This document shows positions 1 through 64,000 of a stretch of 64,000 nucleotides of DNA, piece by piece. Numbering within the stretch: position 1 is the first letter of the stretch; each line of letters starts with the position of its first letter. A model generated the notes under the pieces. That model ran no database searches. It worked only from the letters and a program-made list of their open reading frames with translations, and was not told the origin of the DNA. A program made the translations under genes and the position numbers. This stretch comes from Candidatus Caldarchaeales archaeon (GTDB lineage: Archaea > Thermoproteota > Nitrososphaeria_A > Caldarchaeales > Calditenuaceae): NCBI GenBank assembly GCA_039630085.1, contig JBCNVM010000004.1, positions 1 through 64,000 of the forward strand, given 5' to 3'.

Positions 1-380
1 CATGGTGTATCTTTAAACACTTAAAAAGCGTTAATATAAAGCCTTACTACACAGACTCGACTCGATAATTAAACAACAATTATCATAAGCGACGGTGCCT
101 TTCATTCTCTGCCATCCACACTATGGTAGATCAGGCTTCTTATGACTACTAATATACGTGTTGGAAAACATAGGCGCTAAAAAAGACGCAAAGCAAAGAG
201 GTAGATTAGAAAGAATGAATAGCCGATAAAAACTGTGAGGAAATCCTCGTTAAACTTCTTTGCGAGGACACTCGCCCACCGCATCTCATCGTATCGCTGA
301 GCGATTTAAGAAACTTTCCCGCCCAGACGAGGCTCTGGGAACCGAGGGACCCTAATTAAGGGCCCGCAATCAAGGAGTAC

Positions 381-1052
381 GTGCCGGTCCTGAAGGAGAG
401 GGAGCGGAAGTACGTGAAGTCGCTCTTCGAGAAGGAGCTCTCGGGAGAGGTCAGGCTGGTGGTCGCTACCCAGAGGTTCGAGTGCGAGGGCTGCGAGGTC
501 ACGAGGAGCATCGTGGAGGAGCTCGCGGAACTCTCTAACCAGATCAATGTGGAGGTCTACGACCTCGAGGGTGACGCCGAGAAGCTCAGGAAATGGGGCG
601 TCGACAAGATACCGGCGCTGCTGGTCTTCGGCAGGAGGGAGTACGGCGTGCGGTACTTCGGGATGCCGACCGGTTACGAGTTCGCCGCGCTACTCGACGA
701 CATCGTCGACGTCTCAAGGGGCACCTCGAGGCTCTCCCAGACGACCAAACAGAGGCTCTCGGAGATCAGGGAGCCGGTGCACATTCAGGTCTTCGTGACG
801 CCCACCTGCCCCTACTGCCCGAAGGCGGTGAGGGTAGCGCACCAGATGGCCATCGAGAACGAGCACGTGGTCGCGGACATGATCGAGGCTTTAGAGTTCC
901 CCCACCTAGCCAACAGGTACGGCGTGATGGCGGTCCCAAAGGTCGTGATTAACGAGGAGGTGGCGTTCGAGGGCGCGCTCCCGGAGCACTACTTCCTAGA
1001 ATACGTCTTCCACGCCCTCGAGCACCGGCGCGGTCACCAGCATCGACACTGA
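381..1052 (+). CDS. Protein disulfide oxidoreductase (two thioredoxin folds, AhpF N-terminal-like)
   Basis: Two CxxC motifs (CEGC, CPYC), YFGMPTGYEF and VMAVPK motifs; His-rich C-terminal tail. Confidence 0.9.
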   Translation: MPVLKERERKYVKSLFEKELSGEVRLVVATQRFECEGCEVTRSIVEELAELSNQINVEVYDLEGDAEKLRKWGVDKIPALLVFGRREYGVRYFGMPTGYEFAALLDDIVDVSRGTSRLSQTTKQRLSEIREPVHIQVFVTPTCPYCPKAVRVAHQMAIENEHVVADMIEALEFPHLANRYGVMAVPKVVINEEVAFEGALPEHYFLEYVFHALEHRRGHQHRH

Positions 1053-1065
1053 GGGCGGACGCAGG

Positions 1066-2118
1066 TCACGGCCTAGAGGGCTCGTCGAGGGTCACGCAGT
1101 GGAACCCGCCCAGCCCGTAGAAGAGCTCTTCGGCCCTGATGGTGACGAGCTTCCTCCCGCGGAACGCCTCCGCTATGACCGAGGTCGCCGCGTCGTCGGT
1201 CTCCTTGCCGAAGACCGGGACTATCACGCTCCCGTTGGTGACGTAGAAGTTCAGGTATGTCGCGGGGACTGGTTCGCCCAGAACCCTGACCTCGGGAGGC
1301 ATAGGCACCCCTACGACCTTTAGGTCGGACCCGGCGGCCTTCAGCTGCTCCTCGAGCTCCCTCCGGGATGCCTCGAGCCTTTCGGCGTTCGGACCACCGG
1401 ACTTGTCCTCTCCGATGAGCACCACACCTCCTTCGCCGAACCTAACGAACGTGTCCACGTGGCCCCGGGTGTCGTCGCCGACGATGCCCCTGCTCAGCCA
1501 GATGACCCTGCTCACGCCGAGGTGGTTCCTAAGCACCGACTCCATAGCCCTTTTAGTGGTCCTCCCGTTCCTCCTGACGTCTAGGACGCACTCCTTCGTG
1601 ACTATCGCCTCGCCGGTCGGTCCTATCTCGACCATTCCTCCCTCGACGACGTGGTTCGATAGGAAGCAGATGTCCGCTGCCATCTCCAAGACCCTGAGAC
1701 CGGTCAGGTCGTCAGCCATCAGCTCCGGGTAAAGCCCTCCCCAGGCGTTGAACGCGAACTTGACGCCCCCCAGACCCCTTCGGCCCGTGAGGAACATCGG
1801 ACCGTAGTCACGGATCCAGACGTCCTGTGCCGGTATCCTGATGAGTTGAACGCCGTCCAATCCGATCGACCTGCTGAGGGTGAGCTCCGCGTCCCTCATC
1901 GCCTGCGCGTGACCGACGATCAGCTTGACCCTCTCAGACGACCTTATCGCGTCGATCAGCCTGACGTAGATCTCCTTGACCCTCTCCATGACGGGCTCCG
2001 GGAATGTCCCCTCGTTGTCAGGCCAGACGAGCCATGTCGCCTCGTGCCGGACCGTCTCGGGAGGCCTCTTCAACCCCAGCTTCGCGGGATGCAGTTGAAG
2101 GGATTTTAGGCCGCTCAA
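1066..2118 (-). CDS. aguA: Agmatine deiminase (peptidyl-arginine deiminase family)
   Basis: DVWIRDYGP, EGG, GHVD and GGFHCVT motifs; start moved to TTG at 2118, overlapping the aguB stop by 4 bp. Confidence 0.88.
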   Translation of the reverse strand: MSGLKSLQLHPAKLGLKRPPETVRHEATWLVWPDNEGTFPEPVMERVKEIYVRLIDAIRSSERVKLIVGHAQAMRDAELTLSRSIGLDGVQLIRIPAQDVWIRDYGPMFLTGRRGLGGVKFAFNAWGGLYPELMADDLTGLRVLEMAADICFLSNHVVEGGMVEIGPTGEAIVTKECVLDVRRNGRTTKRAMESVLRNHLGVSRVIWLSRGIVGDDTRGHVDTFVRFGEGGVVLIGEDKSGGPNAERLEASRRELEEQLKAAGSDLKVVGVPMPPEVRVLGEPVPATYLNFYVTNGSVIVPVFGKETDDAATSVIAEAFRGRKLVTIRAEELFYGLGGFHCVTLDEPSRP

Positions 2119-2972
2119 GTGACGACCCTCCCGTAGAGCTCGGGCCTCCGGCAACTGAAGAACCTCCACCCCTCCCTGATCCTCTCCCCGAGATTCAGGT
2201 CGACCCGCCTCACCAGCACGCCCTCCTCATCGACACCCATTCTCGCGACGACCGATCCGAACTGGTCCGCGATGAAGGACGAGCCCCAGAATGCGATCCG
2301 CCCCTCCTCTCCGGTCCTGTTCACCGCGACCACGGCGACGCTGTTGGCTATCGCGTGTCCCCTCTGGACGACCTCCCATGCCTCCCTCCAGTCGCCCTCG
2401 GTCTGGGTTACACCGCTGACCCAGCCTATCGCGGTCGGGTAGAAGATCACCTCGGCGCCGTTGAGGGCATAGGCTCTCGCGGGCTCGGGGAACCACTGAT
2501 CGAAGCATATCAGGACCCCGACTTTCGCCTCGCGCACCAAGAACGGTCTCAGTTTCGAGTCGCCTGGCGAGAAGTATAGGTCCTCGTGGTAGCACTCGTC
2601 ACCCGGTATGTGAGTCTTTCGGTACTTGCCCTCGACACGACCTCTTTCGTCTATTATGACGGAAGTATTATAATATTTCTCGCCCTCTCGCTCAACAAGT
2701 GATCCGGCCACGAGGCAGATCCCGTAGGTCCTGCATGCGGACCGCAACTCCTCTAATATCGGGGTGAAGAGCTGAGCGTAGTCCTCGATGACGGACTGTG
2801 GGACGTCCCTGTGTTGGGGGAAGTACCTGTAAGCGAAAAGCTCGGGGAGGCAAAGGACGTCAGCACCCGAAGCGCTGGCCTCTCGAACGAAGTCGACAGC
2901 GGCCTTGACGTTCTCGGATACGCTCTCCCTGACCCTGAACTGGGATATTCCCACGGAGAGGGTCCTCCTCAT
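2115..2972 (-). CDS. aguB: N-carbamoylputrescine amidase (nitrilase family)
   Basis: LPELF, YRKTHIP, ICFDQWFPE and QRGHAIAN motifs; coupled to agmatine deiminase. Confidence 0.85.
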   Translation of the reverse strand: MRRTLSVGISQFRVRESVSENVKAAVDFVREASASGADVLCLPELFAYRYFPQHRDVPQSVIEDYAQLFTPILEELRSACRTYGICLVAGSLVEREGEKYYNTSVIIDERGRVEGKYRKTHIPGDECYHEDLYFSPGDSKLRPFLVREAKVGVLICFDQWFPEPARAYALNGAEVIFYPTAIGWVSGVTQTEGDWREAWEVVQRGHAIANSVAVVAVNRTGEEGRIAFWGSSFIADQFGSVVARMGVDEEGVLVRRVDLNLGERIREGWRFFSCRRPELYGRVVT

Positions 2973-3040
2973 CTGCCGCGAAGGCTCCTGCGCGCTAAAT
3001 TAAGTAACGTTTTATTTCCGGGGTCTGAGTCGCTGATGGA

Positions 3041-3457
3041 ATGAGGCTGCTGGTCAGGGACGTGATGAAGGGTCCCGTGGTCACGATCAGGCCGGAGGAC
3101 ACCGTCTGGCAGGCGCTCGAGCTCATGGCCTCACAGGACATAGGGGCCGTTGTGGTCGCTGACGGGTTGACGCCACTCGGAATAATCACGGAGAGCGACG
3201 TCGTTAGGGCCTTGACCAACAAGGGGTTAAGCGTGCTCGATCTGTTGACGACGAGGGCTGGCGACCTGATGTCCAGGCCGCTCAACACCTGCTCCCCCGA
3301 TGACCCGCTCGCGGAGGCCGTCAGGCTGATGGTCGAGAAGCGGATTAGGAGGGTGCCGGTGGTAGAGGGAGGGAGGCTCGTGGGGATCGTCACGGAGAGG
3401 GACTGCCTCCGGGCCCTTCATCAGCTGCTCGTGCGGGAGGAGACTAACTTAGGTTGA
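3041..3457 (+). CDS. CBS-domain pair protein
   Basis: VRDVM, GIITESD, IRRVPVV and GIVTERD CBS repeats. Confidence 0.9.
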   Translation: MRLLVRDVMKGPVVTIRPEDTVWQALELMASQDIGAVVVADGLTPLGIITESDVVRALTNKGLSVLDLLTTRAGDLMSRPLNTCSPDDPLAEAVRLMVEKRIRRVPVVEGGRLVGIVTERDCLRALHQLLVREETNLG

Positions 3458-4169
3458 CGATGACCCTCACCTGACACTTGACTCCGTGCTCCGAGCCCAA
3501 CCTCTGGACGGAGTCGGCGATCGAGGCCAGCGCGAAGACGCCGACGGGGTTCGCGCCGGACCTTACTGCCATCCTGTAGAGGGCGGCGACGGTCCTTCCC
3601 GACCTTATCACGTCGTCGACGATGAGGACGTTGTCGTTCCTCCTCAAGGCCCTTCTAGGGATGTAAAGGTACTCGACTACGGGGGGCGACCTGATCACCC
3701 TCTCCTCTATGAACTCGTCGTAAACTGGGTCCTTCCAGTCCTTCGCGACGACGAGCTCGGCGCCGAGCTCCGACGCGACGGACGTGGCGTAGGGGATGCC
3801 GTCGGTCGCGACAGTGAGGACCTTCGTCGGCCTGTGGGCCCTGAACGCGGCACAGCCGGTCAACGCTATCAACCTCAGGAGGTTGGGATCCCTCATCGCG
3901 ACCGAGAGGTCGTAGAGTCCCTCACCGGTCTTCTTGATCACCGACTGGATCAGCTCAGGAAGGACCTGCTCCGTCACGTACGCTAGGATCGCTTCCGCCC
4001 GTCGCCTGCTCGGGAGCGACCGGCCGTTCGAGTACCTGCTCAGCACCGATGGCGAGATGTCGAGGGCCTCAGCGACCCTCTTCTGGCCCAGCCACCTCTT
4101 CACGACGAAGAGCGCCTCGATCGCCGCGAGCCTCGTCCGGACGTCGACGGCCTTCTCGCCGAGCATCAC
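3444..4169 (-). CDS. HTH-phosphoribosyltransferase fusion (PurR/adenine PRTase-like regulator)
   Basis: N-terminal XRE-like HTH (VAEALDISPSVLSRY); PRPP-binding loop VLIVDDVIRSGRT. Confidence 0.8.
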   Translation of the reverse strand: MMLGEKAVDVRTRLAAIEALFVVKRWLGQKRVAEALDISPSVLSRYSNGRSLPSRRRAEAILAYVTEQVLPELIQSVIKKTGEGLYDLSVAMRDPNLLRLIALTGCAAFRAHRPTKVLTVATDGIPYATSVASELGAELVVAKDWKDPVYDEFIEERVIRSPPVVEYLYIPRRALRRNDNVLIVDDVIRSGRTVAALYRMAVRSGANPVGVFALASIADSVQRLGSEHGVKCQVRVIVNLS

Positions 4170-4283
4170 ACTTCCTGTGCAAAGTACGTTTTAAGTCCAC
4201 CGCAGTTACATGCCCGACTTTCACCTGATTCGGGCTACGGCTCGGGTCAACAGATATTATTTAATCATGCGGCTGTATGGTGA

Positions 4284-5276
4284 ATGCGGAAGGTCTTCAG
4301 GAGGTCCCTTACCCTTACCGGAGGCCGGTCCTACAGCGTGGTCCTCCCCAAGGACTGGGTGAAGACCAACAACCTGCGGAGGGGGGACGCGCTTCTAATA
4401 GAGGTCCGCGACGATGGAGGTCTGCTCGTGAGGCCAGAAAGGGCCAAGAGGGGCGAGAGGGACCTCAGCGAGTCCGTCACGATAGGTGTCGGACCTCTGC
4501 TTTACAGGGATCTCATCGCCGCGTACCTCGCCGGGTACGACAAGATCGTCATAAAGTCCTCCGAGGGCATCGCGAGCTCGTACAGGGAGCTCGTGAAGCG
4601 GACAGTGAGGTCCCTCACGGGGGCCGAGGTGATATCGGAGGGTCACGACGTCATCGAGGTGCAGGTCCTCTTGGACGCGGGCCTCATAGAGCCCGAGAGG
4701 GTCCTGACCAGAGAGAACGCGCTGGTCGTCAGCAACCTCTCGATGGTCCTAGAGGCGGTCAAGAGTTGGGACCCCGACGAGGCCGCCAACGTCATCATGA
4801 TGGACGAGGAGGTCGACAGGCACTACTTCACTTTCGTCAGGGTCGTCAGAAGTTACGCCCTCGGAGCCTCGTCCCCAAGGGGGCGCGACCTGTCTCCGAT
4901 CAGGCTGCTGGACATGAGGGTCGTCGCGAAGTTCATCGAAGACGTTGGCGACCGGGTGGTCAAGATCGCTGAGGTCATTAGGTCCAGCCCGATCCCGCCG
5001 GATCCGGGAAGCTGGCCTCGGGAGCGGCTGTACGAGGCCGCCAGCCCCCTGATCAGGACGCAGAAGGGAGTCTTCGAGGCTTTCGTGAGGAACGACTCCG
5101 ACTTGGCGAACGCCGTCATCGCTGAAGTCGCAGGGGTCAGGCGACGGATCTCAAATGTTCAGGTCGCAGGTGAGGTCACCTCCACGAGGGCGCACCAGCT
5201 CATCGCCTCCGAGCTTCTGAGGATCTGCGACGATCAGATCGACATCGCGGACATCGCAGCCCCGTTCCCCAAGTGA
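4284..5276 (+). CDS. AbrB/PhoU-domain phosphate uptake regulator
   Basis: TGGRSYSVVLPKDWV AbrB motif; AAYLAGYD; PhoU repeats (DEEVDR, IEDVGD). Confidence 0.85.
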   Translation: MRKVFRRSLTLTGGRSYSVVLPKDWVKTNNLRRGDALLIEVRDDGGLLVRPERAKRGERDLSESVTIGVGPLLYRDLIAAYLAGYDKIVIKSSEGIASSYRELVKRTVRSLTGAEVISEGHDVIEVQVLLDAGLIEPERVLTRENALVVSNLSMVLEAVKSWDPDEAANVIMMDEEVDRHYFTFVRVVRSYALGASSPRGRDLSPIRLLDMRVVAKFIEDVGDRVVKIAEVIRSSPIPPDPGSWPRERLYEAASPLIRTQKGVFEAFVRNDSDLANAVIAEVAGVRRRISNVQVAGEVTSTRAHQLIASELLRICDDQIDIADIAAPFPK

Positions 5277-5280
5277 TGCC

Positions 5281-6150
5281 TCAGCCGGTGCCGAACGAGT
5301 CTATCTCGATCATCGACCTCGTGACTCCTCCCTTCTCGAGCTTCTGGATCATCCCGTCGGTGCCCCTCTCCCTGTCGCCGGCGATGAACTTCGCACCCCC
5401 GCAGATACCATAATAGGCCGAGTCCCAGCCTGCGACCCTGTCCCTTATGTCGTCGAAGAAGACGTGCCGGCCCAGTATCGTGTCTACCCTCCCGCCCCTG
5501 TCGTCGCCGAGGAGGAGCTCGTCGATTATCTCCTGGCGCGAGACGTCGTGCTCCCTCGTGAAGTTGATCACCAGCCGGAGCCTCGGGAACTCGTCCATCA
5601 GCCTCGGGATCGTCCCCCTGTAGATGAAGTCCCTCCTAGTCCGGTTGACGTAGAAGATGTAGACGTCGACGTCCAGTCCCCTGTCGGACGCGTAGTCGAC
5701 GAAGCACTTGAACGGGACTATCCCGCTCGAGGCTCCTAGGAATACTAAAGTCTTGAGCGTGCCCTCCTCGATCATCTGGAGGGCCTTCCTCATGAACCGG
5801 CCGTAGGGCCCCTCGATCGTGACGATGTCGCCAGGCCTCGCGAGCTGATGGAAGTACGGCGCGAAGGTCCCGCCCTCGCTCTTTATCATGAGCTCGAAGG
5901 TCCCGTCGCGGGTCCTAATCGGCGACCCCGCTATCGAGTAGAACCTGAAGTCGCCCCTCTTCAGCGGCGTGTCGAAGTACAGCTTCACGTCCTGACCCGG
6001 GTGGTAGTCGAAAATCGGCATGTCGCTGACGTTCTTGAAGAAATAGGTCTTGGCGAGCTCGGTCTCGTCGATGATCTCGGTAATCACCAGATCGTATTGG
6101 TACACCTTTTGGCCTCCCTGTATCACCTCTCGGACTTTCCTCAGTTCCAT
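5281..6150 (-). CDS. Ferredoxin-NADP+ reductase-like FAD/NAD(P)-binding oxidoreductase
   Basis: PGQ, RFYSIA, GPYGRF, SSGIVPF and ICG motifs; start taken at ATG 6150 because the longer ORF overlaps sdhC. Confidence 0.8.
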   Translation of the reverse strand: MELRKVREVIQGGQKVYQYDLVITEIIDETELAKTYFFKNVSDMPIFDYHPGQDVKLYFDTPLKRGDFRFYSIAGSPIRTRDGTFELMIKSEGGTFAPYFHQLARPGDIVTIEGPYGRFMRKALQMIEEGTLKTLVFLGASSGIVPFKCFVDYASDRGLDVDVYIFYVNRTRRDFIYRGTIPRLMDEFPRLRLVINFTREHDVSRQEIIDELLLGDDRGGRVDTILGRHVFFDDIRDRVAGWDSAYYGICGGAKFIAGDRERGTDGMIQKLEKGGVTRSMIEIDSFGTG

Positions 6151-6279
6151 CCTCAGCCTACGCTCTAACCCCTCAGCTTTAAACCAAATTTGCCGCGGCT
6201 TACCGTCCGAGCCCATCGGAGGCTCATCGCGGAGAAGCCGAAATACAGCTATTAGGCGTGTGAATAACATAGGGAGTCG

Positions 6280-6771
6280 ATGAGGACCGCCAGGTCCCAA
6301 TCGAGGTCTTACCCACTAGTGCTGAAGACCATGCTCGTGCCGGTCGGTTACACGGTGGAGAGGTGGAGCTACACGCTTCAGCGCGTCACCGGGGTGGTCG
6401 TGACGCTCTACTTCGTCCTCCACGTCGTGGAGACCGGGAACTTCATCGGGGGTCCGTCCGTCTGGTACGTGCCCTCAAAGGACTTCGCGGCCGCCTATTA
6501 CCAACACGTGAAGGAGCTGCTTCACAACCCCCTCTTCGACGCCGGCCTGATCGTCATAGGCTGGATGTTAGCCTTCCATACGATCAACGGCATAAGGCTC
6601 ACGCTGGCCCACTTCGGCGTCACGCTCGGGAGGCCCGCGAGGGTCGACCCCGAGAGCCCGCCGAGGTCCTTCAGCAGCCTCCAAAGGGCGATCTTCTGGG
6701 CATCGATAGCCCTCGCGACATTCGCGGCCGTCTACTCCGTCGACGCCCTCTTCGGGGTGTTGAGCGGATGA
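6280..6771 (+). CDS. sdhC: Succinate dehydrogenase cytochrome b subunit
   Basis: LQRVTG, FHTINGIR motifs, hydrophobic helices, upstream of sdhD and sdhB; start uncertain. Confidence 0.85.
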   Translation: MRTARSQSRSYPLVLKTMLVPVGYTVERWSYTLQRVTGVVVTLYFVLHVVETGNFIGGPSVWYVPSKDFAAAYYQHVKELLHNPLFDAGLIVIGWMLAFHTINGIRLTLAHFGVTLGRPARVDPESPPRSFSSLQRAIFWASIALATFAAVYSVDALFGVLSG

Positions 6772-7139
6772 GAGAGCGCAACGTGATGCTGCTGCACTAC
6801 GTCTCGGGGATCGGCATCCTGGTCTTCGGTGCGGTTCACCTCTTCACGGTCTTCTTCACGAAGCCGCTCGGCGAGACGATCTGGGAGACGACGATGCTCT
6901 TCGAGGGACACCGGTTCGCCGTCCTCGAGGTCTACAGGAACGCGCTCCTCGCGACGTCGCTCTGGTTCCTGCTGCTCTTCACGACCATCCACGCCCTCAA
7001 CGGCCTCAGGGTCATCATCACGGAGCTCTTCCCGGTCCGAGCAGTCCGGACGGCCTCGAAGTACGTCCTCCTCGCGCTGGGCGTCTTCCTGATGGTCTAC
7101 GGCACAAGAACCATAATCATCGCGCACATGATCGGGTGA
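6768..7139 (+). CDS. sdhD: Succinate dehydrogenase membrane anchor
   Basis: LHYVSG, HALNGLR motifs; ATG at 6768 overlaps the sdhC stop (ATGA). Confidence 0.82.
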   Translation: MRERNVMLLHYVSGIGILVFGAVHLFTVFFTKPLGETIWETTMLFEGHRFAVLEVYRNALLATSLWFLLLFTTIHALNGLRVIITELFPVRAVRTASKYVLLALGVFLMVYGTRTIIIAHMIG

Positions 7140-7143
7140 GGGC

Positions 7144-7851
7144 ATGAGGTCTGTCAGGCTGACGGTTTACAGGTTCGACCCGACGAGCGGCGAGAGGCCG
7201 AGGTACGCGACCTACGAGGTCCCTTACAGGAGCGGGATGACAGTGCTCGACACCCTCCTGTACGTCAAGGAGAGGCTTGACCACACACTCGCCGTCAGGT
7301 ACTCCTGTAGGATGGGGATCTGCGGGTCATGCGGGATGACGGTGAACGGCCTGCCTAGGCTCGCCTGCTACACTCAGGTCAAGGAGGTCGGCCGGCGGAT
7401 CAAGGTCGAGCCCCTGAAGAACCACCCGTTGGTGAGGGACCTCGTCACCGACTTCACCGACTTCTTCAGGAAGCACAAGTCCGTGAAGCCCTGGTTGATC
7501 AGGACCGACAGGGAGGAGCAGGAGAGCCCCACGAAACAATACACCCAGTCCGACGCGGAGCTCGAGCGCTACATCCAGTTCTCCTACTGCATAGCCTGCG
7601 GCCTCTGCTACGCCGCGTGCCCCGTCGTGACCGCCCTGCCCGAATTCCCCGGGCCTCAGGCCCTCGCGAGCCTCTACCGCTTCCTCGCGGACACTAGGGA
7701 CCACGGCCGCAAGGAGAGGCTCAGGATCGTCGACGAGGCCGTGGGCCTTTGGAGGTGCCACTTCGCAGGATCCTGCTCCCAGGTCTGTCCGAAGGGAGTC
7801 GACCCGGCCCTCGCGATACAACTGCTCAGGAGGGAAGCGATCAGGGTTTGA
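7144..7851 (+). CDS. sdhB: Succinate dehydrogenase Fe-S subunit
   Basis: SCRMGICGSC, CIACGLCYAACP and CHFAGSCSQVCP clusters. Confidence 0.95.
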   Translation: MRSVRLTVYRFDPTSGERPRYATYEVPYRSGMTVLDTLLYVKERLDHTLAVRYSCRMGICGSCGMTVNGLPRLACYTQVKEVGRRIKVEPLKNHPLVRDLVTDFTDFFRKHKSVKPWLIRTDREEQESPTKQYTQSDAELERYIQFSYCIACGLCYAACPVVTALPEFPGPQALASLYRFLADTRDHGRKERLRIVDEAVGLWRCHFAGSCSQVCPKGVDPALAIQLLRREAIRV

Positions 7852-8300
7852 GGGTAAGGCAGGTCGACGTCTCGGGGAAGGAGGAGGTCCTAAGGGAGGC
7901 GATCGCGGAGGGTTACCTGAGGCTCAGGCCCGAGACCGTCAGGAGGATCGTCGAGGGCAAGCTGGAGAAGGGGGACCCGATCGCGCTCGCCGAAGTCGGA
8001 GGCCTGATCGCGGCCAAGGAGACTCCGAAGCTCCTACCGCTTTGCCACCAGCTGAGGCTTGAGAAGGTCGAGGTCGACCTGACCGTCGACGAGGGAAGCT
8101 CCTGCGTGAGGGCGAGGTCCTTCGTCAGGGCCCGCGAGAGGACGGGAGTTGAGATGGAGGCACTAGTTGCGGTCACCGTCGCGCTGCTGAACGTTTGGGA
8201 CGCGGTCAAGCAGTACGAGAAGGACGAGTCGGGCCAATACCCTCACGCCGAGATCTTCGGGGTCAGGGTCCTCTCGAAGGTCAAGGGTGAAGGGGCATAG
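7848..8300 (+). CDS. moaC: Cyclic pyranopterin monophosphate synthase
   Basis: KGD, LPLCH, TGVEMEAL motifs; TTG start at 7848 overlaps the sdhB stop. Confidence 0.92.
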   Translation: MRVRQVDVSGKEEVLREAIAEGYLRLRPETVRRIVEGKLEKGDPIALAEVGGLIAAKETPKLLPLCHQLRLEKVEVDLTVDEGSSCVRARSFVRARERTGVEMEALVAVTVALLNVWDAVKQYEKDESGQYPHAEIFGVRVLSKVKGEGA

Positions 8301-8305
8301 CGAGG

Positions 8306-9088
8306 GTGAGGCTCGTACTGTTGGGGACGGGGTCCCTCAAGCCGACGGCCCTGAGGTACGGGAGCTCAGTCCTGCTCGAGCTGTCGAGGATTAGGTTGCT
8401 CCTGGACTGCGGCCCCTCGACGCTCGCCAAGCTCGCTAGGCTAGGGGTGGACGCTAGGGACCTCGACGCGGTCTTCCTCTCGCACTTCCACATCGACCAC
8501 ACCTCCGACGTCCCCGACCTGATCACCTCGCTCAGCATGGATAGGTCCGGAAGGCCGAGCCCGCCCGAGAGACCCCTCAGGCTGTTAGGGGGCGAGGGTC
8601 TGAAGGACTTCCTCGACGCGGCGCTGCGTCGAAACCCCTACTATGGCTACGCGGCGGAGTGGATGGACCAGCTGAACCTCGCGGAGGCGGTCGAGCTCCG
8701 TCCGGGCCAGGAATATGTGCTTAAGGGCCTTCGGCTCAAAGTCGCGGAGGTTGATCACCCGAACGGCGTCGCGGTGCGAATCTCCTCGCCGGGCCTTTCG
8801 GTCACCTACTCGGGCGACACGGCCCCTTGCGAGCAGCTGGTCGAGTTGGCGAAGGGGACCGATGTCCTGATCCACGAGTGCTCCTTCCCCGACGAGGCGC
8901 TGATGGGGAAGCACACCTCCGAGAGGGGCCTCGCGGAGGTCACCTCAAGGGTGATGCCGAGGCTGCTGATCGCGACCCACCTCTATCCCCACTGGGAGGG
9001 AAGAGAGCACGAGATACCGGAGGCAGTCCGGAGGCTCTGCGAGGCGAGGACCGTCGTCGCTCGGGACATGCTCGAGGTCAGACTCTAG
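8306..9088 (+). CDS. Metallo-beta-lactamase fold hydrolase (RNase Z-like)
   Basis: LLGTG, LDCG, SHFHIDH, YSGDT, LIHEC, HLYP motifs. Confidence 0.85.
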   Translation: MRLVLLGTGSLKPTALRYGSSVLLELSRIRLLLDCGPSTLAKLARLGVDARDLDAVFLSHFHIDHTSDVPDLITSLSMDRSGRPSPPERPLRLLGGEGLKDFLDAALRRNPYYGYAAEWMDQLNLAEAVELRPGQEYVLKGLRLKVAEVDHPNGVAVRISSPGLSVTYSGDTAPCEQLVELAKGTDVLIHECSFPDEALMGKHTSERGLAEVTSRVMPRLLIATHLYPHWEGREHEIPEAVRRLCEARTVVARDMLEVRL

Positions 9089-9611
9089 GCCTCTCCCTCA
9101 ACTCCGGAAGCCTCACGCCCTTCTGGCCTTGGTATTTGCCCCTGTAGGGCGACGATACCTCTGAGGTCAGCTTCGCGAAGACCACGTGGAGGAACCTCTG
9201 GCCGGCGTGGAGCCTCACGGGGAACTCTCCTCCTACCATCTCGATCGTAAGCTGTCCCTCGAAGTCGGCGTCTATGATGGTTGGCGGGATGGACAGCCCG
9301 AGCCTAGCGAAGGTGCTCCTCAGGTTCACGAAGCCCATGAGGTCCTTCGGCATCGAGACGTACTCGACCGTGTGGAGGAGGACGTGCTCCCTCGGCCTTA
9401 TCACGAACGAGCCCCCCCGCTCAATCTGGTAGAACCTTCTGACGTCGCCGTCCATCGTGTCGAGGACCTCCTCTACAGGCCGAAGCCTCGCGATCTCCTC
9501 TCCTATCCTGAGGTCGAGGCCGTTCTCTCTGACCGTGTCCTCGAAGATCGGGTCGACCCGAAGCCTCCCGCTCTTGATGTAGTTCCAGAGGTCGAAGTCC
9601 GAGAGTATCAT
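9078..9611 (-). CDS. dcd: dCTP deaminase
   Basis: MILSD, RSTFARLG, IDADFEGQLTIE, YRGKYQGQ motifs. Confidence 0.93.
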   Translation of the reverse strand: MILSDFDLWNYIKSGRLRVDPIFEDTVRENGLDLRIGEEIARLRPVEEVLDTMDGDVRRFYQIERGGSFVIRPREHVLLHTVEYVSMPKDLMGFVNLRSTFARLGLSIPPTIIDADFEGQLTIEMVGGEFPVRLHAGQRFLHVVFAKLTSEVSSPYRGKYQGQKGVRLPELRERPRV

Positions 9612-9695
9612 CTCATCCGGACGCTTCAGCCCCTCGAGAAATAATGAGCTTTGTTTCCTCGCCCCTGACGACTTGATCTCCGGATTCGGTAGGTA

Positions 9696-10118
9696 CTACC
9701 TTACCTCCGTGGTGACCGACGACCTATCAGCGTAATGCTTGACGACCCTTGACGGCCTCAACGCGTTCTTGATGTGCTCGAACGCCGCCATCGGGTCGCT
9801 CCTCTCGCCGCAGGTGAAGACGTCGACGGTCGCGTACCCGTATTCGGGCCACGTGTGTATCGCGATGTGGCTCTCGGTCACTACTGCGAGGACCGAGACC
9901 CCTCCCTTGGGGCCCTCGAGCTTCCACTTCTTCAGCTCGAGGAGGTTCACCCTCGCGATCTCGACGGCCTCCATCACGACCCTCTCGAGCATCCCGTCGT
10001 CCCAGAGCGCACCCCTGTCGCATCCGTACAGGTTTCCGTAAACGTGCTTACCCACGATCTCGCTACCATCTCTCAGGACCAAGGATGTCCTGTTCCTCTT
10101 TCCGCCCCTTTCCCCCAT
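9696..10118 (-). CDS. Pyruvoyl-dependent decarboxylase of the AdoMetDC type 1 family, most likely crenarchaeal-type arginine decarboxylase
   Basis: ESH cleavage site, [29 protein letters not shown] and YADRSS match my recollection of the ArgDC paralog better than SpeD. Confidence 0.8.
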
Positions 10119-10284
10119 CTTCCTCCTTTTCGATCGAACCCGCGATCCGTTGACTTATAAATTATTCACCGCCGGCCTTCACGTAGAACGGCCGAACCCC
10201 CTCGATCGCCGCGGCAAAACCCGGCGAGCCCTCTTGGCCGATAGGTGGACACGCGAACGGCGTAATCGAGCGAATGGTATGTTT

Positions 10285-10625
10285 AAGGTAAACCTCATAC
10301 CTTTTACCGTAAACTGTCTACGATTCAGGTTTTCGGGAGAGCGGGTATCCACATGCAACCATAAACCTCAGGCGACACATTTTATTCCAGTTAAAAGTGA
10401 GATCATTCGGCACCCTAGCCCGTATATAAAGGACCGTCCGCCGCTAATTCGTAATGAACCGAGTTAACGCCCCTATGTGTTCACTCCTGCCCCGGTTCAC
10501 CTTAAGCTTCTTAATGCATGCCCCGCATTTCGATCTGAATCGGTTGGGGGAAATTAGTCTGGAACGTTATTGCTGTTTTAATTGTAATGGAAAACCTGAC
10601 CGTCTAACCTAGTTTACCTTTTACC
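10285..10625. repeat. AT-rich intergenic region with nested inverted repeats and an 11-bp direct repeat
   Basis: AAGGTAAAC 10285 / GTTTACCTT 10612; TCAGGTTTTC 10325 / GAAAACCTGA 10590; TTCCAG 10385 / CTGGAA 10559; TGAACCG 10455 / CGGTTCA 10493; TACCTTTTACC at 10298 and 10615. Confidence 0.6.
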
Positions 10626-10668
10626 ATATAACGTATAAGTTAAAACCAAGTTTGGATGATCGATCGTC

Positions 10669-10989
10669 GTGGTCAAACGGGAGGGGAACCAGCGAAAGAG
10701 GCAGGCCAAGCAGGTCCCCAAGGAGAGGTCGGGGAAGGAGGAGGTCGACAGGAAGCTGGCGGCAGTAGCGGTGTCCCAAGCGTTGGCCCAGCCCCGGTTG
10801 GCCCTTTACTCGCCGCTGGCCTCGGCGGTCCTGAATTACCTGAAGAGCGCGACGCCCCGGTTCAGCATAAGCAGGGAACTGGCTAGGCTGGTGGAGGCGG
10901 AGCTCTCCAAGAAGTACCCGGTGCTGGCTTCCTATATGAGGAGGTCGCTCGAGGCGAGGGGAAGGCGGAGGAGGGCCGGCGAGGGTTGA
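10669..10989 (+). CDS. segB: SegB-like ribbon-helix-helix DNA-binding protein
   Basis: 106 aa with a charged N-terminus; core PRLALYSPLASAVLNYLKSATPRFSISRELARLVEAELSKKYP aligns by eye with Sulfolobales SegB as recalled. Confidence 0.65.
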   Translation: MVKREGNQRKRQAKQVPKERSGKEEVDRKLAAVAVSQALAQPRLALYSPLASAVLNYLKSATPRFSISRELARLVEAELSKKYPVLASYMRRSLEARGRRRRAGEG

Positions 10990-11831
10990 TGGGAGAGGCG
11001 GTCGCGTCGGCGCTCTGGAAGGCGAGGTCCGTCTACGAGGACCTCAGCTCGCGGGGCGAGGCGACTAGGAGGCTCGGCAGAGGGGGCTTTGGCGACGTCA
11101 CGATGATGGCCGACATGATGTGCGAGGAGGCGATAATCTCCGAGCTCACGAGGGGCCTCGGGACCGAAAGGGTAACGATCGTCGCGGAGGAGTCGGGGAT
11201 TAAGGAGTGGAGGGGGACTCCGGACTACGTGATAGTCGTGGATCCGATCGACGGCAGCACCAACCTGAGGAAGGGAATCAAGTGCGTCTCAACGGGCGTG
11301 GCGGTCGCTTGCGGCGAGAGGTTCAAGGACGTGATGGCGAGCGGCGTCCTAGACCTGATCCACGGAGAGCTCTACCTGGCCGCAGAGGACGAGCTCAGGC
11401 TCCCCTCCGATTCCAGGCCTTCGGACGTAAGGGAGGTCAGGGAGGCGGTGATGATGGTCGACTTCAGGTCTGCGAAGAGGGGGTCCGAGAGCGCCGCCAA
11501 GTACCTGAGGTTGATCTCGGAGGCGAAGTACGTCAGGAACTTGGGCTCCTCGCTCCTCGAGCTCGTGCAGATCTCCGTTGGCAGGATCGACGCTTACGTC
11601 TGCATTACTAAGGAGATGAGGGTCTTCGATGTCGTGCCGGCGATGTTCGTCCTCTCCCGACTTGGGTGCCCGATGTGGTCGTCCGGACTGGACATCGGGT
11701 CGCTGCCCTTGGTCACGAAGGACCGCGTCGCTCTGATAGCGTCCGCGAACCGGGAGCTGCACGACGCCCTCTTAGACCTCCTTGAGCTGCCCCGGGCTCA
11801 ACACCGCATGGAGGGAGACGGAGGCGCTTAG
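10986..11831 (+). CDS. Inositol monophosphatase / FBPase family protein
   Basis: AEESG, DPIDGSTN, RNLGS, RVFDV motifs. Confidence 0.88.
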   Translation: MMGEAVASALWKARSVYEDLSSRGEATRRLGRGGFGDVTMMADMMCEEAIISELTRGLGTERVTIVAEESGIKEWRGTPDYVIVVDPIDGSTNLRKGIKCVSTGVAVACGERFKDVMASGVLDLIHGELYLAAEDELRLPSDSRPSDVREVREAVMMVDFRSAKRGSESAAKYLRLISEAKYVRNLGSSLLELVQISVGRIDAYVCITKEMRVFDVVPAMFVLSRLGCPMWSSGLDIGSLPLVTKDRVALIASANRELHDALLDLLELPRAQHRMEGDGGA

Positions 11832-11906
11832 GGACGATTGCCTCTTGCCGGAATTTGAAAACCAACGGTAAACACTTATTTGAGGGTGGTGAAAAAGTAG
11901 TAATTG

Positions 11907-13616
11907 ATGTCGACCGTAGACGAGTTAATCGCGAACAGATTTTGGAGATCCGTTTACCCGCCTGGCGTCAGCCACGAGGTCGAGATACCGAACAAGTCTT
12001 ACCATCAGCTTTTCGTCGAGTCCGCTGAGCAGAGGGCAGACAAGGTCGCGGCGATCTTCGCCGGAGAGCAGTACACGTACAGGTGGCTGCTTGAGAACTC
12101 GCTCAGGGTCGCAGGCTATCTGAGGTCGGTTGGGCTGAAGGTGGGGGACAGGGTGGCGCTGGTCCTCCCCAACTCGTCCCAGTTCATCGTCTCCTATTAC
12201 GGAACCCTGATGGCCGGTGGCACCGTCGTCCCGATCAACCCGCTCTACAAGGCCACCGAGATCAACTACATCCTCGCGAGGAGCAAGTCGAGGTTCGTCT
12301 TCTCGCTGGACCTCTTCCACGACGAAGTTCTCAGGGCCCTCGAGGGCACGAAGGTCGAGAAGGTCGTCGTCACCAACATCGCGGACGTCCTGCCCAAGTT
12401 GAAGGCCGTGCTCGGGAAGCTGCTGAAGAAGGTCCCGACGAAACCGCTCGTGAGCGATCCGAGGGTCGTCAAGTTCAGCGAGGTGTTGTCTTACAGGCCC
12501 ATCCGCCGGGAGGAGGTCGCGAGCGTGGACCCGGAGAGGACGCCTGCAGCCATCTGCTTCACCAGCGGCACGACAGGCCTCCCGAAGGGCGCCGTTCTCC
12601 TCCACAGAAACCTAGCCGCGAACATGTATCAGAGCTACGAGATGGCCAGGTCCGTGCTCACCGAGGACGAGACCGTACTTGCCGTGCTCCCGTTCTTCCA
12701 CATCTACGGCCAGACAGCGATAATGGGGACCGGGCTATGCTTCGGTTACAAGCTCGTGGTCGTGCCAAGACCCAACGTCGACGAGATGCTCGAGCTGATC
12801 GAGCGGTACGGGATCACCATAGTGTTCGGGGTGCCAGCGCTGTTCAACGCCTTCATCAACTCCCCGAAGTTCAGGAGGGAGATCTTCTCACACGTGAAGC
12901 TCTGCGTGTCCGGCGCCGACAAGCTTCACCAGGAGATCGCGAGGAGGTTCGAGCAGGCCACCGGGAAGAAGATCGTGGAGGGCTACGGACTGACCGAGAC
13001 CAGCCCCGTCACGCACCTGAACCCTCCGACGAACCCGCGCATCGGATCTATCGGGCTTCCCGTCCCGAGCACCTACGCCTGGGTCTTCAAGCTTGAGGCG
13101 AACGAGCCGCTCGGCATCGGCGAGATAGGGGAGCTGGCCGTCTCGGGGCCGCAGGTGATGGACGGGTACCTCGAGGACCCGGAGGCGAACAGGGCTGCCT
13201 TCTTCAACCTCCTCGGCAGGAGGTGGTTCAGGACCGGTGACATCGCGAAGGTCGACCAAGACGGCTTCTTCTACATCATAGAGAGGAAGAAGGACCTGAT
13301 CAAGTACAAGGGCTGGTCGATCTACCCAGCCGAGGTCGAGAACGCGGTCCTGAGGCACGAGGGCGTGAAGGCGGTGGCGGTCGTCGGTGTTCCGGACATC
13401 GAGGTCGGCGAAAGAGTGGTGATGTTCGTGGTGCCGAAGCCCGAGTTCAAGGACAAGCTCACCGAGGAGTCCCTGAAGGCCTGGTGCGAGAAGAACCTGG
13501 CGCCCTTCCAGGTCCCGGAGAGGATATACTTCAAGGACGAGCTGCCCGTGAGCATGACCGGAAAAGTGCTGAGGCGGGTTCTAAGGGAGGAAGCGATCGC
13601 GACGCTGAAGAGGTGA
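11907..13616 (+). CDS. Long-chain fatty acid-CoA ligase
   Basis: FTSGTTGLPKG, EGYGLTE, FRTGD, TGKVLRR adenylation motifs. Confidence 0.92.
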   Translation: MSTVDELIANRFWRSVYPPGVSHEVEIPNKSYHQLFVESAEQRADKVAAIFAGEQYTYRWLLENSLRVAGYLRSVGLKVGDRVALVLPNSSQFIVSYYGTLMAGGTVVPINPLYKATEINYILARSKSRFVFSLDLFHDEVLRALEGTKVEKVVVTNIADVLPKLKAVLGKLLKKVPTKPLVSDPRVVKFSEVLSYRPIRREEVASVDPERTPAAICFTSGTTGLPKGAVLLHRNLAANMYQSYEMARSVLTEDETVLAVLPFFHIYGQTAIMGTGLCFGYKLVVVPRPNVDEMLELIERYGITIVFGVPALFNAFINSPKFRREIFSHVKLCVSGADKLHQEIARRFEQATGKKIVEGYGLTETSPVTHLNPPTNPRIGSIGLPVPSTYAWVFKLEANEPLGIGEIGELAVSGPQVMDGYLEDPEANRAAFFNLLGRRWFRTGDIAKVDQDGFFYIIERKKDLIKYKGWSIYPAEVENAVLRHEGVKAVAVVGVPDIEVGERVVMFVVPKPEFKDKLTEESLKAWCEKNLAPFQVPERIYFKDELPVSMTGKVLRRVLREEAIATLKR

Positions 13617-15569
13617 TCACTCTCCCTTGAACTCCGGCTTCCTCTTCGCGAAGAACGCCGAGATCCCCTCGATCAGGTCCTTCGTCGCGAAGAGCTGACC
13701 GAATAATGACGACTCGTACCTGAGTCCCTCCTCTATCGGGACGTCGAGCGCCGCGTTGATCGCCTTCTTCGCGTACTCAAGCCCGATGGGCGGCATCTCC
13801 GCGAGCTTCAGGGCGAACTCCCTCACGGAGTCCATGAACTTCTCGGTCGGGAAGACCTTGTCGACCATTCCGAGCGCCTCAGCCTCCCTCGCCCTCAGCC
13901 TTTCACCGAAGTAGATCACGAGCTTTGCCCTCGAGGGCCCAATCAGCCTCGCGAGCCTCTGGGTTCCTCCGGCTCCAGGTATCAGGCCGAGCCTGATCTC
14001 CGGCTGACCGACCTCTGACCGCTCCGATGCGATCCTGAAGTCGCAGGCCAGGGCTATCTCCATCCCACCTCCGAGGGCGTACCCGTCGATGGCTGCTATG
14101 ACGGGCTTCGGGCACCTCTCGACCTTCAGGAGGACCTCGGAAAGCTTCCAGGAGAACTTCGAGGCGGCGTGGACCTTGTTCTCTAGGCTCATCAGCTCCA
14201 TGAAGCCCGCGATGTCAGCCCCAGCCGAGAAAGCCCTGCCCCCCTCGCCGGCGATCAGTATGACCCTGACCTGCTTGTCTTCCGTCAATTCGTCGATGGC
14301 CCTGTCCAGCTCCTCGATCATCGTCGGCGTGATCGCGTTCAGCCTGTGGGGCCTGTTGAGCACGATCCATCCGAGAGGCGGCTCCCTCCTGACATAGATC
14401 TCCTGGTACTCCCTTTTCACCTCGGGCGCCCTGCCCACCAGACTGAGGAGGTAGGGAACGGGCCTGTAGCCCTCTCCCAGCTCCCGCTCGAGCTCTGAGA
14501 GGACTTGCGTCACCTTCTCCACGGTCAGCTCAGGCGCGTACCCGAAGACTCCCTTCGGCAGGTTAGTCCCGAGCTTCATCGCGGTCTCGACGTCCTCGTG
14601 GGTCGCGTAGCCCTCCTCCACCAACCGTGCAGCTTCGTTCATCGCAGGGACGAGTATGTAGGCGAGGTCGACGTCCTTGCCCGCGTCGGTCGGTATCTCG
14701 GGCCTCGCGGCCTTGCTGTAGTCGTAGAAGCCCCTCCCCGACTTGACGCCCAGCTCTCCACGTTCCACGCGCTCCCTGATTAGTGGAACGTCCCCGAACC
14801 TCCTGTCCCTCTGACTTATGACCTTGGAGACGTTGTGCGCGACGTCGATGCCCACGAAGTCGGCGAGCTCGAAGACCCCCATCGGGAAGCCGGCCCTGTA
14901 CTTCGTGGCGGAGTCGATCTGGAGGACCGTGTACTTCCCCTTCTGGACCAGATGGCACGCGACCTCGAAGACCCTGGAGAGGATCCGGTTCACTATGAAC
15001 CCCGCCACGTCTCTCTTCACGAGGACCTGCGTCTTGCCCAAGGACTTCACGAACTCCTGCGTGGTCCTCAGGGTCTCCTCCGAGGTCTTGTCGCCGAGGA
15101 TGATCTCTACGAGCTGCATGAGCTGGGGCGGGTTGAAGAAGTGGATCCCGATGAACCTCTCGGGCCTGCTGAGCGCCGCCGCGAGCTCGTTGATCGGGAT
15201 GGAGCTCGTGTTGGTGCCGATCACCTTCACCCTTTGAGCCGCCGCCTCCGCCCTCCTCAGGACCTCCTTCTTCACCCCTAAGTCCTCGAAGACCGCCTCG
15301 ATCACGATTTCGGCGTCCCTGCAGGCCTCCTCGATGGAGGTCGTCGTCGAGATCCTGCCCAGCGTGGCAGCCACGTCCTCTTGCTTTATCCTCCCCTTCT
15401 CGGCGAACTTCTCCAAGCTCCACTTGATCCTCTCCATAGCCCGCTTCAGGATCTCATCGGACACGTCCACCACGTTCACCCTGTAGCCGGCCATCGCCGC
15501 GACCTGTGCGATCCCATGGCCCATCGCGCCGGCCCCCAGAACGGTAACTGAACTGACCGGGCCGCTCAC
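13617..15569 (-). CDS. Fused 3-hydroxyacyl-CoA dehydrogenase / enoyl-CoA hydratase
   Basis: GAGAMG, TNTSS, HFFNPP, GFIVNR; C-terminal crotonase motifs AFSAGAD, ALGGGME, PGAGGTQRL. Confidence 0.93.
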   Translation of the reverse strand: MSGPVSSVTVLGAGAMGHGIAQVAAMAGYRVNVVDVSDEILKRAMERIKWSLEKFAEKGRIKQEDVAATLGRISTTTSIEEACRDAEIVIEAVFEDLGVKKEVLRRAEAAAQRVKVIGTNTSSIPINELAAALSRPERFIGIHFFNPPQLMQLVEIILGDKTSEETLRTTQEFVKSLGKTQVLVKRDVAGFIVNRILSRVFEVACHLVQKGKYTVLQIDSATKYRAGFPMGVFELADFVGIDVAHNVSKVISQRDRRFGDVPLIRERVERGELGVKSGRGFYDYSKAARPEIPTDAGKDVDLAYILVPAMNEAARLVEEGYATHEDVETAMKLGTNLPKGVFGYAPELTVEKVTQVLSELERELGEGYRPVPYLLSLVGRAPEVKREYQEIYVRREPPLGWIVLNRPHRLNAITPTMIEELDRAIDELTEDKQVRVILIAGEGGRAFSAGADIAGFMELMSLENKVHAASKFSWKLSEVLLKVERCPKPVIAAIDGYALGGGMEIALACDFRIASERSEVGQPEIRLGLIPGAGGTQRLARLIGPSRAKLVIYFGERLRAREAEALGMVDKVFPTEKFMDSVREFALKLAEMPPIGLEYAKKAINAALDVPIEEGLRYESSLFGQLFATKDLIEGISAFFAKRKPEFKGE

Positions 15570-15646
15570 GATTTTTAAATGACGTCTTGGGTTATAAGTG
15601 TTCTCAGCAAAATCTCAGACAACGTTGATCTATTTCGGCCGGGTCG

Positions 15647-16429
15647 GTGGAACGTATGGCGCCCGAGTTCGGGCTCTCCGATCGGCTGAGGTCGTCGATG
15701 AGGAGGCTCGGGCTGACGGACTACGAGGTGAGGGCGTACCTCGGGCTTCTGGAGGTCGGGTCAGCGACGGCTGCGGAGCTGTCGGGACACACGGGCATAC
15801 CGATCTCTAGGATCTACGGCGTGATCAACTCGCTAGTAGAGGCCGGCTGGGTGCTAGCGGAGGGCGGGAGGCCGACTAAGTACAGGCCCCAAGACCCCGA
15901 GACCGCGGTACGGGCGAGCCTATCGAGGGCGAGGAACCTGCTTGAGGAGGCGGGGAGGCAGTTGGTCGAGGAGCTCTCCCCCCTCTACCGAAGGAGTGGC
16001 GACAGGGAGATGCCCCAACTCTGGATAGTCAGGGGCGAGTCCGAGCTCTGGAGGCAGACGAAGGCCCTCATCGCGAAGGCCCAGGTCAACCTGTCCGTGG
16101 CACTGCCGGTCCTGCCGGAGGAGGTTCTCCAGACGCTGGTCCCTGCGGCGTCGGTGATGAGGGAGAAGGGACGGGAGGTGAGGGTTCTGGTCGGAGGAGG
16201 TGTGGGCAGCAGGGAGCTCAGGGGCCTGACCGACGTCGCAAGCGTGAGGAGGAGAGAACTGACGTTCGGAGGCGGCGTCATAGCCGACTCGGCCGAGGTC
16301 CTCCTGATACTGATGGACGCGGACCAGCAGCGCCCCAAGGCCGGGATTTACTCGGACCACGCGATGCTCACCGCGTTGGCCCAGACCTACTTCGACCTGC
16401 TCTGGTCCTCATCTCAGCCCGTCGACTGA
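15647..16429 (+). CDS. TrmB family transcriptional regulator
   Basis: LGLTDYEVRAY...IPISRIY wHTH plus C-terminal effector domain. Confidence 0.88.
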   Translation: MERMAPEFGLSDRLRSSMRRLGLTDYEVRAYLGLLEVGSATAAELSGHTGIPISRIYGVINSLVEAGWVLAEGGRPTKYRPQDPETAVRASLSRARNLLEEAGRQLVEELSPLYRRSGDREMPQLWIVRGESELWRQTKALIAKAQVNLSVALPVLPEEVLQTLVPAASVMREKGREVRVLVGGGVGSRELRGLTDVASVRRRELTFGGGVIADSAEVLLILMDADQQRPKAGIYSDHAMLTALAQTYFDLLWSSSQPVD

Positions 16430-17145
16430 AGGACGCGGAGGAACCTGAGGGCGTCGTCGAACATCGTGACGTTGTTGAACATGACGTAGACCTCCTCAGC
16501 CTTGACACCTCTAAGCTGCATCGCCAGCGTTCTCAGGTCATCATCGGTGTAGGTGTAGCTGTACATCTTCTTGCCGGGAGGCGAGCCGTGAAGCCTGAAG
16601 TAAGCGACGGATCGGCTCGAGAGGGCGACGGGCATCGCGGAGAACGGGTCCGTGACGTGCGTGACATCCGTCTCCTCGCAGACCCTCCTGACGCTCCCCG
16701 GCGACCAGCCCCTGGGTTCGAACCCCACGACCGCGTCGTCCCGCTCGATCGAGCCGAAGAACCTGATGGCGTTTGCGACGTTCTCAGACGTGTCCCTGAA
16801 GGCTGGGGGCGTCTGGACCACCACCGCCCTCGCGGAGAGGGCCCTGACCGCTTCCAACGTGACCTCCCAGCTCTCCGTCACCTCCTCGGTAAGCCTGAGG
16901 AGCCCGTGTCCGTCCCTGGGCCTGACGTTGGACCTCCTCCAGGTTGGGCTCTCCTTCGGGTGCGTGACGCCTTGGAAGGCCTTCAGGGCGAAGACGAAGC
17001 CGTCCGGGGCCTCCCTCCTCCACCTCTCGAGCGTCGACTTCCTGACGACCCTGTAGAATGTGGTCTGGACCTCGACGGCCCCGAGTCTCCGGTAGTACCG
17101 GTTCCTCGCGACCGGGAAACCGCAGCACCCGACGATCGCCTTCAT
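16414..17145 (-). CDS. DUF72 family protein
   Basis: VGCCGF, VEVQTTFY, FALKA, YFRLHG, VMFNN; ATG at 17145 overlaps the upstream stop. Confidence 0.88.
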   Translation of the reverse strand: MKAIVGCCGFPVARNRYYRRLGAVEVQTTFYRVVRKSTLERWRREAPDGFVFALKAFQGVTHPKESPTWRRSNVRPRDGHGLLRLTEEVTESWEVTLEAVRALSARAVVVQTPPAFRDTSENVANAIRFFGSIERDDAVVGFEPRGWSPGSVRRVCEETDVTHVTDPFSAMPVALSSRSVAYFRLHGSPPGKKMYSYTYTDDDLRTLAMQLRGVKAEEVYVMFNNVTMFDDALRFLRVLQSTG

Positions 17146-17870
17146 CTCCCGACGAGGCTCCTCAGCCCCTCCAGCAGGTCCTCGACCGAAGCGAGCCTCG
17201 AGACGACTAGCGGTATCCTCTCGAGCTGGCTCAGCTTCACCGCCAGCGGGTCGACGGAATCTGCGTTGACGGGCCCGTGGAGCACGACGGCCCTCGGCTT
17301 GAGGGGGAAGACCCTGATCGCGACCATCGGCGACCTGCCCGTCGTCACGTTCGCGAAGGCGATCACCCGCATCGAGTTCCTCCCGAAGATGTTGACGAAG
17401 TCGTAAGGCCCGAGCTCGAGGATAGCCCTGATGCTGTCTACCAGCGTGTACCCGTGCACGAGGGCCCCTTGCTCCTCCTTCAGCGTCACGAACTCGCCGT
17501 TCACGGCCCTCACCACCTCCCTGAGCTCGATGGGGACGTGGAACTCGACGATGTCCATTATCGAGCGCTGGACTTTGATCGCGTCCTGGACGAACCTCAT
17601 CACGTTGTGCCCTCCCCTCTTCACGTCGAGCTCGATCAGGCTCCTCACGAACCTGCTGACGAACTGGACCCCCGGCGACATCCTCTTGCCCTTCTCGTAG
17701 TCGCTGAGAACCGGCGGCGAGACGCCCATCTTGGACGCGACCTCCCTCTGCGAGAGCTGGAAGAGCAGCCTCCACTTCCTCATCGTCTTGCCCGGCTCGG
17801 GCGATAGGACGATGTCCGAAGCGACGTAGGACGCGACTTGGTTCACCAGAACCTCGTCGGGTTCAGCCAT
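17142..17870 (-). CDS. Conserved archaeal XRE-HTH transcriptional regulator (COG1709-like)
   Basis: PGKTMRKWR, VLSDYEKG, TTGRSPMVAIRV motifs. Confidence 0.82.
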   Translation of the reverse strand: MAEPDEVLVNQVASYVASDIVLSPEPGKTMRKWRLLFQLSQREVASKMGVSPPVLSDYEKGKRMSPGVQFVSRFVRSLIELDVKRGGHNVMRFVQDAIKVQRSIMDIVEFHVPIELREVVRAVNGEFVTLKEEQGALVHGYTLVDSIRAILELGPYDFVNIFGRNSMRVIAFANVTTGRSPMVAIRVFPLKPRAVVLHGPVNADSVDPLAVKLSQLERIPLVVSRLASVEDLLEGLRSLVGR

Positions 17871-17923
17871 CCCTGCGGCCCCCGCGAGCTGAGGTTAATA
17901 AGTGATTAACTCTCGATAGCCGG

Positions 17924-18946
17924 ATGCCTAAAGAATTACAGCTTGGCGTGGCGGCATTCGCGAGCCATTCAGCGATCCAAGTGGTGATCGGCGCAAACGA
18001 GGAGGGACTCAGGGCCGCTCTTTTCGGGGACGAGAGGGCGCTCAGGCTGTACAGGAGGTTCCCGGTCCTCAGGTTCGATCCGAGGCCCTATGAGGGCATC
18101 GGGACGCTGGACTCGCTGGGCGAGGAGGGCTACGTCCTCGTACCGAACGGCTCAGTCGTCGAGTACGTGGGCGCGGAGAACGTCAGCCGCGCGAGGATCC
18201 CAGTCTTCGGGTCGAGGAGGCTGCTGGCGATAGAGTCGTCCCAGGAGTCAAAGATGCGGCTCCTCCGAGAGGCCTCGATACCCGTCCCGAAAGAGTACGG
18301 CTCCCCAGAGGAGGTCGAGGGGCCCGTGATCGTGAAGGTCCCCGGCGCAAGGGGAGGGCGAGGTTACTTCGTCGCCAGCTCGCCCGAGGAGGTGCAGAGG
18401 GGCATAGAAGCCGCCCTCGCCTCCGGCGCGCTGAGGCCCGGCGAGCGGCCCGTGATTCAGCAGTACGTGGTCGGCACCACGCTCTACGCCCACTTCTTCC
18501 ACTCCCCGATCCACCGGAGGACCGAGCTCACGGGCTTTGACGTGAGGTACGAGTCGGACGCGGACGGCCTGAGGAGGGCGCCCGTCGGCGTGGCCGAGAG
18601 GTTTTCGCCCACCTTCACCGTCGTGGGGAACTTCCCCGTCTTCCCAAGGGAGAGGCTTCTCGAGACCTTCGCGGAGCTCGGCGAGAGGTTCGTCGAAGCG
18701 GTCGTGAGGGCTACGGGCCAGCCCTTCGCGGGGCCGTTCTGCCTCGAGTCGGTCGTCGACAGGGACCTGAACGTCCGCGTCTTCGAGTTCAGCGGGAGGA
18801 TCGTCGCGGGGACCAACGTCTACCTCGGGCACGGGAGCCCCTACCTCGCCCTCTACTTCGGCGAGCCCATGACGGTCGGGAGGAGGATCGCGGTGGAGCT
18901 GAAGGCCGCCGCGGAGACCGGGAGCCTCGGGGAGGTCCTGACGTGA
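17924..18946 (+). CDS. purP: PurP family formate-AICAR ligase paralog 1 (ATP-grasp)
   Basis: SHSA, VPNGS, GGRGYF, RYESDADG, RIVAGTN, VGRRIA. Confidence 0.85.
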   Translation: MPKELQLGVAAFASHSAIQVVIGANEEGLRAALFGDERALRLYRRFPVLRFDPRPYEGIGTLDSLGEEGYVLVPNGSVVEYVGAENVSRARIPVFGSRRLLAIESSQESKMRLLREASIPVPKEYGSPEEVEGPVIVKVPGARGGRGYFVASSPEEVQRGIEAALASGALRPGERPVIQQYVVGTTLYAHFFHSPIHRRTELTGFDVRYESDADGLRRAPVGVAERFSPTFTVVGNFPVFPRERLLETFAELGERFVEAVVRATGQPFAGPFCLESVVDRDLNVRVFEFSGRIVAGTNVYLGHGSPYLALYFGEPMTVGRRIAVELKAAAETGSLGEVLT

Positions 18947-18978
18947 CCGTTTTCTCATAGTGCGGCCAAGGTGGTTCC

Positions 18979-20031
18979 GTGGTCCGCGTGGCCTGCGTCG
19001 CATCCCACTCGGCGCTCGACGTCTTCGACGGCGCCAAGGACGAGGGCCTCGGGACTGTAGCGATTTGCAGGAAGGGACGCGACCTCATCTACAAGTCGCT
19101 GACCCGACTGGTGGACCTCTGCGTCGACCTGAACGACTACGGGGAGATGCTGAGGGAAGACGTTCAGACGAGGCTGATAGAGCTCGGGTGCGTCGTCGTC
19201 CCGAACAGGAGCATGGCCGTCTACGTCGGTTACGACGGGATAGAGCGGGAGCTCAGGGTTCCGGTCTTCGGTAACAGGAGGATGTTGAGGTGGGAGGAGA
19301 GGGCGGGTGAGTCCAATTACTACAGGCTGCTCGACGAAGCGGGAGTCAGGAGGCCCAAGGTCTACGGCGATCTGGACGATGTCGACGGTCCCGTGCTCCT
19401 CAAGGTTCAGGAGGCGAGGAGGCCCCAAGAGAGGGCCTTCATCTATGCGACGGACCGCGACGAACTGAACGCGAAGGTGAGGGCAGCGCTAACCTCGGGT
19501 TTGATATCAGAGGAGGGCCTGAGGTCTGCGGTGGCGGAGGAGCTGGTCCTAGGGGCCCACTTCAACGTCAACTTCTTCTTCAGTCGGGTGCACGGGAGGC
19601 TCGAGATTGTCAGCGCCGACAGGAGGATCCAGACGAACCTCGACGGCGTGGTCCGGCTGCCGGCTAGGGTCCAGCTGGGACTTGAGGTGCCTCACTCTAT
19701 GATCGAGGTCGGGCACGTCCCCTGCACGCTCAGGGAGAGCCTCTTGAACGAGTGCTACGGGATCGGGCTCAGGGTCCTCGAGGCCTCGATGAGGTTGGAG
19801 CCTCCCGGCCTGATAGGGCCCTTCACCCTCCAGCTCCTCGTGACCCCGGACCTGAAGTCGGTCGTCTACGACTTCGCCCCTAGGATTGGAGGAGGTACCA
19901 ACGCCCACATGGGGACCGGCGGGAACTACTCGAAGCTCTGGCTGGGCAAAGCGGTCAGCATGGGGAGGAGGATCGCGATCGAGCTGAGGGAGGCCGAGGA
20001 GCAGGGGATGCTCGAGGAGGTCCTGACCTAG
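18979..20031 (+). CDS. purP: PurP family formate-AICAR ligase paralog 2
   Basis: [31 protein letters not shown]. Confidence 0.85.
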
Positions 20032-20390
20032 AGGAGCGGGAGCGAACCGGTCACCCTGTCGATCAGCTCCGAGGGCGCGGGCCCAAGCCCGAGGGCCGTC
20101 GTGGTCCCGGGCTCGAGCTCCGTGAGCCCCGCGTCCTCGATAAGGGCCGCGGGTATCCCCAGCGCCTCCGCCTTCCGCTTCAGGCCCAGCAGATCATCGA
20201 GGCTCCCGACCTTCAGGACGACCTTCTTCTGGCCGGACGCGAGCCACCTCTCCGCCCACTCCGGCCTCGACCTCCTCGCCTCCAGGAACGCTGATACCGC
20301 GGCGTGCCCCGCTTGGGCCGCGAGCTTACCGACGCTCATCCTGATGTCAGTCCGGATGACGATCGCTTGCTTCAGCTCGCTCAAGGCCAA
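20028..20390 (-). CDS. pth: Peptidyl-tRNA hydrolase Pth2
   Basis: [27 protein letters not shown]. Confidence 0.95.
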
Positions 20391-21271
20391 GACCTCCCGC
20401 TCCCGAGGCTCGCGGGCCTGTTGTTCAGCCCGACCACCATCACCTCGCCGTAATCCGAGAGGGCGTCGGAGACGGCGTCGGAGTCCGACCTGCTGACCAG
20501 TGCGGCCATCGCGGGTCCGGTCCCCGAGATCGAGCAGGAGCGCGCCCCTCGCCTCATCGCCTCCGCGAGGAACTCGGCGCCGTATCCGAGGGCCGCCGAC
20601 ATCGCGAGTCCGTTGACGGTCATGGCCCCGAAGAGGTCGCCGCGCAGGGCTAGGTCGAAGGCCGCATCGAACGCGGGCCTAAACGGGTCGAGGATCTCGC
20701 GTCTGAACTCGGAGGTGTAGGTCCTCCTGCCCTTCGGGACCGAGACGACCGCCACGATGTCGCCACCGACCCCCTCCCTCCTGAGGAGCGCCTTGGCCGC
20801 GTTGTCGGTCACCACGAACCCTCCCATGAAGCAGGCCGCCGCGTCGTCGGCAGCGCCGGTCACCGACGTCCCCGACCTCAGCGATGCCTCCGCGATCAGC
20901 CTCAGGGCCTCTTCGGGAGCGGGCAGCACCCCCAACGCGTCGAAGAGCGCGAACGCGACCGCCGAGGCCGCGGCGCTCGAGCTCTTCAGCCCCACCGCTA
21001 CCGGGACCTCTGAGATTACATCGACCTCACAGCCTACCCCCCTCGTCCCCGCCCAGTCCAGAACCACTTCGACCGTAGCCCTGACGACCCTGTCGTCCCC
21101 GACCCGACCCACGTCCAGGAACCTCACCCCCGACTCGCCCTCAATCAGCCTAACCCGTGCCCGCGTCCTCAGCCCGATCCCGAGCGCCGCTCCCCTCCCG
21201 GTCGGTATCGCGTTGACCACCGTCACCGCCCCTCCCACGACCGCCTCGCCTTCAAGCACCATTTCCGGCAT
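20381..21271 (-). CDS. aroK: Archaeal shikimate kinase (GHMP family)
   Basis: [25 protein letters not shown]; start at ATG 21271 or 21262, not 21535. Confidence 0.9.
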
Positions 21272-21327
21272 GCTCCCGGGGACCTTCAGGGCTTTATGGT
21301 TCAAGAGCACCATCGGTCCACCACACG

Positions 21328-21335
21328 TTTTTATC
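21328..21335 (+). promoter_or_regulatory. TATA-like box of the asd-aro operon
   Basis: TTTTTATC. The same TTTATC core lies 28-31 nt before the start codons of priS, MFS, eif2b, leuC and the spermidine synthase, so TSS is inferred at about 21359. Confidence 0.65.
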
Positions 21336-21358
21336 GTGGTCGTTTCGCGGTGGTGCGA

Positions 21359-21494
21359 GCGGAGGGGGTAGGTGTGGTCCTGAGCTCGGTGAACGCGTTC
21401 TGGTTCACGACCTACCCCTACTTCTACTTCGGGAACTGAGGATGAAGGAACCCACGCCCGCCCCCTCCGCCTCCGTCTCCGGGGTGATCCGTGT
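21359..21494 (+). promoter_or_regulatory. Candidate translational attenuator leader of the aromatic amino acid operon
   Basis: Perfect complements 21365-21373/21410-21418 and 21359-21368/21461-21470 share one strand; 21459-21464 can pair with the asd SD at 21481-21486. Confidence 0.65.
21374..21439 (+). CDS. Phe/Tyr/Trp-rich leader peptide (MVLSSVNAFWFTTYPYFYFGN)
   Basis: GGAGGGGG SD 5 nt before GTG; 4 Phe, 3 Tyr and 1 Trp codons clustered; directly upstream of the chorismate operon. Confidence 0.75.
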   Translation: MVLSSVNAFWFTTYPYFYFGN

Positions 21495-22547
21495 TTGGCT
21501 AGGTTGAAGGTGGGAGTTCTGGGAGCGACGGGCATGGTCGGGCAGATCTACCTGAGGATGCTGGACAGGCACCCGTGGTTCGAAGTCTCCTCGGTCTCAG
21601 GAAACACCACGGTCGGGAAGAGTCTGGCAGAGGCCTATGGCGGGAAGGGCGAGGTGCCCGAGCGGCTAAGAGACCTCGAGGTGCTGCCCTCCGACCCGAG
21701 GAAGTTCGACGTCGACTTCGTCTTCAGCTGTCTCCCGACAGAGGCGGCGAGGTCCGTCGAGCCGGAGTTCGCGAGGGCCGGCTTCCCGGTCTTCTCCGAC
21801 GCCTCGGCCCACAGGTATCAGGAGGACGTGCCCCTGATGGTCCCCGAGGTCAACCCCGACCACCTCGACCTGATCGAGGTCCAGCGGAGGAGAAGGGGAT
21901 GGGACGGCTTCATCGTGACGACGCCCAACTGCACGACCCTGACCTTCGTCCTCCCCCTTAAGCCGCTGGTCGACGCGTTCGGCGTGAAGCACGTGGACGT
22001 CGTGACGATGCAGTCCGTCTCGGGGGCCGGTTACAACGGCGTACCCTCGATGGCGATCCTCGGGAACATAATCCCTTACATCAAAGGAGAGGAGGAGAAG
22101 GTCTCGTCGGAGCCCAAGAAGATACTCGGGAGGCTCTCGGACGGGAGGATCGAGCCCGCGAGGTTCGAGGTCGACGCCACCTGCACGCGGGTCCCGACGC
22201 TGGTCGGCCACCTCGCCTCCGTCTCGGTCGAGCTCGAGAGGGACTTCAGGTTCGAGGAGGTGGTCGAGGCGCTGAGCTCGTTCGAGGGCCTCCCGCAGAG
22301 GTTGGAGCTCCCGACGGCTCCCCGCAGGCCGATTGTGGTGGCGAGCGAGCCCGACAGGCCCCAGCCGAGGCTCGACGCGGAGGCGGGCGACGTCAGAGGC
22401 ATGCCGGTCTTCGTCGGAAGGATGAGGAGAGGTGCGAGGGAGAGAACGGTCAGGTTCGTCTCGCTGAGCAACAACCTCGTCAGGGGAGCCGCGGGTATCG
22501 CGATCCTCACGGCGGAGCTCGCCCACGCGACGGGGAGGCTGAGGTGA
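21495..22547 (+). CDS. asd: Aspartate-semialdehyde dehydrogenase (archaeal type)
   Basis: GATGMVG, VPEVN, PNCTT, QSVSGAG, CTRVP, NLVRGAAG; TTG start with GGGGTGA SD. Confidence 0.95.
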   Translation: MARLKVGVLGATGMVGQIYLRMLDRHPWFEVSSVSGNTTVGKSLAEAYGGKGEVPERLRDLEVLPSDPRKFDVDFVFSCLPTEAARSVEPEFARAGFPVFSDASAHRYQEDVPLMVPEVNPDHLDLIEVQRRRRGWDGFIVTTPNCTTLTFVLPLKPLVDAFGVKHVDVVTMQSVSGAGYNGVPSMAILGNIIPYIKGEEEKVSSEPKKILGRLSDGRIEPARFEVDATCTRVPTLVGHLASVSVELERDFRFEEVVEALSSFEGLPQRLELPTAPRRPIVVASEPDRPQPRLDAEAGDVRGMPVFVGRMRRGARERTVRFVSLSNNLVRGAAGIAILTAELAHATGRLR

Positions 22548-22548
22548 A

Positions 22549-23334
22549 GTGGTCTCCGGGAAGCAGGTCAGGCTCTCGAGGATCACCGAGTCCGGGAGGA
22601 TGCTCTGCGTGCCGATGGACCACGCGGTCTCGACGGGACCGGTGAAGGGCCTCGACAGGATCTACTCGACGATCGAGGAGGTCGAGCTGGGAGGAGCGAC
22701 CGCGGTCCTAACCCACAAGGGGATCCTGAAGCACATGCCGAGGCCCCCGAGGGTCGGTTACATCGTCCACCTCTCAGGGAGCACCTCCTTAGGCCCCGAC
22801 CCGAACTGGAAGGTCCTCGTAGGGGAGGTCGTGAACGCGATCAGGCTGGGAGCGGACGCGGTCTCCGTGCACGTCAACGTCGGCAGCAGGGCTGAGCCCC
22901 ACATGCTCGAGAAGCTCGGGAGGGTCGCGGACGAGTGCGAAGGATACGGGATCCCGTTGATCGCGATGATGTACCCGAGGGGAGAGAACGTCAAGGACCC
23001 AAACGACCCGAGGGTCCTCGCCCACGTCGCGAGGGTCGGTGCCGAGCTGGGCGCGGACGTCGTGAAGGTTCCCTACACTGGCTCTCCAGAGACCTTCAGA
23101 GAGGTGGTCGAGTCGTGCCCGGCCCCCCTAGTGATGGCGGGAGGCCCGAAGTCCGGGAGCGAGTTGGACGTCCTTGAGATGGCCTACGGCGCGATGAAGG
23201 CCGGCGCGATGGGGGTCACGATAGGCAGGAACGTCTTCATGCACGACAGGCCGAGGTCGGTCGTCGCGGCCCTCCGGAGGATCGTGATCGAGGGCAGGAC
23301 CGTCGAGGAGGCGCTCAGGGTTGTCCGGGGGTAG
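22549..23334 (+). CDS. aroA': 2-amino-3,7-dideoxy-D-threo-hept-6-ulosonate synthase (class I aldolase family)
   Basis: PMDH, THKG, HLSGST, MMYPRG, GADVVK, AGGPK; sits between asd and DHQ synthase II. Confidence 0.88.
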   Translation: MVSGKQVRLSRITESGRMLCVPMDHAVSTGPVKGLDRIYSTIEEVELGGATAVLTHKGILKHMPRPPRVGYIVHLSGSTSLGPDPNWKVLVGEVVNAIRLGADAVSVHVNVGSRAEPHMLEKLGRVADECEGYGIPLIAMMYPRGENVKDPNDPRVLAHVARVGAELGADVVKVPYTGSPETFREVVESCPAPLVMAGGPKSGSELDVLEMAYGAMKAGAMGVTIGRNVFMHDRPRSVVAALRRIVIEGRTVEEALRVVRG

Positions 23335-24310
23335 GACGAAGGAGCTGGTGGTCGAGGCCGGGTCGGAGCTCGAGGCGAGGGAGGCGCTCGAGCTGGGCGC
23401 CGACGCGGTCCTCCTCCTTGACGCGAGCTCACGGGGAATCGAAGCTAGGTCGTACGTCCCTGGAAGGAACCTGAGGGTCGCCAGGATCAGGGACCAGTCG
23501 GACGTCGAGGAGCTGAGGTCGCTTGAGGGTTCGGGCCTCGAGGCAGTCCTTGTAGAGCCAGAAGACCTCAAGGTGATCGCGCTGGAGAACGTCATCGCGG
23601 CCCTGCAGGGCTCCGGATTAAAGGTCCTCGCGAGGGCGAGGTCGCTCCAGGAGGTCGAGCTGGTTGCGGGGGCGCTGGAGTCGGGCGTCGACGGCGTCGT
23701 TGTCGGGATGGAGCTGCTCAAAGAACTCAGGGTGATCAGGGACCTCCTCTCAACCCCGCAGAGGCTCGAGCTGAAGGAGGCCGAGGTCAGGGAGGTCGTC
23801 GGGCTAGGACTCGGCGAGAGGGCCTGCGTCGACACGACCTCGATCCTCAGAGTCGGCGAGGGGATGCTCGTCGGGAACATGTCACGGATGCTCTTCCTCG
23901 TCCACAGCGAGTCCGTCGGGAGCAGGCTCACCCCGCCAAGGCCCTTCAGGGTCAACGCGGGCTCAGTCCACTGCTACGTCCTTGCCCCCGGCGGGAGGAC
24001 AAACTACCTCTCGGAGCTGAGGTCGGGGAGCAGGGTCCTCGCGGTCTCGAGGGACGGCAGGTGCAGGGTCGTCTCGGTGGGAAGGGTGAAGGTGGAGAGG
24101 AGGCCGCTCGCGAACGTCGTCGCCGAGGTCGACGGGCTGACCGGCTCGGTGGCGCTCCAGGCCGCTGAGACCATCAGGCTCGTCTCGCCCGACGGCGAGC
24201 TCCTCGACGTGACCTCGGTCTCGGGAGGAGACCGGGTTCTGGTCTGGACCTCCGGCGCTGCCGCCCGGCACATGGGACTGGCGGTCGACGAGTTCATCGA
24301 GGAGGTCTGA
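23321..24310 (+). CDS. aroB': 3-dehydroquinate synthase II
   Basis: RACVDT, GEGMLVG, RPFRVNAG, YLSEL, QAAETIRL, RHMG. Confidence 0.92.
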   Translation: MSGGRTKELVVEAGSELEAREALELGADAVLLLDASSRGIEARSYVPGRNLRVARIRDQSDVEELRSLEGSGLEAVLVEPEDLKVIALENVIAALQGSGLKVLARARSLQEVELVAGALESGVDGVVVGMELLKELRVIRDLLSTPQRLELKEAEVREVVGLGLGERACVDTTSILRVGEGMLVGNMSRMLFLVHSESVGSRLTPPRPFRVNAGSVHCYVLAPGGRTNYLSELRSGSRVLAVSRDGRCRVVSVGRVKVERRPLANVVAEVDGLTGSVALQAAETIRLVSPDGELLDVTSVSGGDRVLVWTSGAAARHMGLAVDEFIEEV

Positions 24311-24312
24311 AC

Positions 24313-25035
24313 TTGGGGCCCTTCAGGGTCTGCGCGAGCCTCATGTCCGAGACCGTCGAGGGCTTCGAGGTCCTTGCGAGGGAAGCGCTGGACGAAGGCG
24401 CCGACCTGATCGAGCTCAGGCTCGACGCGCTCACAACACCTGACCTCGCCGCGTCCGCCGTGAGGGGAGCGAAGGACCTTGGGGCTACCGTGATCGCCAC
24501 CGTCAGGTCGAGAGAGGAAGGCGGTCGCTACAGCGCGGGGCCGAAGAAGCTCGTCGAGGTCTTGAAGGCGGTCTCCGGGCACGCCGACCTCGTGGACTTG
24601 GACAGGGCCTCGCTCGAGCTCCGCGAGGTCAGGTCGCTCGCGTCCGAGCTGGGGGAGGACAGGGTGCTCGCGTCTGCGCACCTCGGGCCCGGAGATCCGG
24701 GCGTCCAGGAACTCGTCCAAGTCGCGGAGGCGCTCAGTTCCTACGGTTACCTCGTGAAGCTGGTCACCTCGCCGGTCACAGCCGCCGGGGCCGCTTCAAC
24801 TCTCGGCCTTTTCAGGGAGGTCGGGTGGTCGAGGGGGAGGCTCGTCGCATTCTCGGTCGGCGAGAGGTGGAGCCTGACCAGACCGCTCTCGCTCGTCCTC
24901 GGCGCGCCCTTCACCTACGCGGCTCTGAAGGGGAGGGAGGTGGCGCCCGGACAGCTAAGCGTACGGGAGACGAAGCTCCTCGCGGAGATCTTCAGCAGGG
25001 TGATGGCCCTTGCCCCTGCTCGGGCTGATCGGTGA
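24313..25035 (+). CDS. aroD: Type I 3-dehydroquinate dehydratase
   Basis: IELRLD, TVRSREEGG, VKLV, APGQ. Confidence 0.85.
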   Translation: MGPFRVCASLMSETVEGFEVLAREALDEGADLIELRLDALTTPDLAASAVRGAKDLGATVIATVRSREEGGRYSAGPKKLVEVLKAVSGHADLVDLDRASLELREVRSLASELGEDRVLASAHLGPGDPGVQELVQVAEALSSYGYLVKLVTSPVTAAGAASTLGLFREVGWSRGRLVAFSVGERWSLTRPLSLVLGAPFTYAALKGREVAPGQLSVRETKLLAEIFSRVMALAPARADR

Positions 25036-25864
25036 CCCGGTCTCGCACTCGATATCGCCGCTGATCCACACGCTGACCGCTAGGTCGCTGGGGCTCGACC
25101 TCAGTTACGTTACGGTTCACGTCAGGTCACCAGGCGCGGTCGGGCCGGTGATGAGGGCCCTTCACGACCTAGGCTTCGCGGGGCTGAACGTGACGATCCC
25201 CCATAAGGAGGAGGCGGCGAGGCACGCGGTCAGGCTGACCGGGGACTCGGCGCTGATCGGGGCCGTTAACGCCCTCAGGAGGTCGGACGGCGGCTGGGAG
25301 GGTCACAACACCGACTACGTTGCGATCAGGGACGCAGTCGCAGAGAGACGGGTCGGGAGCGGGTTCGAAGCCCTCGTCTTGGGGGCCGGGGGATCTGCGA
25401 GGGCCGCGGTCGCAGCTCTGGTTGCGCTCGGGGCCGGGTCAGTCGCGGTCGCGAACAGGACGCTCGCTAGGGCCCAGGAGTTGGTCGAGAGGCTCGGAGC
25501 TTTCGGCGGGTCGAGGCTCGCGGCGCTGCCGCTCGAGAGGGCCCGTGAAGCCGCGAGGAGGTCGGACGTCGTCGTCAACACGATACCCGTGGGCCTAATT
25601 GGCGGCGCTGAGCTCCCGATCGAGCCCGAGGACCTCAGGGAGGGCGCGCTGCTCGTCGACCTCGTCTACGGGCCTGAGGGCTCACCGACGGCCCGTCTGG
25701 CCTCAGCGAGGGGTCTCGAGCTGGTCGACGGTGTGGAGGTGCTCGCGAGGCAGGCGGCAGCGTCCTTCAGGCTATGGACGGGGATAGAGGTCGGGTACAA
25801 ATCGATGGAGGCGATCGGGAGGTTCGCGCTGAGGAGGTCGGTCGGATGGGAGCGGTCGCGCTGA
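25010..25864 (+). CDS. aroE: Shikimate dehydrogenase
   Basis: HSISPLIH, NVTIPHK, GAVN, HNTD, GAGGSARA. Confidence 0.93.
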   Translation: MPLLGLIGDPVSHSISPLIHTLTARSLGLDLSYVTVHVRSPGAVGPVMRALHDLGFAGLNVTIPHKEEAARHAVRLTGDSALIGAVNALRRSDGGWEGHNTDYVAIRDAVAERRVGSGFEALVLGAGGSARAAVAALVALGAGSVAVANRTLARAQELVERLGAFGGSRLAALPLERAREAARRSDVVVNTIPVGLIGGAELPIEPEDLREGALLVDLVYGPEGSPTARLASARGLELVDGVEVLARQAAASFRLWTGIEVGYKSMEAIGRFALRRSVGWERSR

Positions 25865-27126
25865 GGCCGAAGCGGAGCATCGGAGGGGAGGTCAGGGCTC
25901 CCCCCTCCAAGAGCTACACCCACAGGGCGGTCTTCCTGGCCTCGCTCGCTGAGGGCGAGAGCGTCGTCTACAACCCGCTAATCTCGAGGGACACGAGGGC
26001 GACAATCGAGGCCGTGAGGACGTTCGGCGCCGACGTTGAGCTCCTAGGGGATGCAGTTGTCATCGAGGGAGGCTGGCCCAGAGTCCCCCAGGACGTGATC
26101 GACGCGATGAACTCCGGGACGACGCTGCGGATCGCGACGGCAGTGGCGGCCCTTGTTCACGGAGGCTATTCGGTCCTCACAGGAGACGAGAGCCTGAGGA
26201 AGAGGCCTATGCAGCCGCTCTTGGACGCGCTGAACCAGCTCGGCGTCGAGGCCTGGTCGACGAGGGGGAACGGCCGCGCTCCGGTGGTCGTGAAGGGGAA
26301 GGGGACGCTGGGAGGTCGGTGCAGCCTCAGGGGCGACGTCAGCAGCCAGTTCGTCTCGGCGCTGGCGATCGCGGGCTCCGCGTGCGAGGAGGTGACTGAA
26401 GTCGATGTCGTCGGGGAGCTGGTCTCGAGGCCCTACGTCGCGGCGACGCTCGAGACCATCAGAGCCTTCGGGGGCGGGGCCGAGTTCGACGGCGAGCGGC
26501 TGGTGGCCGGCGGTCGCACGATAAGGCGGAGCAGGTTCACCGTCCCCGGCGACTACGGACTTGCAGCGTTCGTGCTGGTGCTGCCTGTCCTCCTCGGCGG
26601 TTACGTTAGAGTCACGGGTCTGGACCCTGCTCTGCCTCAAGCCGACTCCGCGATCGTGGAGATACTGGAGGCCATGGGCGCGAGCGTGAGGCGGGGCGAG
26701 GACTACGTGGAGACTATGGGGTCGACCCTCGAGGGCATCGAGGTTGACCTCAGGGACTCGCCGGACCTCCTCCCGGTCGTCGCGGTGCTGGGCTTCTTCG
26801 CCGACGGGAGGACCGTCGTGAGGGGCGTGAGGCACGCGAGGTTCAAGGAGAGCGACAGGGTCTCGGTCCTCGCGGCCGAGCTGGCGAGGGCGGGCGCGGT
26901 CGTCCAGGAGTTCGAGGACGGGCTCTCGGTCTCGCCAGGGACCGTGAACGATGTCGTCCTCGACCCGCGCGAAGACCACAGACTCTTCATGGCGTTCGCC
27001 GTCCTCTCCGCGGCCACGCACGGAAGGGTGAAGACGCTCGGGGTCGGCTCCGTCGACGTCTCCTACCCCGACTTCCTGAAGGACGTCTCAGGCATCGGGC
27101 TCGAGGTGGTGGAGGTTGGCCGGTAA
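25846..27126 (+). CDS. aroA: EPSP synthase
   Basis: PPSKSYTHR, NSGTTLR, SSQFVS, KESDR, DHR; ATG 25846 follows GAGGAGG. Confidence 0.95.
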   Translation: MGAVALRPKRSIGGEVRAPPSKSYTHRAVFLASLAEGESVVYNPLISRDTRATIEAVRTFGADVELLGDAVVIEGGWPRVPQDVIDAMNSGTTLRIATAVAALVHGGYSVLTGDESLRKRPMQPLLDALNQLGVEAWSTRGNGRAPVVVKGKGTLGGRCSLRGDVSSQFVSALAIAGSACEEVTEVDVVGELVSRPYVAATLETIRAFGGGAEFDGERLVAGGRTIRRSRFTVPGDYGLAAFVLVLPVLLGGYVRVTGLDPALPQADSAIVEILEAMGASVRRGEDYVETMGSTLEGIEVDLRDSPDLLPVVAVLGFFADGRTVVRGVRHARFKESDRVSVLAAELARAGAVVQEFEDGLSVSPGTVNDVVLDPREDHRLFMAFAVLSAATHGRVKTLGVGSVDVSYPDFLKDVSGIGLEVVEVGR

Positions 27127-28261
27127 CTCGATCGGCGAGAGGTTCGTGGTGACCAGCTTCGGCGAGAGCCACGGCAGATGCGTGGGCGTCGTGATCGACG
27201 GCTGCCCCGCCGGACTTCCCCTCTCGGGGGAGGACGTCCAGCCCCTTCTTGACCTGAGGAGACCGGGTCAGTCGCTCGTCGCGAGCCAACGGAGGGAGGA
27301 GGACAGGGTCGAGATCCTCAGCGGTGTCTTCAACGGCTTCACCACCGGGGCTCCGATCGCGATGGTCGTCTGGAACAGGGACGTCGACTCGAGGAGCTAC
27401 GAGAGATTGCTCGAGACACCGAGGCCCGGGCACGCCGACTACTTCGCGAGGGTCAAGTACGGCGGGTTCAACGACTGGCGCGGAGGCGGGAGGTTCTCTG
27501 GAAGGATAACCGCGGGGTTCGTGATGGCGGGCGCGGTCGCGATGAAGCTCCTGAAGGTGACTCTGGGCGTCGAGGTGCTCGCCTACGTGAAGAGGATCGA
27601 CGGCGTCGAGGCCAGTGAGCTCGCCGTTGACGCGATCAGGGCCAAGAGGTACTCCAACGACGTCAGGTGCCCCGACGAGGAGGCCGCAGAGCGGATGAGG
27701 CAGGTCGTGTTGGAGGCTAGGAGGTCCGGGGACAGCGTAGGCAGCCTCGTGGAGTGCCTAGCCCTCAACGTGCCCTTGGGCCTCGGCGAGCCGGTCTTCT
27801 CGTCCCTCGACTCGGACCTCGCGAGGGCCCTCTTCTCGGTACCGGCGGTCAAGGGCGTCGAGTTCGGCGCGGGCTTCGGCGTGGTGGGCTCTAGGGGCTC
27901 CCTGAACAACGACCCCCTCGGGTTCGTCGACGGCAGGGTGACATCGCTGACCAACAACGCGGGCGGTATTGTCGGAGGGCTCTCGACTGGCAGGGAGATC
28001 GTGGTGAGGGTCGCGTTTAAGCCGCCTGCCTCGATCGCGCTCCCCCAGCGCACCCTGAACCTCCGAACGATGTCCCAGGAGGAGGTCGTGGTAACGGGGA
28101 GGCACGACCCGGTGATAGGGCCGAGGGCCGTCCCGGTCGTCGAGTCTGTGGTAGCGATAGTCTTGGCTGACCACGCGATCAGGGCGGGCTTAGTGCCTCC
28201 CGTGCTGAGGACGGGTAAAGACGAGGCTCTCGGTAGCAGTGGTGAGGTGACGCGGGCGTGA
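27116..28261 (+). CDS. aroC: Chorismate synthase
   Basis: FGESHG, PRPGHAD, GGGRFSGR, NNAGGIVGG, GRHDP. Confidence 0.96.
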   Translation: MAGNSIGERFVVTSFGESHGRCVGVVIDGCPAGLPLSGEDVQPLLDLRRPGQSLVASQRREEDRVEILSGVFNGFTTGAPIAMVVWNRDVDSRSYERLLETPRPGHADYFARVKYGGFNDWRGGGRFSGRITAGFVMAGAVAMKLLKVTLGVEVLAYVKRIDGVEASELAVDAIRAKRYSNDVRCPDEEAAERMRQVVLEARRSGDSVGSLVECLALNVPLGLGEPVFSSLDSDLARALFSVPAVKGVEFGAGFGVVGSRGSLNNDPLGFVDGRVTSLTNNAGGIVGGLSTGREIVVRVAFKPPASIALPQRTLNLRTMSQEEVVVTGRHDPVIGPRAVPVVESVVAIVLADHAIRAGLVPPVLRTGKDEALGSSGEVTRA

Positions 28262-29061
28262 AGGTCGTCGTGAAGGCGGGCGGAAGGGCGCTCCTCGGGA
28301 ACCTCGCGGGGATCGCGGAGAGCATCGCGAGGCGCTCCGGCCCGCACCGGATCGTCTTCGTCCACGGGGGCGGAGACGTGGTCAGCGAGTACTCCAAGCG
28401 GATGGGGATCGAGCCGAAGTTCGTGACTTCGCCGCAGGGTATCAGGAGCAGGTACACGGACCTCCAGGAGCTCGAGGTCTACGTCATGGTGATGGCGGGG
28501 AAGCTGAACAAGGAGATCGTCGCGGCCCTTAGAAGGCTCGGCGTGCGGGCGGTGGGGATCTCCGGGGCCGACGGCGGCCTGCTCACCGCCGAGAGGAAGA
28601 AGAGGATCGTCGTTGTCGACGAGCGGGGGAGGAAGCGGGTCATCGAGGGCGGGTACACTGGGATGATCACCTCGGTCTCGCCCCAGCTCCTCGAGCTCCT
28701 CACGTCGAGCGGGTTCACGGTCGTGGTCGCGCCGATCGCCGTCAGCGAGGACGGGGAGCTCCTGAACGTCGACGGAGACCAGGCAGCTGCCTCGATCGCG
28801 AAGGCGACCTCGGCGGACGCCCTCGTGCTGCTCAGCGACGTGGAAGGAGTCCTCGTGGAGGGAGAAGTCGTCGGGAGGCTGACGCCTCAGGAGGCGGTCG
28901 AGCTGTCGCAGCGGATCGGCCCTGGGATGAACCGGAAGCTTATGCTGGCCGGCGAGGCCGTCTCCTCCGGCGTCAAGTTGGCCATAATCTCCAACGGGCT
29001 CGCGGAGGACCCGCTCAAGGTCCTAGAGGAGCCGAGGGGGACGGTGGTAGCGCCGCCGTAA
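28258..29061 (+). CDS. lysZ: [LysW]-aminoadipate/glutamate kinase
   Basis: VHGGG, SPQGIRSRYTD, GGYTG, NVDGD, GMNRKL. Confidence 0.88.
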   Translation: MKVVVKAGGRALLGNLAGIAESIARRSGPHRIVFVHGGGDVVSEYSKRMGIEPKFVTSPQGIRSRYTDLQELEVYVMVMAGKLNKEIVAALRRLGVRAVGISGADGGLLTAERKKRIVVVDERGRKRVIEGGYTGMITSVSPQLLELLTSSGFTVVVAPIAVSEDGELLNVDGDQAAASIAKATSADALVLLSDVEGVLVEGEVVGRLTPQEAVELSQRIGPGMNRKLMLAGEAVSSGVKLAIISNGLAEDPLKVLEEPRGTVVAPP

Positions 29062-29129
29062 TCCGGACACGATCAGGCGCGGTCGGAGTTCGGGATCCGG
29101 TTTTATCGCAGCCGGAGAGTGGAGCCGCG

Positions 29130-30290
29130 GTGGAGGCGGCCAAGAGCGAGGTCAAGCGCGTCGAGGTGATCAGGAACCTCTTCGCCCAGTATTACCGATC
29201 TCGCCCCCCGATCAGGGTCACGAGCGCCGAGCAGAGGGAGTTCGGGTACTTCGAGTTCTCGAAGCCCGTGATGGTCCGTCACCTCTCCTTCAGGAACCTC
29301 GAGGAGCTCCTGACCGCGCTCGCTAGGGTGGCCCCGCTCCACGCCTACAGGTCCTCCGCGTACTTCAGCTACCCCTCCGCGCCCATGGAGGAGAAGGGGT
29401 GGCTGGGCGCAGACCTCGTCTTCGACATCGACGCGGACCACGTCGATCCGCCCTGCGGCGGACACCACGTCCTCCGGGTCTGCTCGGAGCACGGCTTACT
29501 TTCAGGCGGGGAAGAAGTCTGCGGATCGTGTGGTGCGAAGCCCATCGAGGTCGACTGGGTCTGCGAGAGGTGCATAGAGGGAGCCAGGAGGGAGCTGATC
29601 AAGCTCGTCGACGTGCTGCTGGGTGACTTCGGCGTGAAGGAGGAAGAGGTCGAGGTGAACTTCTCGGGGAACAGGGGCTTTCACGTGATCGCCGACTCAT
29701 CCGAACTGAGGGGTCTGGACCAGCAGGGAAGGCGGGAGATAGTTCAGTACCTGACCGGGGAGGGCCTCGCTCCCGAGACGATGGGATTGGGGCCCGCGAG
29801 AGGCAGGCCCCGAAGGGCGACGGTCGTAGAGGCGGAGCTCAACGCCTACGGGTGGCGCGGTAGGATCTGGAGGAGGATTTACGCGAGGCTACCGAGCGGG
29901 ACGGACGAGGACGTCGGATCGGCGCTGGCGCGGATGAGGCCCTCGGAAATCAGGCAGCTGCTCGAGGAGGTCGTCCGCGAGGAGTCGGTGAAGATCGACC
30001 CGGTCGTCACCTCTGACGTCCACAGGCTCGTGAGGCTCTCGGAGTCGCTGAACGGCAAGACCGGACTGGCGGTGAGGAGGATACCGCTCGAGAGGCTGCA
30101 CGACTTCGACCCCTTCAGGGAGGCCGTCGCGTTCTCGCCGAAGGTCAAGTTTAGGGTGAGGGTGCTTTACTCTCCGGGGTTCAGGCTCAGGGACCAAGAA
30201 TTCCCAGAGATCCACGGGCCGGTCGTGACCGAGCTGCCGGCTCACGCGTCCGTCTTCTTGGTCTTGAAGGGGCTCGCCGTCTTAGTGTGA
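29130..30290 (+). CDS. priS: DNA primase catalytic subunit
   Basis: REFG, GADLVFDID, FSGNRGFH, IDPVVTSDVHRLVR; Cys-rich Zn insert. Confidence 0.93.
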   Translation: MEAAKSEVKRVEVIRNLFAQYYRSRPPIRVTSAEQREFGYFEFSKPVMVRHLSFRNLEELLTALARVAPLHAYRSSAYFSYPSAPMEEKGWLGADLVFDIDADHVDPPCGGHHVLRVCSEHGLLSGGEEVCGSCGAKPIEVDWVCERCIEGARRELIKLVDVLLGDFGVKEEEVEVNFSGNRGFHVIADSSELRGLDQQGRREIVQYLTGEGLAPETMGLGPARGRPRRATVVEAELNAYGWRGRIWRRIYARLPSGTDEDVGSALARMRPSEIRQLLEEVVREESVKIDPVVTSDVHRLVRLSESLNGKTGLAVRRIPLERLHDFDPFREAVAFSPKVKFRVRVLYSPGFRLRDQEFPEIHGPVVTELPAHASVFLVLKGLAVLV

Positions 30291-30402
30291 GGGGCGCCCT
30301 TTGCCTGTGTGCATCGCTGCCAGTGCCGATCGCGATGCAGGCTCTCGGCTGACGCCCGCGAGACAAAAACGACCTGTACGCTCGGTTACGCGATGCGGCC
30401 CC

Positions 30403-30663
30403 TCACCCGAGGAGCTCCGCCTCGATCAGCTGGTCTGCGAGGTTCTTGATCGCATCCCGGATCTCCGAGGCCTCTATCCCCAGCTCGTTGGAAAGCTCCA
30501 GCACGACCTCCTCGACGGTCTTGTCCTCGAAGAAGCTCCAGACCGCGACCACCGACTCGTTGACCAGATACGCGACGCCGCTCTCGTTCACGAGGAGGAG
30601 CTCACCTTCGGGGGACTCGACCAACTGGCCGCGCTTCGTTAACTTCCTCTCCTCCGACGACAT
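30403..30663 (-). CDS. PqqD/RRE-like small protein
   Basis: 86 aa; LLLVNESGVAYLVNESVVAVWSFF...TVEEV...LIEAELL pattern. Confidence 0.7.
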   Translation of the reverse strand: MSSEERKLTKRGQLVESPEGELLLVNESGVAYLVNESVVAVWSFFEDKTVEEVVLELSNELGIEASEIRDAIKNLADQLIEAELLG

Positions 30664-30725
30664 TCGGGTTCGACCCCCACCAACTCAGTCAGTAAAAAGC
30701 GTTCCCCGTACAGCCCGGATCGGGA

Positions 30726-31298
30726 TCAGCCGTGCGGTTCCACCTTCAGGCAGTAAATCTCCTCGAAGAAGATGCGCCTCCGCGCCACGAAGGTGACCTC
30801 GAGCCCGAGTCGCTCGGCGTGACGGACCAGCGAGCCGAGGTCGGAGAGGGAGGAGGCGATCAGGAAGAGGGCCCAAGCCTTGCCCTTCAGCCTCTCGGCC
30901 AGCGAGCTCAGGAGCTCCTCCGAGAACTCCACTCCCCTGGGCCCGCCGTGGACCGCCGGGTCGTATTCCTCGCCGGGCTCGATGGGGAGGTAGGGCGGAT
31001 TGCAGGCTATCAGATCGGCCGGCGCCCCCGCCCTCAGGAACCGGACGCCGTCGGACGCGATCAGGTGGACCCTGCGAAGCTCCCGCCTCAACCGCTCCTT
31101 AGTCGCCTCGAGCGCCGGAAGCGCGACGTCGACCGCTATCACTTCGTCTGAGACACCCAGCAGGGCCTCCGCGACCGACCCGGACCCGCACCCGACGTCG
31201 ACCGCGAGGACGTGCCCACGGGAGGCCTGATCCGATATCGAGTCGATCAGAAGGAAGGTGTCCTCGGAGGGCCGATAGATGTCGAGGGGGCGCTTCAA
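30726..31298 (-). CDS. HemK2/PrmC family release-factor glutamine methyltransferase
   Basis: YRPSEDTFLL, DVGCGSG, NPPY; TTG start overlaps the aRF1 stop. Confidence 0.88.
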   Translation of the reverse strand: MKRPLDIYRPSEDTFLLIDSISDQASRGHVLAVDVGCGSGSVAEALLGVSDEVIAVDVALPALEATKERLRRELRRVHLIASDGVRFLRAGAPADLIACNPPYLPIEPGEEYDPAVHGGPRGVEFSEELLSSLAERLKGKAWALFLIASSLSDLGSLVRHAERLGLEVTFVARRRIFFEEIYCLKVEPHG

Positions 31299-32542
31299 CT
31301 CTGTGCAGACTTCAGGATCCCCGCTATCCCGCTGAACATCCTCAGGAACATCTCGCCCGCCTCGTGGTCCGAGGAGATCAGCTCGACCTGAGTCCCGACG
31401 AACTCGGCCTCGCGGATCAGGACGTCGACCAGCGGCTCGCGGCCGGCTTCGAGGAGCGAGGCGTTCCCGCAGCTCGGGCACGCGGCGCCGAGCCTCTTCG
31501 GGAGCTCCGAGACCAGCTGCTCCGAGTTCATCGTGACCCTCTCCGTGTGGCCGCACTTGGAGCAGGAGATCGTCACCTCGAAGGCATCCAGGTCCTCGTT
31601 CACCACGAGCCTCCTCAGCTCGCCCCTAGCCAGCGCCTGCCTCACCTGCCTCTCGCCGTACACGACTCCGCTCCCCTGCGTCGCCATCCTCATCACCGCC
31701 TCGACGATGCGGCGCTCCTCGACGAGCCTCAGCTCCTTCAGCTCGTCCGCCGCCCTCTCTATCGCCTCCCTTACGCCCTCCTCCCCGGAGTACGACGTGT
31801 CGACGAGCTTCACCTTGTCCCTGAGGGAGTAGTGGAGGTAGTTCCCCTGCGCGAAGACCTCCTTCGTGGGGCCGGGGCCCGCGACGATGATCGCCCTCAT
31901 CTCGGGATAGCTGAGGTAGACCTCGTTCGCGTGGTCCGCGACCCTCTTGTAGTACTCCTCCAGCGCCTGGTCCCTGAGCCTCTCGAACCTCCTCGCCGAC
32001 TGGCCTCCGGCCCTGTGCTTCCCTGGAACGCCAGACGTGTAGACCTTGAGCTCCACGACCTTTCGCCCCTTCAGGACCGCGACGGCCGCCTCCTCGTTGT
32101 CTATCACCAGAACTCCGTAGACGTCCCTCTCTTTCAGGAGGTCCCTGAGGGGCTCGAGGTAGAACTTGCTGTCGCACCTGTAGAGGAAGAGGTTGAGCGG
32201 CTCGGGCGGGACGACGTCGTAGACCTCGACCTTCTCCTCGCCGGGCCCTCCGTAGGAGATCGCGCCGCTGAAGATGATGAGGCCGTTGGGCCCGACCTCC
32301 CTGTAGAGCTTTAGCCTCTGGATTGCGCTCTCGATCGCGGACATTACGTTCTTCCTCGTGCTCTTCGACTTGATGTTCGCGGCGGTCGAGTACTCCTGTC
32401 TGAGGTAGCCTATGACCTCGTCGACCCTCTTGCCCGGAGGTATGTAGAGCGAGACGAGCTCGGTACCCCTCCCCTCCTTCCGCTCCAGCTCCTCGATGAA
32501 CCGCTTGAACTTGTAGACCGATACGGAGTCCCTTCCGGACAC
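31295..32542 (-). CDS. prf1: Peptide chain release factor aRF1
   Basis: NIKS, YRCD and GGQS motifs; C-terminal Zn-ribbon-like CSKC/CPSC. Confidence 0.97.
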   Translation of the reverse strand: MSGRDSVSVYKFKRFIEELERKEGRGTELVSLYIPPGKRVDEVIGYLRQEYSTAANIKSKSTRKNVMSAIESAIQRLKLYREVGPNGLIIFSGAISYGGPGEEKVEVYDVVPPEPLNLFLYRCDSKFYLEPLRDLLKERDVYGVLVIDNEEAAVAVLKGRKVVELKVYTSGVPGKHRAGGQSARRFERLRDQALEEYYKRVADHANEVYLSYPEMRAIIVAGPGPTKEVFAQGNYLHYSLRDKVKLVDTSYSGEEGVREAIERAADELKELRLVEERRIVEAVMRMATQGSGVVYGERQVRQALARGELRRLVVNEDLDAFEVTISCSKCGHTERVTMNSEQLVSELPKRLGAACPSCGNASLLEAGREPLVDVLIREAEFVGTQVELISSDHEAGEMFLRMFSGIAGILKSAQS

Positions 32543-32706
32543 GAGCGATCACCCTGACGCACGCTAGGCGACTGTTCCGTCAGCCGGTGCCGACCCGAGA
32601 GGGCCTGACGACTTCACGGCACCTCCTCTTGGCGCCGGCGGAGACTAATAAAGGTAGAAGGACGGCTCCCGTCGCTGCTAACGGGAAGACCGGAGGTAAA
32701 GTGTCC

Positions 32707-33522
32707 TCACGGGCGCGACCTTGAGGACCTGAAGGGGGCCCTTTTGAACGTCGAGGCGTCCGGGCTCGAGGATACCCGGAGCACCCTGACAGGCGGGGAC
32801 TCGAGCGCCGCCGCGGGTTCCGAGAGGAACGACCTCAGGTGCCTGACGGACGCGAAGTAGACGTCGCCTGCGGTCGGTGGGACGTAGGACGCGACAACCA
32901 GCGGCACGAGCCGCACCTGCGTCCGGCCTTCCCCGAGGAGGTGGAGCAGGGCGCGCTCCAGAGCGTCGAGCTTCTTGAGGAGCTCCGCGGAGACCCTCCT
33001 CATCAGCGAAGGTGTGAGGGTCCTGCGCCACCTCTTGCACTCGACCGCGTAGACGGCTCCGCTCCCGACTGCCAGCAGGTCGAACTGATACCTCCTCGCC
33101 CCGAAGTTGAGCCTCACGTCCCACAGCACTTCTAGGCCCGACCTCCTCAGGAGCCTCCCGATCGCCCTCTCGAAGAGCGTCCACCTGAGGCCCTCGAGGA
33201 GCCGATCCGATCCTGCGGACCTCAGGAGAAGGCCCTCGACCAAGCCGAGGAGCTCGTCGTCGTTCAGGGCTCCGGCTTCCACGCCCCACCTCTTCAGAAC
33301 GGCCCTCGCCACCGCTGTCGCGACGCCGGCGCGCTCCGCTACGTTCTGCTCGTCCACCGTCAAGCCCTTCTCGATCGCGTCCATCACCCCTTTCAGGACT
33401 CTCGCCTCGACCTTGGGAGTGACCGGGGGCTCCTCATCGTAGCTGACGTCAGCTGATGGGACGTCCGGCATCTCTTCGCTGGAGGTCCTAAGAGAATTGG
33501 GGCGCGGGTCCGGAGGCGACAC
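32707..33522 (-). CDS. PD-(D/E)XK nuclease / Mrr-like restriction endonuclease domain protein
   Basis: WTLFE...QFDLLA...AVECKRW; start uncertain (33522 or 33471). Confidence 0.7.
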   Translation of the reverse strand: MSPPDPRPNSLRTSSEEMPDVPSADVSYDEEPPVTPKVEARVLKGVMDAIEKGLTVDEQNVAERAGVATAVARAVLKRWGVEAGALNDDELLGLVEGLLLRSAGSDRLLEGLRWTLFERAIGRLLRRSGLEVLWDVRLNFGARRYQFDLLAVGSGAVYAVECKRWRRTLTPSLMRRVSAELLKKLDALERALLHLLGEGRTQVRLVPLVVASYVPPTAGDVYFASVRHLRSFLSEPAAALESPPVRVLRVSSSPDASTFKRAPFRSSRSRP

Positions 33523-33529
33523 GAGCCGT

Positions 33530-34513
33530 TCACTCGATTCGGGCTAGCGCCGAGACGACCTCGATCCAAGCGTCGCCGACGTTCTGGGGGTCGTAACCAC
33601 CTCCGCCGAGTGCGAGGATCCTGCCGCCGCACTTCTCCTCCGAAAGCTCCACGAGAGACCTCGCCGCGAACCTGTGAGCCTCCTTCGAGTAACGGAGGTT
33701 AGTGAGCGGGTCCCCAGCGAGGCCGTCGGCGCCGCACTGAAGGACGACTAAGTCGAACTCGAAGCCCTTCAGGAACTCGATCCCCCTCTCGAAGCTCCTG
33801 AAGAACTCCCTGTCGCCGGCCCCGGGCGGGAGCGGGACGTTCATCTTCTTCCCGAGCGCCTCGCCCTTCCCCTTCTCGTACTCGAAGCCGGTCCCGGGGT
33901 AGAGCGTCCTGCCGTCCTGATGGATGTCGAAGAAGATCACGCGCGGGTCGTCCTCGAACTCGTAGTAGACGCCGTCGCCGTGGTGAGCGTCGATGTCCAC
34001 GTACGCGATCGACCTGTAACCGAGAAACCTAAACGCGTACTCCATCGCGACGCCGATGTCGTTGAAGATGCAGAACCCGCCGGCGGAGCTCCTCATCGCG
34101 TGGTGAAGGCCTCCTATCGGGCTGAAGGCCCTCCTGACTTTGCCCTGGGCGATCGACCTGAGGAGCTTGAGGGTCGTGCCGACGACAGTACTGGCGCTCT
34201 TGAAGCAGTTCGGGTACGCGGGGGTGTCACCGTAGTCGAGGTACCTGACGTTCGAGCCGGGTGAGCAGGCCGCCTTCACGAACTTGACGTACTCGGGCGC
34301 GTGGAAGAGCGTGAGATCCTCCTCCCTGCATTCCTCCGGCTCGACCAGCTCGAACAGGTCCCCGTGCCTCGAGAGGAGCTCCTTGAACTTCGCCTCGAAG
34401 ACGCTCGTCCTTATCCTGTTGAACGGGTGATAGGCGCCGAAGCCGTAGCTGAAGAGCTGCTCGCCGTACCCGATCTGAATTCTCTCCGGGGGCATTCCCT
34501 GGATCTCGTCCAC
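33530..34513 (-). CDS. Histone deacetylase family protein (AcuC-like)
   Basis: GGLHHA, GFCIFND, DIDAHHGDG, YPGTG, GADG, GGGGY. Confidence 0.93.
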   Translation of the reverse strand: MDEIQGMPPERIQIGYGEQLFSYGFGAYHPFNRIRTSVFEAKFKELLSRHGDLFELVEPEECREEDLTLFHAPEYVKFVKAACSPGSNVRYLDYGDTPAYPNCFKSASTVVGTTLKLLRSIAQGKVRRAFSPIGGLHHAMRSSAGGFCIFNDIGVAMEYAFRFLGYRSIAYVDIDAHHGDGVYYEFEDDPRVIFFDIHQDGRTLYPGTGFEYEKGKGEALGKKMNVPLPPGAGDREFFRSFERGIEFLKGFEFDLVVLQCGADGLAGDPLTNLRYSKEAHRFAARSLVELSEEKCGGRILALGGGGYDPQNVGDAWIEVVSALARIE

Positions 34514-34542
34514 CTAAGGTACTGATATCCTTTGGCGAGGCC

Positions 34543-35022
34543 TCAGATCATCCTGCGCAGGAGCTCGTTGATGGCCGTTCCCCGGTACCCGGCCTCGCCC
34601 TTGTCGGCGTACATCCTCTTGGTGCTCCTCCTGTAACCTCCTTTGGGCGGGTGGAGCCTGAAGTAGGGCTTGAGGTGGCTGAAGAGCTCCCCTATCTGTA
34701 TCTCGCCCGACACGACCTTCCTCGCCAGCTCGAGCTCGTCCCTGCAGCCCAGCTTGGAGAGCGCCTCCGAGAGCGGCGCGCGGTCCCAAGTCTCGGCCCT
34801 CTTCCTGAACAGCCTCGCGAGCACCTCGGGGTCCGGCTCGCCCCAGGTGACGTAGGGCGCGACCTTGTTGAGCATTCCTAGGTGCGAGGGGTCGGCCCTC
34901 ACGAGCGAGGCCCACTGGCTCCTCCTCAGGTGCATCAGCCTGAGGGTGTACTCTACCTCCTCGCTGAGGCCCGAGGGCCCCCTAAGCCTGACCACGAGGT
35001 AGCACTTCGCGGAGCCCTCCAA
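34543..35022 (-). CDS. rpl30: 50S ribosomal protein uL30
   Basis: VVRLRG, GMLNKV, TWGE, FRLHPPKGG, INELLRRM; TTG start 35022 after GAGGTGG. Confidence 0.92.
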   Translation of the reverse strand: MEGSAKCYLVVRLRGPSGLSEEVEYTLRLMHLRRSQWASLVRADPSHLGMLNKVAPYVTWGEPDPEVLARLFRKRAETWDRAPLSEALSKLGCRDELELARKVVSGEIQIGELFSHLKPYFRLHPPKGGYRRSTKRMYADKGEAGYRGTAINELLRRMI

Positions 35023-35033
35023 GCGCCACCACC

Positions 35034-35657
35034 TCAGGCCTTCCAAGTGGCGGGGAGGACGAACTTCAGCGTGTTCTTCAGGGCGACGTACGTCGCGCCG
35101 GCCATGCTCAACGGCGTCCTCGTCTCGCCGAAGGTCCTCGTCCAGCAGTCCCCGACCCCGGCCAGCCTCAGGATCGTCTTCGCGATGTCGCCCGCCACCA
35201 GCCCCAGCCCCCTCGGCCCCGGAAGGACCTCGATCTCGACGCTACCGTACTTCCCCTTGACCCGCGTGATGAGGCTGTGGGGCTCGCCGCACGCGCACTC
35301 CCAGCTCCCGCACCCCCTGACGACGTGGGAGAGGTTCATCTTCGCCCTCATCGTCGCCTTCTCGATCGCCATCACTACATGTGTCGACTTCCCGACGCCG
35401 AGGCCCACGTAGCCGTCCCTGTTCCCCACCGCGACGATCGCCCTATAGCTCGACCTCTCCCCGGCGTCGGTCTGCCTCTGGACCATCTGGATGTCGATCA
35501 CCTCCTGCTCGATGTTGGGGATCAGGTAGTCGACGATCTCGGGCTCTGTGATCCTGTAGTGGTTCGCTATCAGCTCCTCGATCGAGCTTATCCTGCCCGA
35601 CTTGACGAGTTGGCCCACCTTCGTCCTCGGCGTCCACGTCTCCAGCAATTCTTTCAC
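35034..35657 (-). CDS. rps5: 30S ribosomal protein uS5
   Basis: WTPRTKVG, QTDAGE, RGCGSWEC, PGPRGLG. Confidence 0.96.
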   Translation of the reverse strand: MKELLETWTPRTKVGQLVKSGRISSIEELIANHYRITEPEIVDYLIPNIEQEVIDIQMVQRQTDAGERSSYRAIVAVGNRDGYVGLGVGKSTHVVMAIEKATMRAKMNLSHVVRGCGSWECACGEPHSLITRVKGKYGSVEIEVLPGPRGLGLVAGDIAKTILRLAGVGDCWTRTFGETRTPLSMAGATYVALKNTLKFVLPATWKA

Positions 35658-35705
35658 TATTCGACCTGCGGGTCTTTTTAAGCCTAAACCAACGCGGTCC
35701 GGAGG

Positions 35706-37952
35706 TCAGCCCGAGCTCAGCCTGTAGGGCAGGTAGACGCTGGCGTGGTAAACGACGCAGGACCTGACCAGCTTCCCGATCTCCTCGGTCTCCGCCTGTA
35801 CCTGTATCCCCGGGAGGACCCAACCCTCGGAGAAGTCGACTACGTAGAGCGCGTAGGCGAACCTTCTCGGGTCGTGAAGTCTGAGCAGGCCCTTGACCGA
35901 GTCGGCGACCCTCGCGAGCTGTCCGTCCTCGAGGTAATTGGACTTCAGCCTCCTCATCCACGGCGAGGTCCTGAGGACGACGATGTCCGAGAACGCGGCC
36001 GCGTCGGCGACCCACTCCGCTTGCTCCGTCAGCGGGTCGATCCCGTCGAAGACCAGCATCGCCCTTCCGGCCCTCCTCCTCAGCTCGGCAAGCAGCTCGA
36101 TCGCGGTCGGGTTGAACCTCCAAGCGCCGTCCCTATGTTCATACTCCGTGATCACGTAGAGTCCGTCGAACCCCACGTCCCTCATCAGGGAGACGGCCCT
36201 TTCAGCGATCAGCGCCGCGAGCGTGATGTTTTGCTGATCCAGCTTGGCCGTGAAGTCGATGAGGTCTCCTCTGACCGATTGAGGATAGGTCGACTCGAGG
36301 AGCTGGGTCGTGAAGCCCTGAACTCCGTAACTCACCAGAGGCCTCCCCCGGTGCGCGTAGATCCCCAGGAGGACCTTCAGCCCGAGCCCCTTGAGCGACC
36401 TGACGGACGATGCCAGCTTCGAGAGGTCCCAGTCGTCCCTTCCTATCCTGAACTTCACGTGCGGGTCCAGCTCGATCTCCTTTCGGCCGTCGTACAGGAG
36501 GAAGAGGTCCAGCCCGAAGGGTATCGCGACCGAGGTCGGCCTTCCGGCCCTCTCGATCAGCTTGAGGTCCGGCGACCCGTCGGGGAGGAAGAACGAGTCC
36601 GGCCCCTCCACGACCGCGATCCTCTCGCCGTCGCAGCTCAAGTTCACGCCCCTTGGCGCGGGGACCACTAGGGCAGCGGCGATCAGCACCGTCAGCATCG
36701 ACGCCACCCCGAACCTCCTGACGAGCTCCGCGTCGAACTTGGCGCCGATGACCTCGAACAGCCCCAACCTGACGAACTGCCATCCCGCCAGTACCGCGGC
36801 TAGAACCAGGAGTGTCCCGGCGATCCCCACGTCGATCGGCGCAGTAGGCGAGACCCTGCCGAGGGAGTCGACCGAGAACCCGGTGAGGTTCGCGACGTAC
36901 ACGAGGAACAGTACCGCCGCCCCGTTCAGGATCGCGATCGATCCCCACATCCTTCTCCCCGTCCCCTCTGGGTCCATTGAGGCTGCGACGAAGGCGACAG
37001 GCATCAGCCACAGCAGGTACTGGACGTTCACCTTCGTCGAGCAGGCCAGGAACACCGCGATCATCGCCGTCGAGCGCTTCACGACCCCTGCCGCGTCCGG
37101 GATTCCCTCCCTCGCGTACCTCGAGAGCAGCCTCGCGTACAGCGCCGCCAGCAGTGCCAGAGACGCCGCGGACGAGAGCTCCTTCCCGAGGAAAGGGTAG
37201 ATCAGGGCCCAGTAGGTGAACTGGCCGACGTTCGACGCGTGGTAAAGCAGCTTCCCCAGGAAGCTCAGCGGCGCGTCCGCGAAGAACGGCATCGAGAGCG
37301 CGACCGGGACGCCGATCGCAGCCACGAGGTGGCCGATCACCGCGCTGCCGAACCGCTCGCGTCTGACCGTCTGAATGTGGATCGCCGTGACCGGCAGGAG
37401 CAGAACCGGGAAGAGCTTCGTCGCGACGCCTAGGCCCAGCATCGCCCCGGAGGCCATGAACCTCCCCTTGATCAAGAGCTCGAGCGCCACCAGCGCGAAC
37501 AGCACCGCGATCGAATCGAACATGCCCCAGACGCCGGAGATGAAGACCCCGATCGGGTTGAGGGCGTACGCGATAGCGAGGAGCTGGGACCTCCGCTCTC
37601 CGACCCCTACCGCCCTGGAGAGCCTGTAGACCCAGACGGCCACCAAGACGTCGGCGATTATGATCGGCGCCTTGATCGCGCCGACGGCCGCCCAGACCGG
37701 GGCCGAGTGGGCCCCTGAGGCCGCGTAGGCCGCCGCGACGACCAGGAGCCAGATCGGAGGGTAGCTATAGAACCCCCAAGGGAACTGGGGTATCTCGGAG
37801 ACCGTGTAGACGTTCCAGTGACCGCTCACGAAGAGCTCCGCGGTGCGGAGCCAGACGTACACGTCCCAGGGATGGCCGGTCACCGGTGCGAAGGCCGACC
37901 TTACGGCCAGCCCCGCGATGAGCGAGCCGACCAGCGCGGCTCGGCCCCGCAT
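35706..37952 (-). CDS. GT-C type membrane glycosyltransferase (PIG-M/GT87-like) with large soluble C-terminal domain
   Basis: HPWD, YSYPP, ALNP, WGMFD, KLFP, QYLLW with many TM helices; start taken at ATG 37952. Confidence 0.7.
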   Translation of the reverse strand: MRGRAALVGSLIAGLAVRSAFAPVTGHPWDVYVWLRTAELFVSGHWNVYTVSEIPQFPWGFYSYPPIWLLVVAAAYAASGAHSAPVWAAVGAIKAPIIIADVLVAVWVYRLSRAVGVGERRSQLLAIAYALNPIGVFISGVWGMFDSIAVLFALVALELLIKGRFMASGAMLGLGVATKLFPVLLLPVTAIHIQTVRRERFGSAVIGHLVAAIGVPVALSMPFFADAPLSFLGKLLYHASNVGQFTYWALIYPFLGKELSSAASLALLAALYARLLSRYAREGIPDAAGVVKRSTAMIAVFLACSTKVNVQYLLWLMPVAFVAASMDPEGTGRRMWGSIAILNGAAVLFLVYVANLTGFSVDSLGRVSPTAPIDVGIAGTLLVLAAVLAGWQFVRLGLFEVIGAKFDAELVRRFGVASMLTVLIAAALVVPAPRGVNLSCDGERIAVVEGPDSFFLPDGSPDLKLIERAGRPTSVAIPFGLDLFLLYDGRKEIELDPHVKFRIGRDDWDLSKLASSVRSLKGLGLKVLLGIYAHRGRPLVSYGVQGFTTQLLESTYPQSVRGDLIDFTAKLDQQNITLAALIAERAVSLMRDVGFDGLYVITEYEHRDGAWRFNPTAIELLAELRRRAGRAMLVFDGIDPLTEQAEWVADAAAFSDIVVLRTSPWMRRLKSNYLEDGQLARVADSVKGLLRLHDPRRFAYALYVVDFSEGWVLPGIQVQAETEEIGKLVRSCVVYHASVYLPYRLSSG

Positions 37953-38043
37953 CGTCACGTTCAGCGACGGGCTCAATATAAGTGGAATTCGCTCGTCCCC
38001 CAGGCGGTAAAGCTTAATCACTCTCGAGCGGTAGGAGGTTTGG

Positions 38044-40617
38044 ATGCAGCTGAAGCTCACCGACGTTCTCGCGCCCACGCAGCCAGGTGCCGTCAGGCAC
38101 GAGTCCCCCCGCTCAGAGAGAGCGTGGCCGGAGAACCTCAGGTTCCTGCTCTCGGCGGCGTACGACGGCTCCAGGGGTAAGGCCTATCTGAAGCTCTACA
38201 ACCCACACACTAGGAAGGTCGAGCTCCTCGAGGACAACACGGGCCACCTGCCCTACTGTCACACCGACCTCGGTGAGCCGGAGCTGCGGGCGGCCCTGAA
38301 GGAGACCGCCGAGAGGGTTGTCGGGTTCGAGAGGGTCAGGCTCTTCGACGCGCTCAGGCAGCAGGAGAGGACCATGACGAAGGTGATCGCGAAGGACCCG
38401 CTGACGATCGGCGGTAGGGCTTATTCGGTGAGGGAGAGGGTGACGGCCTGGGAGGCGGACATCCCGTATCACCTGAACTACTTGATGGACAGGGGCCTGA
38501 TCGTCGGAGCTCCCTACCTCCTCGGGAACGACGGCCAGCTCACGATGTACACCATGGAGATGGCGGAAGCGGTCTCGATCGCCAGAAGGCTGAAAGGCGT
38601 CGAGGAGAGGGACGTCGAGCTCGTCGCGGACTGGATACGGCTCCTCGAGGCAGAACAGCCCGACTTACCGGTCTGCGGGATCGACATCGAGGTCGCGAAC
38701 CCGATAGCCACGAGGGTCCCCGATCCCTCCAAGGCCGAGGACAAGGTCGTCGCGGTCGCGATTCGGGGCTCCGACGGAAGGAAGGACGTCCACATCTTGG
38801 TCGAGGCTGCCGAGCGGTCGGTGATCGAGGGCGACGGCTACAGGACGATAGCCCACGGATCGGAGCGCGAGATGCTCGAGGAGGTCTTCGAGGTGCTGGA
38901 CAGCGAGTACGCGGTGATCGCGACCTTCAACGGAGACGACTTCGACCTCCCGTACCTCCGGAACAGGGCCGAGAGGCTCGGAATACCCAGGGAGAGGGTC
39001 CCGATAGTCCTCGGCCGCGAGGGCGCGACCTTCGTGAGGGCGGTCCACGTCGACCTTTACGCGTTCTTCCTCAACAAGTCGATCCAGATCTACGCCTTCG
39101 ACAACAAGTACAGGGAGTTCACGCTAGAGGGGATCTCTCAGGCCCTGCTCGGGAAGGGGAAGGTGAAGATCGAGGAGCCGATCTCGTCACTCTCGGCCGT
39201 AAAGCTCGCGGAGTACTGCATGAACGACGCCGAGCTCGTCTACAACCTCCTCACCTTCGAGGACAGGCTCGTCCTGAGGCTGATGATGGTCCTCTGCAGG
39301 ATCAGCAGGCTTCCCGTCGAGGACCTCTGCAGGCACGGCGTCTCGGGTTGGATCAAGAACCTGCTCTACTTCGAGCACAGGAGGAAGGGCTGGCTGATCC
39401 CCAGGAAGGAGGAGATCCTCGAGGTCAAGGGAGGGACTGTCACGAAGGCCGTCATCGAGGGGAAGAAGTACAGGGGGGCGATCGTCGTCGACCCCGCGCC
39501 CGGGATCCACTTCGACGTGAAGGTCGTCGACTTCGCGTCGCTGTACCCGTCCGTCCTCGCCCGTTGGAACCTGAGCTACGAGACCATCAGGTGCCCCCAC
39601 GAAGAGTGCACGAGGAACTTGGTCCCGGAGACGCCCCACTGGGTCTGCACCAAGAACAGGGGCCTCCAGAGCTCGATCATAGGTGCCCTGAAGGAGGTGA
39701 GGGTCGGCCTCTACAAGCCCCGTAGCTCCGACAGGAGCCTCCCCGAGGGCCAGAGGAGGTGGTACGACGTGGTCCAGAAGGCGACGAAGGTCTTCCTTAA
39801 CGCCTCGTACGGCGTCTTCGGGTTCGAGGAGTTCCCGCTCTACTGCCCGCCCCTCGCCGAGAGCACCGCCGCGATCGGCAGGTACGTCTTCAAGTCCGCG
39901 ATAGAGAAGGTCAGGGAGCTGGGCGCGACCGTGGTTTACGGCGACACCGACTCGCTCTTCCTCAAGGGCGCGGACGGCGCGATCCTCGAGAGGCTGATCA
40001 GGTGGGCGGCGACGGACCTCGGACTCGACCTCGAGCCCGACAAGGAGTACGTTTACATCGTCTTCTCGTTAAGGAAGAAGAACTACCTGGGCCTGACGTC
40101 AAAGGGGGTAGTCGATGTCAAGGGTCTGACCGGGAAGAAGAGGCACATCCCGGACTTCATCAGGGAGGCCTTCAACTCGATGCTCCAGGAGCTCGCCAAC
40201 GTCAGGACCCCGGAGGACCTTGAGACCGTGAAGAGGCACATCGCGGACCTCATCAAGACGTGGCACAGGAAGCTGAGGAAGAGGGAGTTCGAGCTGGGCG
40301 AGCTCGCGTTCAGCGTGATGCTCTCCAAGCAGCCCGAGAGCTACACCGAGACGACGCCTCCACACGTGAAGGCCGCGAAGATCCTGCAGCAGCACGGCGT
40401 CCAGGTCACCTCTGGGGACATAATCAGGTACGTGAAGACCAAGGACAAGGTCGGCGTCGCGCCCCTTCACCCGAGCGTCAGGGTATCCAAGGACCAGATC
40501 GACGTCGAGAAGTACATCGAGTACATGAGGTCGACGTTCGAGCAGGTCCTCGACAGCCTCGACATGGACTTCGACGTGATCGTCGGGGTCGGGAGCCTAG
40601 AGCAGTTCTTCGCCTGA
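38044..40617 (+). CDS. polB1: Family B DNA polymerase, PolB1 type
   Basis: DIEV, FNGDDFD, YRGA, DFASLYPS, KVFLNASYG, YGDTDS, VKGLTGKKRH; no intein. Confidence 0.95.
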   Translation: MQLKLTDVLAPTQPGAVRHESPRSERAWPENLRFLLSAAYDGSRGKAYLKLYNPHTRKVELLEDNTGHLPYCHTDLGEPELRAALKETAERVVGFERVRLFDALRQQERTMTKVIAKDPLTIGGRAYSVRERVTAWEADIPYHLNYLMDRGLIVGAPYLLGNDGQLTMYTMEMAEAVSIARRLKGVEERDVELVADWIRLLEAEQPDLPVCGIDIEVANPIATRVPDPSKAEDKVVAVAIRGSDGRKDVHILVEAAERSVIEGDGYRTIAHGSEREMLEEVFEVLDSEYAVIATFNGDDFDLPYLRNRAERLGIPRERVPIVLGREGATFVRAVHVDLYAFFLNKSIQIYAFDNKYREFTLEGISQALLGKGKVKIEEPISSLSAVKLAEYCMNDAELVYNLLTFEDRLVLRLMMVLCRISRLPVEDLCRHGVSGWIKNLLYFEHRRKGWLIPRKEEILEVKGGTVTKAVIEGKKYRGAIVVDPAPGIHFDVKVVDFASLYPSVLARWNLSYETIRCPHEECTRNLVPETPHWVCTKNRGLQSSIIGALKEVRVGLYKPRSSDRSLPEGQRRWYDVVQKATKVFLNASYGVFGFEEFPLYCPPLAESTAAIGRYVFKSAIEKVRELGATVVYGDTDSLFLKGADGAILERLIRWAATDLGLDLEPDKEYVYIVFSLRKKNYLGLTSKGVVDVKGLTGKKRHIPDFIREAFNSMLQELANVRTPEDLETVKRHIADLIKTWHRKLRKREFELGELAFSVMLSKQPESYTETTPPHVKAAKILQQHGVQVTSGDIIRYVKTKDKVGVAPLHPSVRVSKDQIDVEKYIEYMRSTFEQVLDSLDMDFDVIVGVGSLEQFFA

Positions 40618-40671
40618 GGGTGCCGGTCTCCGGTATATCTTCAGGCGCTCCGAAAAAGACCAGGTGATCAC

Positions 40672-42048
40672 ATGCGGGCGAAAGGCGCTGCTTACCCCCT
40701 GATACCGCTGACGTTCGGGGTCCTGGCGCTCGTCGCGGGCCTCTCGACGAGTCAGGCGGTAGCGACGGCCATCTTCACCGCCATAATCGGTGGAACGCTC
40801 CTCTTCTGGAAGTTCAGGCTCGCCTTCGCGCTGGTCGGCGTCTTCGTCCTGATGGCGACCAGGCTCCTCGACGTCCCCACGTTCATCGAGTTCGCGAGTC
40901 TCGACGTGATAGTTTTCCTCCTCTGCATGATGACGGTGATAGGGTTCCTTGAGGAGAGGAGGTTCTTCGAGGTCGTGGTCGACAGGGTCCTGGAGGTCGG
41001 GGGGAGCAGCGCTGACCGGTTGGTACTGATATTGATGCTGATGTCGGCTCTCTCGGCCGCTCTGGTGGACGAGGTTACGTCGATCCTCTTCATGATGTCC
41101 TCGGCCGTAACGCTCGCGAGCAGGTTCCAGGTCTCTCTGATCCCGCTGATGCTGATGACGGTCTTCGCGACAAACATAGGGAGCAGCGCGACGGTCGTCG
41201 GCAACCCGATAGGAGTCCTGATCGCGCTGAACTCAGGCTACGGGTTCTTGGACTTCCTAAGGTGGGCGACGCCTCCAGCGATAATCGCCACGCTCGTCAC
41301 CTACCTCGCGTGCCGGTCCTACTTCAGTGGCTTCATGGAGGAGCTCGACGCCAAGCTGAGGGGGGCGAGGGCCGTCGATGCGAGGCAGGTCGCGGCGGCG
41401 CACGCGAACGGCGTTCAGGGCGTCGACAGGACCGCGCTAATCGTCTTCCTAGGCGTCATCGGCGGACTCGTGCTCCACACGCCCATCGAGGAACTCCTCG
41501 GGCTGAAGAAGAACACGATGCTGATCGGGGTCGCGATGGTCGGCGCCGGCGCGGTCCTCCTGATAGAGAGGGAGAGGGCGAGGGAGCTGATAGAGAGGAG
41601 AGTCGACTGGTGGACGCTGACCTTCTTCATGCTCTTCTTCGCGTCTGTGGGCACGCTGAGGTATACAGGCGTGACCGAGTTCATCGCTGGAGGCCTCATG
41701 CCCTTCTTCGCGCTCCCCGAGCACGTCTGGATACCCGCGTTCTACCTCGTCGTCGGGATCATGAGCGCGTTCATGGACAACGTGCTCGCGGTCGCCTTCT
41801 GGATCCCGATAGTCCAAGATCTCCTGACCACGGGGACCGTCGGGCCGGTCGTTTGGTGGCTGATGCTCTTCGCCGGGACCTACATCGGCAACCTCACCAT
41901 GATAGGGAGTACGGCGAACATCGTCGCGATCGGGATGATCGAGAGGCAGAGGATCGGACACGTAACGTTCAGGGAGTGGCTGAAGCCGGGACTCATAGGG
42001 TCGATGCCAGCCTCGGTCGTCGCGGTCGTCTGGTCGCTCCTGAACTGA
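40672..42048 (+). CDS. ArsB/NhaD (IT superfamily) anion permease
   Basis: SAALVDEVT, TNIGSSATVVGNP, SAFMDN, GNLTMIGSTAN. Confidence 0.85.
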   Translation: MRAKGAAYPLIPLTFGVLALVAGLSTSQAVATAIFTAIIGGTLLFWKFRLAFALVGVFVLMATRLLDVPTFIEFASLDVIVFLLCMMTVIGFLEERRFFEVVVDRVLEVGGSSADRLVLILMLMSALSAALVDEVTSILFMMSSAVTLASRFQVSLIPLMLMTVFATNIGSSATVVGNPIGVLIALNSGYGFLDFLRWATPPAIIATLVTYLACRSYFSGFMEELDAKLRGARAVDARQVAAAHANGVQGVDRTALIVFLGVIGGLVLHTPIEELLGLKKNTMLIGVAMVGAGAVLLIERERARELIERRVDWWTLTFFMLFFASVGTLRYTGVTEFIAGGLMPFFALPEHVWIPAFYLVVGIMSAFMDNVLAVAFWIPIVQDLLTTGTVGPVVWWLMLFAGTYIGNLTMIGSTANIVAIGMIERQRIGHVTFREWLKPGLIGSMPASVVAVVWSLLN

Positions 42049-42257
42049 GCCACCGTTTATCAGTCGGCTGGCGATATTTCTAGGTGCGATGAGGGGTCTG
42101 GCCAGGTCGATCCTCCGGAGATGAGAGCGATCTTGAGCGCCGAGCGCCCCCACTCAAGCTAGTCTTCGATCGGCGCTAGCGCGTAAGAGATCATAGTTGA
42201 ATTCTTGAGCTCTCGCGCAGAACCTGCGAAAGGGTTGCGCTTCGTTATCTATGGGCG

Positions 42258-43736
42258 TCAGCTGTCGAAGTAGAGGTAGAACTCGTACGGGTGCGGCAGA
42301 GCGCTGACTGCCCTGAACTGCGACATCTCCCACTCGACCAGAGCGTCGACGACGTCGTCGGTGAAGACCGGCCTGAGGAACTCCCTGTCGGAGAGGAGGG
42401 CCTCCACGGCCTCCTTCAGGCTCCCCGGAAGCTCCCTTATCCCCAGCTCCCTCCTCCTCTGGGGCGACAGGTGGTAGATGTTCTCGTCGACCGGAGGGCC
42501 GGGGTCGATCTTCCTCTTTATGCCATCGAGCCCAGCCATCAGCATCGCGGAGAAGCAGAGGTATGGATTCGCTGACGGGTCTGGCGTCCTGAACTCGACC
42601 CTCTTCGACTTCGCGGCCTTGCTCGTCCTCTTGACGTATACCGGGATCCTGACGTTCGCGGACCTGTTGGACCTGCTCCAAGCGATGAAGATCGGCGCCT
42701 CGTAGCCCGGGACCAGCCTCCTGTAGGAGTTTGTCGTCGGGGCCACGATCGCGGCGAGGGCCCTGCTGTGCTCGAGGAGTCCCCCGATGAAGTACCTCGC
42801 GAGCTGGCTGAGCTCAGCGTACTCGTCGTTCGGGTCGTAAAATAGGTTCACGCCGTCCCTCCAAAGGCTGACGTGGACGTGCATCCCCGAGCCGTTGTCG
42901 CCGTATATCGGCTTGGGCATGAAGGTCGCTATCAGACCCATCTGGTTCGCGACGTTCTTGGCGACGTACCTGTAGGTCTGGGCCTTGTCGGCCATCCTGA
43001 CGAGCGTGTCGTACCTCATGTCGATCTCGCACTGGCCCGCGGTCGCCACCTCGTGGTGGTGAGCGTCTATCTGTATGCCGAAGTAGTCGAGGAGGACCCT
43101 GCTCATCTCGTTCCTGAACTCCATCAGCGTGTCCTGCGGCGGGGCCGGGAAGTAACCCTCCTTGTACCTGATCGGATAGCCCGAGCCGTCTGCGGAGGAG
43201 TTCCACGCGCCCTCCCTCGACTCGATCCTGAAGGCCATGCCCCGCTGAGGCGTCGAGACGTCCCAGTGGACCCTGTCGAAGACGAAGAACTCGATCTCCG
43301 GGCCCCAGTAGGAGACGTCGAAGCCCTGCTCCCTCAGGTACTGCTCGGCCCTCTGTGCGACGTACCTCGGGTCCCTGGAGAACCTGCCCTCCCCGAATCC
43401 CTTGTAGACGTCGGCGATCATCCTGGCCGTCTTGGTGCCGTCAGGGCCCCACGGCAGCAGCGCGAACGTCGCCGGGTCGGGCCTCAGGACCATGTCGGAC
43501 TCGTAGATCTCCGCGAAGCCCCTGATCGAGGAGCCGTCGAGCTTCGGGACGCCCTCCTCGAAGTGCTCGATGTCGAAGTACTCCGCGGTGACGGTCACGT
43601 GCTGGAGCTTCCCGGGCAGGTCCGTGAACTGGAGGTCGAGGAACCTCACGCTCTCCTGCTTCATCAGCTCCATCACCTGCTCCGCGGTCGTCTCCCAAGG
43701 TATCGCCTTCGCCCTCTCGTACGCTGCCAGCACCAT
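42258..43736 (-). CDS. glnA: Glutamine synthetase type I
   Basis: DGSSI, HHHEVA, FMPKP, NGSGMH, NSYRRLVPGYEAP, NRSA; start at ATG 43736 inferred. Confidence 0.96.
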   Translation of the reverse strand: MVLAAYERAKAIPWETTAEQVMELMKQESVRFLDLQFTDLPGKLQHVTVTAEYFDIEHFEEGVPKLDGSSIRGFAEIYESDMVLRPDPATFALLPWGPDGTKTARMIADVYKGFGEGRFSRDPRYVAQRAEQYLREQGFDVSYWGPEIEFFVFDRVHWDVSTPQRGMAFRIESREGAWNSSADGSGYPIRYKEGYFPAPPQDTLMEFRNEMSRVLLDYFGIQIDAHHHEVATAGQCEIDMRYDTLVRMADKAQTYRYVAKNVANQMGLIATFMPKPIYGDNGSGMHVHVSLWRDGVNLFYDPNDEYAELSQLARYFIGGLLEHSRALAAIVAPTTNSYRRLVPGYEAPIFIAWSRSNRSANVRIPVYVKRTSKAAKSKRVEFRTPDPSANPYLCFSAMLMAGLDGIKRKIDPGPPVDENIYHLSPQRRRELGIRELPGSLKEAVEALLSDREFLRPVFTDDVVDALVEWEMSQFRAVSALPHPYEFYLYFDS

Positions 43737-43834
43737 TTCGCGGCCTTCGCTCAGACTCTGGCTATAAGCTTTCCGCACGCAGGATACGTTTGTCCAAGGT
43801 AAAGGTAAATTTGTTGTCTGATTGTACAGAGGGT

Positions 43835-44362
43835 ATGAGCGAGGATGTAGAGCTGGATGAGCTAGACGTAGCCATTTTGAGGGAATTGGTGGAGAACGGC
43901 AGAAGTTCGTTCAGGGAGATAGCGAAGAGGCTGAACACTTCGGTCGGCACGGTCACGAGCAGGGTGAAGAGGATGGAGACGGCGGGCGTGATAAAGGGCT
44001 ACACGGCGCTGGTCGAAGCGGAGAAACTGGGCTTCGAGCTCACGGCGATAACCGCAGTCACGGTCTCGAGGGGGAAGCTGCTGGAGGTCCAGAGGGAGAT
44101 CGCCTCGCTCCCGAACACGGTGGCGGTCTACGACGTGACCGGCGTCGTGGACAGCATCGTCGTCTCGAAGTTCAGGAACAGGCAGGAGCTGAGCGAGTTC
44201 ACGAAGAGGATACTCAGCATCCCGTACGTGGAGAGGACCAACACCCACATCGCCCTGACGGTCGTCAAGGAGGACTTCAGGGGCCTGCTCAGGACGCTGG
44301 GCGAGGCCCCCGCGGCGAAGAGGGGCCCGGCGAGGAGGCCGGAGGTCGAGGGGTACGGCTGA
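43835..44362 (+). CDS. Lrp/AsnC family regulator, divergent from glnA
   Basis: LDELDVAIL...EIAKRL...RVKRMETAGVIKGY, VYDVTG. Confidence 0.92.
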   Translation: MSEDVELDELDVAILRELVENGRSSFREIAKRLNTSVGTVTSRVKRMETAGVIKGYTALVEAEKLGFELTAITAVTVSRGKLLEVQREIASLPNTVAVYDVTGVVDSIVVSKFRNRQELSEFTKRILSIPYVERTNTHIALTVVKEDFRGLLRTLGEAPAAKRGPARRPEVEGYG

Positions 44363-44378
44363 GCCAAGGAGGTTCGGG

Positions 44379-45227
44379 ATGGAGAGGCTCAGGGTGGGGC
44401 TCGCGCAGGTCCAGAGCAGGATAGGCGACGTCGGGTGGAACCTGAGGAGGCACCTCGCGATGGTCGAGGAGGCCAAGTCGAGGGGCGTGGACCTCCTGAT
44501 CTTCCCGGAGCTCTCGCTCACGGGCTACGTCCTGAGGGACCTCGCCTACGAGGTCGTCGGGGCGTGCAGGGCCGCGGCCTCTAGGGTCAGGGAGGCCTCG
44601 AAGGGGTGCGCTGTGGTCTTCGGAGGCGTCGACGAGGTCAGGCCGGGGGTCCTGAGGAACACGGCCTTCGTCGTCAGCGATGGGAAGCTGATGGCTCGCG
44701 TCCCGAAGTTCTACCTGCCGACGTACGGTCTCTTCGAGGAGGCCAGGTACTTCGAGCAGGGAGACCCCCTGAAGGACCTGAGGACCATCGGACTGGGGAA
44801 GTGGGGCTTAGGGGTCGCGATCTGCGAGGACCTCTGGCACCCCGAGCCGGCGGAGGCCCTCACTAGGATGGGCGCGGAGCTGATCGCCTGCATCGCCGCT
44901 TCCCCCGCCAGGGGGATAGGCGGGGGGCACCGGGGGCGCGATGGCGTCTGGATCAGGGAGGCCTGGAGCGCGATCCTGAGGGCCACCGCGATCACCAACA
45001 CGGTCCACGTCGCCTTCGCGAACCTCGTCGGTCCTGAGGATGAGGAGTACTTCTGGGGAGGGTCTATGGTGGTGGGCCCCGACGGCTCCGTGCTCTGTGA
45101 GGCCAAGCTCTTCGAGGAGGACCTCGTGGTCTGCGAAGTCGACCTCGAGGAGAACGTCAGGGCGAGGAGGTTCAGCTCCTTCAGGGTCCACAGGAGGGAG
45201 TTCCACAGGCTGCTCTCAGAGCTCTAG
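44379..45227 (+). CDS. Nitrilase-family amidohydrolase (NAD synthetase glutaminase-domain-like)
   Basis: FPELSLTGY, KFYLPTYGLFEEARYF, ICEDLWH. Confidence 0.85.
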   Translation: MERLRVGLAQVQSRIGDVGWNLRRHLAMVEEAKSRGVDLLIFPELSLTGYVLRDLAYEVVGACRAAASRVREASKGCAVVFGGVDEVRPGVLRNTAFVVSDGKLMARVPKFYLPTYGLFEEARYFEQGDPLKDLRTIGLGKWGLGVAICEDLWHPEPAEALTRMGAELIACIAASPARGIGGGHRGRDGVWIREAWSAILRATAITNTVHVAFANLVGPEDEEYFWGGSMVVGPDGSVLCEAKLFEEDLVVCEVDLEENVRARRFSSFRVHRREFHRLLSEL

Positions 45228-45229
45228 CC

Positions 45230-46160
45230 TTGAACAGGGAAGACGTTCCGCACATCGTCGCCTCCTCCGCGACCTCGGCCCTCCTCGTCGAGCTGCTCGC
45301 GACCCCGAAGCCCGGGCTGGTCGACCGCTGGAGCGACCTCAGGGAGCTCAGCGCGATCAGGATGCAGGCGAGCGCGGTCTCGCTCTACAGGTGGTTCCAC
45401 GAGTCCGCGGAGAGGGGGAGCAGGGGTTTGAGGCCCGGCGAGCTCGGCGAGCTGGTCCTCCGGGCCGTCGAGTCGTCCCTCTCGGCCCAGAGGGGCGGGA
45501 ACGCCCACCTCGGAGCGGTTCTGCTGCTGGTCCCGCTCTGCGCCGCCGCCGGGGCCTCGATCGGGAAGGGCGGGAGTCCAGGTGAGACAGCGCTGAGAAG
45601 GGCGGCGAGGGATGTGCTGGCGGGTGCCGATTGGCGCGACACGCTGGGCGTCTTTAGGGCGATCAGGCTCTCGAGGCCCGGAGGGCTCGGCTCGGTGCCG
45701 TATCTGGACGTCAACGACGAGAGGACGCACGGAGAGGTGAGAAGGCGAAGAATCGGTCTGCTCGAGGCGCTGGGAGCGTACCCCGGCAGGGACCTCGTGG
45801 CCGACGAGCTGGTCGGCGGTTACCCCATCGCGTTCGGGAGGTGCCTGCGCGAGCTGAGGAGGGCCCTGAGGGCCGGGAGCGACCTGAGCGCGGCCGCGGT
45901 CAACGGCCTGCTGGCGGTGATGGCCGAGAGGCCCGACACGCACGTGGTGAGGAGGAACGGTCTCCACGCGGCGCTACTCGCCAGGGAGATGGCCGCCAGG
46001 GCCCTCAGAGCGGGGAGGCGCGACGACCGCTAGGGGAAGGAGGGTCCTCGAGGAGATGGACAGGCTCTTTCGGGAGAGGGACATCAGGCCAGGGTCCTCC
46101 GCCGACGTCCTCGACGCGGCCCTCATGGTCCTGCTGCTGGTCGACCGGGTCAGGCCCTGA
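45230..46160 (+). pseudogene. citG: CitG family triphosphoribosyl-dephospho-CoA synthase with an apparent +1 frameshift
   Basis: PKPGLV, GNAHLG, PDT; the C-terminal RPGSSAD motif continues in another frame to TGA 46160 after GGGG at 46012-46015. Confidence 0.75.
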
Positions 46161-47007
46161 GCGGCTTCGAAGGCCTCCCGATCACCGCAGAGACCATCCT
46201 GATCGCGTCCAGCGAGGGCCCCACCTCGTGAGTCCTGACCACGTCGGCGCCGTTCATCACCGCCACCGCCTCGGAGGCGATCGAGCCGAATACCCTCTCG
46301 TCGGTGGCCTGCCTCCCGGTCAGCTTCCCTATGAAGCTCTTCATCGAGCACCCCACGAGGAGCGGCCTTCCGAGGTCCCTGAGCTCCCCCAGCCTCCTGA
46401 GGATCTCGATGTCCACTTGGTACCACTTCAGCGTCGCGTGCTCCCTGTGGAACCCCACGCCCGGGTCGAGGACTATCCTCTCCTCCTCGATGCCCGCGGA
46501 GAGCGCCCTCTCCATCGCGGACCTCAGCCTCGACCTTATGCCCTCGATCACGTCGCCCTCTCTGACCTCCCTCGCCATGAGGACCAGCGAGACTCCGGAG
46601 TCCGCGATCTCCCCCAGGATGCCCACGAGGTGCGCGAGGCCGTGGACGTCGTTGATCGCGTCGACGCCGAGCCTAAGTCCCTCCAGCGCCGGTCTGACCC
46701 TGTAGGTGTCCAAGGAGATGGGCACGTCGACCGCGTCCCTCACCGCTCTGATCGCCATCCTGACCCTCTCGGCCTCGACCTCCTCTGGGACCGTCGTCTC
46801 GAGATAGGGCGCCGAGGACATCCCTCCGACATCTATCACGTCGGCTCCCTCCTCTACCATCCTCGCCGCTGCCTCCGAGACCTCTTCGGGCGTCCTCCTC
46901 ACCGAGGACTTGTGGAAGGACTCGGGGCTGACGTTGATGATCCCCATCACCGCGACCGGCCTGCCCTCCCCGACCTCGACCCTCCCGATCCGGGCGAGCC
47001 TGGGCAC
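46150..47007 (-). CDS. folP: Dihydropteroate synthase
   Basis: MGIINVSPESF, IDVGG, SLDT, DPGVGF, SMKSFI, VRTH. Confidence 0.92.
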   Translation of the reverse strand: MPRLARIGRVEVGEGRPVAVMGIINVSPESFHKSSVRRTPEEVSEAAARMVEEGADVIDVGGMSSAPYLETTVPEEVEAERVRMAIRAVRDAVDVPISLDTYRVRPALEGLRLGVDAINDVHGLAHLVGILGEIADSGVSLVLMAREVREGDVIEGIRSRLRSAMERALSAGIEEERIVLDPGVGFHREHATLKWYQVDIEILRRLGELRDLGRPLLVGCSMKSFIGKLTGRQATDERVFGSIASEAVAVMNGADVVRTHEVGPSLDAIRMVSAVIGRPSKPLRA

Positions 47008-47089
47008 CGGGCAACGCGGGGCCTCTTTCCTTTTAGGGCTTAACCGGCTTTGCCAACCCTTAAAGTCCCGGAGAAGGACGTCGAAGAGA

Positions 47090-48421
47090 ATGCGGCTCCA
47101 GAGGGCCTACGACGACTTGGTTCAGAGGAAGGGCACGTCGATCACGTTGAGCCTAGATCCTCCGCCGGAGCGCTTCCGGGACCCGAAGTCGAGGCTCGAG
47201 TTCTGCAGGAAAGCGATCGAGGAGCTCTCGGCATATGCGGTCGCGGTCAAGCTGAACGAGAACTTCGTCAGGGGCATCCCAGCCGAGGACCTCAGGGCGC
47301 TGAACGAGCTCGCGAGGTCGAGGGAGTGCATCACGGTCCTCGACTGCAAGATGAACGACGTCGAGCACACGATCTCCGCAGGCGTGAGGACAGTCTCAGA
47401 GCTCGGGTTCGACGGGTTCACCTTCAACCCCGTTATCGGCAACTCGGAGCACGTGGTCAGGGAGGCGTCGTCGAGGGGGCTCTGGACCTTCGCGCTGGTC
47501 CTCCCCTCCTCGCCGCGCGCCGCCGCGACCTACCTCTCGACTCTCTCGACGGGAGAGAGGCTCTACGAGCGGCTACTCAATGAGGCGGTGAAGGCGGGCT
47601 CGGAGGGCTTCGTGGTCGGACTTGGGCCCCACGTCGACGGGCCGACTCTCAGGAGGGTGAGGAGGAGGGTCGGGGACGACGCGGTCCTGCTGATACCGGG
47701 CCTCGGCGCACAGGGCGGTGAGCTGAGGCTCGCGGCCCGGTACGGCGGCGAGAGGGTCCTCTTCAACTATGGTAGGTCCGTGCTCGAGGCGGCTCTGCCC
47801 GCGGAGAGGGCTCGGGAGCTGAGGGACGAGGCCGAGCGGTTGAGGGCGAGGTACTCCGTGATCGAGGCGCTCGCCTCCTGCGAGGGCGCGGTCGTGGAGT
47901 CGGAGCAGCCCATCAGGCTCTCCTCCGGGAAGCTCTCCCACTACTACATCGACACGAGGGCCCTCTACTCGTACCCGGCGGCGAGGGAGAAGGTCGTGAG
48001 GCTGATGGTCGCGTCGGTCAGCAGGGCAGTCGGCCGGAGGGGGTTCAAGGTCGCGACCACCGCGACCGCGGGGATCCCGATCGCGGCGCTGGTCGCGGAC
48101 AGGCTCGGCGCGGGGCTCGTGTACTACAGGTCAGGGTCGAAGGACCACGGCCTCGGGAAGAGGATCGAGGGCGTCGTCTCACCGGGAGAGGAGTTCGTCG
48201 GGGTCGACGACCTGACGACGACCGGCAGGACCGCGGCAGAGTGCGCGAGGGCGCTGAGGGAGTCAGGCGGCAGGATATCGCAATACTTCGTCGTGGTGGA
48301 CAGGCAGGAGGGCGCTGCGGAGGCGCTGGCCTCTGAGGGGATGATCCTCCACCCGCTCTGCACCGTCGACGAGGAGTTCTGGGAGGCGGTCAGGGAGCTC
48401 AGGTCGCAGGGGAATGGCTAG
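47090..48421 (+). CDS. pyrF-pyrE: Fused OMP decarboxylase - orotate phosphoribosyltransferase
   Basis: DCKMNDVEHT, IPGLGAQGG; then LSSG, YYID, KDHG, VDDLTTTG, VVDRQEG. Confidence 0.88.
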   Translation: MRLQRAYDDLVQRKGTSITLSLDPPPERFRDPKSRLEFCRKAIEELSAYAVAVKLNENFVRGIPAEDLRALNELARSRECITVLDCKMNDVEHTISAGVRTVSELGFDGFTFNPVIGNSEHVVREASSRGLWTFALVLPSSPRAAATYLSTLSTGERLYERLLNEAVKAGSEGFVVGLGPHVDGPTLRRVRRRVGDDAVLLIPGLGAQGGELRLAARYGGERVLFNYGRSVLEAALPAERARELRDEAERLRARYSVIEALASCEGAVVESEQPIRLSSGKLSHYYIDTRALYSYPAAREKVVRLMVASVSRAVGRRGFKVATTATAGIPIAALVADRLGAGLVYYRSGSKDHGLGKRIEGVVSPGEEFVGVDDLTTTGRTAAECARALRESGGRISQYFVVVDRQEGAAEALASEGMILHPLCTVDEEFWEAVRELRSQGNG

Positions 48422-49766
48422 GCCCGACCTGGTCGTCAGGAACGCGACCGTAGTCACTCCGGTCGAAGTCTTCAGGGCGACGATCGGCATCGAGGACGGA
48501 CGGATCAGCGCGATCGGCACGGACGCGACGGTCCCCCGGGGTGAGGTCGAGGTCGACGCTTCCGGGCTGGTCGTCCTGCCGGGCGTCATCGACGAGCACG
48601 TCCACTTCAGGGAGCCGGGCATGGAGCACAAGGAGGACTTCGGGACCGGTTCGACGGCCGCAGCCGCAGGTGGCGTCACGACAGTCCTCGATATGCCCAA
48701 CACGGTCCCTCCCACCGTCGACGGAGAGTCCTTCGACCTGAAGCTCGAGAGGGCGTCGGCCAAGTCGGTCGTCGACTTCGGGCTCTACGGGGGCTACAGG
48801 AGGGGCCGCTGGTCGCTCGAGGAGCTAACGTCGAGGGGCATCGTCGGCCTCAAGCTCTACCTCTCCGAGACGACCGGGATCTCCGAGTTCCCCGACGACC
48901 ACGAGGTCATCGAGCTGATGCGGCGATGCGCCCGGGCCGATGTCAGGGTCGGAGTCCACGCGGAGGACGGCAGGATGATAGCGGCGCTCAGGGAGGCCCT
49001 GAGGGCAGCAGGCAGGAGCGACCCGATGGCGCACCTCGAGGCGAGGCCGGTCGAGGCCGAGGTCGTCGCGGTCGCGAGGGTCCTGACCGCCGCCTGGCTC
49101 ACGGGCGCTAAGGTCCACGTCTTCCACGTCACCTCCTCCCAGTGCCTGCAGCTGGCGGAGAGGTTCAAGGCGATGGGCGTCGACGTCACCCTTGAGACCT
49201 GTCCCCACTACCTGATCCTCGACGGAGACGAGGCGCTGAGGAGGCTCGGGAACGTCGCGAAGGTCAACCCGCCGATAAGGGGTCGTGGCCACGCGGAGGC
49301 CCTGTGGGAAGGGATCAGGCGCGGGTTGATCGACGCGGTAGGCTCGGACCACGCTCCCCACCTCCCGGAGGAGAAGCGGTCCGAGGACGTCTGGACGGCT
49401 CCGTCGGGCTTCCCGGGCGTCGAGACGATGCTCCCCCTCATGCTCGACCGGGTCAACAGGGGAGACCTCGCGCTGGGGGAGTTGGTGCGTCTTGTCTCCG
49501 AGAACCCCGCCAGGATATGGGGGCTTTACCCGCGGAAGGGCGCGATCGCCGTCGGATCGGACGCCGACCTAACCGTCGTAGACCTCAGGGAGGAGCGGAG
49601 GATCTCGTCGGAGGCGCTCCACAGCAGGAGCAAGGTCACGCCGTTCGAGGGGATGAAGGCGAGGGGCTGGCCGGTCTACGCGGTCGTGCGGGGCGAAATC
49701 GTCGCCGAAAGGGGTGAGGTCGTAGGAGGGGCCGGACACGGTGTACTGGTCGTGCCGAAGAGATGA
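48414..49766 (+). CDS. pyrC: Dihydroorotase (cyclic amidohydrolase family; allantoinase not excluded)
   Basis: DEHVHFREPG, DMPNT, HAED, KVNPP, SDHAPH; coupled to pyrF-pyrE. Confidence 0.8.
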   Translation: MARPDLVVRNATVVTPVEVFRATIGIEDGRISAIGTDATVPRGEVEVDASGLVVLPGVIDEHVHFREPGMEHKEDFGTGSTAAAAGGVTTVLDMPNTVPPTVDGESFDLKLERASAKSVVDFGLYGGYRRGRWSLEELTSRGIVGLKLYLSETTGISEFPDDHEVIELMRRCARADVRVGVHAEDGRMIAALREALRAAGRSDPMAHLEARPVEAEVVAVARVLTAAWLTGAKVHVFHVTSSQCLQLAERFKAMGVDVTLETCPHYLILDGDEALRRLGNVAKVNPPIRGRGHAEALWEGIRRGLIDAVGSDHAPHLPEEKRSEDVWTAPSGFPGVETMLPLMLDRVNRGDLALGELVRLVSENPARIWGLYPRKGAIAVGSDADLTVVDLREERRISSEALHSRSKVTPFEGMKARGWPVYAVVRGEIVAERGEVVGGAGHGVLVVPKR

Positions 49767-50101
49767 GGGGGCGGTGGACCCGGGCGGATCGGCGGCCGCT
49801 GAGGGGACGGACGGAGGGCGGATCGGTCGCGCACGTCACCCCGGCAGCAGACGGGCCGCGCCTTAGTGCTGCTCCCTCCCGGGCCTGACACGGTTCGGCG
49901 CGCGCGGACCCCAGAGGCCCTCCCTACGGAGGGCGTGGTGCCCTACCCGCCTCCACCAGGACGCGCGTTCACCCCTCTCCCTGCCCGCGTCCGGCCCCTC
50001 GCGGTCGCCTCCCCGCACGGTTGCTGGCCCCCGCGTCCAGCCCGTTTCGGGTCCCCTCGGGGAGGGGGAGGGCTAGCCCCCCGGCCCTACCCACCGCCCC
50101 C
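49767..50101 (-). ncRNA. ffs: Signal recognition particle (7S) RNA
   Basis: Helix 8 GAACCGTGTCAGGCCCGGGAGGGAGCAGC on the minus strand; perfect 11-bp terminal helix 49767-49777/50091-50101; helix 6 GUAG tetraloop; Alu domain with complementary loops. Confidence 0.92.
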
Positions 50102-50207
50102 GATCGATTCTCACCTTCATGGAATTTATGAGTTTCATGCATCGCAAGCGTTGCGCGAACCCGCACCGGAGCCGACGTTTATCGCGCGGGCAGGGTCACG
50201 AGGCGCG

Positions 50208-51347
50208 ATGCGAGCCGGCCTGAGGGCTGTCCTCTTCCTGGGACTCCTGAGCCTCTTCGGCGACTTCGTCTACGAGGGCGGGAGGGCCGCCGCGCCGGAT
50301 CTCTTCAGGCAGCTCGGGCTCACCGCGGCAGGCGTCGGGCTGGTTATGGGCGCGGCGGAGCTCGCGGGCTGGATCGCGAGGCCGATCGGTGGAGCGGTCG
50401 TGGACAGGTACGGGAGGTACGACGTCCTGGTCAGGGCGGGCTACGGGATGCTCTTCGTCGTCCCCCTGATGGCGCTCGCGCAGAGCTGGGCCGCGCTCGC
50501 GGCCATCGTCTTCGCGGAGCGGGTCGCCAAGGGCCTGAGGACGCCCGCGAGGGACGCGATGCTCGCGAGGCTGAGGGGAGAGATGGGCTTGGGTTCGGCC
50601 TTCGGCCTCCACGAGTTCCTCGACCAGTTCGGCGCGATAGCGGGTCCGCTGACGGTCGCGGCCGCGGCGGCGATCTACGGCGACCTCAGGACGGCCGTCC
50701 TATACACGCTCCTTCCCTACGCCGCGCTGCTGTTCCTACTTTGGAGGATTCCCGCTGTGAGCGCGGGGGCGGAACGGGATCCGCCTGAACGGGGCTTCCA
50801 GCGCCGGGTGATCGCGTACACCGCGGCCGCGTCGCTAAACGTCGCCGGGCTCCTCCCGGTCTCCGTCGTCCTCTACAAGGTCTCGGCGGTCGCGGAGGGT
50901 GCCGGGTGGATGGTCCCGCTGGCCTACTCGGTCGCGATGATCGCCGACGCGGTCGCCGCGGTCTCGCTGGGGAGGGCCTTGGACCGGTACGGGGTGAGGG
51001 TCGTCTCGCTCACGGTGCTGGCCAGCGCGGTCCCCGCCGCCCTTCTCTCGGACGACCTGAACCTCCTCCTATTCTGCGCGGGTCTGGTCGGGGTCGTGAT
51101 CGGCGCCCACGAGTCGATCTTCAGGGCGGTGGTAGCGGAGCTCGCGGGGCCTGGCCGCCTCGGTGCCGCGTACGGCGTCTTCGGTCTGGGCGTCGGTATC
51201 GGGTACTCGGTCGCGGGCTTTGCCTTCGGGCTGATGGTGGACGCGGGCATCGGTCCGGCCGGGCTCGTCGCCTACTCCCTCGCCGCCCAGCTCCTCTCGG
51301 TCGGGTTACTCCGGACCGCGGTCGCCCCCGCCCGAAAAGGGGGTTGA
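50208..51347 (+). CDS. MFS transporter
   Basis: GDFVYEG, DRYG, ERVAKGLRTPARD, DQFGA; ATG 50208 lies 30 nt after TTTATC. Confidence 0.88.
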   Translation: MRAGLRAVLFLGLLSLFGDFVYEGGRAAAPDLFRQLGLTAAGVGLVMGAAELAGWIARPIGGAVVDRYGRYDVLVRAGYGMLFVVPLMALAQSWAALAAIVFAERVAKGLRTPARDAMLARLRGEMGLGSAFGLHEFLDQFGAIAGPLTVAAAAAIYGDLRTAVLYTLLPYAALLFLLWRIPAVSAGAERDPPERGFQRRVIAYTAAASLNVAGLLPVSVVLYKVSAVAEGAGWMVPLAYSVAMIADAVAAVSLGRALDRYGVRVVSLTVLASAVPAALLSDDLNLLLFCAGLVGVVIGAHESIFRAVVAELAGPGRLGAAYGVFGLGVGIGYSVAGFAFGLMVDAGIGPAGLVAYSLAAQLLSVGLLRTAVAPARKGG

Positions 51348-51359
51348 CTGGCAAAACCT

Positions 51360-52490
51360 ATGAGCGCCCCCGACCCTTTAACTCCGGTGGCGAAAGTAAG
51401 GGCGGAGGAGGTCCCGGGAGCTCCGGCGAGGCTCTGGACCGAGGGCGTCCCCGGTCGGGTGAAGTGCACCGCCTGCGCGAGGTACTGCCAGATCGGCGAG
51501 GGACAGGTCGGCCTCTGCGGGATAAGGGGCGTGGTGGGAGGGAAGCTCTACCTCTTCGTCTACGGGAGGATCATCGCGAGCCACGTCGACCCGATCGAGA
51601 AGAAGCCCGTGACGCACTACATGCCCGGGACCAAGATCTTCAGCATCGCCACGACGGGGTGCAACTGGCTCTGCGCCTACTGCCAGAACTTCGACATCAG
51701 CCAGCGGAGGAAGGTCGAGGGTATCGAGGTCACGCCCGAGGAGGTCGTGGAGGAAGCGGTGAGGTACGGGTCCCACGGAATAGCCTACACCTACAACGAG
51801 CCGACGATCTTCATGGAGTTCGCCCGCGACGTCGGCGTGATCGCTAGGCGTAGGGGGCTGATCAACGTCTTCGTCACGAACGGGTACTGGACTCCCGAGT
51901 CGGTGAGCATGGCCGCCGAGTTCCTCGACGCCGCGACCGTCGACTTCAAGGGGAACGGCGAGGTGAGCTTCCTCAGGAAGTACGTGGGGATACCGAGCCC
52001 TGAGCCGATCTTCCAGACCCTCCTCGAGATCAAGGAGAGGACAAGGATACACGTCGAGATCACGGACCTCGTCGTGCCCGAGATCGGCGACGACCTGAAC
52101 GCGGCAAGGAGGCTGGTCAGGTGGGTCCACGACAACCTCGGCCCCGACACGCCGATCCACTTCCTGAGGTTCCACCCAGACTACAAGTTGATGCACCTGC
52201 CGTGGACGCCGGTCGAGACGCTCGAGAGGCACTACAGGGTCGCGAGGGAGGAGGGGATGAACTACGTTTACATCGGGAACGTCCCCGGCCACCCCTACGA
52301 GAGCACCTACTGCCCCGGGTGCGGCGAGATGGTGGTGGAGAGGTACGGCTTCGACATCGTCGACTGGAGGCTGACCAGGGACAACAGGTGCCCGAGCTGC
52401 GGTTACAACGTCGCGATCGTCGGCTCGCCTCCCAAGGACTACGGCAGGACTAAGAGGTTCGTTCCGGTCTTCTGGAGCAAGGGCGCCTGA
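51360..52490 (+). CDS. amrS: AmmeMemoRadiSam system radical SAM enzyme
   Basis: N-terminal CTACARYC...[34 protein letters not shown]. Confidence 0.9.
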
Positions 52491-52491
52491 G

Positions 52492-54210
52492 TCAGTAGAC
52501 CCTCTCCGTGGGCTTGTACTTCGTGATCACGACGGGCTTGTACTCGATCTCGAACCCGTCAGCGGTCCACCTCAGGAGGATGTGCCTGAGCCAGGCCTCG
52601 TCGTCCCTCTTCGGGAAGTCCAGCCTGTAGTGGGCTCCCCTGCTCTCGGTCCTGTGGAGGGCCGAGACCGCGATCGCGTGACTAGCCTCGAGCATCGCGT
52701 CGACCTCCATCACGTGGACGAGGTTCGTGTTGTAGGCCCTGCTCTTGTCGACGACGCCCAGCTTGAACTCCGACCTTATCCTCCTCATCCCCCTGAGCCC
52801 CTCCTCCATCGAGGTTCCCTCCCTGAAGACGTGGAAGTGCTTCTCCATCGTCGTCTGGAGCTCGGACTTCAGGTCGTACGGGTCGACCCTCGGCGCTGGC
52901 CCCAAGAGCACGTCGAAGACCCTCCTCTCCTCGGCCTCGATCGCCTCTCTCGGCGCGTTTGGCTCCTTCCTTCTCAACGCGAAATTCGCCGCCTCCCTCC
53001 CGGTGATCTTCCCCCAGACGAGGCACTCGGTCGTCGAGTTGGACCCGAGCCTGTTGGCGCCGTTCATCGTCACGCACGCGGCCTCGCCCGCGGCCCACAG
53101 GCCCGGAAGCGAAGTGGCGCCGTTGATGTCGACGTCGATCCCTCCCATGTAGTAGTGAGCGACCGGCCTGACCGGGATGGGCTCGTGGAGCGGGTCTATC
53201 CCCCTTAGCTTCAGGCAGATCTCCCTGATGCTGGTGAGCCTCTTCAGGAGCTTCTCGGGCTCGATGACGGTCAGGTCCAAGTTGACGTACTCGTACCCGC
53301 TCTCCTCGTCCTTGAGGCCCCTGCCCTCCTTGATCTCGGTCATGATCGACCTCGAGACGATGTCCCTCGGGGCCAGGTCCTTCGCCTTCGGCGCGTACCT
53401 CTCCATGAACCTCTCGCCCTTCGAGTTCCTGAGGACTCCTCCCTCGCCCCTCGAGGCCTCGGTGATCAGGATCCCGCTGGGCACGAGCCCCGTCGGGTGG
53501 AACTGGACGAACTCCATGTCCTTCAGGGGCACGCCGGCCCTGTACGCCATCACTATCCCGTCAGGGGTCGAGCTGTGCCCGAAGCTCGCGAACGGGTAGA
53601 GCCTCCCAGCGCCGCCCGTCGCGATGATCCCGGCCTTCGCCCTGAAGTAGGCGACGTTGCCCCTCTTGATGTCAAGCGCCACGAACCCCGCGAAGGCGCC
53701 GTCGTCCTTGACGACCGCGAACGCGAACCACTCGTCGTAGAAGGCGACGTTGTCGTATTTCAGGCAGGTGCTGTAGAGCGTGCTCATCTCGAAGAACCCG
53801 ACCCTGTCCTCCGCGAAGCAGGCCCTGGGGTAGCTCTGACCGCCGAAGAACCTCTGGGCGATCCTGCCGTCCTCCCTCCTCGCCCACGGCATGCCCCAGT
53901 GCTCGAGCTGGACGATCTCCTTCGGCGCCTCCCTGACGAAGAGCTCGACCGCGTCTTGGTCCGCCAGGAAGTCGCTGCCCTTCACCGTGTCCCACTCGTG
54001 AGACTCGAGGGAGTCGCCCTCCTCCGGGTAGAGGACCGCGGCCGTCCCTCCCTCCGCGGAGACGCTGTGGGACCTCATCGGCTGCGTCTTCGTGACCACG
54101 GAGACCCTGAGCCGCTCGCCGCCCGTCCTCGCGGCCTCGATGGCCGCCCTGAGGCCGGCGAGTCCCGACCCGACTATGACGACGTCCGAGTCTATGACCT
54201 CCAGACCCAA
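52492..54210 (-). CDS. sdhA: Succinate dehydrogenase flavoprotein
   Basis: GSGLAG, RSHSVSAEGG, QFHPT, EASRGEGG, HYYMGG, GANRLGSNS, ESRGAH. Confidence 0.93.
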   Translation of the reverse strand: MGLEVIDSDVVIVGSGLAGLRAAIEAARTGGERLRVSVVTKTQPMRSHSVSAEGGTAAVLYPEEGDSLESHEWDTVKGSDFLADQDAVELFVREAPKEIVQLEHWGMPWARREDGRIAQRFFGGQSYPRACFAEDRVGFFEMSTLYSTCLKYDNVAFYDEWFAFAVVKDDGAFAGFVALDIKRGNVAYFRAKAGIIATGGAGRLYPFASFGHSSTPDGIVMAYRAGVPLKDMEFVQFHPTGLVPSGILITEASRGEGGVLRNSKGERFMERYAPKAKDLAPRDIVSRSIMTEIKEGRGLKDEESGYEYVNLDLTVIEPEKLLKRLTSIREICLKLRGIDPLHEPIPVRPVAHYYMGGIDVDINGATSLPGLWAAGEAACVTMNGANRLGSNSTTECLVWGKITGREAANFALRRKEPNAPREAIEAEERRVFDVLLGPAPRVDPYDLKSELQTTMEKHFHVFREGTSMEEGLRGMRRIRSEFKLGVVDKSRAYNTNLVHVMEVDAMLEASHAIAVSALHRTESRGAHYRLDFPKRDDEAWLRHILLRWTADGFEIEYKPVVITKYKPTERVY

Positions 54211-54352
54211 TTCGGTCTAAGAGAACCGGGGCAGCTCATAACGATGACCGCGATCGCCTGCCTCGGATTACCCGTCGCTCCCCGTTCAGTCAGCCCGGAA
54301 CGTCCCTGGGAGGGAGGGCAACGGTCATATAAGATGGGGGAGGTGATCCGCT

Positions 54353-54727
54353 GTGGCCGTTAAGGTGACGCTGGTCGGGGTTCTGCCGACGGTCTTCTCC
54401 ACCAGCTGCAAGGCTGTCTGCGACCCGACCGGGCTGGCGGGAGTCCGCACGACCGCCCATCAGCTCTCCGAGTACCCAGAGGAGGTGAGGAGGAACACCG
54501 AGGTCGTCCTGAGCGCGGCCCGTTCCCTCCTCCGTTACTGGCCCGACGTGGTCGTCGAGGTCGTCAACGCGATGAGCCTGAAGGGGCTCGCCCTTTCGGC
54601 CATTCACAGGGGAGCAAGGGGCGTCTTCGCGGTCCTGAAGGGGAAACGTTACTCCCTGCCGTCTGAGCTCCAGCAGCTCCTCGAGGACGTCGAGAGGGCC
54701 ATAAGTCACTTAACATATAATTCATAA
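54353..54727 (+). CDS. Hypothetical protein
   Basis: Strong GGAGGTGA SD, TATA-like CATATAAG upstream, typical codon usage. Confidence 0.6.
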   Translation: MAVKVTLVGVLPTVFSTSCKAVCDPTGLAGVRTTAHQLSEYPEEVRRNTEVVLSAARSLLRYWPDVVVEVVNAMSLKGLALSAIHRGARGVFAVLKGKRYSLPSELQQLLEDVERAISHLTYNS

Positions 54728-54752
54728 CATCCCGGCGCGTGGACCGTGGCCG

Positions 54753-55313
54753 ATGGAGAGGGCGACTAGGACGGTGGCGGTCTGGGTCGTGCTCTCGGCG
54801 ATGGGGATAGCGCTGGCGCCGGTGCTCTGGTTCCCGTTCCTGGGGACGAGGGCCTACCCGGGCCAGCACATGGTGAACGTCCTCGCGGGCGTGATGCTCG
54901 GGCCCCTCAGCTCCCTCGTCGTGCCGTTCGTCGTCGGGACAGTGAGGATAGCCCTCGGGTTGGGCACGATCTTCGCGTATCCCGGAGGGCTACCGGGCGC
55001 CCTGATGGTGGGCCTTCTCCACCGGTACGTCACCTCGAGGCTCGGAAGGCCAGAGCTCAGGTTCCTGTCGGCGCTGGCGGAGCCCGTCGGGACGGTGCTG
55101 ATCGGCGGGACAGTCTCGCTGCTCGTGATAGGGCCCCTGATAGGCTCAGAGCCGATGCTGAACCTCTTGAGGGGCCGCGGCCCGATCGGGGCTCTCCTCG
55201 TCTTCTGGTCCGGGTGGGCCGTCAGCTCGGTCCCCGGCGCCCTACTGGGGTACGTGCTATGCCTCGCGCTGAGCAGGGCACTTCCGGAGAGGTTCTTCGA
55301 GCCGAGGGCCTGA
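54753..55313 (+). CDS. thiW: ECF transporter S component, ThiW family
   Basis: PGQHMVNVLAGV, GTIFAYPG, EPVGTVLIG. Confidence 0.85.
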   Translation: MERATRTVAVWVVLSAMGIALAPVLWFPFLGTRAYPGQHMVNVLAGVMLGPLSSLVVPFVVGTVRIALGLGTIFAYPGGLPGALMVGLLHRYVTSRLGRPELRFLSALAEPVGTVLIGGTVSLLVIGPLIGSEPMLNLLRGRGPIGALLVFWSGWAVSSVPGALLGYVLCLALSRALPERFFEPRA

Positions 55314-55855
55314 GCCTGAGGTCGGTCCTCGGCAGGAGGGTGCTGATCGTGGGAGAGGCAGGGTCAGGGAAGTCCAGGCTGCTCGCGAGGCTGGTCGTCG
55401 AGGCCTTGGCTTCAGGCATGGGGACGCAGGTCACGGTGATCGACATGGCGCCGGAGAGGACGGGCGGCTTCGGCGGCAAGCTCAGGGAGATCGACCCGCA
55501 GGTCCTCAGAGCAAGGTACCTCACCCCGGAGGGGATTGTGGGCCCGAGGCTCACGGGGCGTGACGCGGAAGAGGTCCTCTCCTTTGCGAGGAGGAACGCG
55601 GAGCTGATAGAGCCCCTGCTCCTCGAGTATCTCTCCTCCCCCACGTCGCTCCTCTTCGTCAACGACGTCACCGTCTACCTTCACGCCGGAGATCCTGAAG
55701 TCCTGACGAGGGCAGTCGAGGCCTCCCGGACCTTCGTGGGCACGGCCTACGAGGGCGCGAGGCTCTCCGACGACAAGGGCTCCGGGTTGACCGCGGTGGA
55801 ACGGGAGAGGCTGAGGGCGCTGAAGGCTAGGGTCGATGAGGTTTTCCGGCTCTAA
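55310..55855 (+). CDS. P-loop NTPase-like hypothetical protein
   Basis: Walker A GEAGSGKS, VIDMAP; start uncertain (CTG at 55310 overlapping the thiW stop proposed). Confidence 0.6.
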   Translation: MSLRSVLGRRVLIVGEAGSGKSRLLARLVVEALASGMGTQVTVIDMAPERTGGFGGKLREIDPQVLRARYLTPEGIVGPRLTGRDAEEVLSFARRNAELIEPLLLEYLSSPTSLLFVNDVTVYLHAGDPEVLTRAVEASRTFVGTAYEGARLSDDKGSGLTAVERERLRALKARVDEVFRL

Positions 55856-55901
55856 CCCTCCGGTCGAGCACCTTTATCCCTAGGCTCCGCAGGTCATCGC
55901 C

Positions 55902-56327
55902 GTGGAGCTCCGCGGCCGCGCCGCCTACGAGATGCTGCTCGAGAGGGTGAGGGTCCAACTCAAGGCCAAGTCCTCGGCCTCCGGCGAGAGGGAGATCGCG
56001 CTTCGACCCTCGCTCTACCACGACGAGCGCCGGACCATCGTCCTCAACTTCAGGCAGCTCGCCGACTCGCTCAACAGGGAGCCGGAGCACGTCGCGAGAT
56101 TCGTCTTTAAGGAGAGCGGGAAGCCGGGGACACTCGAGGGCGACAGGCTCATCCTGAACGGCAAGATCGGCGACCCCGAGTTCGCGAAGCTGCTCCAGCT
56201 CTACTTCAGGGAGTTCGTGAAGTGTCAGGTCTGCGGCGGCATCGACACCCAGATCCAGAGGGAGAAGAAGTTCAGGTACCTCGTGTGCGAGGCCTGCGGC
56301 GCCAAGACCCCCGTCCGGAAGGTCTGA
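55902..56327 (+). CDS. eif2b: Translation initiation factor 2 beta subunit
   Basis: YEMLLER, TIVLNF, LNREPEH, CQVC...CEACGA zinc finger. Confidence 0.92.
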   Translation: MELRGRAAYEMLLERVRVQLKAKSSASGEREIALRPSLYHDERRTIVLNFRQLADSLNREPEHVARFVFKESGKPGTLEGDRLILNGKIGDPEFAKLLQLYFREFVKCQVCGGIDTQIQREKKFRYLVCEACGAKTPVRKV

Positions 56328-56373
56328 GGTCCAGTCCGAAGGTTTATCAGCGGTCCCTTCCTCCGCGTCCTCG

Positions 56374-57846
56374 ATGGCGAAGACGGTCTTCTCGAGGATT
56401 TGGGACGACCACGTGCTCGCGGAGCGCGAGGACGGGACATCGCTCGTCTACATCGACAGGCACTTCACCCACGAGGTCACATCGCCGGTCGCATTCGAGA
56501 ACCTGAGGGGCGCCGGGAGGAGGGTCAGGAGGCCTGACCTGACCTTCGCGGTCATGGACCACAACGTGCCGACGTACGACAGGACGCTCCCCGTCACCGA
56601 CGAGATGTCTGCGGCCCAAATGGAGGCCCTGAAGAGGAACGCGAGGGATTTCGGGGTCACGCTCTTCGACTACTTCAGCCCGTTCCAGGGAATCGTCCAC
56701 GTGGTGATGCCGGAGCTCGGGCTGACGCTGCCAGGCCTCACGATCGCGTGCGGGGACTCCCACACCAGCACCCACGGCGCCTTCGGTGCCGTCGCCTTCG
56801 GGATCGGGACCAGCGAGGGCGAGCACGTCTTCGCGACTCAGACCCTCTGGATCAGGAGGCCGAAGGAGATGCTCGTGAAGGTGAGGGGCGAGCTGGAGGA
56901 GGGCGTCACCGCGAAGGACGTAATCCTCAAGCTGATTGGCGAGATCGGGACCGGCGGCGGGATAGGACACGTGATGGAGTTCGCCGGCGAGACGGTCGAG
57001 CGGATGAGCATCGACGACCGGATGACCCTCTGCAACATGTCGATCGAGGGTGGCGCGAGGACCGCGATAATCGCTCCCGACGATAAGGTCTTCAGGTTCG
57101 TGGAGGGGAGGCCCTTCGCCCCGAAGGGTGAGGACCTCGAGGAGGCCCTGAGGTTCTGGAGGACCCTCAAGTCGGACCCCACCGCCCGTTACGACAAGGC
57201 GGTCGAGCTGGACGTCGACGGGCTCGAGCCTCAGGTGACCTGGGGCACGAACCCGGCCCAGGTCGTGGAGGTCACAGGGGAGGTCCCGTCTCCGGAGGAG
57301 TTCGAGGACCCCGGCAAGCGGGCTGCTGCCGAGAGGGCGCTGAAGTACATGGGCCTAAAGCCGGGCCAGAGGATTGAGGAGATCCCTGTCGACGTCGTCT
57401 TCATCGGGTCCTGCACCAACGCGAGGCTCTCGGACCTCGTTCAGGTCGCGAGGTTGACCAAGGGGAGGAGGGTCGCCGGCGGCGTGAAGGCAGTCGTGGT
57501 CCCGGGGTCGATGCTGACCAAGCGCTGGGCGGAGAGGTTAGGGATCCACAGGGTCCTCATCGAGGCTGGATTCGAGTGGAGGAACTCGGGCTGCAGCTAC
57601 TGCATCGCGATGGCGCCCGGCGATTACGTCGAGCCCGGGAAGAGGTGCGCCTCGACCTCCAACAGGAACTTCGAGAACCGCCAGGGACCCGGATCGAGGA
57701 CGCACCTCGTCAGCCCGCTCGCAGCTGCAGCTGCCGCGATCGAGGGCAGGTTCGCGGACCCGAGGGACTACGATCTGGCTCCGGTCGAGGAGGTCGTCAG
57801 CGACTTAGAACTCTACGGATGGCTGAGGGAGAGGTATCAGTTCTGA
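56374..57846 (+). CDS. leuC: 3-isopropylmalate dehydratase large subunit
   Basis: HEVTSP, DHNVP, CGDSHT, CNMSIE, GSCTN, GCSYC, STSNRNF. Confidence 0.93.
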   Translation: MAKTVFSRIWDDHVLAEREDGTSLVYIDRHFTHEVTSPVAFENLRGAGRRVRRPDLTFAVMDHNVPTYDRTLPVTDEMSAAQMEALKRNARDFGVTLFDYFSPFQGIVHVVMPELGLTLPGLTIACGDSHTSTHGAFGAVAFGIGTSEGEHVFATQTLWIRRPKEMLVKVRGELEEGVTAKDVILKLIGEIGTGGGIGHVMEFAGETVERMSIDDRMTLCNMSIEGGARTAIIAPDDKVFRFVEGRPFAPKGEDLEEALRFWRTLKSDPTARYDKAVELDVDGLEPQVTWGTNPAQVVEVTGEVPSPEEFEDPGKRAAAERALKYMGLKPGQRIEEIPVDVVFIGSCTNARLSDLVQVARLTKGRRVAGGVKAVVVPGSMLTKRWAERLGIHRVLIEAGFEWRNSGCSYCIAMAPGDYVEPGKRCASTSNRNFENRQGPGSRTHLVSPLAAAAAAIEGRFADPRDYDLAPVEEVVSDLELYGWLRERYQF

Positions 57847-57926
57847 TCGCGGCAGGGGTCCCTCAGCGGGCCTCAGCGGGCAGCACCTTCAGCGGTTCGT
57901 CATCGCCCAGCCGACCTCGGGGGCCG

Positions 57927-58712
57927 TCAGACCTTCACCCTCCTCACCTCGAAGACGCATGCGACGCCACCGGCGTTGACGCACTCGACCTCTTCAACCT
58001 CGCACTCCTCACCCTCTGCACCCCTGAAGAGCGCCTCGAGAACCCCCGCGAAGAAGTGGCCGGTCCTCACACCGGGCCTGAGGTCCGAGACGCTGACGCA
58101 GTCGGCCAGCTCCCTCGCGACCACCCTCATCGCGCCGCCCTCCGTGGAGACGACCATGATCTCCCTCGCGAGCCCGAGGACGCTCGAGACCTCGTTCATC
58201 ACGCGGACCAAGTCGACCGGTTCCCCGACCAAGGCCCCGAGCGCCCTCGCGAACCCGCCGACCCTTCTGCCCGCGTGGCGCAGGATCGCGAAGGCCGATC
58301 CGCCCAGCGCCTCGTAGAGAGTGTGATAGAGCCCTCTGAAGAGCGCCTGGGGCATGACGAAGAGCCTCTCTCCGAGGAAGGTCGGGAACCCTCCCTTGAC
58401 GCAGGTCGCGAGGCCCCTGACCTCGGACTCGTAGACCGTCATCGCGGCCACCTCCCCGACCCTTCCCATCTCCGCGACGAGTTCGCTCAGGTCACCCTTC
58501 ACGTCTGTCACGTCAGCGACCAAGTTGAGGCCTATCGACCTCTCGGGGTAGGGGGTGACCCAACTCATCAACCCGAGCACCTTGACGTTCCTGACCGCGA
58601 GGAGCCCCAGGACTCCCGCTAGCCCGCTGGATCCGCCCTCGACGACCGCTGAGATCGTCACGAGCCTCCTCTCGGGGTGATAGAAGATCAGCGGGACCTC
58701 GAAGGACATCAC
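57927..58712 (-). CDS. ACT-like / V4R domain protein
   Basis: N-terminal GLAGVLGLL ACT-like segment; C-terminal HFFAGVL...VEEVECVNAG...CVF V4R. Confidence 0.75.
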   Translation of the reverse strand: MMSFEVPLIFYHPERRLVTISAVVEGGSSGLAGVLGLLAVRNVKVLGLMSWVTPYPERSIGLNLVADVTDVKGDLSELVAEMGRVGEVAAMTVYESEVRGLATCVKGGFPTFLGERLFVMPQALFRGLYHTLYEALGGSAFAILRHAGRRVGGFARALGALVGEPVDLVRVMNEVSSVLGLAREIMVVSTEGGAMRVVARELADCVSVSDLRPGVRTGHFFAGVLEALFRGAEGEECEVEEVECVNAGGVACVFEVRRVKV

Positions 58713-58869
58713 CGAACGACGTAGAGGAGAGGGAAAAAGGGTTCGCGCTCCTCGCCCTGTAACTCGAGAATCCGTGCGTATTACTCGGGTATGACCGGCG
58801 GATAGCTGGAGCCTGGGGCGGGTTGTCGCGCATTTTACCGGGTCGCATCGCGGAGCGGGGGGCTGACGG

Positions 58870-59706
58870 TTGGAAGCGTTCGTTCCCTACTCGAGGTGTG
58901 GGAAGCTACTGCAGGCGGTCGAGGAGGCAGGGCTCGATGTCGAGGAGGCCGCAGAGGTTCTCCTCGAGTACGGCAGGCTGAAGGCCGAGCTAGGGGGAGA
59001 ATCACGGTGCTCGCTGAGCGCGCTGGTGGAAGAAAAGGTGGTACGGGCCTTAGGAAGGGAGCGCGAGGATGCCGAGAGGCTCAGGGAGGTCGGGGAGCAG
59101 TTCAACGCGCTCGTCCTCCTCTTCTCCAACTCCGGGAAGGTCAGCCCCGAGTCGCTCAGGAAGTTGGGATCGCTGCTGGCGAAGCTGGGCTCGTCGATGG
59201 AGTCGGGAGCCGTTCTTGTCGACGACCGCACCCTCGAGAGGGTGAGGACGCTGCTCGCGGAGCTGATCGCTCAATCCGTGAGGGAGAAGTTCGTTCCGAT
59301 CTGGATGTTCTCGATGCTCGAGAGGAGCCTCAGGGAGGCGAGGGAGCTGCTCAGGGAGGTTGAGCTCGAGAACGAGAGGCTCAGGAGGGCGGTGAGGGAG
59401 GGCGGGCTGAGCGTCCCGGTCGCAAGGCTCTACTCGGTGAGCGGACTACTGATCGAGGAGACCCCTGTCAAACCCTCGGGCGTGACGGCGTTGATGAGGT
59501 GCGAGCTCTGCAAGGAGGCGGTGCACGTCAACCTGCCCTCGAGGGGGGAGTGCGAGGAGGCCGCGAAGACCGGCTCGGTCTTCAGGTTCCACTGCCCCTG
59601 GTGCGGCGCCCTGAAGGACCTCTCGCCGGAGGCGGTAGCCTTCATGGTCGACGGCGCGCGCCCCTCCGAATGCAGTGAGGCGATGGACCTCCACCCCTCG
59701 AGCTGA
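58870..59706 (+). CDS. Hypothetical coiled-coil protein with C-terminal CxxC...CxxC
   Basis: Long ORF with typical codon usage; CELC and CPWC. Confidence 0.6.
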   Translation: MEAFVPYSRCGKLLQAVEEAGLDVEEAAEVLLEYGRLKAELGGESRCSLSALVEEKVVRALGREREDAERLREVGEQFNALVLLFSNSGKVSPESLRKLGSLLAKLGSSMESGAVLVDDRTLERVRTLLAELIAQSVREKFVPIWMFSMLERSLREARELLREVELENERLRRAVREGGLSVPVARLYSVSGLLIEETPVKPSGVTALMRCELCKEAVHVNLPSRGECEEAAKTGSVFRFHCPWCGALKDLSPEAVAFMVDGARPSECSEAMDLHPSS

Positions 59707-59783
59707 CGCGGAGTCAGTCAACGGAGTAGGCGAAGTCGTTCGCCGCAAGGGCTCATATAGGGACGTTGAGGAGTCGCGACGGA

Positions 59784-61079
59784 TTGAGGATACCCCTCGA
59801 GCCTCCGAAGGGGATGGACGACTTCGGCCCGGAGGAGTTCGCGCTCCACGAGCGGCTGACAAGCGTCGCGAGGTCGGTGATGAGGTTGTACGGCTACAGC
59901 CCGGTCGAGACGCCTCCCGTCGAGTACTTCGAGGTCTTCGCGGCGAAGAGCGGCGAGGAGATCCTGAGCCACATGTACTCCTTCGAGGACCCGCACGGTA
60001 GGAGGTTGGTGCTCAGGCCCGAGATGACCGCCGCCGTCGCGAGGCTCTTCGCGTCGAGGCTGAGCAGGAGGCCCCTCCCGCAGAGGCTCGCCTACATCGC
60101 GGACTGCTACAGGCTCGACGATCCACAGTGGGGCAGGAGGAGGAGGTTCTACCACGCCGGGTTCGAGCTGATCGGGGTCAGGGACCCATACGCCGACGTC
60201 GAGCAGGTCCTCATCTGCAGGGACTTCATGGAGGCGGTGGGCATCCCGGACTTCTCGGTCAAGCTCGGTCACGTCGGGGTCCACAGGGCCGTCCTGAGGG
60301 CCTGCGGGCTCGAGGCCGAAGGCGCCGACGCGGTCCTCTCGCTGATCGACAGGGGAAGGGCCGACGAGGCGATCGCGCTGGTGAGGTCGAGGTCGAACTC
60401 GGCGAACGCGGCCGAAGTCTACGAGGAGCTGATCAGGAGCGAGGTCGAGCACCCAAGTGAGCTGACCGAGGTCCTCGGCGAAGTCGAGGGCGCGAGGCCC
60501 CAGCTCGAGGAGCTGATCGAGGTTTACGGTGCCCTCGGGGAGCTCCTCGGCGAGGGTAGGGTCCGTTTCGTCCCGGGCTTCGCGAGGGGGCTCAGCTATT
60601 ACACCGGGACGATCTTCGAGGTCTACGGGCCCTTAGCGAACGTCGCGCTGGCCGGAGGCGGTAGGTATGACGGTCTCATCGGGCTTTTCGGCGGGAGGGA
60701 CTTCCCTGCGGTGGGGGTCGCGATCGGGATCACTAGGGTCATGCAGTACCTGACCGACAGGGCGGGGATCAGGGCCGCGCCTTCAGGACCCGCGGCGGTG
60801 GTGAGGCCGGTAACGCCGCAGGAGAGGCTCTACGCGGCCAAGGTGGCGGGCCTGCTGAGGAGAGTAGGGATCGAGGCCGAGCTGGCGTTCCCCGGCAGGC
60901 CGGTCGGAGAGGAGCTGGGGCTCGCTTCGGAGCGGGGCGTGAGGTTCGTCGCGCTGGTCGGCCCCCGGGAGAGGGAGAGGGGGACGGTCTCCGTGAAGGA
61001 CCTGAGGACCGGCGAGCAGCTGGAGCTGGAGCTCGAGTCGCTGACGTCGGAGCTGGTGAGCGGTGTTGGCGCTCGTTGA
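59784..61079 (+). CDS. hisS: Histidine-tRNA ligase
   Basis: PKGMDD, LRPEMT, ARGLSYYTG, GGGRYD, C-terminal anticodon domain (VKDLRTGEQ); start 59784 or 59766. Confidence 0.9.
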   Translation: MRIPLEPPKGMDDFGPEEFALHERLTSVARSVMRLYGYSPVETPPVEYFEVFAAKSGEEILSHMYSFEDPHGRRLVLRPEMTAAVARLFASRLSRRPLPQRLAYIADCYRLDDPQWGRRRRFYHAGFELIGVRDPYADVEQVLICRDFMEAVGIPDFSVKLGHVGVHRAVLRACGLEAEGADAVLSLIDRGRADEAIALVRSRSNSANAAEVYEELIRSEVEHPSELTEVLGEVEGARPQLEELIEVYGALGELLGEGRVRFVPGFARGLSYYTGTIFEVYGPLANVALAGGGRYDGLIGLFGGRDFPAVGVAIGITRVMQYLTDRAGIRAAPSGPAAVVRPVTPQERLYAAKVAGLLRRVGIEAELAFPGRPVGEELGLASERGVRFVALVGPRERERGTVSVKDLRTGEQLELELESLTSELVSGVGAR

Positions 61080-61881
61080 CCCGTACCTCATCCTCGAGGC
61101 CGCCGCCGTCCTCGCTTTCCTCGGGGTCCTGATCTGGAGGACGAGGGTCCTCGACCTGAAGGGCACCGTTGCAGCGCTGGCGGTGGGCGCCGCCGTCTAC
61201 CTGACGATGGGCAGGGGAGGGATCGCGGTGCTGCTCACGTTCCTCGCGGTCTCCGCGGTCTTCACGAGGGTCGGTTACGATAGGAAGAGGGCGCTGGGCG
61301 CGGCGGAGCTGAAGGGCGGCGTGAGGGGCTGGAGGAACGTCCTCGGGAACGGGTCCGTCGCTGCCGGAGCTGCAATCCTCTACCACGTCGACCCGGCGAG
61401 GTTTCACGTCTACTCGGTGGCGATGGTCTGCTCGATAGCCGCGGTCTTCGCCGACACGATGGCCACGGAGATCGGCCTCCTCAGCAGGGGCAGGGTCCTC
61501 TCGATAATAGGGTTCAGGGAGGTCAAGCCTGGAGAGCCGGGGGGCGTGACGCTCTACGGATACGGCGGCGCCGCTCTCGCGGGGCTCCTGACTTGGGCCG
61601 TATCCGCGGTCGGCTTCCCCAACCCCCTCGATCCGGCTAAGCTGCTCGGTGCCACGATGCTCTCCGCGATATCGGGGACGACCGTCGACAGCGTCGCGGG
61701 CCAGCTCCTGCAGGGCAGGTACAGGTGCGGCGAGTGCAACGCGATAGTTGAGCATCCCGAGCACTGCGGCCAGTCAACCGTCCACCTCTCCGGGCTGAAG
61801 TTCGTCGACAACCACGTCGTGAACGCGATCTGCGCGCTCACGGGCGCGGCGGTTGGCGTCGCCTACTTCTCGGTCGCTTGA
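61063..61881 (+). CDS. DUF92 family membrane protein
   Basis: RGWRNVLGNG, ADTMATEIG, GGVT, DSVAG, DNHVVN. Confidence 0.88.
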   Translation: MLALVDPYLILEAAAVLAFLGVLIWRTRVLDLKGTVAALAVGAAVYLTMGRGGIAVLLTFLAVSAVFTRVGYDRKRALGAAELKGGVRGWRNVLGNGSVAAGAAILYHVDPARFHVYSVAMVCSIAAVFADTMATEIGLLSRGRVLSIIGFREVKPGEPGGVTLYGYGGAALAGLLTWAVSAVGFPNPLDPAKLLGATMLSAISGTTVDSVAGQLLQGRYRCGECNAIVEHPEHCGQSTVHLSGLKFVDNHVVNAICALTGAAVGVAYFSVA

Positions 61882-61885
61882 GGCC

Positions 61886-62542
61886 TCACCAGTCCGACAG
61901 GCCGCTCCGGATCACGCCCTCTCTGTACTCAACCGGGTCGAACTCATGGACGCTGACGCTGTCGACCTCGATAATCATCACCGAGTGAAGCCTCGCGTTC
62001 CTGAGCTCCTCCATCGAGACCGGCGGCCTCGAGTAGTAGAGGTCGCAGAGGGCCCTCATCTCCTCCAGCTCGTCCTGCGCCCTCTTCGAGGGCGGCTTGA
62101 CGATGGCCCTGTGGATCTCGAGGACGTTGTACCGGGGGGTCGCGAGAGCGAACCGGTCCGCGTAGGCGCTGTACCTCGCCACCTTGCTCACGATCCTCGC
62201 CCTCAGGTACGTGAGCGGATCGAGGGCGTGCTCGGGGGGAGTGAAGCCCGTTTCAATCTCGACGATGAGGGTCCCGTCGCCCTTCCTGCCGTAGACGTCA
62301 CAGACGAGCGGCTCCTCGAGCGGGTGCTCAACGTCGACCTCGTAACCCTTTGATGCCAGATAGGCCGCACAGACCATCTCCATCACCGAGTGGTTGATCT
62401 TGACCACGCCCTTCGAGTTGAGGTCGATCAGCTTCTCCACAGCCCCCGACAGCCGCCCCTTCACGCCGACGCCGTACCTCGACCCTATCGCGTCGAGTAG
62501 TGTCCTGACGTCCTCGGCGAACCTGTTCTCCGCCCCCCTCAT
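61886..62542 (-). CDS. Conserved archaeal hypothetical protein, PD-(D/E)XK-like fold
   Basis: CDVYGRKG...IVEIETG pattern. Confidence 0.55.
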   Translation of the reverse strand: MRGAENRFAEDVRTLLDAIGSRYGVGVKGRLSGAVEKLIDLNSKGVVKINHSVMEMVCAAYLASKGYEVDVEHPLEEPLVCDVYGRKGDGTLIVEIETGFTPPEHALDPLTYLRARIVSKVARYSAYADRFALATPRYNVLEIHRAIVKPPSKRAQDELEEMRALCDLYYSRPPVSMEELRNARLHSVMIIEVDSVSVHEFDPVEYREGVIRSGLSDW

Positions 62543-62659
62543 CGGGTCCTTCCGCGGGCCGCTGTCAGCCCGTCAATTAGTAGTTGCGAGCGGACGCTTC
62601 CCCTCCACGCGACGTCGAGGAGACCCGATTTTTATCTGGGCTCGGAGACGACGGCCGGG

Positions 62660-64000
62660 TTGGCCGCGCCTAGGGCCCTAACGGACGTAAGGGTCTTCGC
62701 GTCGGGGGCAGCCGTGATGATCGTCGAGATCGCGGGAGGGAGGGTAGTGAACGCGGTCTACGGGAGCTCCGCGGTCATCTGGGGAGGGGTGATAGGGGTG
62801 GTGCTCTCGGCGCTCGCGGCTGGCTATTACGTCGGCGGGAGACTCGCGGACCGGTTCGACCCGGGGAAAGTCATGGCCGCGATGATGGCCTCTGCGGGGG
62901 CGTACGTCGCGGCGCTGCCCATCGTGATCGCGGTCGTGGGCTCCTCCCCCGGACTGATCCGACTCGACGAGCGGCTGGGATCGGTCGTGATGGGGTCGGC
63001 TGTGGTGGGCGTGCCCAGCTTCTTCCTAGGCGGGGTCGTCCCCTCCGCCGTGAGGCTTCTCTCCGAGGGCAGGTCCGGGATCGGGTCGGTCTCGGGGAAC
63101 GTCTACGCCCTCTCGACCGCGGGCAGCATCGTCGGCTCCTTCGCCACCACCTTCTTCCTCCTCCAGCACGCGGAGATCAACGCGATCTTCATAGCCACAG
63201 GCTTGACGACGGTCGTCTTGGCGCTGATTGGGGGCGGCGGAGGGAGGGCCGTGAACGCGCTGACCGCAGCCGCGGTCCTTGCTGTCCTCGTGACGTCCCC
63301 GACGCTGCTAACATGCACCGCCGCGTACGCCGGAGAGGTGAGGCTCGTCACCGACTCCGAGTACTCGAGGATAGTCGTGGTCGACAGCGCGGGAATCAGG
63401 CACCTCTTCATCAACGGTCTGCTGCACAGCGGAATGGAGCTCGGCGACCCGACTTCCCTGCCCTTCGAGTACACGAGGCTCTTCGTGCTGGGCCCGCTCC
63501 TCAACCCGAGCTCGAGGACCGCGCTCTTCGTCGGGGGAGGAGGCTTCTCGGGCCCCAAGTTCTTCGCGGAGAGGTACGAAGGGCTCTCCGTCACCGTCGT
63601 CGAAATAGACGGGAAGGTCGTGGAGATCGCGAGGAGTTACTTCCACCTCGACGAGTACGAGCGGGAGATCGAGGTCGTCGTGATGGACGGGAGGAGGTAC
63701 CTCGCCCTGACCGAGGAGCGGTTCGACGTGGTCGTCCTCGACGCCTACTCAAAGAACTACATCCCGTTCCACATGGTCACTAGGGAGTTCTTCGAGGTCC
63801 TGAGCTCGAAGCTGAACGAGGGAGGCGTCGTGGTCTCGAACGTCATCGCCTCGCTCTCGGGTCCCGCGTCGGCGATACTCTGGGCCTACGTGAGGACCGC
63901 GATGGACGTCTTCAGGGGGGAGGTGCTGGTGGTCCCCGTCTCGTCTGGCAACCCGCTCGACGTCCAGAACGTGATCGTGGTCTTCGGGAAGAGGCCGCTA
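62660..64000 (+). CDS. Fused membrane domain / spermidine synthase-like protein (runs off window end; absent from the ORF track)
   Basis: TTG at 62660; VFASGAAVMIVEI, YALSTAGSIVG, then FVGGGG, VVEIDGKV, DGRRYL, FDVVVLDAY. Confidence 0.85.
   Translation, partial: MAAPRALTDVRVFASGAAVMIVEIAGGRVVNAVYGSSAVIWGGVIGVVLSALAAGYYVGGRLADRFDPGKVMAAMMASAGAYVAALPIVIAVVGSSPGLIRLDERLGSVVMGSAVVGVPSFFLGGVVPSAVRLLSEGRSGIGSVSGNVYALSTAGSIVGSFATTFFLLQHAEINAIFIATGLTTVVLALIGGGGGRAVNALTAAAVLAVLVTSPTLLTCTAAYAGEVRLVTDSEYSRIVVVDSAGIRHLFINGLLHSGMELGDPTSLPFEYTRLFVLGPLLNPSSRTALFVGGGGFSGPKFFAERYEGLSVTVVEIDGKVVEIARSYFHLDEYEREIEVVVMDGRRYLALTEERFDVVVLDAYSKNYIPFHMVTREFFEVLSSKLNEGGVVVSNVIASLSGPASAILWAYVRTAMDVFRGEVLVVPVSSGNPLDVQNVIVVFGKRPL

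What the first reader, a model, noticed from the sequence alone, without database searches (positions are those of the whole stretch)
21374..21439. Aromatic-rich leader peptide upstream of an archaeal chorismate operon: candidate ribosome-mediated attenuation in Archaea
Seen: TATA-like box at 21328, SD GGAGGGGG at 21361-21368, then GTG GTC CTG AGC TCG GTG AAC GCG TTC TGG TTC ACG ACC TAC CCC TAC TTC TAC TTC GGG AAC TGA = MVLSSVNAFWFTTYPYFYFGN. Eight of 11 consecutive codons are Phe, Trp or Tyr, all three end products of the downstream asd-aroA'-aroB'-aroD-aroE-aroA-aroC operon. These codons are relatively AT-rich, so a chance cluster in GC-rich DNA is unlikely. Known: bacterial trpL, pheL and hisL sense charged tRNA this way; I know of no well-characterised archaeal equivalent. 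Inference: one leader integrates Phe, Tyr and Trp supply. It is below the ORF-track length cutoff.
Basis: partly seen in the sequence, partly recalled or inferred. Interest (0 to 1): 0.93.

Follow-up and report, generated by a model that had tools for sequence, protein, structure and literature searches.

The report
Aromatic leader peptide before archaeal aro operon
A tiny upstream reading frame packed with tyrosine and phenylalanine codons, set inside a folded RNA leader, sits in front of the aromatic amino-acid operon in this archaeon and in many related archaeal families, which makes it a strong candidate for ribosome-sensed attenuation in Archaea.

Summary
GTG 21374 to TGA 21439 encodes MVLSSVNAFWFTTYPYFYFGN, behind a TATA-like box and a Shine-Dalgarno (SD) site and 55 nt ahead of asd-aroA'-aroB'-aroD-aroE-aroA-aroC. 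It is the most Phe/Trp/Tyr-rich 11-codon window in the whole 1.41-Mb genome.

It is not chance. A homologous ORF precedes asd in 18 of 18 loci of the same family, inside a ~125-nt structured RNA with covariation. That RNA occurs once per genome and matches no Rfam family.

In other families the RNA sequence is unrecognisable, yet an F/Y(/W)-rich short ORF still heads the (lysC-)asd-aroA'-aroB' operon:
- 28 of 42 other genomes examined in the order.
- 18 of 24 lysC/asd-led operons sampled in ten further families of the phylum, against 0 of 14 operons that start with aroA'.

In those families the stop codon abuts a hairpin. The hairpin either hides the next gene's SD or is followed by a U run.

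Best reading: a translated leader that senses Tyr/Phe-tRNA supply. How stalling changes expression in this window's own family is unresolved, because simple equilibrium SD masking failed in modelling. My literature searches found no archaeal precedent.

The parts
21328..21335 (+). TATA-like box TTTTTATC. The transcription start is inferred at about 21357-21359.
   Evidence: Sequence read. A/T-rich boxes align at the same distance in the 17 of 18 family loci whose upstream DNA is held (L004 is cut by its contig end). The start site is inferred from the usual archaeal TATA-to-start spacing, which is recalled and was not measured.
21357..21368 (+). P1 5' strand GAGCGGAGGGGG, which contains the leader SD (21361-21368).
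   Evidence: CGGAGGGGG (21360-21368) is the exact reverse complement of 21461-21469. P1 appears in the minimum-free-energy folds. Helix 1 has 17 pairs, 7 of them with changes on both sides.
21374..21439 (+). Leader ORF of 21 codons plus stop: MVLSSVNAFWFTTYPYFYFGN.
   Evidence: A homologous ORF is present in 18 of 18 family loci. The start is GTG in L001-3 and ATG at the same place in L004-6.
21398..21430 (+). Aromatic codon cluster F-W-F-T-T-Y-P-Y-F-Y-F (8 of 11), the presumed stall site.
   Evidence: It is the top window of the genome. The three junction codons are aromatic in 54 of 54 cases across 18 loci.
21365..21379 (+). P2 5' strand, covering the SD end and the start-codon region.
   Evidence: GGGGTAGGT (21365-21373) is complementary to ACCTACCCC (21410-21418). 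P2 has 11 pairs, 6 with changes on both sides. In this genome the three-way-junction fold is 6.6-9 kcal/mol above the rod-like minimum.
21409..21421 (+). P2 3' strand, which is the T-T-Y-P-Y codons.
21461..21473 (+). P1 3' strand CCCCCTCCGCCTC, an anti-SD-like C-rich strand 22 nt after the leader stop.
   Evidence: In one search the A:C duplex averages -37.8 kcal/mol with z = -2.6 over 18 family loci.
21481..21497 (+). asd SD GGGGTGATCC (21481-21490) and start codon TTG (21495-21497).
   Evidence: The start position is fixed by alignment with ATG, GTG or TTG starts in the 18 loci.
21495..28261 (+). Regulated operon: asd 21495-22547, aroA' 22549-23334, aroB' 23321-24310, aroD 24313-25035, aroE 25010-25864, EPSP synthase 25774-27126, chorismate synthase 27116-28261.
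   Evidence: Pfam. NCBIfam gives asd_EA and ADH_synth above their cut-offs.
20381..21313 (-). Divergent archaeal (GHMP-type) shikimate kinase, which shares the intergenic region.
   Evidence: Pfam GHMP_kinases_N. NCBIfam TIGR01920 scores 222.6 bits against a cut-off of 126.85. The true start may be 21313 or 21271.

Best explanation
The 21-codon ORF is a translated regulatory leader of the asd-aro mRNA.

Architecture. The transcript probably starts about 21357. Its first 12 nt carry the leader's own SD and pair with a C-rich strand (21461-21473) 22 nt after the leader stop; this is helix P1. The start-codon region pairs with the Thr-Thr-Tyr codons (P2). The Tyr-Phe-Tyr/Phe codons lie single-stranded between helices.

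Proposed sensing. A ribosome that loads co-transcriptionally reads the leader. When Tyr- or Phe-tRNA (in most relatives also Trp-tRNA) is scarce, it stalls on the C-terminal aromatic codons.

Proposed output in related families. There the stall site abuts the 5' strand of a helix. That helix either sequesters the SD of the first structural gene or forms a hairpin followed by a U run. A stalled ribosome would keep the helix open and turn the operon on. A ribosome that terminates and leaves would let the helix form.

Proposed output in this window's family. P1 dominates, and the most likely version is kinetic. Stalling leaves the 5' strand free to lock the anti-SD-like strand into P1, so the asd RBS stays open. 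Repeated unimpeded leader translation keeps the 5' strand occupied, so the C-rich strand can mask the asd SD.

Shown: the ORF, its conservation, the RNA helices and their covariation, and the operon association across families. Inferred: the transcription start, translation of the ORF, stalling, and every step of the output.
For: 1. Uniqueness. This is the only locus in the genome with 8 of 11 F/W/Y, and it lies directly upstream of the aro operon.

2. Family conservation. The ORF is found in 18 of 18 loci with asd identity of 65-91%. Junction codons are 54 of 54 Tyr/Phe and vary only among TAC, TAT, TTC and TTT. L011 swaps Tyr-Phe to Phe-Tyr. L008 carries a +1 insertion that creates a Trp codon and a new in-frame stop. 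Each genus keeps one usable start. It is GTG or ATG behind an SD in g1, g4 and g2, and an ATG at the predicted 5' end in g3.

3. RNA structure.
- Covariance model R1 finds exactly one copy in 18 of 19 family genomes, always before asd. The one miss, G006, is 73% complete and lacks asd and aroB' as well.
- Forward-strand scores are 58-122 bits and reverse-strand scores 19-23 bits.
- 81.4% of cells are paired, against 45-51% when partners are slid. 17 pairs change on both sides, against 5-12 for slid partners. 0 of 500 shuffles reach the observed score.

4. Beyond the family, R1 finds nothing meaningful: f4 0 of 18, f2 0 of 4, f3 2 of 35 at E about 0.75. Aromatic short ORFs nevertheless sit at the head of lysC-asd-aroA'-aroB':
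- g9: 8 of 8 (type ..FF.FWSYYYFALA*).
- g15: 8 of 8.
- g14: 2 of 2.
- g6: 6 of 6.
- g10: 2 of 2 (GFS.FTTFSYYYRW*, recognisably related to this window's peptide).
- g11: 1 of 2.
- g12: 1 of 1, without a canonical start.
Windows of at least 8 of 11 number 14 on the operon strand, all at that position, and 1 on the opposite strand.

5. Other families of the phylum. Within 260 nt upstream of the first gene, 18 of 24 lysC/asd-led operons reach at least 6 of 11. Examples are f14 MASNTPEKESLTSRFFSFGYYFYYFN* and f21 ..NPYYYYYYYCFF*. Of 14 aroA'-led operons, none reaches 6. The first gene has AA_kinase plus ACT domains in 5 of 5 tested.

6. Expression platforms. The segment at or after the stop pairs with a downstream segment, with z = -3.3 to -5.8 in f14, f21, f31, f37, g10, g11, g12 and g6. 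In g6 and f4 the partner contains the aspartokinase SD. In f21 and in G209 the hairpin is followed by UUUUU.

7. Bacterial precedent. The AroR leader (Phe-Tyr-Phe) lies upstream of aroF in C. glutamicum (passage read in PMC11802643).
Against: - There are no expression, start-site or ribosome data. No RNA run was listed.
- In this window no U tract follows the leader.
- Equilibrium modelling shows asd RBS accessibility is the same with or without a ribosome on the aromatic codons. The difference is at most 0.01 in 18 of 18 loci at 37 C.
- C:D pairing is not above shuffles in this family (z = +0.8).
- The aromatic codons partly coincide with conserved helices (P2 in f1; UUCUGGAGC in f3), so some of their nucleotide conservation is structural.
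- Open reading frames are common in this GC-rich DNA. Other frames are also long and open.
- The leader is absent from g7 (0 of 11) and g5 (0 of 3) of the same order.
- The trp operon and pheA of this genome have no aromatic leader.
- g12 lacks a canonical start codon.
- AT-rich genomes give background F/Y-rich windows on the control strand. At 7 of 11 or more, the counts are 19 on the control strand against 26 on the operon strand.
Confidence: 0.74

Rival explanations
1. The element is a riboswitch-like or protein-binding structured RNA (a three-way junction or rod). It would sense a metabolite or regulator directly, and the ORF would be incidental to the conserved RNA sequence.
For: - Helices are strong and covarying.
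- 15 of 18 family sequences fold to a three-way junction with the most conserved nucleotides in the junction.
- The leader's SD and start are themselves base-paired.
- Frames other than the ORF frame are also open.
- The Trp codon of the f3 leaders lies in a helix.
Against: - The RNA model does not extend beyond one family. The aromatic ORF does, with unrelated nucleotide sequences and different helices.
- Junction variation is confined to Tyr/Phe codons, and junction length varies in steps that keep the frame.
- Every group keeps a start codon and a nearby stop.
- There is a single copy per genome.
- No Rfam match reaches more than 21 bits.
Confidence: 0.14
2. The ORF encodes a functional small aromatic-rich peptide, for example a membrane or enzyme-associated micropeptide, that is simply co-expressed with the operon.
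For: The ORF is conserved with plausible starts. C-terminal motifs such as YFALA* or FYYFN* recur within families.
Against: - Only aromatic richness is shared across families. The N-termini are unrelated.
- The 'ALA-stop' motif is explained by a hairpin with compensatory changes, GCCCUGGC/GCCAGGGC against GCCCUAGC/GCUAGGGC.
- The position is always the 5' leader of one operon type.
Confidence: 0.06
3. A nascent-peptide or free-amino-acid sensor of the TnaC type. The aromatic C-terminus would arrest the ribosome at or near the stop codon when aromatic amino acids are abundant, not when they are scarce.
For: The aromatic cluster sits 0-7 codons before the stop in all families. The stop codon abuts or lies inside the regulatory hairpin.
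Against: - Arrest at the stop would uncover the downstream SD when the amino acids are plentiful. That is the wrong sign for a biosynthetic operon.
- No arrest motif is conserved across families.
Confidence: 0.05

Closest known systems
Classical ribosome-mediated attenuators of bacterial amino-acid operons (trpL, pheL, hisL)
   Same: Each has a short leader ORF at the 5' end of a biosynthetic operon, enriched in codons for the end products, embedded in alternative RNA helices, with one copy per operon. In two sampled families (f21; G209 of f31) the leader is followed directly by a hairpin plus U run.
   Different: - The domain is Archaea.
- The helix partner of the regulatory codons lies upstream of them and contains the leader's own RBS, a permuted order compared with 1-2-3-4.
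- This window has no U-tract terminator.
- Archaeal termination does not require hairpins (recalled).
- Several families use SD sequestration instead.
AroR leader peptide upstream of aroF in Corynebacterium glutamicum (Neshat et al. 2014, as described in PMC11802643; passage read)
   Same: A mixed Phe/Tyr leader controls the entry step of the shikimate pathway. [quoted passage not shown]
   Different: It is bacterial, works through a terminator and controls DAHP synthase. Here the operon begins with the ASA-supplying genes of the archaeal aroA'/aroB' route, and the leaders carry up to 9 aromatic codons in 11.
Translational attenuation leaders (ermCL/cat type) and mycobacterial leaderless poly-Cys uORF attenuators (bioRxiv 10.1101/834739; abstract seen in the listing)
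   Same: Ribosome position on a short uORF decides whether a downstream RBS is masked. Genus g3 of this family appears to start the uORF at the 5'-terminal AUG, like the leaderless mycobacterial uORFs.
   Different: Those systems sense antibiotics or cysteine. Masking of the downstream SD is evident in g6 and f4 but not demonstrable in this window's family.
tnaC / Rho-dependent control of the tna operon
   Same: The regulatory residues lie close to the stop codon, and a stalled ribosome would cover the adjacent RNA signal.
   Different: TnaC senses free Trp and induces a catabolic operon through Rho. Archaea lack Rho (recalled).

Membership tests
Leader-peptide (ribosome-mediated) attenuator | Short ORF with RBS and start in the 5' leader of a biosynthetic operon | tested here: met
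   SD 21361-21368, GTG 21374 and TGA 21439 lie 55 nt before the asd start. 18 of 18 family loci keep a start and a stop.
Leader-peptide (ribosome-mediated) attenuator | Cluster of codons for the operon's end-product amino acids, conserved as codons and not merely as nucleotides | tested here: met
   The cluster is 8 of 11 and the genome maximum. 54 of 54 junction codons are Tyr/Phe, using four synonymous or interchangeable codons. Aromatic leaders with unrelated sequences occur in other families.
Leader-peptide (ribosome-mediated) attenuator | [quoted passage not shown] | tested here: inconclusive
   In this window P1 is dominant, there is no U run, and C:D pairing is not above shuffles. In relatives the feature is seen. 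SD sequestors occur in g6, g10, g11 and g12. A hairpin plus UUUUU occurs in f21 and in G209.
Leader-peptide (ribosome-mediated) attenuator | Expression responds to charged-tRNA supply through ribosome stalling | not testable with these tools
   No RNA run was listed.
Riboswitch (metabolite-binding aptamer) | Conserved aptamer fold with covariation, found independently of any ORF and usually at several loci or in several lineages | tested here: not met
   Fold and covariation are present. However, there is a single locus per genome, the fold is confined to one family, and it is always co-extensive with the aromatic ORF.
Known RNA families (Rfam 15, including T-box) | Match at or above the gathering score | tested here: not met
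   The best hit is 21.1 bits (mir-935, gathering score 73, E = 1.4). There is no T-box or riboswitch hit.
Translational attenuator (SD-sequestering leader) | Downstream SD pairs with a strand that a leader-bound ribosome can cover | tested here: inconclusive
   The feature is met in g6 and f4. There the C strand is the last codons plus stop, or directly follows the stop, and pairs with GGAGGGAGG or GGGGGGUGG. In this window the C-rich strand starts 31 nt after the last aromatic codon and prefers the leader's own SD.

The most novel reading that the evidence does not exclude
Leader-peptide attenuation is an old and widespread archaeal mechanism in this phylum.

A Tyr/Phe(/Trp)-rich leader ORF governs the dedicated aspartokinase-asd-aroA'-aroB' operon. 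At least 11 families show a leader, with weaker candidates in one more. The families differ in expression platform: some use SD sequestors, some a hairpin plus oligo-U terminator, and this family uses a 5'-end/anti-SD lock.

If true, this would be the first class of ribosome-sensed amino-acid attenuators in Archaea. It would also be direct regulatory use of transcription-translation coupling in that domain.
Probability: 0.6. Interest if true: 0.92.

Novelty: new variant of a known kind. Interest (0 to 1): 0.88.

Why it matters
Attenuation by leader peptides is a textbook bacterial mechanism. I found no described archaeal example in six full-text searches.

This locus, together with about 60 related leaders recovered here, gives a concrete and testable system. 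It could show:
- whether archaeal ribosomes report amino-acid supply to gene expression in cis;
- how this works with archaeal RNA polymerase and its oligo-U or factor-dependent termination;
- how the non-canonical aromatic pathway (aspartate semialdehyde plus 6-deoxy-5-ketofructose phosphate) is regulated.

It also supplies a natural series of sensor and platform variants for comparative and synthetic work.

Tried and rejected
- Rfam scan of 21200-21650 at E up to 10: only chance-level miRNA and snoRNA hits.
- Single-sequence fold significance: z = -0.81, uninformative in GC-rich RNA.
- Equilibrium model in which a stalled ribosome changes asd RBS accessibility: no change. Rejected as the mechanism for this family.
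- Generic scan of the genome for short ORFs with runs of any one amino acid (W, H, I, M, K, N, F, Y, C, Q, T): nothing leader-like.
- trp operon (trpE start at G000:C23:8003) and pheA (G000:C6:14530): no aromatic leader.
- trpE upstream regions in three other leader-bearing genomes (G254, G135, G209): no Trp-rich uORF seen.
- The search for related loci in genome contigs did not return close relatives.
- 400 nt upstream of asd, scanned in those of the 80 named loci that hold at least 2,500 bases: nothing convincing. Four of them, looked at in detail, showed asd outside any aro operon.
- g7 'WWIFYTDY' frame: no start codon and not consistent between species. Rejected.
- RNA evidence: no RNA holder was listed.
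- Supplementary files of papers were not consulted. None appeared relevant.

Full report
**What is there.**

- TTTTTATC at 21328-21335.
- GGAGGGGG at 21361-21368.
- GTG at 21374, and an ORF ending TGA at 21439 that reads MVLSSVNAFWFTTYPYFYFGN.

The frame is also open back to ATG 21296.

The ORF lies in a roughly 180-nt divergent intergenic region. To the left, on the minus strand, is an archaeal GHMP-type shikimate kinase (Pfam; NCBIfam TIGR01920). To the right, from TTG 21495, come asd, ADH synthase (aroA'), DHQ synthase II (aroB'), dehydroquinase, shikimate dehydrogenase, EPSP synthase and chorismate synthase.

The genome held for the window has 66 contigs, 1,412,510 bp and 64.4% GC. In all six frames this locus is the only one with 8 of 11 consecutive F/W/Y codons, and five other loci reach 7. 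Roughly 180 of 2.82 million windows lie in this leader. On that basis, the chance that the genome's single top window falls just before the aro operon is of the order of 1e-4 (my arithmetic).

**Conservation in the family.**

asd homologues were found in 41 of 41 related genomes, G000 included. In 18 of 18 loci of the window's own family (asd identity 65-91%), a homologous aromatic ORF lies 110-190 nt upstream of asd. Examples are ..FGFTAYTYFYFWEG*..TWTTTYAYFFGPSI* and ..GFATYAYFYAWIS*.

Codon evidence:
- At the three codon positions that are single-stranded in the consensus fold, 54 of 54 codons are Tyr or Phe. They vary only among TAC, TAT, TTC and TTT.
- The Tyr two codons upstream is kept in 17 of 18 loci.
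- L011 has Phe-Tyr where the others have Tyr-Phe.
- L008 has a one-base insertion that yields a Trp codon and a new in-frame stop.

Start codons:
- GTG (L001-3) or ATG (L004-6) at the same position behind the SD.
- GTG in genus g4 and ATG in g2.
- In g3 an ATG at the very 5' end of the conserved block, about 25 nt after the TATA box, which suggests a leaderless uORF.

A Trp codon is present in 13 of 18 leaders.

**The leader is also a structured RNA.**

The 5' block (GAGCGGAGGGGG here) pairs with a C-rich strand after the stop (CCCCCTCCG, 21461-21469, an exact reverse complement of 21360-21368). This is P1. The start-codon region pairs with the Thr-Thr-Tyr codons (P2). A small hairpin P3 carries the stop codon in or near its loop.

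- The minimum-free-energy folds give this three-way junction in 15 of 18 sequences.
- The three sequences of the window's own clade prefer a rod in which P1 is extended. For the window, the junction fold is 6.6-9 kcal/mol less stable.
- A covariance model finds one copy in 18 of 19 family genomes, always before asd. The miss, G006, is 73% complete and lacks asd and aroB' too.
- Forward-strand scores are 58-122 bits, and the reverse strand gives 19-23 bits.
- On the model-guided alignment 81.4% of cells pair, against 45-51% for slid partners. 17 pairs change on both sides, against 5-12 for slid partners. 0 of 500 shuffles reach the observed values. That alignment was fitted to the structure, which favours it.
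- Rfam has no matching family.

**Beyond the family: the decisive evidence.**

The RNA model finds nothing meaningful in the other three families of the order: f4 0 of 18, f2 0 of 4, f3 2 of 35 at E about 0.75. The class holds only this order in the collection.

In those families asd follows an aspartokinase gene (AA_kinase plus ACT in 5 of 5 tested). I fetched 5 kb upstream of aroB' for the genomes with usable contigs. Aromatic short ORFs sit at a fixed place just upstream of lysC-asd-aroA'-aroB', or of the shorter operon in g15:

| Genus | Genomes with leader | Example or note |
|---|---|---|
| g9 | 8 of 8 | MELTKNACIVFFFSFWSYYYFALA* |
| g15 | 8 of 8 | ..LWSYWYFGFYYFALA* |
| g14 | 2 of 2 | |
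| g6 | 6 of 6 | VRDCLFLT.GYS[YW]YRYSE.DASL* |
| g10 | 2 of 2 | ..GFS.FTTFSYYYRW*, visibly related to this window's peptide |
| g11 | 1 of 2 | |
| g12 | 1 of 1 | no ATG, GTG or TTG start |
| g7 | 0 of 11 | |
| g5 | 0 of 3 | |

That is 28 of 42 genomes. Windows of at least 8 of 11 number 14 on the operon strand, all at this position, and 1 on the opposite strand.

**Other families of the phylum.**

aroB' was found in 193 of 401 sampled genomes. I fetched 40 loci from 14 further families and located lysC, asd and aroA' in them by tblastn.

Within 260 nt upstream of the first recognisable gene, 18 of 24 lysC/asd-led operons have a window of at least 6 of 11:
- f14: 8 of 8.
- f21: 2 of 2.
- f31: 2 of 2.
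- f37: 1 of 1.
- f56: 1 of 1.
- f25: 1 of 1.
- f18: 2 of 2 scored (a third f18 locus, L210, gave no gene hits).
- f12: 1 of 2.
- f6: 0 of 4, with best windows of 4-5.
- f41: 0 of 1.

Of the 14 operons that begin with aroA' (f5 11, f55 2, f53 1), none reaches 6. Two loci gave no usable output (L210 no gene hits; L231 short).

Examples are MASNTPEKESLTSRFFSFGYYFYYFN*, MNSQSTSTMSTSWRFYSFGYFYYN* and MVNKGKEKLLSSTAYFKELNTFNPYYYYYYYCFF*.

AT-rich genomes give background. At 7 of 11 or more there are 26 hits on the operon strand and 19 on the control strand overall. The argument therefore rests on fixed position and recurring peptides, not on raw counts.

**What follows the leader.**

- In g9, g14 and g15 the last codons (Ala-Leu-Ala-stop) form the 5' strand of a GC hairpin with the stop in the loop, in all 18 sequences of these genera. 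Compensatory variants occur, such as GCCCUGGC/GCCAGGGC against GCCCUAGC/GCUAGGGC.
- In g6, g10, g11 and g12 the strand at or after the stop pairs both with the leader's own SD region and with the SD of aspartokinase. The downstream pairing has z = -3.3 to -3.7 against shuffles.
- In f14, f21, f31 and f37 a hairpin begins right after the stop (z = -3.6 to -5.8). In f21 and in G209 it is followed by UUUUU and then the SD.

The sensor is thus constant while the platform varies, as is familiar from bacterial attenuators and riboswitches (that comparison is recalled).

**How it most likely works.**

Shown: the ORF, the helices, the association with the operon, and the placement of aromatic codons within ribosome reach of a regulatory strand in most families.

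Inferred: a ribosome stalled for lack of Tyr- or Phe-tRNA keeps that strand from forming the sequestor or terminator, so the operon is expressed. A ribosome that terminates and leaves lets the strand pair.

In this window's family the C-rich strand begins 31 nt after the last aromatic codon and pairs very strongly with the leader's own SD (A:C mean -37.8 kcal/mol). Pairing with the asd SD is not above shuffles (z = +0.8). A modelled stalled ribosome leaves asd RBS accessibility unchanged.

I therefore favour a kinetic version here. A stalled leading ribosome, with a queued one behind it, leaves the 5' strand free to lock the anti-SD-like strand, which is the ON state. Continuous leader translation keeps the 5' strand occupied, so the C-rich strand can mask the asd SD. 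I give this particular output step no more than about one chance in three.

**Alternatives.**

- A pure riboswitch or protein-binding RNA is disfavoured because the aromatic ORF outlives the RNA fold across families.
- A functional micropeptide is disfavoured because only aromatic richness is shared.
- TnaC-like sensing of excess amino acid has the wrong sign for a biosynthetic operon.

**Literature.**

- Six full-text searches found no archaeal leader-peptide attenuator.
- I read passages only. PMC11802643 describes AroR. PMC7261190 mentions uORFs in Haloferax but not attenuation. PMC2965389 and PMC1262725 mention archaea only in passing.
- Other papers were seen as listings or abstract starts only.
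- Subscription journals are largely outside the library, so absence in print is not proven.

Noticed in passing
G000:C23:7834-8002 (own genome, outside the window): The intergenic region before trpE has a TATA-like box and an SD plus ATG uORF of 26 codons (MAFEASTASSLRTPSRVPRTSRATLK). It contains no Trp codon, so it is not a trpL-like leader.
   Followed up: partly
L015 and L017 (genus g4), between P1 and asd: A second small ORF of 15-17 codons sits behind an SD GAGGTG placed directly after P1. Its TGA overlaps the asd ATG (ATGA), which suggests translational coupling in 2 of 3 g4 loci. L016 has only a 4-codon ORF there.
   Followed up: partly
window 28258-29061 (+): The AA_kinase gene overlapping the end of chorismate synthase is a [LysW]-aminoadipate/glutamate kinase (NF010662, 348.8 bits), not an aspartokinase. 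A lysine/arginine-pathway gene may therefore be co-transcribed with the aro operon.
   Followed up: partly
L155-L170 and L151 (genus g7 of the same order): These genomes lack the leader. Upstream of asd, several of them share a short A-rich stretch before the ATG (roughly AAAAAGTAAATAGCAGTAAAAAGCTGTTTTTAGAGC ATG), which hints at a different mode of control.
   Followed up: no
L192-L195 (family f6), 73-209 nt upstream of lysC (73-94 nt in three of the four): A weaker, Arg/Tyr/Val/Phe-rich short frame (for example ..RRYRVYFNYSCFNKVFRY) recurs in the same place. Its best windows are only 4-5 of 11, and its status as a leader is unclear.
   Followed up: no
L216, L217, L220, L222, L223 (family f5), about 4.2-4.7 kb upstream of aroB': Repetitive Cys/Ser/Trp/Phe-rich off-frame translations (CSWSFSWFWCWF...) mark a repeat-containing coding region. 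They are unrelated to the aro genes and are a source of false aromatic hits.
   Followed up: no
window 21296-21439 (+) and 20381-21535 (-): The leader frame is open from ATG 21296 (47 aa). The minus-strand frame of shikimate kinase is open to 21535 (384 aa). Both extensions overlap the promoter region and are probably not used.
   Followed up: partly

Follow-up and report, generated by a model that had tools for sequence, protein, structure and literature searches.

A conserved structured leader with an aromatic-codon reading frame upstream of the asd-aro operon in one family of hot-spring archaea

The question raised by this locus is whether a short reading frame rich in Phe, Tyr and Trp codons, placed before an operon for making the same three amino acids, could serve as a sensor of aromatic amino acids, and by what route such a sensor would act on the operon. 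The frame lies in the window (the whole 64,000-nucleotide stretch of DNA that was analysed) upstream of asd, the gene for aspartate-semialdehyde dehydrogenase. Downstream of asd follow genes for a DeoC-type aldolase, dehydroquinate synthase II, dehydroquinase I, shikimate dehydrogenase and EPSP synthase, and asd and these aro genes together form what we take to be the archaeal route to aromatic amino acids, starting from aspartate semialdehyde. A sequence-only reading of the stretch had proposed a switch in which segment 1, at the 5' end, pairs either with segment 2 inside the aromatic codons (helix 1:2) or with the C-rich segment 3 (helix 1:3), while segment 3 can pair instead with the asd Shine-Dalgarno sequence (helix 3:4). 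In that proposal helices 1:2 and 3:4 mask the asd Shine-Dalgarno, which is released when a ribosome stalls at the aromatic codons and allows 1:3 to form.

The asd locus and its predicted transcript start

The leader stretch lies between the divergent kinase and asd genes (Table 1), and the same divergent arrangement of kinase and asd occurs in 13 further loci. The kinase reading frame probably begins at the ATG near 21271 or 21262 and not at 21313 or 21535; in the 21313 translation, alignment to the kinases of relatives begins at residue 36. The sequencing runs that contain positions 21250-21900 are DNA runs labelled as hot-spring metagenomes, with no RNA run among them.

A TATA-like box is the candidate promoter of the leader-asd transcript, and the gap from its end to G21357 is 21 nt. 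The distance from the end of the AT-rich octamer to the first G of segment 1 was 21-27 nt in all 17 loci that reach that far. Because this spacing is kept across loci, segment 1 is predicted to be the 5' end of the mRNA, with the start at or beside G21357. The 16S rRNA gene is absent from the source assembly, which is 89.9% complete, and the 16S genes of two relatives were used instead; their 3' ends read GAUCACCUCC.

Table 1. Features of the leader and its flanking genes in the window
Feature	Coordinates	Strand	Description
GHMP-type kinase gene (archaeal shikimate kinase type)	20381..21271	-	Divergent from asd; Pfam GHMP_kinases_N and GHMP_kinases_C
TATA-like box TTTTTATC	21328..21335	+	Promoter candidate of the leader-asd transcript, from sequence
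Conserved 5' leader domain (P1, P2, P3)	21357..21473	+	About 117 nt; exact span of the match to covariance model R2
Segment 1a GAGCGGAGGGGG	21357..21368	+	5' strand of P1 (helix 1:3); contains GGAGG 21361-21365
Segment 1b	21365..21381	+	Alternative partners segment 2 or 21446-21458; holds start codon GTG 21374
Leader frame MVLSSVNAFWFTTYPYFYFGN	GTG 21374 to TGA 21437-21439	+	Plausible frame of 21 codons, 8 aromatic
Inner stem GTGAAC/GTTCAC	21389..21408 (arms at 21389 and 21403)	+	Inside the P2 loop
Segment 2 ACCTACCCC	21410..21418	+	Codons T-Y-P; 3' strand of P2
Tyr/Phe codon run after P2 (TACTTCTACTTC)	21419..21430	+	Pyrimidine-rich, predicted single-stranded
Segment 3, C-rich 3' strand of P1	21452..21470	+	Core CCCCCTCCGC at 21461-21470
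asd Shine-Dalgarno GGGGTGATCC	21481..21490	+	GGTGATCC complementary to the 16S 3' end of relatives
asd (aspartate-semialdehyde dehydrogenase)	21495..22547	+	Opens the operon

Helices and reading frame of the leader domain

Structures were assessed as thermodynamic predictions throughout, using standard parameters extrapolated to high temperature. The domain folded with a minimum free energy of -57.1 kcal/mol (z -4.2), a value that none of 200 shuffles matched, and its length is 110-119 nt across the 18 loci. The wider stretch 21340-21510 (171 nt) gave a z-score of only -0.27, and the fold signal is therefore confined to the domain. Minimum free energy folds across the family contain three helices: in P1 the C-rich segment 3 is the partner of domain nucleotides 1 to about 16, in P2 segment 2 is the partner of nucleotides from about 10 to 28, and P3 is a small hairpin at the stop codon. 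The three are nested in most loci, and RNAalifold run on the raw alignment also placed P1 and P2 together in nested form. Duplex energies ranged from -25 to -36 kcal/mol for P1 (z -1.2 to -5.2) and from -22 to -33 kcal/mol for P2 (z -2.9 to -7.1). The C-rich strand of P1 includes CCUCC, which resembles the 16S 3' end.

P1 is the 1:3 helix of the sequence-only reading, and the pairing of 21365-21373 with segment 2, its 1:2, is equivalent to P2. The strings on which that reading was built are all present where it had placed them (GCGGAGGGGGTAGGT at 21359-21373, CGCCCC at 21459-21464, GGGGTG at 21481-21486, and segment 2, the segment 3 core and the inner stem as in Table 1), and its proposal that helices tie the 5' end both to the aromatic codons and to the C-rich segment is borne out with compensatory changes in relatives. 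A perfect helix of at least 10 bp occurred in 36 of 2000 dinucleotide shuffles of 21340-21510, and two helices of at least 9 bp with a common arm occurred in none of the 2000. Helices 1:2 and 1:3 are above chance and are real. The inner stem is restricted to two loci of the window's clade (L002 and L003), and the P2 loop differs between groups.

The two helices had been described as mutually exclusive, and this holds for the window's clade and fails for most of the family. In the window they have four G in common (21365-21368), and across loci P1 and P2 in their maximal forms have 3-10 nt of segment 1 in common. Both helices were nevertheless present together in the 37 C equilibrium ensembles of 13 of the 18 loci, nested and each at a probability of at least 0.7. 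In two others (L011 and L017) P1 gave way to pairing with asd, 45 nt of which had been included in the fold, and L017 recovered at 70 C. P2 in the window's clade (L002-L004) reached a probability of just 0.09-0.10 at 37 C and 0.01-0.02 at 70 C; here segment 1b pairs with 21446-21458 instead and prolongs P1, with CCACGCC (21452-21458) of segment 3 pairing with 21371-21377. Exclusion of 1:2 in favour of an extended 1:3 is, in these models, a property of the window's clade only. Folding of growing prefixes placed the formation of 1:2 ahead of the synthesis of segment 3. Before segment 3 exists, the G-run of segment 1a was also predicted to make a weak helix, rich in G-U pairs, with the Tyr/Phe codons that follow segment 2 and later to swap to segment 3. 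As modelled, the proposal that one arm has a choice of two partners does find a conserved equivalent, yet segment 3 always wins.

The distribution of the element was assessed with a covariance model (R2) built from 15 family sequences. R2 found the window's own copy and one domain copy per genome, always upstream of asd, in 16 of the 18 other genomes of the family, and it found none in 82 genomes of 19 other families. One of the two misses is a genome of 73% completeness, where the query used did not recover the asd locus itself, and the other is the single genome of genus g2 (one of the family's genera g1 to g4), whose divergent copy (L019) was matched at E 0.06 by the first model. The asd gene was located in 60 of 61 related genomes, with the aromatic frame upstream in the window's family alone. 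A pattern scan of metagenomes returned at least 119 matching stretches; among the 80 examined R2 accepted one (L172), a repeat of an L005-type sequence with its 3' end missing. The best relatives in a search of public genomes for asd were at most 53% identical, with no family member among them. Aromatic-rich frames were seen upstream in 3 of 38 archaeal loci from public genomes, and all three look like oligo-T or AT-rich artefacts. Two crude, insensitive scans of the same genome gave no convincing second codon-biased leader, their matches being terminator T-runs or coding sequence, and the genome offers no paralogous design for comparison.

Covariation was measured on an alignment (A5) of 15 of the 18 sequences, L002, L003 and L019 falling below threshold. 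Standard pairs filled 94.6% of alignment cells as compared to 43-54% with slid partners. Double-sided changes were found at 13 of 32 pairs, a number that 3 of 500 shuffles reached, and they were spread over P1 (5 of 14 pairs), P2 (5 of 13) and P3 (3 of 5). The covariation score was 0.366 versus 0.196, with none of 500 shuffles as high. These statistics are optimistic, as the 18 loci are close kin of about five sequence types and the alignment was fitted to the model. The compensatory changes support all three predicted helices. P1, for example, reads GAGCGGAGGGGG/CCCCCTCCGCTC in g1 and GAGTAGGGGG/CCCCCTGCTC, two pairs shorter, in g3, and a P2 codon that reads CCC, GCC or ACC has GGG, GGC or GGT opposite it.

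The frame from GTG 21374 to TGA 21439, with GGAGG before its start, is a plausible leader frame, and GGAGG is likely its Shine-Dalgarno sequence; a longer frame from ATG 21296 begins 5' of the TATA-like box. Its aromatic codons are TTC 21398, TGG 21401, TTC 21404, TAC 21413, TAC 21419, TTC 21422, TAC 21425 and TTC 21428. The sequence-only reading had pointed to this frame of Phe, Tyr and Trp codons, and an intact aromatic-rich frame of 21-29 codons was found in the same register in 18 of 18 loci, with the stop at domain nucleotides 80-87. The start is a GTG or ATG at domain nucleotides 17-18 in g1 and g4 and an ATG at nucleotide 13 in g2. For g3 the start codon is an ATG lying two nucleotides 5' of segment 1, at the predicted transcript start, and by promoter spacing the g3 frame would be leaderless. 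A core of Thr-(Thr/Ala)-Tyr-x-Tyr-Phe-(Tyr/Phe) is kept, with the Tyr-Phe order reversed in one locus, and the positions of Trp codons differ from locus to locus. Aromatic codons in the P2 loop, where pairing imposes no constraint, made up 31 of 135 codons (23%) in frame as compared to 4 of 136 (2.9%) and 16 of 125 (12.8%) in the other two frames. This enrichment fits selection on codons and not on RNA sequence.

The run of Tyr/Phe codons that follows P2 is predicted to be open. In the window its unpaired probability rose from 0.72 at 37 C to 0.87 at 60 C, and across the 18 loci it was 0.42-0.90, with U at 5-8 of the 12 nt. Between the end of the frame and the 3' strand of P1 lie at least 13 nt (to the extended strand, from 21452 in the window) or at least 15 nt (to the core), and a ribosome can therefore finish inside the closed loop.

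A possible ribosome-read sensor and its alternatives

The reading that we prefer takes the domain as the roughly 117-nt 5'-terminal leader of the asd-aro operon mRNA in one hot-spring archaeal family, and as a whole we give it an even chance. P1 would clamp the extreme 5' end, that is segment 1a with the leader's GGAGG, to segment 3. P2 would join the start-codon region of the leader (segment 1b) to the Thr-Tyr-x-Tyr codons of segment 2, and P3 would hold the stop codon in its small hairpin. We infer that the frame is translated and that, when aromatic aminoacyl-tRNA is scarce, a ribosome stalls on or just after segment 2 and keeps P2 open; the 3' strand of P2 is supplied by the aromatic codons. 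P1 would form with or without stalling, and in the window's clade the freed segment 1b would prolong it. Consistent with this, P1 persisted in 18 of 18 loci when a ribosome-sized block was placed on the aromatic codons. The frame, its codon content, its position before the matching operon and the pairing of its codons with its own start region point to a sensor of aromatic aminoacyl-tRNA, a conclusion we hold as evenly poised between right and wrong. With about the same balance of belief, 1:2 and 1:3 would be nested partners that share a few G and act as parts of one sensor, rather than the two states of a switch.

Once formed, P1 and P2 would bury the leader's own Shine-Dalgarno and start codon, so the frame would probably be readable only during transcription, once per transcript. 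Such a one-shot reading would place the output, a step that we infer in its entirety, on the fate of the transcript, by read-through or stability. No structural difference downstream of P1 was predicted between the stalled and free states, and besides P2 the only conserved difference between them is the single-stranded Tyr/Phe codon run. A stalled ribosome might hide this U/C-rich run from a cleavage or termination activity that depends on U-tracts, or from another nuclease; this is our preferred guess, and we regard it on its own as rather doubtful. Against it, the window's run has no U-run longer than 2, and the genome's terminators resemble T6-7 runs. We also considered that stalling might sequester a pyrimidine tract lying 5' of segment 3; the effect was clear in g4 only and weak elsewhere, and was dropped as a general mechanism.

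The switch proposed by the sequence-only reading locates the output at the asd Shine-Dalgarno instead, and several observations speak for it: all four segments are present as written, prefix folds put 1:2 before segment 3, in the window at 37 C only 3.8 kcal/mol separate the masked state (1:2 with 3:4) from the minimum, with a findpath barrier of 17 kcal/mol once it is fully formed, and leaderless poly-Cys frames of mycobacteria are reported to unmask a downstream ribosome-binding site (10.1101/834739). The same state, however, lies 8.1 and 9.0 kcal/mol above the minimum at 60 and 75 C, and the source is a hot spring. Over 37, 60 and 75 C helix 1:3 had a pair probability of 0.97-0.99 in the window, 1:2 did not exceed 0.001, and 3:4 stayed at 0.000. 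Helix 3:4 itself did not stand up, being at chance level and not conserved. The SD hexamer found a 6-bp partner (G-U allowed) within 58 nt upstream in 1523 of 2000 shuffles, and in none of the 18 loci did segment 3 pair with the asd initiation region more strongly than shuffles did (z -0.8 to +2.6). When segments 1, 2 and 3 were each taken against the asd initiation region, no duplex beat shuffles (z -1.5 to +2.6). The spacer from segment 3 to the SD measures about 7-13 nt in g1 and g3, about 22 nt in g2 and about 55 nt in g4, and 3:4 has no counterpart in g3 or g4, whose spacers run from about 11 to about 55 nt; a mechanism that depends on proximity is therefore not conserved. The hot-spring source makes a 6-bp 3:4 helix with a G-U pair still less credible. 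Seven free 5' nucleotides would also give segment 3, which is made before the SD, a toehold, and the coexistence of 1:2 and 1:3 in 13 of 18 loci counts against a switch between them. The proposed switch was also put to a folding test, with 31 nt over the aromatic codons forced unpaired. Predicted accessibility of the asd SD at 37 C was equal to two decimals in 17 of 18 loci, the exception being L011 (0.30 to 0.47), and at 70 C the shift was at most 0.05. Unchanged accessibility with segment 2 blocked is the result by which the sequence-only reading had proposed to be refuted. Blocking segment 1 instead changed the SD in both directions with no pattern. Stalling is thus not predicted to free the SD, the sensor output is probably not SD masking by these models, and we consider the proposed switch quite improbable. 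Taken as a whole, the observation behind it is partly confirmed and its interpretation partly supported.

Three further explanations do without SD masking. The domain may be a constitutive structured 5' end that stabilises the mRNA of a thermophile, with the short frame being a small protein gene or having no regulatory consequence. P1 does pair the predicted 5'-terminal nucleotides in all loci, with the strong duplex energies given above, and the lack of any predicted state-dependent structure downstream fits as well. This account leaves unexplained why the frame favours codons for precisely the three amino acids that the operon makes, why aromatic codons in the loop are concentrated in one frame (23% versus 2.9% and 12.8%), why the Tyr/Phe order and the Trp position move while the aromatic content stays, and why the element occurs once per genome at the asd-aro operon only; we think it unlikely. 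Alternatively the RNA may bind a ligand, as a riboswitch would, or a repeat-binding protein on its UAC/UAU triplets, with the frame incidental. The three-helix domain is compact and conserved and its UAY triplets repeat with 6-nt spacing, which speaks for this reading, but the genera differ in the junction and loop sequences from which a pocket would be built, and the frame, start codon and stop position are kept in 18 of 18 loci. An Rfam scan of 20500-22500 with E up to 10 returned 7 weak matches, all far below gathering scores, and no leader family, and we give a binding RNA a very slim chance. Classical transcription attenuation, in which alternative helices govern intrinsic termination before asd, is suggested by the resemblance of end-product codons and a P2 hairpin followed by a pyrimidine-rich run to enterobacterial leaders, and a one-shot sensor would suit a transcriptional decision. 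The sequence-only reading had noted the absence of a U-tract, and indeed no terminator-like site was found in 21200-21700; the longest U-run in 21357-21494 is 3, as against the T6-7 runs at gene ends in this genome. The pyrimidine run moreover lies inside the frame, so polymerase would pass it before a ribosome reads the codons, and intrinsic termination here appears extremely doubtful. The misfit of these bacterial-style readings, terminator and SD masking alike, is the reason that transcript fate deserves the experimental focus under the preferred reading of a ribosome-read sensor.

Comparison with known systems

Leader-peptide control of amino-acid operons is a textbook mechanism in bacteria, whose transcription termination differs from that of archaea. 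Our searches of the literature on archaeal leader peptides, attenuation and aromatic regulation, with most subscription journals outside their scope, found no archaeal leader-peptide sensor described. A new design of this kind, with an aromatic frame read once during transcription inside a 5'-terminal three-helix domain, P2 set against an extended P1 by the stalled ribosome, and neither terminator hairpin nor SD masking, is offered as a tentative suggestion. It would act on the fate of the operon transcript, for example through concealment of the U/C-rich codon run from the archaeal machinery of cleavage and termination. The locus is a compact testable case in that it combines a conserved frame, three covarying helices, a predicted transcript start and codons matched to the operon. 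If regulatory, it would show how ribosome-based sensing connects to an archaeal output and would yield a thermostable, amino-acid-responsive RNA part.

The enterobacterial attenuators (pheL-pheA, trpL; Rfam Trp_leader RF00513) combine a short frame of end-product codons, helices on those codons and ribosome stalling. The archaeal leader resembles them in having such a frame before a biosynthetic operon, in helices that involve the codons and in a stalled ribosome as the presumed sensor. Unlike them it has no terminator hairpin with U-run and no Rfam match, its codons pair with its own start region, and its main helices are nested in most loci instead of exclusive. The four-segment logic of the sequence-only proposal is that of ermC-type translational attenuation, for which the 3:4 element lacks support in this leader; a ribosome-binding site sequestered by a stall-responsive helix was not found in silico. 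The tnaC and mgtL leaders act through Rho, which Archaea are not known to possess. As in tnaC and mgtL, a ribosome stalled on the leader could hide a single-stranded tract from a termination factor, which is the guess preferred above; a link of this leader to the archaeal factor aCPSF1/FttA would be conjecture. The factor aCPSF1/FttA is reported to work with U-tracts (PMC8716108, PMC11616081), and aCPSF1 to act jointly with terminator U-tracts in an archaeon (PMC8716108). The control described for aromatic amino-acid genes in an archaeon is that by Tar (TK0271), an activator of aromatic operons in Thermococcus kodakarensis, which is a DNA-binding protein and not an RNA leader (PMC6737238).

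The closest translational analogue is the leaderless poly-Cys frame of mycobacteria, where a stalled ribosome is reported to block a duplex that sequesters a downstream ribosome-binding site (Canestrari et al., 10.1101/834739). The duplex blocked here would differ, since one strand of P2 comes from the 5' region of the leader itself and no helix with the asd initiation region exceeds chance. In both systems an amino-acid-specific frame lies at the 5' end of the mRNA and a stalled ribosome blocks a duplex, as we presume for the archaeal leader, and the g3 frame, like the mycobacterial frames, appears to start at the first nucleotides of its transcript.

The divergent kinase gene and the asd promoter region

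The gene for a GHMP-type kinase was found to be divergent from asd, the first gene of the aromatic amino-acid operon, as was also seen in 13 further loci, and the promoter region, about 60 bp long, is therefore common to both genes. A second AT-rich motif was located within this region near 21293-21299. When the kinase was translated from 21313, alignment with relatives was obtained only from residue 36 onward, suggesting that the true start is probably an ATG near 21271 or 21262.

Genes upstream of asd
Feature	Position	Strand	Remark
ATP-grasp protein, DUF1246 + DUF1297 domains	18979-20031	plus	neighbour upstream
PTH2 peptidyl-tRNA hydrolase	20028-20390	minus	neighbour upstream
GHMP-type kinase, listed frame	20381-21535	minus	384 aa, over-extended

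The region between leader and asd in relatives

In the loci of genus g4 (L016:1442-1500, L017 and L018) the leader domain was separated from asd by an AT-rich spacer of about 55 nt. At the start of this spacer, 2 nt 3' of helix P1, stood another SD-like sequence, GAGGTG. In L016 this was followed by a 15-codon frame whose terminal ATGA overlapped the asd start, with no conservation of the frame in L017. The spacer element may represent an additional small frame or an additional promoter.

In several loci of genus g3 (L008-L015, about nt 128-145 of the leader) the asd SD GGTG was complementary to ACC directly before the ATG, and in several segment 2, the aromatic-codon strand of P2, was similar to the complement of asd codons 3-7 (TAGGTTAGGTGTAG). 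As duplexes with the asd initiation region, neither g3 pairing was stronger than shuffles. A metagenome contig terminated within its leader copy (L172:351-449), and the 99 nt present matched L005-type sequence.

Terminators of the genome and the asd leader

Matches of the genome-wide leader scan at gene ends were rejected as false, being T6-7 runs that translated as Phe-rich pseudo-frames. Such runs, for example CCCTTTTTTTGG, occurred at gene ends (contigs C12:142604-143324, C45:11509-12415 and C3:5533-6372). They show the local terminator style, and the asd leader is without them.
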